From positions 2,392 through 21,738 of the forward strand of contig CAZMCX010000005.1 in assembly GCA_964565125.1 (NCBI GenBank): 19,347 bases of DNA, given 5' to 3'. Positions 1-19,347 of the stretch are shown here, piece by piece. Below the pieces are notes generated by a model. The model was not told the origin of the DNA and ran no database searches. It saw nothing but the letters and a program-made list of their open reading frames with translations. Positions within the stretch are counted from its first letter, which is position 1, and the number at the start of each line of letters is the position of its first letter. Origin of the DNA: an uncultured archaeon. GTDB lineage: Archaea; Iainarchaeota; Iainarchaeia; Iainarchaeales; 0-14-0-20-30-16. The position numbers and the translations under genes are program-made.

Positions 1-72
1 CCATATCAGGATTGGTTCCAATGAAGTTTGTAATAGATCCATCTAAGAAAAGGTTTGGGAAGTGAGTAGTGG

Positions 73-783
73 ATGATAAGTATACATAACCTTAATGCCG
101 GATATGATGAACTGAAAGTTCTGAAGGACATAAATCCGGAATTTAAGATGGGGGAATTTGTGTCTATTATTGGTCCCAATGGTGCAGGTAAGAGCACAGT
201 TCTGAAATCTATATTTAATATTGCAACTATAGAAAAAGGGTCAAGTATTAAGTTTGAGGGGAAAGAGCTTGTAGGGTTAAAACCATATCAATTAATATTT
301 GAAGGAATCTCTTATGTTCCGCAAGGAAGAATAAACTTTGCAGAAATGACAGTGGAAGAAAATCTGCTTATTGGAAATTATTATTTGAGAGACAAAACTG
401 TTTTGAAGCAGAACTTGGAAAAGGTTTACAAATTCTTCCCAGAATTACAAAAGTTTAGAAAAAAACTGTCGTATGCTTTAAGTGGTGGTCAGCAACAAAT
501 GCTTGCAATAGGGAGAGCAATGATGCTAGACCCCAAGGTACTACTTTTAGATGAACCATCTTTGGGACTAAGCCCCAAGCTAATTAAGGAAACCTTTGCA
601 AAAATAAAAGAGATTGCTAAGTCTGGGGTTCTGGTTCTGATAGTTGAGCAGAACGCAAAGAAAGCAATGGAATCCACAGACAAGACAGTTGTATTAGAAG
701 GCGGAGAAGTAAAGTTGTTTGGAAAGAGTAAAGACCTACTGAAAGATCCAAGACTTGGAAAGGTATTCTTTGGTGGGGACTGA
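73..783 (+). CDS. livF: ABC transporter ATP-binding subunit, LivF-like (branched-chain amino acid importer family)
   Basis: 236-aa ORF with Walker A GPNGAGKST, ABC signature LSGGQQQML and Walker B LLLDEPSLGL. Length and C-terminus are typical of LivF-type ATPases. ATG start; ends with TGA at 781-783. Confidence 0.9.
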   Translation: MISIHNLNAGYDELKVLKDINPEFKMGEFVSIIGPNGAGKSTVLKSIFNIATIEKGSSIKFEGKELVGLKPYQLIFEGISYVPQGRINFAEMTVEENLLIGNYYLRDKTVLKQNLEKVYKFFPELQKFRKKLSYALSGGQQQMLAIGRAMMLDPKVLLLDEPSLGLSPKLIKETFAKIKEIAKSGVLVLIVEQNAKKAMESTDKTVVLEGGEVKLFGKSKDLLKDPRLGKVFFGGD

Positions 784-794
784 ACAAGAAATAG

Positions 795-869
795 ATGTCA
801 AAGCATATCCTGTGGCTCTCCGTGTTGGTTTGATTTGTCTTTAAGTATTACCTCTTTTTATCTGACTAA
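795..869 (+). pseudogene. Mini-ORF copy A (MSKHILWLSVLV-TGA-FVFKYYLFLSD), interrupted paralogue of the mini-ORF at 13694-13804
   Basis: ATG at 795, 11 nt after the livF stop. Ungapped in-frame alignment to 13694 onward gives 33/48 identical nt over the first 16 codons. Codon 13 is TGA (831-833) where the other copy has TTA. Too short to appear in the ORF track. Confidence 0.3.
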
Positions 870-890
870 TTCAGATCCATTTTCCTACTA

Positions 891-957
891 GAAAAAAAGA
901 AAAAAGAAGAGCCCACTGGGTGCCTTGTGCACCCTTATTTTCCCGAGGCTTTTTTTA
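891..957. terminator. Terminator region between convergent genes: GC hairpin flanked by oligo-T on both strands
   Basis: GGGTGC-cttgt-GCACCC stem-loop at 918-934. It is followed on the + strand by TTATTTT...GGCTTTTTTT. On the - strand it is followed by CTCTTCTTTTTTCTTTTTTTC (A-rich 891-911 on +). Archaeal termination typically uses oligo-T tracts. Confidence 0.4.
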
Positions 958-964
958 AAAGGCT

Positions 965-3442
965 CTAATTGGGGGCTGTGTAATTAGCAGTACTTTCTAC
1001 TAATCCATTACTTACTGTTAGAACTTGTGCTTCTCCATAAGAGTTTGAAGTAAGTATGGAAAGCTTACCATCAGCTCTTATTTCAAGATCTAAAGCATCT
1101 AATCCATTTGTAGGAATATTGTATTGATTTCCGCTTGAAACATTTAAGATTAGTGCATCTGTTCCATTAAATAGAACATTGTCTATTTCTAAATCTGCAA
1201 TAGAATATCCTTCTGGAATTGAGAATTCGTATTCATTTGTTTTTACTAAGCTTGAATTCAATTCCCACACTTTTAAGGAAGATTCATTAGTTAGCAAAAT
1301 AGCAATTTTGTCTGTGTGGTTTGTTGCTAATCTTAAAAGCTTCCAAGATGCGTTTGGCAAAGCAATTACTTTGCTTCCGATATTATTTGCTTTATTGTTG
1401 AATTTTATTATTATTGCTTTGTTGTTTATGTTCTGGTATAATATCAAAGGATTGCTCCCAAGTAGAGACATATAAACAGGGTATCTATTAGTTGTTGACC
1501 AAAGAGATTTAATAAGCTTGTTTCCACCATAAGCATTTTGTCTATATAGCCCCAAGCTTCCATTTGGATGCGTCCATAAGCCCCACCATAAAGATGGAAT
1601 TTTTTGTTCAATATCTATTGAAAGAATATTATATTCCGGATAATCAAAGAAGTCTTGGTTTATTATTCCGTTTGATCCATAATCAAAGCTTACAGACCAT
1701 TTACCATTATTTTCCCAAATAACTCCGCTGTAGTTTAGTAAACTGGCCAAGAACTTAGCATCCCATGATGAATTTGTTTTTATAATACATGCTGAGTTTT
1801 CACAGCCGAATTCACAAGTTTCTACTAATATCTCTTGAGTATTACTTAAACAATTGGAATTAAATAAGCCGCCGTTTAAGCAACTAAAAGATGTAATTTC
1901 TTTATAGATGCTATCTGCTTTACAATAATTCCCGCTTTCCGAAGGTGATCCACAATCAGTATCTAAAGAGCAAGAAGGAACAAAGCAGGATCCATTATAA
2001 CAAGAGTTTGAACAAGCTTCTTGTAAAATGTTTTCTGTTTTTGTAACACAATTTGCTAGTAGAGTTCCAGGATTTTCACAAGTAGGAACTTTTTTTGTTT
2101 TTAGAACATTATTTTCCGAGCAAAAGTTACCTGATACCCAGCTTTCAGTTCCACAATCAGTATTTGAAAAACATTTTGGAGTTACACAAGCTCCGGCTTC
2201 ACAGCCATATTCACAATCTTCTACTAAAGTGTCAGCTAGATTGTTTGAGCATGAAGAAGTCCATTTTCCCGCATCATTACAGGAAAATATCTGTTTTTTC
2301 TTGTAAACATCATTATTTTGACAATAATTTTCTCCAACAAATGTATCTGCTCCACAGTCATTATTGGCAAAACAAGCAATGTCTTTACATTGCAAATCTT
2401 CACATAATTGACTAGATGAGCATTGTTGTACCAAATTAGTAACTGTTTCTTTCTTACAATAAGAAGTAGCAGTTCCCGGGTTAACACAAGTATTTACTAA
2501 AGTATCTTTCTTTAGTGCATTAGTTGAACAATAATTTGCTGAATCAGTATTAGTTCCACATTCTAGGTTTGTAGAACAAGTAACTTGCTGTGGAAGGGGT
2601 GTTGAATTATTAATAAAGAATGTCCAAATTGCTTCATCCTTTGTTTTATCCCAGTTGTGACCCATTCCAGTTAATGTAATCAATTGATTAGGGTGACCTT
2701 TAGCGGTCAACTCTGATTGTAATGTTTGATCCCAAGAGTATGGAACTACAGGGTCATCTGTAGAGTGTATTAGAAGGCCAGGAACTTTTAATGCAGCATT
2801 TGTCTTTGCATTAGTCGCTGCTATTGGGAAGTAAAACATGTTATAGTAATTTACTAATCCTCCTGAGTGTTCTGCAAATGCAGTAACTTTATCAGGCAAA
2901 CACATTGAAGCATAGTAGCTAAACAAAGCTCCGTATGAGTGACCAATGAAGTAAACATGGTCTGCCGAAATTTTGTATTTAGAACTTACAGATGTTAACA
3001 TTGCTTTAATAAAGTCTATGTCTTGAGAAGCACATTTGTTTGAAGCCTGGATGTGCCCTATATCCCATCTTATATATTTCTCTGCCCCCGGAAAACCAGC
3101 AACATCATATTCAGGAATCTTAATCCATAAAAATGAAAAGTTCTTGGGTGGTAAATCTTTCAAGGAATTAGGGAAAACTGCAATAAATCCTTTCTGGTTT
3201 GCTAGTTGTGTAATTCCATAATAGTCGCTTGATGCAAAAGTGGCATCGCTCCCCATTCCATGGAACATAAATACCAAAGGATATGTTTTTGTTGCAACAT
3301 AATTATCCGGCAAATATACTAAGTAAGTCCTTTCTTTGCTTTGGATATTAGTTTTTTCTGTAAGCAAAGTTCCAGAGAAACTGAATGTCGCAATTAAAAC
3401 TAATGCAAACATAACAATAAAAATATTTTTTGTACTAAACAA
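965..3442 (-). CDS. Secreted alpha/beta-hydrolase (LpqC / PHB-depolymerase-like esterase) fused to four Cys-rich modules and an unknown C-terminal domain
   Basis: 825-aa ORF. TTG start at 3442 is preceded by GGTGAT plus 4 nt. Signal peptide MFSTKNIFIVMFALVLIATFSFSG. Esterase motifs: YLVYLPDNY...PLVFMFHGMG, nucleophile elbow GHS(169)YG, then HSTDDPVVP and GMGH(262)NW. Residues 289-552 are Cys-rich repeats. Residues 553-825 are Cys-free and Asn/Ser/Leu-rich. Confidence 0.85.
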   Translation of the reverse strand: MFSTKNIFIVMFALVLIATFSFSGTLLTEKTNIQSKERTYLVYLPDNYVATKTYPLVFMFHGMGSDATFASSDYYGITQLANQKGFIAVFPNSLKDLPPKNFSFLWIKIPEYDVAGFPGAEKYIRWDIGHIQASNKCASQDIDFIKAMLTSVSSKYKISADHVYFIGHSYGALFSYYASMCLPDKVTAFAEHSGGLVNYYNMFYFPIAATNAKTNAALKVPGLLIHSTDDPVVPYSWDQTLQSELTAKGHPNQLITLTGMGHNWDKTKDEAIWTFFINNSTPLPQQVTCSTNLECGTNTDSANYCSTNALKKDTLVNTCVNPGTATSYCKKETVTNLVQQCSSSQLCEDLQCKDIACFANNDCGADTFVGENYCQNNDVYKKKQIFSCNDAGKWTSSCSNNLADTLVEDCEYGCEAGACVTPKCFSNTDCGTESWVSGNFCSENNVLKTKKVPTCENPGTLLANCVTKTENILQEACSNSCYNGSCFVPSCSLDTDCGSPSESGNYCKADSIYKEITSFSCLNGGLFNSNCLSNTQEILVETCEFGCENSACIIKTNSSWDAKFLASLLNYSGVIWENNGKWSVSFDYGSNGIINQDFFDYPEYNILSIDIEQKIPSLWWGLWTHPNGSLGLYRQNAYGGNKLIKSLWSTTNRYPVYMSLLGSNPLILYQNINNKAIIIKFNNKANNIGSKVIALPNASWKLLRLATNHTDKIAILLTNESSLKVWELNSSLVKTNEYEFSIPEGYSIADLEIDNVLFNGTDALILNVSSGNQYNIPTNGLDALDLEIRADGKLSILTSNSYGEAQVLTVSNGLVESTANYTAPN
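1787..2578 (-). repeat. Four tandem protein-level Cys-rich modules (62-68 aa each, 8 Cys each) inside the esterase gene
   Basis: Each module follows C-x5-C-G-x7/8-[YF]-C-x13-C-x9-C-x11-C-x3/5-C-x4-C. The modules begin at C289, C357, C424 and C491 and end at C552, giving 32 Cys in total. Confidence 0.8.
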
Positions 3443-3499
3443 CTAAATCACCCCCATTAATGTATATAAGAATTATAAGATATATATTTATATCTTTTT

Positions 3500-4581
3500 T
3501 TATTTATTTTTCTTTCGTCTGAAGGGAATTGGGATTTTCTTGATCTTTACAAATAGTTTTAGGAATCTAAACCAAGACTTTCCGTTCTTTTTTTCTATTT
3601 TCTTTGGATGTTTTTTATTAGATTCTATTGCTTCCAAGTAATAGTTTACCAATTTCTTAGTAGATTCTTCAATAGTGTATTTTTTTGAGAGTTCAAGATA
3701 TTTGTCCTTGGCTTTTTGTAATTCGTGTGGGTGCTCATACCAATAGTCAATTTTTTGGGCAAGATCATCAACAGTCTTAAATAAACTTTTGTTATCTATT
3801 GCAAACTGGCTACTTGCACTTTTTGGATAATCATAAATCAGGGGTGGGATTCCACAAGCAGTTCTTTTTTCATAGGCCCATAACCTTTGATTAATAATTG
3901 TATTTCTTTTTTGTATTTGGACTTTGAGATTCCTTCAATAATCATTTTCTGATTTTTTTCTGCTGAAAGCCTTCCAACACAAAGGATTACAAACTTATTT
4001 GGATATTTTTTCTTAACTTTTTGAGGATAATAATCCGGAATATGCCCATTTGAAAGTATTTTATTTTTTGTTTTTAACCCAAAAAATTTGAGCTCTGTTT
4101 GTGCAAATTTGCTTGGGCAGATAACTAGATCTGCTCTATTGTAAAAGTTTTTTATGAAAAATTTGTAAATAATGTTGATTACTCTTTTAGAACTTACTCC
4201 AATATTTTTTGTAATGTTTTCTGCCTGCGCATGGAAACTTGCCACTACTGGCTTCCCTAATTCTCTTGCATACGTAATTGTTTTTATACCCAAATAGAAT
4301 GGTAACTGAACATGAACAACATCTACGCCTTTTAATACATCCTTGATTTTTTGTTCATCTGGAACTGCAAATGCAACATCCATATCTTTCATTATTTTTT
4401 TGCAAAGGGGACATAAAAAGACTTTAGAACAACTTTATTTTTGTCGCTTTTTCCAGTACTTATGACTGTAACTTTATGTCCATGTTTTCTAAGAGATTCA
4501 GTGAACCTCTTTGTAGAAACTAAGCCCCCCACCATTGGAGTCATAAGAATCAACAACCATTGCAATATGTAATTTCTTCAT
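3500..4581 (-). pseudogene. Family 4 (GT4/GT-B) glycosyltransferase, disrupted by at least three frameshifts and a probable internal deletion
   Basis: ATG 4581 opens MKKLHIAMVVDSYDSNGGG. After a G6 run (4525-4530) the GT-like reading LVSTKRFTESLRKHGHKVTVISTGKSDKNKVVLKSFYVPFAKK continues in another frame. It returns at an A7 run (4395-4401, TAATG junction) to the 184-aa track ORF 3838-4392. The family-like C-terminus GIPPLIYDYPKSASSQFAIDN...KLVNYYLEAIESNKK (stop 3500-3502) is in a third frame after an A6 run (3865-3870). Confidence 0.7.
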
Positions 4582-4595
4582 CTTTAATTCCTTCG

Positions 4596-5879
4596 TTATG
4601 GATAAAATCTATTTGGAGTTCTTGGGAATGCGATTGCATCCTTGATATTTTCTAACCCGCAAATCCATCTTACTACTCTTTCTAAGCCCATTCCAAATCC
4701 AGAGTGAGGAACACTTCCATACTTTCTTGTATCTAGGTAGAATCCATAGTTCTTTGGATCTTCGCCCATTTCTCTTAGTCTTTTCTTAATAGAATCTATA
4801 TTGGATTCTCTCTCAGATCCTCCAACAATCTCTCCAATTCCTTCTGGAGCTAAGAAGTCTGATCCCAAAACAACATCTTTGTTTTTGTCATCCTCTTTCA
4901 TATAGAATGCCTTTACTTTCTTTGGATAGTGGGTTACTATAACTGGGACATCATACAAACCCATTAATTTTTCTTCTTCTACAGTCCTTAAGTCTTTGCC
5001 CCATTCAACATCCATTTTACATTTGTCTTTCAGGATCTTTAGTGCTTCTGTGTAAGTGATTCTTGGGAACTTTTTCTTTACTGTTGGCTCAAGCTTTTTG
5101 GGGTCTCTGCCAAGAACTTCAAGTTCTTTTCTGTTTTTATCAAGAACTGCTTTTACACAAGCTTTAATCAAACCCTCTCCAATCTCTAGCATATCTTCAA
5201 ACTTCATCCAAGCCATTTCTGCTTCGATCATCCAGAACTCAGTTAGATGTCGAGAAGTTATAGACTTTTCAGCCCTAAATGTTGGAGATACAGTATAAAT
5301 TTTTTCCATAGAAAATACCCCTGCTTCTGCGGGAAGTTGCCAAGTTTGAGTTAGGTACATTTTTTTGTCAAAATATTTAACTTCAAAAAGTTCGCTTCCG
5401 CCCTCGCATTGTGTTGACTGGAATATCGGGCTTTGGAATTCGTTAAAACCTTCGCGCCGAAAATAATCATGAATTGCTCCGGTTACCGTACTTCTAATTT
5501 TTAGAATCGCATTCATCTTTCTACTCCTTAGCCATAAATGCCTATTATCCGCCAAGAATTCTGTAGAAAAATCCTTTTGGATTGGGAAATCCTCTCCAAT
5601 ATCCACAACTTCAAGTTTGGTTGCCTGGATTTCATAGCCGTTTGGGGCTTTCTCGCTTTTCACAAGCTTTCCTTTAACTATTAAAGAGGATTCCATTTTA
5701 AGCTTTTCAGCATCATTAAATGAGGGGGTATTATTGCTAAAAACAACTTGGATTATATCATCTGTGTCACGAACTACTGCAAAGACCTTGTCTTTCAGCT
5801 TCCTTATTCTGTGAACCCAACCTTTAATTTCGACTTCTTTTCCTTCTTTATGCTCTTGTAGAACTTTTGTGATGTACAT
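4596..5879 (-). CDS. asnS: Asparaginyl-tRNA synthetase (class IIb)
   Basis: 427 aa with an N-terminal OB anticodon-binding region. Motif 2 region SPTFRAEKSITSRHLTEFWMIEAEMAW is the AsnRS-type EFWM.E.E.A. C-terminus is GFGMGLERVVRWICGLENIKDAIAFPRTPNRFYP. SD GAGGTGG lies upstream of ATG 5879. Confidence 0.85.
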   Translation of the reverse strand: MYITKVLQEHKEGKEVEIKGWVHRIRKLKDKVFAVVRDTDDIIQVVFSNNTPSFNDAEKLKMESSLIVKGKLVKSEKAPNGYEIQATKLEVVDIGEDFPIQKDFSTEFLADNRHLWLRSRKMNAILKIRSTVTGAIHDYFRREGFNEFQSPIFQSTQCEGGSELFEVKYFDKKMYLTQTWQLPAEAGVFSMEKIYTVSPTFRAEKSITSRHLTEFWMIEAEMAWMKFEDMLEIGEGLIKACVKAVLDKNRKELEVLGRDPKKLEPTVKKKFPRITYTEALKILKDKCKMDVEWGKDLRTVEEEKLMGLYDVPVIVTHYPKKVKAFYMKEDDKNKDVVLGSDFLAPEGIGEIVGGSERESNIDSIKKRLREMGEDPKNYGFYLDTRKYGSVPHSGFGMGLERVVRWICGLENIKDAIAFPRTPNRFYP

Positions 5880-5956
5880 TATACCACCTCTTATATATCA
5901 AATAGATATAATATTTTAAATGATTATATTCTTAATACTTTAAATTGTGATCTTTT

Positions 5957-6433
5957 ATGCCATTTCCAGCAGTACATGTACTATTTAACATTGGGGCTTT
6001 TTATCCAATTAGGAAATATTTGGGGAAATACTGGCTTGTATTTGCTGGGCTTTCTGGGCTTGTGATGGATCTAGACTTTGCATTGCAATTTATTTTGGGG
6101 TCAGATTCATTTTTTGCACACGGGTATTTTTTTCATACAATTGGATTTGTGCTGTGTTTACTGGTAATTTCTTTGGTTGTATTTCTAAAAAATAAGGAAT
6201 ATGGGAAGTATGGATTTATAATTGTGATCGGATCCTTGTTACATTTGCTTTTAGATTACATTCTTGGCGGCGGAAGATACTACTTAACATTATTATACCC
6301 ATTTTATTCAGGGGGATTTCATCTGCACCTTTTAATGCAATTCCAAGAAAGCGATATCTTTGGAATTCTTGATGCAATAGCAATATTTATTTCTTTGGGA
6401 TTTTATTTTATAATCTTAAAAACAAGGAAATAG
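5957..6433 (+). CDS. Polytopic membrane protein, YdjM/DUF457-like putative metal-dependent hydrolase
   Basis: 158 aa with 4-5 hydrophobic helices. Conserved His positions are typical of the family (PAVHVLFN, AHGYFFHT, LLHLLLDY). GTGAT lies 5 nt upstream of the ATG. Confidence 0.55.
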   Translation: MPFPAVHVLFNIGAFYPIRKYLGKYWLVFAGLSGLVMDLDFALQFILGSDSFFAHGYFFHTIGFVLCLLVISLVVFLKNKEYGKYGFIIVIGSLLHLLLDYILGGGRYYLTLLYPFYSGGFHLHLLMQFQESDIFGILDAIAIFISLGFYFIILKTRK

Positions 6434-6466
6434 GACTTACATGGTTAAAGGACTTTTGATATACTA

Positions 6467-7099
6467 TTAAAAGGAAATTTCTAAAAAGTAATGTTCTTTT
6501 TCAAAGGGTTCTAAATCAATTGTCTTCAGAATCTTTAAACCTGCCTTTCTGATCTTCTCTGACTCTTTTACAAGAACTTGTTTTGGGCTCTTTGAAGAAT
6601 CTATACTCCTTGTCTTTAGGCTTATTGCTGCTTGCCCGCCCTTGTTCAAGAATTTTTTTACTAGTTCTATAAACACATCCGCTTGGTCTTTTTGAGATAC
6701 ATCCTGAAAAACAAAATCAAACTTTTCTTTGTTTAGCCCTGTGTTTTCGGGTAAAACCCTAAAGTCTGAAAGAATTGGAATTATATTCTTCTTTATCTTT
6801 AGTAGACTTAGAAGGCCAACCATACTTTCCATAGAAACATCATTAGCAACTATATCTCCTTTTGTAACTAGATCTGCAATGTGGCTTAGGGTGGTTCCAG
6901 ATGAACAGCCCACATATAGAACATTAGAATTGTCTTTTAGTTTAAGATTAAAACCTTTTTTCATTGCTGCGGCGATTTTAGAGTTATTTGGGCTCCATTC
7001 CCTTAAGTATAAATCTCTTTGTTTAATTACTTTTTCTCCATAATGATTGTAATTGTCCTTTGTTTCTGTATAAATTCTGTTTTTTATATTCTGAATCAT
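6467..7099 (-). CDS. flpA: Fibrillarin, C/D box sRNP 2-prime-O-methyltransferase
   Basis: 210 aa. LREWSPNNSKIAAAM matches family Y.R.W.P.RSKLAAA. SAM motif VLYVGCSSGTTLSHIADLV. Also NIIPILSD, FDFVFQDVSQKDQ and LEPFEKEH. Sits directly downstream of nop5 (6-nt gap), the canonical archaeal operon. Confidence 0.9.
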   Translation of the reverse strand: MIQNIKNRIYTETKDNYNHYGEKVIKQRDLYLREWSPNNSKIAAAMKKGFNLKLKDNSNVLYVGCSSGTTLSHIADLVTKGDIVANDVSMESMVGLLSLLKIKKNIIPILSDFRVLPENTGLNKEKFDFVFQDVSQKDQADVFIELVKKFLNKGGQAAISLKTRSIDSSKSPKQVLVKESEKIRKAGLKILKTIDLEPFEKEHYFLEISF

Positions 7100-7105
7100 A
7101 TTAAA

Positions 7106-7831
7106 TCACTTAGAGTTCTTTATTTCTACTTTCTTTTTTTCAAGATCTTTAAGTAGACTTTCGCTTATATCGTTTTTTGTGTACATGTCAGCTCTAACTG
7201 CAAGTTCTATTCTTCCCGCAAAATATCTTGAAAGCTTTCCTTTTTGTTTGTTACTCAGACCTTGCATTATTGGATGTAGGTACAAAAATCCATATTTGGG
7301 GCACTTTTTGCCGAATTTTAGATGTTTAAATAGTGCGCTTTCTGCACCAATAAGTTGGAGTGATGACGAAGGCATCTTTGAAAGCCTTTCAAGTGAACCA
7401 ACTTGTGAAATAAATTTTGTGGCCAATATTGGCCCCAATAAAGTACTTATGTTTGGATATGCTGTCTTTGCACTTTTTTCAATAATTGTCCTTAGCTTTT
7501 TGGAATTCTTTTCGAAGTCTAGGAACAAGTTACATAATGATTTAATAGATTCAATTGCATCAGGACCTAGAGAGCCAGAAATTATTGAGTCTTTTTTATT
7601 TGATTCCAAGACTGCTTTAATGTATTTTGAATTGTCTTTGCTACAAGAACCATAAAGTTCTGGGTATTCTAAACTATGCCATTTGTATACATAATCAAAG
7701 ATAGAGTTGGACTGGATTGTAAGGTAGTTAAGCACCTCCAAAGCCTTAACTGCATTAATAACATCCTTATTTTTTGATAGATAAGTATTCAAATCCTTTA
7801 CAAATTGCTTCTGCAAGCTTTCTTTATTCAT
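7106..7831 (-). CDS. nop5: Nop5 (Nop56/58) C/D box sRNP core protein, compact form
   Basis: 241 aa. Nop-domain motifs: WHSLEYPEL (family hFPEL), GAESALFKHLKFGKKCPKYGFLYLHPIMQG, KQKGKLSRYFAGRIELAVRADMY. The ATG overlaps the 3-prime end of the upstream antiporter gene by 8 nt. Confidence 0.85.
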   Translation of the reverse strand: MNKESLQKQFVKDLNTYLSKNKDVINAVKALEVLNYLTIQSNSIFDYVYKWHSLEYPELYGSCSKDNSKYIKAVLESNKKDSIISGSLGPDAIESIKSLCNLFLDFEKNSKKLRTIIEKSAKTAYPNISTLLGPILATKFISQVGSLERLSKMPSSSLQLIGAESALFKHLKFGKKCPKYGFLYLHPIMQGLSNKQKGKLSRYFAGRIELAVRADMYTKNDISESLLKDLEKKKVEIKNSK

Positions 7832-9560
7832 CGCAATTGCCTCTTAAAACTTTATTATCTAAATATTCTTTATACAAATCATTTAAAATATTGCTTTCTT
7901 TGTTTTGAAGGATATTATAAACTTCTTTTATGATCTGATTTGAAGCTAATATACTGGGTATCACTACAAATTTTGCACCGAGATTATAGTATTCGGAGGC
8001 ATCTTTTAGGAAATGTGCTCGAACTAATAGCTTCACTTTTTTAGGATTAATTTGTTTTAATATTTCTTTGTTTATTTCAAGTTGTGGTATTGTTGTAATT
8101 ATTAGTTTTGCTTTGTCTAAGTCAAGATTTTTTAGGATTTCTTTATTGTCTGCATGGCCGCATATTGCATAAACTCCTAAATCTATGTATTGCAGAATAG
8201 GCTCCGGATCACTATCTACTATTACTAACTTATTTTTGTCTACTATTCTACTGGCCAACAGAGAATTAGCAATGTTTGTTCCCATTCTGCCTACACCAAA
8301 AATTACTATGTGGTCTTTGAAATCTAATTTTTTTTCTTGGTCAATAAAAGTTGATTTGATCTTGAACACTTTTCTAATTGCTTTTGAAATCTTGTCTATA
8401 AATAAAACCTTATTTGAAATCTCGTAAATTTGCTTGTTGTAATTAATAACATAAGGAGTTAAAATCATGGTTAAAGCAATAAAAAGAATCAAGGTATTAC
8501 TAATTGAGGTATTAAATATCCCTTGCACTGTTGCAGCCTGTACTAAAACTAGGCCAAAAATGTTTTGTTGGAATAAAGATGTGCTTACAAAGAAGGATGT
8601 GCCTGTATCATATTTGAAAAATAGGGCTGCAAGATATGTTGAAATTGGTTTTATTAGCAAAGTTACAATAAGAAGAATTACTATTAATACCCAATTTATA
8701 TTTCCCAAGCCAGTTATCTGCATTCCTAATAAAATAAAAAAAAACATACCGAAAAACATCCTAATTTCCTTGATTCTGTTCATGATTTCTAATTGGTATG
8801 GATAGTTTGCTAAGATTAAACCCCCAATAAATGCAGCAATTATCATAGAGAAATTTAAGACCGTGGATAATAAAATGAATCCAAAACAAGATGCGAGAAT
8901 TACTAAAAATAATAGGTCTTCGTTTGTGGCTGATTTTTTTATTACTGTTCTGAACACTAAAAAGTTAATTACTAATGCTACAGCAATTATTATTGCAAGC
9001 TTGTAGATAAGCTCGCAGATTATTGCAAAAGAAAACTGGCCTGTACTTGTTGTAAGAATTGGAAGAAAGACAATTATTATTGCATCTTGTAATAATAAAA
9101 TTCCAAGAAGGATCCTGCCTTTTAGGCTCGAAGTCATTTTCAAATCAGATAAACATTTCATTACTAACTCTGTACTGCTAATACAGAGAATAGCCCCAAT
9201 TATTAGGGATGGAAGAAGTTCAAGACCCATTGTTTTTGAAAGCAAAAAGGCACCCAAGAAACTTATTGCTATTTGGATAATTCCAATAATAATTATGTTG
9301 CTTTTTATTGCTTTTAATTTTTTAAAATCTAACTCTGCGCCAACAGTATAGATTAAAAGGGCAATACCGATTTCAGATAATGCAACTATTGTTGAATGGT
9401 TTGTAATTAAGTCAAAAACTGCTGGCCCCAAAAGAAAACCAACTAAAACAAAAGCAAGAATCATCGGTTGTTTTATCTTGTAGGACAGATATGCAAGAGA
9501 GGCAGCCAAAACTACAACTGCACTTAATTGCAAAAGTGTATCTACAATAATAGTATCCAT
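7824..9560 (-). CDS. CPA2-family monovalent cation/proton antiporter (Kef/CpaA-like) with C-terminal RCK-N (TrkA-N) domain
   Basis: 578 aa with about 12 hydrophobic helices, then a Rossmann motif HIVIFGVGRMGTNIANSL and a DSDPE acidic residue. Only about 40 aa follow the TrkA-N fold, so no RCK-C is visible. SD AGGAGAG lies upstream of ATG 9560. Confidence 0.85.
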   Translation of the reverse strand: MDTIIVDTLLQLSAVVVLAASLAYLSYKIKQPMILAFVLVGFLLGPAVFDLITNHSTIVALSEIGIALLIYTVGAELDFKKLKAIKSNIIIIGIIQIAISFLGAFLLSKTMGLELLPSLIIGAILCISSTELVMKCLSDLKMTSSLKGRILLGILLLQDAIIIVFLPILTTSTGQFSFAIICELIYKLAIIIAVALVINFLVFRTVIKKSATNEDLLFLVILASCFGFILLSTVLNFSMIIAAFIGGLILANYPYQLEIMNRIKEIRMFFGMFFFILLGMQITGLGNINWVLIVILLIVTLLIKPISTYLAALFFKYDTGTSFFVSTSLFQQNIFGLVLVQAATVQGIFNTSISNTLILFIALTMILTPYVINYNKQIYEISNKVLFIDKISKAIRKVFKIKSTFIDQEKKLDFKDHIVIFGVGRMGTNIANSLLASRIVDKNKLVIVDSDPEPILQYIDLGVYAICGHADNKEILKNLDLDKAKLIITTIPQLEINKEILKQINPKKVKLLVRAHFLKDASEYYNLGAKFVVIPSILASNQIIKEVYNILQNKESNILNDLYKEYLDNKVLRGNCDE

Positions 9561-9592
9561 GTTCTCTCCTATTTTATATGATTTATTTGTAT

Positions 9593-10675
9593 TTAATACT
9601 TATTATAAATTCTGTTTAGGGCTATTTCATTTAACCTATTTAATCTATCAATTATCATTTTTGTAATTTTAACAGGTATTGCTGCTTCTGAAGCCAAATC
9701 TTCTGGCTTAGTAATCATGATCTCAAATAGGTTGTCTCTAGTTTCAACAACCTTTTCGATAATTGTGGAAGATAACTTTGGAATCTTTGACAACGCCCTG
9801 TATCCTCTTGGTGAAATTATCTCGTTCTTTTCTGTTTCATTATAACCCAACAAAGTCAAGAGTTCCTCTTTGGACGGCACTTCTACAAGATTTACTAAGC
9901 TTTGAGTCATCTCTCCAAAGGTAATATCTCTTTTTTCTTTATGACAGTAATCGTAGATGATAAGTTCAAGTTCTCTATCAAGACCATCTGTATATTCTGA
10001 AAGCATGTCCTTTCTATCTTTTCCGTCTTTACCAAGCTCAGTAATGGCTTTTTCCGCATTCCGTTTTTGAACCAAAGTTCCAATTATTTTTTGGATTATA
10101 TTTGTAACATCAGTAAGACTTACATTGTTTGTAAATTCATAATAAGTTAATTCATTTAGAGCGACTTCGATCTGGGTTCTTGTATTGTAAAGACTTCTTA
10201 AATCTTGGTCAACACTAGCTAAAACAAATTGTACTGGTTTTAGTAAAAATTCCTGATCTTTAAAAAATAAGGTAATGTTTTTTCTCCTTTTTGAAATAGC
10301 AACTACTGGTAAGTTTGTTTGTATTGCAGTCTGCTCTGCAGATCTATGCCTGATTCCAGTCTGTTTTGAGGAAATATCTTTGTCTGGCATTAAGTGGGCA
10401 TTTGCATAGATTATTTGTTTTAAATCATTGCTTATTATAATTGCTCCATCCATCTTTGAAAGCTCGAATAAATTATTTGAAGTTAATGGGACATCTAAAC
10501 GGAATCCGCCCCTAATTATACATTCTAATATGAGGTTTCTGCCCACAACAATTAATGCCCCGGCATCTCCCTTTAAAATTTCATCTAATCCTGCCCTCAA
10601 GGGGGTTCCAGGTGCTATAAGGGGGATAATTTCATCTACATTTTTGTATTCTTGCATTTTCTTTTCTTCTGTCAT
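9593..10675 (-). CDS. disA: DisA-type diadenylate cyclase (DNA integrity scanning protein homologue)
   Basis: Collinear with bacterial DisA. Matches include APGTPLRAGLDEILKGDAGALIVVG, DAC motifs KMDGAIIIS and TGIRHRSAEQTA, VVAISKRRKNITLF, and the C-terminal PRGYRALSKIPKL. ATG 10675 is preceded by AGGTGAT plus 4 nt, and the track GTG at 10684 lies inside that SD. The longest ORF would be 9593-10684. Confidence 0.85.
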   Translation of the reverse strand: MTEEKKMQEYKNVDEIIPLIAPGTPLRAGLDEILKGDAGALIVVGRNLILECIIRGGFRLDVPLTSNNLFELSKMDGAIIISNDLKQIIYANAHLMPDKDISSKQTGIRHRSAEQTAIQTNLPVVAISKRRKNITLFFKDQEFLLKPVQFVLASVDQDLRSLYNTRTQIEVALNELTYYEFTNNVSLTDVTNIIQKIIGTLVQKRNAEKAITELGKDGKDRKDMLSEYTDGLDRELELIIYDYCHKEKRDITFGEMTQSLVNLVEVPSKEELLTLLGYNETEKNEIISPRGYRALSKIPKLSSTIIEKVVETRDNLFEIMITKPEDLASEAAIPVKITKMIIDRLNRLNEIALNRIYNKY

Positions 10676-10686
10676 TGGTATCACCT

Positions 10687-11532
10687 TTATTTCAGGTTGT
10701 CTAATGGACTTTTTACTTTTTTGAGCTCGTCTGTTGTAACCTTTGTATAGATTTGAGTTGTAGACAAATTAGAATGCCCCAAAAGTTCCTGAATTTTTCT
10801 AATATTTTCCCCAGCATCTAGTAAATGTGTTGCAAAAGAATGCCTTAAAGTATGAGGCGTTACTTTTGTATTAATCTTTGCGTTGTCTGCATAATTTTTT
10901 ATCATCTTTTGGATTGTGTCAGAACTATAATTTGTGCCATTTTTTTTGCAGAAAACATATTCTGAGTTCACTTTCTTGAAAAATTTGTTTGCAAATGCCT
11001 GATATTCTACAAGCCATCTTTTTGATACTATTACAATTCGATCTTTATTGCCTTTGCCACCTGTAATTCTAATGATTGCTTCATTAAAATCTATTGCGTT
11101 TTTCTTTAGGTTACATAGTTCTGAAACTCTTAGGCCTGAGCTATAAAGAAGTTCAACTATGAGCTTATCTTTTTTGTCAGAAATAACCCTAAAAAGCTTT
11201 TTTACTTCTTCTTTTGTTAATACTGTTGGCAGGTATTGTTCTTTTTTCGGGGTTTTGATGTCTGCCATAAGGTTTTGTTTTTTGTAGCCACTAAAGTAAT
11301 ACTTTAAACTAGCATGGATTGCATTAAGAGAGGTATTTCTTATTCCTGCATCTTTTTTGTGTGATAAATAAGAAGTAATATCCTCGGTTGTCACTAAATT
11401 AAGGTCTTTGTTTATGAATTTCAAGAAGTCGTTAAGGTATAGAAGGTACTGACTCTGCGTTTTATTGCTGTATCCGGAAATGTTTAGATGATTTTTGTAA
11501 TGTTCTATTTCTAAAGAATTATAAGAATCCAT
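10687..11532 (-). CDS. xerA: Tyrosine recombinase, XerA/XerC/XerD family
   Basis: 281 aa with an N-terminal SAM-like core-binding domain. Catalytic set: GLR(V)SE, GKGNKDR, HTLRHSFATH, LLGHSNLSTTQIYT (R-K-H-R-H-Y). The TAA stop is 2 nt from the longest disA ORF. Confidence 0.85.
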   Translation of the reverse strand: MDSYNSLEIEHYKNHLNISGYSNKTQSQYLLYLNDFLKFINKDLNLVTTEDITSYLSHKKDAGIRNTSLNAIHASLKYYFSGYKKQNLMADIKTPKKEQYLPTVLTKEEVKKLFRVISDKKDKLIVELLYSSGLRVSELCNLKKNAIDFNEAIIRITGGKGNKDRIVIVSKRWLVEYQAFANKFFKKVNSEYVFCKKNGTNYSSDTIQKMIKNYADNAKINTKVTPHTLRHSFATHLLDAGENIRKIQELLGHSNLSTTQIYTKVTTDELKKVKSPLDNLK

Positions 11533-11569
11533 GTATTATAGAGATATTTATAGTATATTAAGTTTTCCA

Positions 11570-11581
11570 AAATCGGCTTAA
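11570..11581. other. Half-site AAATCGGCTTAA: 11/12 copy of the left arm of the dif-like site at 12265-12276
   Basis: Direct-orientation copy 38-49 nt upstream of the xerA ATG, between two TATA-like AT blocks. No matching second arm follows it. Confidence 0.4.
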
Positions 11582-11612
11582 ACCCATAAATATATACATA
11601 ACCACTGAAATA

Positions 11613-12167
11613 TTACTTTTGAGATAACCAGTTATATATTCCTGTAACTCTTAGACGAATTTCTTCATATCCATACCTTTTTCTTTCTTCTTCGAATTTT
11701 ACATATGTTGCAAGCGCCTTTTTTAGTAAAACAACTTCTGATAATCCTTTTGATTTTACATTTAATCTGCTAAATATCCCAGTAAAAACACGATCAGTAA
11801 AAAGATCACGTAACTGGTTTGCATGGTAACGTTCTGCTTTGGGTATAGACCCCAAAGCTTTATCTTGGGCTTCTTTAGCATCCCTAAAATCGCGTTGAAA
11901 CTCAGCATCACGTCGTTCAAGAGCTGAGGCAGAATTAAACCATAAAAAGTGTATTAATTTTGATACATATTCCTTTTTCCTATTGAAAAGGTCCCTTTTT
12001 GTTAGTCTTCCTGCAAGCGCTCTTTGTCTTTCTAACCTTTCAGCAAGTTTTCTTGCTTTTTCTATTCTTTTTTGTTCGGCCTTATTTTTTGCAAATTCAA
12101 ATAAGGGTGTTCCTCATTCTCCTTTTTGAGCAACTCTTCTTTCAGTAGGTCTCTTAGGTACAGTCAT
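11613..12167 (-). pseudogene. Hypothetical basic/helical protein gene of atypical composition, with one in-frame TGA at codon 18 (pseudogene or recoded)
   Basis: I translated the whole - frame by hand. ATG 12167 has GTGAT 3 nt upstream, and the frame is open to TAA 11613 except for TGA at 12114-12116 (AQKGE-TGA-GTPLFEF). No ATG/GTG/TTG occurs in frame until the TTG at 11855, which the ORF track used. 7 of 23 Arg codons are CGN; CpG and G+C are enriched relative to neighbours. Confidence 0.55.
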
Positions 12168-12265
12168 GTAATCACTTATAAAAAATCGTCACCAATATTA
12201 ATATTCATTACTAAAGTCTACATAACAAATACCTTTTGCGGTAAAATGCGGGCAGAAAATACGTA

Positions 12266-12293
12266 AATCGGCATAATGTACCTTATGCCGATA
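12266..12293. other. dif-like Xer recombination site candidate (11-6-11 layout, perfect 10-bp arms)
   Basis: AATCGGCATAA-TGTACC-TTATGCCGATA. Arms ATCGGCATAA and TTATGCCGAT are exact reverse complements separated by 6 bp. The inner 17 nt GCATAATGTACCTTATG match E. coli dif GCATAATGTATATTATG at 15/17 positions. It lies in a 255-bp non-coding gap, 735 bp from xerA. Confidence 0.55.
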
Positions 12294-12380
12294 ATCTACG
12301 AAAGAAATGTGTGCGGGAATACAAAGCATACAGAAAAAGAACCATAAAACTAAAAAATGGCTTGTTTGGGGGGGTTATGT

Positions 12381-12408
12381 ATAAAAAACCACAAAATTAG
12401 TGGTGTTG
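12381..12408 (-). terminator. Weak hairpin plus T-run downstream of the 118/121-aa gene
   Basis: On the - strand: CCAC-taatttt-GTGG followed by TTTTTTAT, beginning about 15 nt after the TGA stop at 12423-12425. A G7 run (12368-12374) follows. Confidence 0.3.
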
Positions 12409-12422
12409 GATTAAGAGTAGTT

Positions 12423-12779
12423 TCATTTAATGACTCTAATTACCATATCCTTTTTGTACTCTTTCTGCACGAACTTATAATCCCCATAGTGTTCGTAAAT
12501 TATTAGTCTTGCGGGGTAGTCTTTTGCAGTAGTAGTTGGCTTAGTAAAAATTTGAAAATAAAATGTTTTTGATTCACCCGGGGCCATTTCCCCTATAGGC
12601 CGTTCTAGTTTGTTGTTCATCCCCGTGCTTTCAACAGCCAAATCCTTAGCAACCATAAAGGCCAAAGTCAAAAGCTTTTTCTCTTCATCTTTATTTTCTA
12701 AAATAAGTTTCAGTTCTTGTGGTTTTTTTGTTCCTAATTTTATATTAAATGGTATCAAAACACTTTTTATTGCTAACAT
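12423..12779 (-). CDS. Hypothetical small cytoplasmic protein (beta-rich; no family recognised)
   Basis: ORF with native AT-rich composition. ATG 12779 is preceded by GGGTGAT plus 4 nt, and the track GTG 12788 lies inside that SD. No signal peptide or TM helix. The PGESKTFYFQI-type strand pattern is reminiscent of small beta-sandwich domains. Confidence 0.65.
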   Translation of the reverse strand: MLAIKSVLIPFNIKLGTKKPQELKLILENKDEEKKLLTLAFMVAKDLAVESTGMNNKLERPIGEMAPGESKTFYFQIFTKPTTTAKDYPARLIIYEHYGDYKFVQKEYKKDMVIRVIK

Positions 12780-12855
12780 TAATATCACCCTTCACTTTGT
12801 AACTCTATAATATACACAGTAATGTAATATATATTCTTATCATATAAAATAGTTT

Positions 12856-13692
12856 ATGCTTAAAAAGTTTTTCATTTTTTCTAAAGAAGACTGCTTTAGT
12901 AATAATGTATTTAGTGAGTTAAAAAATGAACTCAATACCAAGTTAAAATTGGTTGAAAAGAATACAGAATATTCATTATTTTCTTTTAATGATTACACAA
13001 ACTTCATTTATTTTGACAAAATGCATCTAAATTTAGACTCTTCTAAATATGAAATCTTAAATCAAGAAAAATCAGTTTACTTTTTTATTTCTAAGCACAA
13101 ATCAAAGGCTGGACCTAGTTATTTTACAATTCACTTTACTGGCTGTTACTTAAAAGCAGATTTTGGTGGCAAAGATAACACCTTATCCCTTGCACTACCA
13201 GAACTTAAAGATCTTTTTTTGTGGGCAGATACTAAAGAAATAAAACATTTCGTGGAAGTTACACACCATGGTCCACTTTTTTTAAGACCACATTTATACA
13301 TCGAGGTAGGGCCTGATGAAGCAAGTTGGGCTAATCCGACTTTACTTAAAGCATATATTTCGTGGATAAAGCCCCTATTTACCAAGGAAATAGAATTACA
13401 GAATAAGCCCGGGGCGATTCTGATTGGCGGTTCACACTATTTTGATTTTGAAGAAATAAGAAAGATAGAAGAAAGGAGCAAAGCAAGTATAGGGCACATA
13501 ATTCCGAAATACATTTTAACTCAAATAGAAGACAACAATCTTCTGCAGAAAACAATCCTAGAAGCAATAACAAAAACTCTAAACTGCAAAAAAATTCTGA
13601 TAAATCGGGGTTATGTAGCAAAGTATTCAGACCTCTTAGCAGTAGTTTCAGAAATCAATAGCAACAAGCAGTATGAGGTAATGGTATTATAG
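12856..13692 (+). CDS. dtdA: D-aminoacyl-tRNA deacylase, archaeal DTD2 type
   Basis: 278 aa. DTD2 family motifs: HFTGCYLKADFGGKD, VEVTHHGP, YIEVGPDEASW, LIGGSHY, IGHIIPKY. These compare with Pyrococcus DTD2 motifs THVTGNWG, EATHHGP, IEIGSSEEEW, GGGHY, GHILPKY, recalled from memory. Confidence 0.85.
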   Translation: MLKKFFIFSKEDCFSNNVFSELKNELNTKLKLVEKNTEYSLFSFNDYTNFIYFDKMHLNLDSSKYEILNQEKSVYFFISKHKSKAGPSYFTIHFTGCYLKADFGGKDNTLSLALPELKDLFLWADTKEIKHFVEVTHHGPLFLRPHLYIEVGPDEASWANPTLLKAYISWIKPLFTKEIELQNKPGAILIGGSHYFDFEEIRKIEERSKASIGHIIPKYILTQIEDNNLLQKTILEAITKTLNCKKILINRGYVAKYSDLLAVVSEINSNKQYEVMVL

Positions 13693-13693
13693 G

Positions 13694-13804
13694 ATGTCAA
13701 AATCCGTCCAGATTTTCTTTGCGTTGGTTTTATTTGTCCTTTCTTTTGCTTGTTTTTATCTTAAGGTAAGAGTAACAGGCCCCCTTCCCCACTTGTTTTT
13801 ATAG
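13694..13804 (+). CDS. Mini-ORF copy B: 36-aa hydrophobic peptide MSKSVQIFFALVLFVLSFACFYLKVRVTGPLPHLFL
   Basis: ATG 1 nt after the dtdA TAG stop, with one predicted TM-like helix. Paralogous to 795-869 (shared ATAG(G)ATGTCAAA, GTTGGTTTnATTTGTC, TTTTTATCT). The last 6 nt overlap the convergent methyltransferase gene. Below the ORF-track length cutoff. Confidence 0.35.
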   Translation: MSKSVQIFFALVLFVLSFACFYLKVRVTGPLPHLFL

Positions 13805-14389
13805 TTTTTTTGCAAGTAAATAATCATCTTTGTAATTAATTTCATATTCTACTATATTCTTGCCGAGATCTTCCCGTATTATGTCCTTAAACCCATCTGT
13901 TGTCTCTTTTAGTATGTTATCTGCAAATAAGATCGCACCGCGATTTAGATTCTTATTAAAACCCTTGTAGTATAAGACATATTGGCTTTTGTTTGCATCC
14001 ATAAATAGGAAGTCTATTTTTTCTTTGTAAGGTTTTATTGCATTAAGGATATTGGCATTAGTTATTTTACAATACTTTGATAATCCGGCCTTATCTAAAT
14101 TAGATCTTGCTATACTACATTTTTCGTTCATAACCTCTATAGACTCAACAAAGCCCCCCACTTTCTTTGCAGCATCGGCTAAAAAAAGAGTACTATAGCC
14201 AATAGAAGTGCCAAGTTCTAATATCCTTTTTGGCTTTGATTGAATAATAAGATTATGTAAAAGAAGCCCCTTTTCAAAAGAAATTCTCCAAAGTTTTATT
14301 ACCTCTTTTTTTCCTTTGCTTTGAATGTAAAATCGTTCCCCTTTTTTCTCTATTTCTTTAAGCACTTGAACTGTTTTTTTGTCTAGCAA
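13799..14389 (-). CDS. Class I SAM-dependent O-methyltransferase (family 3, caffeoyl-CoA OMT / YrrM-like)
   Basis: SAM motif ILELGTSIGYSTLFLA. Also FVESIEVMNEK, IDFLFMDANKSQY and AILFADNIL. TTG 14389 is preceded by AGGTGA plus 4 nt, and the track GTG 14398 lies inside that SD. The longest ORF is 13799-14398. Confidence 0.8.
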   Translation of the reverse strand: MLDKKTVQVLKEIEKKGERFYIQSKGKKEVIKLWRISFEKGLLLHNLIIQSKPKRILELGTSIGYSTLFLADAAKKVGGFVESIEVMNEKCSIARSNLDKAGLSKYCKITNANILNAIKPYKEKIDFLFMDANKSQYVLYYKGFNKNLNRGAILFADNILKETTDGFKDIIREDLGKNIVEYEINYKDDYLLAKKL

Positions 14390-14408
14390 AGTATTCACCT
14401 GTTTGGCT

Positions 14409-15677
14409 TTATTCAGTTCTGGAGCCCATATCCAATGCTTTGGGAGTAATCATCTCTCTGATTATATCTTCTTTTTTTGAGTATTTTCCGAGAACACACT
14501 TTGCTTTCATTAGTGCGGTTTCAGCAATCATGTCTTCTAGCCCGATAACTCCCGCGTCTTTGATTTCTCTTAACCTAGAATAAACATTTTGATTCACTCT
14601 GCCATAAATTGTCTGAGTTGTCATAAAAAACAGCACACTTTTTGTCTTTTTTATTTGTGGAATAAAATCTCTAGATACATGTCCTAAACCAGTACCTTCC
14701 AAAATAATTATTTTGTAACCTTCTTTCCCCAGGTAATCAATGATCTTGGGGTCCTGCCCCGGGAAAAACTTTAGTAAATAAACTTGGTCACTAAGCTTAC
14801 CCGGTTTCTCTAATTCTCCAGAAGAAAGCAGTTTGTAGGAATCCGAAAATTTAACTTTTGCCTTCGAAATATCTCTTAAATCAAATACAACTTTAGCAAT
14901 CGGCTCTAGATTTATTGATTTAAAAGCATCTCTTCTTGAGCTATGTAACTTTCTTGCTTTTGTACCTGCAATTATATCTATTTCAGTATCACCAGATGAA
15001 GAATGCATTGAAACAAACACCCCTCCCTTTTTGCTTTCAATTATGAACTTAACAGCCCCCAATAAATTATAAGTTGTGTCTGCTGATGGTCTATCGCTTG
15101 ACCTCTGGGACCCTACAATTACTACCGGGATTATAATTCCATCTAACAAGTAACTCAGAACCGCAGAAGTATAATGTAATACATCTGTTCCATGTGTTAA
15201 GATAATTCCATCGTAGTCTTTGTATTTAGAATAAACTAGGTTAGCAATTTCTCCCCAGTTTTTGTTCTTTAGATCTTCGCTCATGATCTGCCCATAAGTA
15301 TAGGTTTCAATATTTGCTAATTCTTTTAATTCTGGGATTAAATTCAGTAAATCTTCTGCAGAGAATTTTGCGCTTACTGCACCAGTAGTGTAATCAATTT
15401 TTGATGCTATAGTTCCACCAATATTACAGATCAAAATTTTTTTCTTATTGTTATCTTGTTTTATTATCTTTTCTTTAACTATTTCTACCTGCTTGATCTT
15501 TTCTTTTGCCTCTTTTATTGAAATAATATTCTCTTTTAAAATCCCCACATTGTATCCGCTTTTTTGTTTTATTATGTAAACTCTTTCAGTTGAAGATGGC
15601 AGTATAAGTCCCCCAATTTTATCTTCTTTTAAAGCATTCTTAAAATCAATCTCAACTGTCTTCCCAATATAGTTCAT
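14409..15677 (-). CDS. gatD: Glutamyl-tRNA(Gln) amidotransferase subunit D
   Basis: About 422 aa. N-terminal GatD-specific domain, then an asparaginase-type domain (ICNIGGTIASKIDYTTG, ILTHGTDVLHYTSAVLSY, LEGTGLGH). ATG 15677 is the likely start; the track GTG is at 15686. Confidence 0.85.
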   Translation of the reverse strand: MNYIGKTVEIDFKNALKEDKIGGLILPSSTERVYIIKQKSGYNVGILKENIISIKEAKEKIKQVEIVKEKIIKQDNNKKKILICNIGGTIASKIDYTTGAVSAKFSAEDLLNLIPELKELANIETYTYGQIMSEDLKNKNWGEIANLVYSKYKDYDGIILTHGTDVLHYTSAVLSYLLDGIIIPVVIVGSQRSSDRPSADTTYNLLGAVKFIIESKKGGVFVSMHSSSGDTEIDIIAGTKARKLHSSRRDAFKSINLEPIAKVVFDLRDISKAKVKFSDSYKLLSSGELEKPGKLSDQVYLLKFFPGQDPKIIDYLGKEGYKIIILEGTGLGHVSRDFIPQIKKTKSVLFFMTTQTIYGRVNQNVYSRLREIKDAGVIGLEDMIAETALMKAKCVLGKYSKKEDIIREMITPKALDMGSRTE

Positions 15678-15827
15678 CTTTTTCACACTCTTTTTTTTAA
15701 CTAAATCTTACTATAAAAAATATATATCTTGTTTATATAAAACAATATTATATTTTTGCTTGGGCATGCGGTCGACAAAGTAATGAAAGGGCTGTATTAA
15801 AAATATATGTTTACTAAATAACTATGA

Positions 15828-16334
15828 GTGGCAGAAAAGAATAAAGATAATATTATAATACGGGATTTTAAATTAGAGGATTCTATTTTTTTAGAAGATA
15901 TGTTTAAATCAGATTTAGAACGATTTTTTTCTTACCTTACAAAAGATCAAAAAAAACTATTTATTGAGGTCAACTCTGCAAAAAGATTTATTGAATTATC
16001 ACAAAGACCAACAGATTTAGTAAAAATTATAGAAAAAGACAAGAAAATTATAGGATATTTTCATTTTGGAAAGAATAAAGAAAAAGCAGATTCGTTGAAA
16101 ATTCAAAGAATACACATCACTACGCCCCAACAAGGAATATTCAAAAATTATGTATGGCCAACAATAATGCAGTATGCCAAATTGTGGAATTGTAAGGAAA
16201 TAGTAGTTTACATTACTTACCATTTAAAACCGATAATACACAAATTATTCCCCGGTTTTAAATTTTATGGGCCAATAGTGAAATATAGGCGCGGTGTTAA
16301 TATGTTATTTTATAAATATGTAAAAGGTATTTAA
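15828..16334 (+). CDS. Putative GNAT-family N-acetyltransferase
   Basis: 168 aa. Shows a GNAT-like layout: IIIRDFKLEDSIFLEDMF, then KIIGYFHF...IQRIHITTPQQGIFKNYVWPTIMQYAKLWNCKEIVVYI, then PGFKFYG. The acetyl-CoA loop is degenerate. GTG start without a clear SD, so the function and start are uncertain. Confidence 0.5.
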   Translation: MAEKNKDNIIIRDFKLEDSIFLEDMFKSDLERFFSYLTKDQKKLFIEVNSAKRFIELSQRPTDLVKIIEKDKKIIGYFHFGKNKEKADSLKIQRIHITTPQQGIFKNYVWPTIMQYAKLWNCKEIVVYITYHLKPIIHKLFPGFKFYGPIVKYRRGVNMLFYKYVKGI

Positions 16335-16438
16335 ATCTGTCTTTTTTATTAATTAGTAGTTGACTTAGAAGTGATATTTGCGTTATCTTTATATATTTTA
16401 GATTTATATTTAATATATAAAGTTGGTAGGTGAACTAG

Positions 16439-16768
16439 GTGTTGTTGATGGATAATGAGCTCATTCTTCGGTGTAAAAAGTATCTGGCGCTTTCTAAAAA
16501 AGCCTTAAAACTTGTAAAAATATCTGTTGCAAAAACAGGGTCTTTGTATAAGGTTGCTGAAGACTTCCAGAATATGGCAAAGAATTACATTTCCGATGGC
16601 GAATATCAATTAAAAATTGGGAATCATGACATTGCTTTGGCATCCTTTTCTTATGCCCATGCTTGGCTTGATGCGGGCGCAAGGCTTGGAATTTTTGAAG
16701 TTAAGGGCAACACAAAACTCTTTACTCTTTATAAAGAAGCTACAGGGCGAGGGAGTGTGAAAAAATGA
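16439..16768 (+). CDS. DUF357-family protein (archaeal four-helix protein of unknown function)
   Basis: 109 aa. The central motif NYISDGEYQLKIGNHDIALASFSYAHAWLDAGARLGIF matches my memory of the DUF357 signature (YA.GWLDAG.RLG). GTG 16439 has AGGTGAA plus 4 nt upstream; the alternative ATG is at 16448. The stop overlaps the next gene as ATGA. Confidence 0.7.
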   Translation: MLLMDNELILRCKKYLALSKKALKLVKISVAKTGSLYKVAEDFQNMAKNYISDGEYQLKIGNHDIALASFSYAHAWLDAGARLGIFEVKGNTKLFTLYKEATGRGSVKK

Positions 16769-19170
16769 ACAAATTATTTATTTTCTGTTTAATATCTTTA
16801 TTGTTTGTATCAGTAGTTTGTGCTGAACCAATAACAACCGGAAGTATAAATTTATTTGCAGTTAGCGATGACGACCAAGGTATTTCTGCAAGCCTAACTC
16901 TAAGCTTAGTCAGCGGAACTGGCCAAATTTGGTCTAAAATTACTTCTCTTATAGGAATTAGCACCCAAAATACTGAGAAAACTGTAGTCCAACTCTCAAA
17001 AAATTATGTTGATTTTGTTGATAACTTTGATTATAAATATGATATTGTTAGTAATGCAAAAATTGTGGATGGCCCAAGTGCTGGCCTGCCAATGGGGCTT
17101 TTAACAGTAAGTATGCTTCAAGGAAAAGAAATACAAGATTATGTTTCGGCAACAGGCACAATTTCATCACAAGGCCTAATTGGAGCAGTAGGCGGAGTCT
17201 TAGAAAAAACCAGGGTTGCCTATGAAAAAGGTGTCAAATTATTCTTTGTTCCGGCCTCAAATTTGGATGTAGTAGTAAAAGATGATGGAGTAAAAAAAGT
17301 AAATCTTACTACCTACGCTTATGAAAAATATGGAATAAAAGTTATTGGTGTTGATACTTTAGACGAAGCCTTTGGTTACTTAGAAACCCCATTTGAAGAC
17401 ATTAACATAGATCTAAATGATGCTAAAGAAATTGTAATTTATAATCCACCCCCGACTCAATACCAAGAAAACATGGTTGGGTTTGCAGAATTTGTTAATT
17501 CCTATGCTTTAACTCTAAAAACAAACATAGATAATGCCAAAACAATACTTAACAACACCCTGCTAGATCAAGATGTTACAAACACAATGCTTGAGCTTAT
17601 TGTATATTCTGAAAAACTTTACGATGAAGGACTTTCAGCAAAAGATGGAAACTATCTGTATTCTGCAGCCAATTATTTCTTTCTATCTAACATTAATGCT
17701 AATTTGGTTATAGATGTTTGTTATAATCCTACTCTTTTAACTATAAACTCAACAACCTTTAACGAAAATGTTAGTCTACTTAAAGACAATTTGAATATTT
17801 TAGAAAAGAAGCTTAGTTACTTACCATATGACGGCTTTGAATGGTTTGTTGCTGCCCAAGAGCGTTACTTGTGGGCAAAGTATTATGTGTCTCAGTTAGA
17901 TGCAGTATCAGTAGTAATCAACAACCAGGTAAAAACTGTTGCACTGGACAAATTAGAAAAATATGAATATGCAAAAGAATGGGTTATGGTTGCGGCAGGA
18001 TTTTTGGATAACATTGACAGCAATAATACCTATGTTTCAGTAAAAGATTATGCTGATTCCGCATATACAACTTTACAAGAAATAGGAAAATCAGAGGAAG
18101 CAATAAACAAATTGGAACCAAAAAAGTTACAAGAGTTAGAAAGAAAAATCTTTGGTGCAAAAGAGTCATATAACAAAGGCTGGTACCTTACCTCTCTCTA
18201 TGAATCTGCAACAGTGTTGGGCATAGTAAATGCAAACATATTAATGGAAAACAAAAGCTATTCTGAACTAGAGCCAATAGTTATAGAAAAAATCCAAACC
18301 TTAGAAAACAATATGAAAGATTCTAATATACAATATGTTTGGTCAGAACTTTATCTTAATCATTCCAAATATTTCTTAAACGAGGCAAAGTTCTACAAAA
18401 GCCAAAACAACATAGTCTATGCCTTAAACAGTCTTGCAAGTTCTTTAGAGTTGCTTTATTTAGCAGACAATCTTTATTCCGCATCAAGTAATTTTTACGA
18501 CAATCGGGCAACATTAGAAAAAGTTATTGTTACCGCAGAGAATCAGGAAAACAAAGGAACAGTTACAACAAAAGCAAGCTTTAATTTTGGGTTTTTGTAC
18601 ATAGTAATAATCATTGTTGCGTTATTTATACTTTCAATAATAGTGATCTACTTTATTGCAAAGATAAAAGACAAGACCGAAAATAAAGTCTTCAAAGATG
18701 TAAATAAAGAGATAACTGTTATAAAGAACTATTTGCTTGATTTAGACAAAAAGTATCTTACGGGCAGAGTAGAAGATAGTGAGTATATTCTGTTAAGAAA
18801 AGACTATAATAAAAAACTAATTTACTTAGAAAAAAGAAGAAAGGCAGTTGTAGATAATTTGGAAGATTTGGCATACCTAGAAAGCCAGTTAAGATATTTG
18901 CAGAATAAGCTTTCAAGGACTATGTCGTTCTATACAAAAAATTTAATAACTGATGGAGAATATAACCGCCTAGTTAAAGACTATAAAGAAGAAATAACAA
19001 ACATAAAATATAATATTGAAGCGGACAAAAAGAAGCTTTCAAAGATTGAACTTGAAGATAGCTCCACAGTGGAGTTTTGTAAGCCGATACAAAAGTTAAA
19101 AACCAAAAAAGTTACAAAGCCAGTAAGTAAAAAAGAAAAAACGACAAAAGCCATAAAATCTAAAAAATAA
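16765..19170 (+). CDS. Membrane-anchored extracytoplasmic Lon-like (S16) serine protease without ATPase domain, with a cytoplasmic coiled-coil/SHOCT-like tail
   Basis: 801 aa. Signal peptide MNKLFIFCLISLLFVSVVCAEP. Lon proteolytic-domain motifs VDGPS(105)AGLPMG and GGVLEK(148)TRVAYEKGVKLFFVP give a Ser-Lys dyad. A helical ectodomain of about 400 aa follows. TM helix FGFLYIVIIIVALFILSIIVIYFIA (nt 18586-18660). The 169-aa cytoplasmic tail ends in a Lys-rich stretch. Confidence 0.85.
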   Translation: MNKLFIFCLISLLFVSVVCAEPITTGSINLFAVSDDDQGISASLTLSLVSGTGQIWSKITSLIGISTQNTEKTVVQLSKNYVDFVDNFDYKYDIVSNAKIVDGPSAGLPMGLLTVSMLQGKEIQDYVSATGTISSQGLIGAVGGVLEKTRVAYEKGVKLFFVPASNLDVVVKDDGVKKVNLTTYAYEKYGIKVIGVDTLDEAFGYLETPFEDINIDLNDAKEIVIYNPPPTQYQENMVGFAEFVNSYALTLKTNIDNAKTILNNTLLDQDVTNTMLELIVYSEKLYDEGLSAKDGNYLYSAANYFFLSNINANLVIDVCYNPTLLTINSTTFNENVSLLKDNLNILEKKLSYLPYDGFEWFVAAQERYLWAKYYVSQLDAVSVVINNQVKTVALDKLEKYEYAKEWVMVAAGFLDNIDSNNTYVSVKDYADSAYTTLQEIGKSEEAINKLEPKKLQELERKIFGAKESYNKGWYLTSLYESATVLGIVNANILMENKSYSELEPIVIEKIQTLENNMKDSNIQYVWSELYLNHSKYFLNEAKFYKSQNNIVYALNSLASSLELLYLADNLYSASSNFYDNRATLEKVIVTAENQENKGTVTTKASFNFGFLYIVIIIVALFILSIIVIYFIAKIKDKTENKVFKDVNKEITVIKNYLLDLDKKYLTGRVEDSEYILLRKDYNKKLIYLEKRRKAVVDNLEDLAYLESQLRYLQNKLSRTMSFYTKNLITDGEYNRLVKDYKEEITNIKYNIEADKKKLSKIELEDSSTVEFCKPIQKLKTKKVTKPVSKKEKTTKAIKSKK

Positions 19171-19180
19171 TTTTAGACAA

Positions 19181-19329
19181 GGCTGGCAACCAGGAAGCCA
19201 TTTTGCTTTTGGGCAAAGAAAGCTTTTTGCTATGCAAAAAGTTTCAGTGGCCAAAGCAAATTGTGATAACAATTTGGCTTCTTCTAAAATGTTTCGGGGT
19301 CTGAAGCAGTTTGTGAACAAACTGACTTC
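19181..19329. other. G+C-enriched, hairpin-dense region of unknown nature (structured RNA fragment, or 5-prime end of an unlisted ORF starting at ATG 19232)
   Basis: Contains these stems: CTGG-caa-CCAG (19183-19193); AGCTTTTTGC-tat-GCAAAAAGTT (19221-19243); CAAATTGT-gata-ACAATTTG (19257-19276); GAAGCAGTTTGT-ga-ACAAACTGaCTTC (19303-19329, one bulge). The + frame from ATG 19232 stays open to the window end (MQKVSVAKANCDNNLASSKMFRGLKQFVNKLTSYLAFS). Confidence 0.25.
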
Positions 19330-19347
19330 TTACCTAGCCTTTTCTTA

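Follow-up and report, generated by a model that had tools for sequence, protein, structure and literature searches.

Does the small, interrupted gene that lies between the dif-like site and the xerA gene of this archaeon represent the decayed remains of a mobile element, or is it a native gene that has been lost? A preliminary description of the 19,347-nucleotide stretch of DNA analyzed here (called the window below) noted a full dif-like site on one side of the gene and, on the other, a repeat of one of its arms, and it proposed a single-gene cassette of foreign composition, perhaps a decayed IMEX, that is, an element that integrates at dif by means of host Xer recombinases. We call the interrupted frame ORF X and its gene X.

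The xerA/dif region of the window

The window encodes Nop5, fibrillarin, GatD, XerA, DisA and the archaeal D-aminoacyl-tRNA deacylase DtdA (Pfam and NCBIfam matches), and the nearest XerA loci among 185,579 species genomes are all in Iainarchaeota/Diapherotrites (DPANN) MAGs; the DNA is archaeal and belongs to DPANN. Read along the xerA strand, o121 is followed by dif, gene X, xerA and disA; the relevant features are:

10687 to 11532, minus strand: xerA, an intact gene for an archaeal Xer-type tyrosine recombinase (NCBIfam NF040815, recomb_XerA_Arch, 5e-82)
11554 to 11566, minus strand: putative xerA promoter, a BRE-like AAAAC and a TATA box, TTAATATA, 21–22 nt before the xerA ATG
11569 to 11581, minus strand: dif-arm half-site, on the xerA strand TTAAGCCGATTTT, which agrees with the xerA-proximal dif arm at 11 of 12 positions
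11613 to 12167, minus strand: ORF X, apparent pseudogene of a lineage-restricted orphan gene, from ATG at 12167 to TAA at 11613, 555 nt
12114 to 12116, minus strand: nonsense codon TGA, codon 18 of ORF X (Asn in P0001 and Asp in P0003, two intact homologues introduced below)
12266 to 12293, no strand assigned: dif-like site, AATCGGCATAA-TGTACC-TTATGCCGATA, 28 bp, the presumed XerA recombination site
12423 to 12788, minus strand: o121, a conserved orphan gene on the side of dif that faces away from xerA

The XerA protein has Pfam Phage_integrase and SAM-like domains and passes the equivalog model NF040815 (275.4 bits, cutoff 220). The dif-like site, 0.73 kb from xerA, is a palindrome with 11-bp inverted arms, a 6-bp spacer and one arm mismatch, and it fits the 11-6-11 format of archaeal and bacterial dif sites, which are non-coding and have inner ATAA/TTAT (PMC2958812, PMC5357621). 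Its core, CGGCATAA-KGTACM-TTATGCCG, is kept at the same intergenic position, the o121-X spacer, in the related loci L005, L008 and L083 (described below); the core is identical in four lineages, and some of the flanking sequence is conserved as well. A second candidate dif of the type present in other Iainarchaeota (TTACGGTAATG-N6-CATTATAGTAA) is absent from the window. Linked xerA/dif modules exist in some archaea (PMC5357621), whereas in the Thermococcales dif is not beside xerA (PMC2958812), and the resolution of chromosome dimers at dif is the established function of the XerA family (PMC2958812). Judged by its sequence, the region can be classed as an archaeal xerA/dif module made up of a XerA-type recombinase gene and a conserved non-coding 28-bp site. 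The neighboring gene o121 has no match in Pfam, NCBIfam or PHROG. Rfam and tRNA scans of the window also gave no match, and an RNA gene or tRNA as the target of an integration was ruled out, none having been detected there.

Stop codons in ORF X

Translation agrees with the preliminary description of a 555-nt frame whose sole in-frame stop before its end is the TGA at codon 18 (12114 to 12116). If read through, the frame would give a basic, all-alpha product of 184 amino acids, 44 of which are Lys or Arg, with a net charge of +19; it is this Lys+Arg-rich amino acid content, and not base composition, that is unusual in ORF X. Ahead of the TGA, the encoded residues (MTVPKRPTERRVAQKGE) line up with the N-termini of intact X proteins, and the TGA itself lies within a stretch that can be aligned to the intact homologues, with a conserved PLF motif directly after it. 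The same TGA is present in three assemblies, the window, L004 (ENA ERZ27293411) and L078 (JGI Ga0210051), and L004, which comes from a different ENA sample, is 3.6% diverged from the window across ORF X. Nothing except that the TGA is a single base-level feature suggests that the gene is intact and the stop an error of sequencing or assembly, and the recurrence of the TGA in independent assemblies from separate samples (L004 and L078) makes the probability of such an error negligible. The earlier suggestion that the TGA is a nonsense mutation is thus upheld, both by the alignment of the flanking residues and by the three assemblies that carry it.

The sister strain L004 has an additional nonsense change, CAA to TAA, at codon 14 of X, four codons before the TGA. 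The first in-frame ATG, GTG or TTG past the TGA is at 11855, 86 codons downstream, and a product initiated there would keep only the C-terminal 80 residues. Because of these nonsense mutations and the lack of a canonical start for 86 codons we regard X as a pseudogene in this species, and the simplest reading is that it is a young one that was inactivated recently. Comparison of the X genes of the window and L004, with about 120 synonymous sites and 432 non-synonymous ones, shows 7 codons that differ synonymously and 10 that differ non-synonymously (a nonsense change and three 2-nt changes are among the ten), for a dN/dS of about 0.4–0.5; the counts are small and this value is indistinguishable from 1, or neutral evolution, although a dN/dS below 1 leaves room for some residual constraint on ORF X. 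In nucleotides, the two strains have about 20 differences in the 555 nt of X and 3 in about 200–250 nt of flanking non-coding DNA and xerA start.

Could X nevertheless be functional, with the TGA read through or recoded (as Sec, Trp or Gly) or with translation restarting at a non-canonical codon? The 166 codons 3' of the TGA stay open in all three strains, and both the dN/dS below 1 and the PLF motif straight after the stop would be in keeping with this. However, with about 3.6% divergence the downstream frame would be expected to stay open even in the absence of selection, and TGA is the ordinary stop of five other window genes. Furthermore, no single recoding rule rescues both the TGA and the TAA that precedes it in L004, there is no ATG, GTG or TTG in the 86 codons past the TGA at which a restart could occur, and no family reached its gathering score in an Rfam scan of the window that included any SECIS model of the library. 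We therefore consider a functional X in this species to be very unlikely.

Base composition and codon usage

The foreign composition attributed to ORF X in the preliminary description was not found. Its G+C content of 0.348 is inside the gene range of the window (roughly 0.27–0.38; the window as a whole has 0.328, and the 17 genes other than ORF X span 0.266–0.382), and the 300-nt G+C profile over ORF X, 0.31–0.37, is matched in many other places in the window. No window gene has a lower GC3 than ORF X, at 0.184. When the synonymous codon choices of each gene were scored against the pooled usage of all the others, ORF X was the best fit of the 18 window genes. The description was correct in counting 7 CGN codons among 23 Arg codons against one in xerA (where the share is 1/8), but the CGN share in ORF X does not differ significantly from the 21/136 found elsewhere (Fisher p = 0.13). 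The G+C content of xerA itself is 31.4% and not about 27% as first estimated by hand. The reported CpG enrichment of the 255 bp upstream of the frame is real, with an observed/expected ratio of 1.18 (8 CpGs) versus 0.45 for the window; about half of these eight CpGs, as read by eye, sit in or beside the dif site. Taken together, the G+C, GC3, CpG, Arg-codon and codon-usage likelihood tests ruled out a foreign origin of X.

The X slot in related genomes

The gene order of locus L005 (GCA_028710695.1), GatD-MT-DtdA-o118-dif-X-XerA-DisA, matches that of the window. L008, L080 and L082 have the window order plus a 155-codon orphan frame, ORF Y, between dif and X (its product is 155 aa long), L083 has DtdA-o118-dif-X-XerA, and L002 and L003 are contigs of about 1 kb on which the C-terminal end of Y is followed by X and xerA. 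X is directly upstream of xerA in five of five lineages, and the full o121-dif-(ORF Y)-X-xerA slot is present in the three lineages with enough flanking sequence (L005, L008 and L083). Lineages on short contigs show as much of o121-dif-(ORF Y)-X-xerA-disA as the contigs cover. The XerA proteins of the X-bearing lineages are 75–88% identical where full-length XerA is available. In the outgroups L016 and L018 an o121-like gene is linked to xerA, with a peptidase gene between the two. The thought that some relatives might have an empty site, with dif directly adjacent to xerA, was not borne out: none of the 69 XerA loci and 8 dif-core loci has an o121-dif-xerA arrangement that lacks X, and the five lineages all carry X.

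The proteins that flank X in the window are 80–97% identical to those of L005 (GatD 88%, MT 84%, DtdA 80%, o121 97%, XerA 88% and DisA 94%; o121 is 73% identical in L008 and 92% in L083), whereas the X proteins of the same two loci are only 29–30% identical. The X proteins of the window and of the more distant L002 lineage are 53% identical, and the N-terminus of L002 XerA is 72% identical to its window counterpart. The divergence between the window and L005 at four-fold sites is 0.485, so an X identity of 29% is near the expectation for unconstrained drift. The X frames nonetheless stay open at this near-drift divergence. The discordance with XerA could reflect gene replacement and not plain vertical descent. 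Two allelic types of X swapped between lineages were not supported, as L005 and L008 do not fall together in the pairwise scores.

The X protein family

A word-indexed search of 5.8 billion clusters with the single X protein gave nothing, and the family was recovered only when 1.84 billion representatives were searched exhaustively with phmmer. This search with X found three proteins: P0001 (193 aa, 57% identical to X, 1.5e-47), P0003 (174 aa, 30% identical, 7.5e-5), and P0002, an 80-aa fragment that is a truncated call of the X gene in the sister strain. A profile search with X added P0004 (248 aa), and the fifth X lineage, L083, with an ORF of 172 aa, surfaced through a scan of metagenomes for the dif core. 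X therefore forms a tiny orphan family that occurs in five Iainarchaeota lineages only, four of which keep an intact ORF of 172–248 aa. The probability that frames of 172–248 codons stay open by chance in such AT-rich DNA is 1e-6 to 1e-9, and X must therefore have been maintained in those lineages. A family HMM run against all ORFs at at least 80 xerA loci detected no remote X homologue outside the five lineages, an X homologue is absent from at least 60 other Iainarchaeota and Aenigmatarchaeota xerA loci, and a metagenome scan with back-translated X patterns gave nothing. As X has no homologues outside the five lineages, it appears to have arisen in this narrow clade.

AlphaFold2, given a four-sequence alignment, produced a confident all-alpha model with eight helices (pLDDT 85, pTM 0.69). 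Foldseek comparison of this model with PDB and BFVD found no meaningful match, and the X sequence had no match in Pfam, NCBIfam, PHROGs, PADLOC or the PDB sequences. In the viral collections there was no match to the X protein (PHROG and viral contigs), to its fold (BFVD) or to the dif core. Structure prediction and a virome search, both suggested at the outset as ways to place the protein, thus delivered a confident fold but neither a known relative nor a viral homologue.

The half-site and the xerA promoter

The sequences AAATCGGCATAA (12265 to 12276) and AAATCGGCTTAA (11570 to 11581) are the only two matches in the window at one mismatch or less to the dif arm. The direct repeat of the left dif arm across the ORF, to which the preliminary description first drew attention, is therefore genuine, and it is non-random: the chance of an 11/12 match to the dif arm is about 0.0012 in the 80-bp spacer between X and xerA, and about 0.03 in 2 kb. 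The half-site ends 2 bp upstream of the xerA BRE/TATA. The block AAAC-TTAATATA is the best conserved part of the X-xerA spacer alignment of the five lineages, and by analogy with archaeal promoter architecture it would be the BRE/TATA of xerA; its TATA box is 21 nt before the xerA ATG, which would imply a leaderless mRNA.

Among the relatives, L004 has the identical half-site and L005 a nearly identical one (TTAGGCCGATTTTT); it is degenerate in L083, with substitution(s) and an indel (TTAAACCGGATTT), and in the X-xerA spacer alignment it is absent from L008 and L002, both of which have X. None was seen in the xerA promoter of the outgroups L016 and L018. No partner arm was found by hand at a spacing of 6 bp or 11 bp (the former gives 4/11 matches), and completion of the half-site to a full site by a second arm at either spacing was discarded. 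Since it is missing in L008 and L002 and altered in L083, the half-site cannot be an essential operator; its distribution in the alignment shows that one sub-clade has inherited it as part of the promoter region. It most probably binds one XerA monomer beside the BRE/TATA and in this way tunes xerA transcription; alternatively, it may be a functionless relic. The preliminary description had offered a XerA operator in the recombinase's own promoter as its second choice, and this is plausible in that the half-site abuts the conserved BRE/TATA.

Is X the cargo of an integrated element?

We know of no archaeal IMEX. The term is absent from a 2021 review of archaeal tyrosine recombinases (PMC8371274). 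The IMEX CTXphi, TLCphi and the gonococcal genetic island have, like the locus analyzed here, a full dif site and a partial arm in the same orientation beside the host Xer system (PMC5357621). Unlike them, X shows no presence/absence polymorphism, has a native composition, and is accompanied neither by mobile-element genes nor by viral homologues; in addition, the second site here is a bare half-site that is missing in two lineages that still carry X. Apart from the geometry of the sites and slightly raised numbers of CGN codons and CpGs, which are not significant, the locus has nothing to recommend a recent, decaying IMEX-like cassette of foreign origin. Such a cassette is rejected, as extremely unlikely, because the composition (G+C and codon usage) is native, no relative found has an empty site, the cargo has no genes of mobile elements and orthologues occur without the half-site, namely in L008 and L002. 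Orthologues also occupy the same slot in genomes whose XerA proteins are just 75–88% identical, and there are no homologues in viral collections. The principal proposal of the preliminary description, a single foreign gene in a decaying IMEX, is in conflict with these same facts of composition, shared slot and missing viral homologues, and orthologues lacking the half-site, as in L008 and L002, are among the outcomes that it had itself named as refuting.

An older insertion has to be weighed separately. Here X (with or without ORF Y) would have entered the ancestor of the clade by Xer-mediated integration at dif, in the manner of an IMEX, and the lone arm would be a decayed junction. Several observations are consistent with such an event: the geometry of the sites (a complete dif at one end and, at the other, the xerA-proximal arm repeated in the same orientation), the absence of an X homologue at the at least 60 other xerA loci or elsewhere in the 1.84 billion representatives, the variable content of the dif-xerA interval (X alone or Y plus X), and the divergence of X, which is discordant with that of its flanks. 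On the other hand, all five lineages have X and none has an empty site, no other window gene has codon usage as native as that of X, and neither the protein nor its fold nor the dif core has a match in viral collections. The cargo, moreover, is without replication, mobilization or structural genes, and the second site is a half-site that has no second arm and is missing where Y and X are both present. Finally, in L016 and L018, the nearest outgroups in which o121 and xerA are linked, the two are separated by a peptidase gene, and xerA is not abutted by a dif site. On balance we regard an ancient insertion as rather unlikely.

We think it likely instead that X is a native, vertically inherited and fast-evolving orphan gene between dif and xerA that has been inactivated here by nonsense mutation, and that the half-site is, most probably, a XerA-binding sequence. 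Gene X would have been passed on vertically within a narrow clade of Iainarchaeota and would encode a basic all-alpha protein. A nonsense mutation at codon 18 would have inactivated it in this species, with the sister strain gaining a second one at codon 14, and XerA and dif, which are intact, would presumably resolve chromosome dimers without X. The single XerA half-site upstream of the BRE/TATA would let XerA modulate its own transcription, and X would be an accessory, or an unrelated orphan, that this species can do without.

Comparison with known Xer systems and regulators

Recombinases can regulate themselves through sites in their own promoters, as Tn3/gamma-delta resolvase does at res. 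The present locus is like the resolvase case in having a recombinase-binding sequence (here a putative one) at the recombinase promoter, but it differs in that there is a single half-site, the enzyme is a tyrosine recombinase and only part of the clade has the sequence. In the broader arrangement of its parts it resembles the linked xerA/dif modules and the XerS/difSL systems of streptococci and lactococci, which likewise have one Xer recombinase gene near a conserved non-coding 11-6-11 site (PMC5357621, PMC2958812). Unlike those systems, it has one or two orphan genes (X, Y) between dif and xerA, and one sub-clade has an extra half-site in the xerA promoter. A small protein encoded beside a Xer site is also known in XafT, the Xer activation factor of TLCphi, which activates XerD and stabilizes synapses between imperfect sites (PMC9226527). 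X would be an analogue of XafT if it acted on XerA; the likeness is one of gene position, and X is dispensable in this species and has no Pfam, PDB or BFVD match.

Implications for XerA/dif in Iainarchaeota

What looked like the remnant of an archaeal IMEX would, on the reading that we favor, be an ordinary pseudogene of a native orphan gene, and in that respect the result is mostly one of clean-up. The linked xerA/dif module is an already known arrangement, seen here in the DPANN Iainarchaeota. That this species has lost X suggests that the gene is not essential. Two more far-reaching possibilities, which we think quite unlikely and which lean on analogy, are that X (and Y where present) is an accessory of XerA/dif that controls the timing and direction of recombination, or that X began as cargo of the first archaeal IMEX and was then domesticated, the half-site being a decayed junction. 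If the former were true, X would be a basic helical protein that binds XerA or the vicinity of dif, analogous to FtsK-gamma or XafT; if the latter, the fast and discordant evolution of X would represent cassette replacement or an arms race at dif. The analysis yields a well-conserved candidate dif for the clade, with the core given above, and a small orphan family, X, in strict linkage with dif and xerA. To our knowledge archaea lack FtsK, and X and the half-site are candidates for how archaeal XerA may be controlled without it.

Orphan genes near the XerA recombinase gene

The genes on either side of the presumed XerA recombination site (dif) and of the orphan gene X include two further orphans, o121 and ORF Y:
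window 12423–12788, minus strand: o121, orphan gene
L008 2661–3128 and L002 1–168: ORF Y, between dif and X

Neither matches any family. The o121 protein is the most conserved of the neighbourhood, with 97% identity to its counterpart in the related locus L005, 92% in L083 and 73% in L008. Weak homologues (26–30% identity) lie 2.4–3.7 kb upstream of xerA in the outgroups L016 and L018 and in L024, and in L016 a dif-like site adjoins the homologue. ORF Y encodes an Arg-rich protein of 155 amino acids that ends in ...RRVFNSY[KE]F; the L008 and L002 lineages carry it; the window, L005 and L083 do not.

The X proteins of the window (11613–12167) and of L005 (6001–6525) are about 29% identical, against 80–97% for six flanking proteins. 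With 53% identity, the window X is closer to that of a lineage with a more distant XerA than it is to the L005 X. This discordance may reflect an accelerated rate of change, diversifying selection or replacement of the gene.

A short motif accompanies X on both sides:
window 11593–11602 and 12217–12226, minus strand: two copies of GTTATGTA[TG]A

One copy precedes the X promoter region; the other lies shortly past the stop codon of X, ahead of the xerA promoter. Both are retained in L005 and L083, and they are partially conserved in L008 and L002.

The dif site and its occurrence elsewhere

The dif spacer could be located in four lineages:
window 12277–12282: dif spacer
L005 about 5893–5898: dif spacer
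L083 about 1466–1471: dif spacer
L008 2476–2481: dif spacer

Its outer bases are asymmetric: read on the xerA strand, it is GGTACA in the window and L005 but TGTACC in L083 and L008, although the flanks of dif are collinear across all four. The polarity of dif relative to xerA thus flips between lineages.

The identical 22-bp dif core, CGGCATAA-KGTACM-TTATGCCG, is also present on four metagenome contigs (L076, L077, L079 and L081) with a G+C content of 0.62–0.68. In both of those examined, L077 and L081, it is adjoined by a tandem array of three tyrosine-recombinase ORFs. Each of those in L077 has a Pfam Phage_integrase domain, and there additional GTCGGCATAA sub-repeats surround the core. This arrangement of core and recombinase trio is reminiscent of the terminus of an RIT ("recombinase in trio") element.

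A distinct palindrome, TTACGGTAATG-N6-CATTAT(A/G)GTAA, is shared by five further XerA loci of archaea, of which three are titled Iainarchaeum; a search of the window found no copy of it. With the beginning of the tblastn match to XerA as zero, its offsets place it 2.4–3.1 kb downstream:
L075 about 2446: palindrome
L072 about 2494: palindrome
L021 about 3101: palindrome
L030 about 3082: palindrome
L051 about 2955: palindrome

It could be another conserved site, with a role in either recombination or regulation.

Pairing of xerA with disA

On its other side xerA is followed, on the same strand, by disA, the gene for a DNA-integrity-scanning diadenylate cyclase:
window 9593–11532, minus strand: xerA and disA
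L005 6600–8547: xerA and disA
L008 3971–5916: xerA and disA

Only 2 nt separate the two genes in the window, and their adjacency is kept in L005 and L008. It is possible that xerA and disA form an operon that ties dimer resolution to DNA-integrity signalling.

Follow-up and report, generated by a model that had tools for sequence, protein, structure and literature searches.

Does the palindrome that lies a few hundred base pairs from an archaeal recombinase gene serve as the chromosome-dimer resolution site, dif, of that recombinase? The question is raised by a stretch of 19,347 nucleotides (the window) from an uncultured, low-GC archaeon (about 32% GC) of the Iainarchaeota, a DPANN lineage. 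The window encodes housekeeping functions, including fibrillarin, nop5, gatD, an archaeal-type D-aminoacyl-tRNA deacylase (dtd), AsnRS/AspRS, Lon and disA, together with a tyrosine recombinase. Archaeal dif sites are defined by inverted arms of about 11 bp, a 6-bp spacer and the inner ends TAA-N6-TTA (PMC8371274, PMC11840125), and TAA-N6-8-TTA is the most conserved feature of dif in archaea (PMC11840125). The evidence set out below suggests that the 28-bp palindrome is most probably the dif of the adjacent XerA. This reading is well supported since the arms are conserved whilst the spacer is free to vary, and since the site keeps its slot beside a true XerA.

Anatomy of the core site

The dif-like core, AATCGGCATAA-TGTACC-TTATGCCGATA, was located by direct reading at positions 12266-12293 and is assigned to neither strand. 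Its arms, ATCGGCATAA and TTATGCCGAT, are exactly complementary across 10 bp, with a 6-bp spacer (12277-12282) between them; the inner 8 bp of the arms are at 12269-12276 and 12283-12290. The core lies in a 255-bp gap (12168-12422) flanked by two minus-strand genes, the start of one (11613-12167) and the stop of the other (12423-12788) forming the borders, and 734 bp separate it from the start codon of xerA (11532). The original prediction of a symmetric 10-6-10 core in a gap of this length was confirmed on re-reading in its sequence, its coordinates and the complementarity of its arms. The arm-spacer-arm layout of a Xer site was likewise confirmed: the anatomy is 11-6-11, with CATAA-N6-TTATG at the core and hence TAA-N6-TTA at the inner ends. 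A match to the inner stretch of E. coli dif at 15/17 positions, also part of that prediction, was reproduced on recomputation; over the full site 17/28 positions agree, and 17/28 also match the dif of P. abyssi.

A repeat search returned the core as a palindrome of 13+13 nt, 92% complementary. It is scored in this way, as a near-perfect 26-bp palindrome, because the centre of the spacer, GTAC, is itself palindromic. The only asymmetry of the core resides at spacer positions 1 and 6 (T..C), and a spacer so nearly palindromic (T-GTAC-C) would therefore provide little directionality from the core alone.

The 26-mer pattern, with up to three mismatches allowed, occurs once in the window as against no occurrence in 200 shuffles. 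Perfect 10-6-10 inverted repeats of any sequence arise at 0.07 per shuffled window of the same composition, so that the palindrome taken alone is suggestive and modestly unlikely. The decisive evidence against a chance palindrome appears to be its conservation in relatives, as judged from the aligned sequences described below.

The adjacent recombinase

The xerA gene (10687-11532, minus strand), recognised by Pfam, NCBIfam and PDB matches, encodes a tyrosine recombinase of 281 aa. The product matches Pfam Phage_integrase at 2.8e-44, has SAM-like N-terminal domains, and scores 275.4 bits against the NCBIfam equivalog recomb_XerA_Arch, for which the cut-off is 220. Its best match among solved structures is the XerA of P. 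abyssi (4a8e, E 1.8e-53), to which it aligns end to end; that of T. acidophilum (5hxy) is matched at E 1.6e-42. Across 24 homologues the family alignment shows no variation at the catalytic residues R135, K160, H227, R230, H253 and Y262. By these matches the recombinase beside the site is classed as a true archaeal XerA; the earlier suggestion had been that the symmetric arms fit a single-recombinase system (archaeal XerA, XerS or XerH). The closest XerA homologues among the matches listed belong to Candidatus Iainarchaeum or Diapherotrites (DPANN). It had also been stated that the window has no other tyrosine recombinase, and a Pfam scan of the 18 ORFs taken as genes agrees, XerA being the sole protein with a Phage_integrase domain.

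Conservation of the core in relatives

Contigs of relatives were fetched by XerA identity (L001 88%, L003 75%, L093 60%, L092 59%, L008 57% and L091 57%), whilst three further loci, L136 (XerA 53%), L152 and L116, were among the matches listed when the DNA pattern was sought in genomes, each species being represented by one. The conservation in relatives that a genuine dif should display is borne out: the motif CGGCATAA-N6-TTATGC(C/T)G is present in at least nine other archaeal loci of Iainarchaeota/Diapherotrites, beside xerA in seven of the nine. Ten archaeal loci, window included, align without gaps, with XerA proteins 53-88% identical where xerA is linked. The inner 8+8 arm bases are invariant across these ten loci save for one C/T position, and the three outermost bases of the 11-bp arms retain only loose complementarity. 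The spacer, by contrast with the arms, is hypervariable, with nine different sequences in the ten loci, among them TGTACC, GGTACA, TTGCCA, TTGTTA, TCTATA, TCCTTA (twice), TCAACA and TCATAG. A comparison of the window with L001, its closest relative, shows identity at 26/28 positions of the core, as against 45% identity in the remainder of the gap. Fixed arms around a free spacer form the pattern expected for a recombinase site, since the protein would read the arms whilst the overlap region would have to match only that of the sister copy.

Closely similar arms are found in bacteria. At least about 20 loci from metagenome-assembled genomes (MAGs) of Oscillospiraceae and related Clostridia carry ATTCGGCATAA-TATTAA-TTATGCCGAAT in the genome scan, and at 15 of these, of Oscillospiraceae type, the arms TTCGGCATAA-N6-TTATGCCGAA adjoin a Xer-family recombinase gene at about 100-300 bp by tblastn coordinates. 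Since 15 bacterial loci pair nearly the same arms with a Xer-family gene, the CGGCATAA arm appears to be used by Xer-type enzymes elsewhere.

Linkage of the site to xerA

The order Dtd - geneB - site - (geneA or variable ORFs) - xerA is common to the window, L001, L003, L008, L091, L092, L093 and L136, so that in seven of the nine other archaeal loci the site occupies the same slot, between geneB and xerA. Site and xerA are about 150-170 bp apart in L008, L091 and L136, which have no ORF between them, and 0.7-1.5 kb apart in the other linked loci. Two Iainarchaeum MAGs, L116 and L152, have the same site and cassette with no xerA within 8 kb, and in L116 the cassette sits between convergent gene ends. 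At the locus of a 52%-identical XerA (L009, L010) there is no such site within 10 kb. When metagenomes were scanned with the XerA alignment, the matches listed comprised 80 xer loci, most of them distant (30-49% identity) and none adding a close relative, in which no TAA-N6-TTA palindrome and no match to model R1 was found. The linkage of xerA to the site is clade-specific, not general.

The original prediction held that a recombinase gene next to its dif was not, as far as was known, a described arrangement for archaeal XerA. This is contradicted by the literature. Some archaea harbour an individual xerA/dif module according to a 2017 review (PMC5357621), and a putative dif upstream of the xerA operon was described in 2025 for Haloferax volcanii and Halobacterium salinarum (PMC11840125); the linked arrangement is therefore not new. 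In Thermococcales, dif is not beside xerA (PMC2958812).

The two genes that border the site differ in their conservation. geneA (11613-12167, minus strand), identified by translation, is a charged, fast-evolving ORF between the site and xerA. It is 29% identical to the syntenic ORF of L001 (E 3e-17), and a 248-aa ORF in L003 is weakly similar to it, matching the L001 ORF at E 8.5e-4 and sharing a C-terminal motif; geneA is missing from the L008, L091 and L136 loci. It has one in-frame TGA (12114-12116), for which UGA recoding was considered as a cause and rejected, TGA being the stop codon of 5/18 window genes. geneB (12423-12788, minus strand) encodes a conserved protein of 118-123 aa and lies across the site from xerA in every xerA-linked locus. 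Its tblastn identity is 97% in L001, 73% in L003 and 44-52% in L008, L091, L092, L093 and L136, and it is conserved beyond XerA itself (97% versus 88% identity to L001). Neither geneA nor geneB matches a Pfam or NCBIfam family, relaxed thresholds included.

A conserved cassette around the core

Conservation extends beyond the core on one side. A purine-rich accessory block, ACGAAAGAAAT (12298-12308, plus strand; consensus RYGAAGGRAAT), emerged from the alignment. In each of the ten archaeal loci, aligned without gaps, it begins exactly 7 nt past the ...GCCG of one arm, and its third base (G) and ninth base (A) are invariant among them. On the opposite side of the core none of the 17 aligned columns is invariant. 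The block is identical between the window and L001 at 9/11 positions, as compared with 45% for the remaining gap. Where the degenerate arm TTATGCTG is present, it lies on the block side.

Core and block are in turn enclosed by inverted 10-mers, TATACATAAC before the core and GTTATGTATA after it. The block-distal repeat (12217-12226, assigned to the minus strand) reads TCTACATAAC on the plus strand and GTTATGTAGA on the minus strand; 42 nt separate it from the 22-bp core, and the geneA ATG follows about 50 nt downstream. The block-side repeat, GTTATGTATA (12374-12383, plus strand), is 83 nt from the core. Of the eight xerA-linked loci, six have a block-distal gap of 42-44 nt, L093 and L136 having 54 and 64 nt; on the block side the window, L001, L003 and L092 have 83-85 nt, L093 has 74 nt, and both L008 and L091 have 94-95 nt. 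Spacings are longer, 122-124 and 228-237 nt, in the unlinked L152 (28% GC) and L116 (49% GC). Exact 10-mers flank the core in L116 despite its GC content, whilst a control with the 10-mers in the wrong orientation gave only matches with 2-3 mismatches. A third copy of GTTATGTATA (11593-11602, minus strand) is situated about 60 nt before the start codon of xerA, and L001 likewise has a copy upstream of its xerA. Eleven nucleotides from it, in the gap between geneA and xerA, is a lone degenerate half-site, AATCGGCtTAA (11571-11581, plus strand), and L001 has AATCGGCcTAA at the same place. That GTTATGTATA is a general promoter motif was considered and rejected, its exact non-coding copies in the window being confined to this locus. 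The 49%-GC L116 carries three exact copies within 8 kb, which shows the 10-mer to be real but not restricted to dif.

In L008, L091 and L136 the asymmetric cassette as a whole faces the other way with respect to geneB and xerA, and its orientation is constant within species across samples, L001 agreeing with L002, and L003 with L004 and L005. Neither the block nor the inverted repeats belong to any described dif; a small transcribed unit or a regulatory region would fit them too. Conserved sequences flanking dif have been reported in Thermococcales (PMC2958812), and the surroundings of Thermococcus dif constitute a domain boundary that depends on Smc (PMC11840125). Flank conservation and inverted repeats beside dif have been described for Thermococcales and Methanosphaera.

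Copy number and chromosome position

The window contains one copy of the site, as does each of the archaeal loci, which span up to about 21 kb, and each archaeal genome appears once among the matches listed in the genome scan. No direct-repeat family in the window includes the core. A dispersed repeat, put forward with the original prediction as a reading that would undo it, was thus not seen in the sequence examined. If a genuine dif, the locus might mark the terminus region, as the original prediction had it. Cumulative GC skew, calculated over a 19-kb window that is too short for a terminus test, does not turn at 12.3 kb, where gene orientation does not switch either, and reaches its minimum at about 15.7 kb, at a gene-strand switch. 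In archaea dif need not coincide with replication termination (PMC4640148).

Alternative explanations for the palindrome

The palindrome might alternatively be the stem of an RNA that is read by a protein, the locus being a gene for a small non-coding RNA with TATACATAAC as a TATA-like promoter element and a transcript that contains the hairpin and the purine block and ends at a T-run. Such a gene would account for the constant 42-44 nt from 10-mer to hairpin, and the one-sidedness of the block fits a transcribed unit. T-runs of five or longer lie within about 25 nt past the block in 5/10 lineages; however, neither the window nor its closest relative, L001, has one. The plus strand folds better than its shuffles (z = -3.3), whereas the fold of the minus strand is not significant (z = -1.5). 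Among the eight stem pairs none has a two-sided change and seven never vary, although invariant pairs neither prove nor exclude an RNA stem; no compensating change accompanies the sole arm change, from CGG to CAG in L092 and L152. The covariation term amounts to -0.15 kcal/mol, 81/500 column shuffles reach the observed covariation score, and the RNAalifold consensus consists of the 8-bp stem and nothing further. Rfam at E<=1 and a tRNA scan, both of the whole window, gave no matches, and the arm sequence equals that of Xer-type arms beside bacterial Xer-family genes. Weighing these points, a non-coding RNA gene is unlikely. The site could also be an operator of the geneA-xerA-disA unit at which recombination does not occur, bound by a dimeric transcription factor or by XerA as its own repressor. 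Its position, about 100 bp upstream of geneA, or 150-170 bp upstream of xerA where geneA is lacking, would suit this role, as would the degenerate half-site and 10-mer copy in the xerA upstream region. Against it, the cassette is found without xerA within 8 kb in L116 and L152, and is inverted relative to xerA in L008, L091 and L136; moreover, the 6-bp spacer and the ATAA/TTAT inner arms are the signature of a Xer catalytic core. The convergent gene ends around the L116 cassette need no promoter, and this arrangement, with no xerA, argues for an autonomous chromosomal site and not an xerA operator. An operator is accordingly regarded as very unlikely.

A mobile or invertible element, whether MITE-like, a fim-like switch that the neighbouring recombinase flips or the att site of an element that brought in geneA, would explain why a unit of about 170 or about 400 bp has 10-bp inverted repeats at its termini, why the cassette occurs in two orientations and at least three genomic contexts, and why variable, fast-evolving ORFs lie between site and xerA with a degenerate half-site beyond. 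An IMG/VR contig, L099 (23% GC), has the core and part of the block. Yet there is a single copy per locus, and per archaeal genome among the matches listed; orientation is fixed within species across samples; synteny is stable down to 53% XerA identity; and no second full site flanks geneA. Mobility is thus a highly improbable explanation. Two related proposals were examined and set aside. For a virus or plasmid carrier (an archaeal IMEX), the ORFs of L099 gave no informative family, and a second viral scan for core and block yielded nothing beyond chance matches; for geneA as cargo bracketed by two Xer sites, only the lone degenerate half-site at 11571-11581 was found. That the palindrome is a product of chance, or the hairpin terminator of the 12423-12788 gene, scarcely merits belief. 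A perfect 10-6-10 inverted repeat does occur in about 7% of shuffled windows, but the near letter-for-letter conservation in ten loci speaks against both possibilities. Neither strand has a T-run after the stem, a terminator scan does not flag the core, and the gene in question, geneB, has a terminator-like hairpin and T6 of its own at 12388-12404; this separate hairpin rules out the terminator that had been named as a possible refutation of the original prediction. Identity as the dif of the adjacent XerA remains the best explanation of the site.

Comparison with known Xer systems

The nearest parallel is XerA/dif of the Thermococcales, which likewise has a single recombinase, of the same orthologous family. 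Thermococcales dif is also a 28-bp intergenic site of 11-6-11 layout with near-symmetric arms and ATAA-N6-TTAT, that of P. abyssi being ATTGGATATAA-TCGGCC-TTATATCTAAA. The outer arm bases differ, CGGC here as against GGAT in P. abyssi, and so do the flanks, a one-sided purine block and 10-bp repeats here versus about 23 bp of AT-rich sequence in Thermococcales. XerA binding and in vitro recombination have been demonstrated for P. abyssi dif, whereas the site described here is predicted. The putative dif of the two haloarchaea is, as here, a palindrome upstream of an xerA-containing transcription unit, and both are predictions. The haloarchaeal sites belong to Halobacteria and have no described fixed-geometry cassette, whilst the present site is from a DPANN archaeon. 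In these two organisms the putative dif sites coincide with Smc-dependent domain boundaries (PMC11840125).

Among bacteria, XerS/difSL of streptococci and lactococci and XerH/difH of Campylobacterota also pair one recombinase with a linked site. A module of either type was considered here and rejected: the linkage is shared, but the window XerA scores 99 bits with the XerS model (cut-off 267) and matches XerH weakly (PDB 5jjv, E 6.5e-13), and in place of an atypical layout the site has the canonical 11-6-11. The difSL site is unlike this core in being 31 bp long with an 11-bp centre and asymmetric arms. XerS and XerH systems are FtsK-dependent, and FtsK is absent from archaea (PMC8371274).

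E. coli XerCD/dif shares the core consensus GCATAA-TGTA..-TTATG, with a match at 15/17, but employs two recombinases and asymmetric arms. At the plasmid sites cer and psi, selectivity comes from accessory DNA beside the core, an idea they have in common with the cassette described here. The accessory sequences of cer and psi are about 180 bp long, lie on one side, and bind PepA, ArgR or ArcA.

A proposed model for XerA action at the site

A mechanism can be drawn by analogy with the XerA proteins of P. abyssi and T. acidophilum. Each arm would be bound by one XerA monomer reading the invariant inner 8 bp (CGGCATAA), and the two sister sites on a chromosome dimer would synapse. Tyr262 would then cleave where the 6-bp spacer meets each arm, and monomers would be restored by two successive strand exchanges via a Holliday junction. 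As a match would be needed only between sister copies, the spacer could drift freely between lineages.

With symmetric arms, polarity and control would probably come from the conserved surroundings, namely the block and the 10-bp inverted repeats. It is attractive, albeit speculative, to consider that the fixed-geometry cassette, which inverts and changes place as a unit, confers polarity on a symmetric XerA site that works without FtsK, and restricts recombination to dimer resolution; this proposal is a tentative one and more doubtful than the assignment of the site as dif. The cassette might act by binding an accessory protein, by recruiting extra XerA subunits to half-site-like repeats, or as a chromosome-domain boundary resembling that at Thermococcus dif. 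If the cassette does confer polarity, the fast-evolving geneA would be a candidate partner.

Implications

A search of the literature found no paper joining DPANN with dif or Xer, and the site is therefore apparently the first dif candidate for DPANN archaea. The motif CGGCATAA-N6-TTATGCCG offers a sequence handle for the putative dimer-resolution locus in MAGs of Iainarchaeota. What steers XerA of archaea towards resolution in the absence of FtsK is an open question (PMC2958812, PMC8371274). The symmetric core, the one-sided block at a fixed distance and the repeats may provide a simple set of in vitro substrates with which to address FtsK-independent direction, and the fixed-geometry cassette is the part of this locus that merits specialist attention.

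Variation at the archaeal sites

The spacer of the dif-like core, TGTACC in the window (12277–12282) and in the related archaeal locus L001, is the reverse complement of GGTACA, found in the second related locus L003 (8506–8511), the flanks being oriented alike in all three. On the simplest reading of these sequences the ancestral spacer would have been TGTACA, which is fully palindromic, and its symmetry would have been broken by one different substitution in each lineage.

Directly after xerA, on the same strand, lies a disA homologue encoding DAC and DisA-linker domains (window 9593–11532 for the pair), and this adjacency is kept in the three closest lineages (the window, L001 and L003). 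Between the core and xerA, the fast-evolving geneA (11613–12167, minus strand) has a lone in-frame TGA at codon 18 (window 12114–12116, minus strand). The rest of the frame is uninterrupted, and the alignment to the L001 orthologue (29% identity) runs across the TGA; five of the 18 window genes terminate with TGA as an ordinary stop. The codon may reflect a nonsense mutation of recent origin or a fault in the assembly, or it may be read through.

The more distant loci L009 and L010, whose XerA is 52% identical to that of the window, carry a different 11-6-11 palindrome, TTTCTGTGTTT-TTGCCT-AAAAACAGAAA, 270 bp downstream of xerA (11114–11185 in L009/L010). It does not have the TAA/TTA signature, and on its flanks the same 10-mer occurs twice in direct orientation (GTTATGTATA and ATTATGTATA). 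The two loci encode identical XerA proteins, yet left of position 7282, upstream of their common block, the sequences are wholly unlike, that of L010 containing HicAB and a Y1 transposase. This divergent stretch is a strain-variable region some 2.7 kb from xerA.

Related sites in other contigs

Cores of the archaeal type were also found on two further contigs. The viral-binned L099 (IMGVR_UViG_3300013137_000046, 23% GC) carries TTACGGCATAA-TGTAAG-TTATGCCGTAT at 4357–4396, with ACGAAG beside it at the 7-nt spacing of the archaeal purine-rich block, and scores 33 bits (E 2e-8) against R1, the model of the archaeal site. Its source metagenome is numbered adjacent to 3300013138, from which two Iainarchaeota loci derive, and its ORFs matched no informative family; a mobile element that makes use of XerA is one possible explanation for the contig, mis-binning of a fragment another. 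L189, from a contig of 33% GC assigned to a 'Hyphomicrobiales' MAG, has ATTCGGCATAA-TCTTCA-TTATGCTGAAA at 3001–3035, scoring 30 bits against the archaeal model, and is probably a mis-binned DPANN contig.

Among the matches listed, arrays of four TCGGCATAA half-sites surround a central palindrome in high-GC bacteria (L115, L122, L126, L135, L148, L153, L156, L181, L187, L188, L193, L213 and L225) and in viral contigs (IMG/VR loci L096, L100, L101, L103, L107–L109 and L111). They frequently lie close to contig ends and, where checked, are adjoined by tyrosine recombinase genes, two or three of them at some loci, an arrangement which we take to resemble recombinase-in-trio elements.

Finally, a perfectly symmetric site with conserved flanks, ATTCGGCATAA-TATTAA-TTATGCCGAAT, occurs in at least 15 loci of Oscillospiraceae-type MAGs (L197 (2108–3183), L120, L132, L134, L140, L158, L159, L168, L170, L185, L186, L191, L214, L220 and L224), two genomes holding two copies. 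It is adjoined, about 100–300 bp away by tblastn coordinates, by the gene for a Xer-family recombinase that scores 237 bits against the XerC model, under the cut-off of 335. Site and recombinase together look like a linked single-recombinase/site module.
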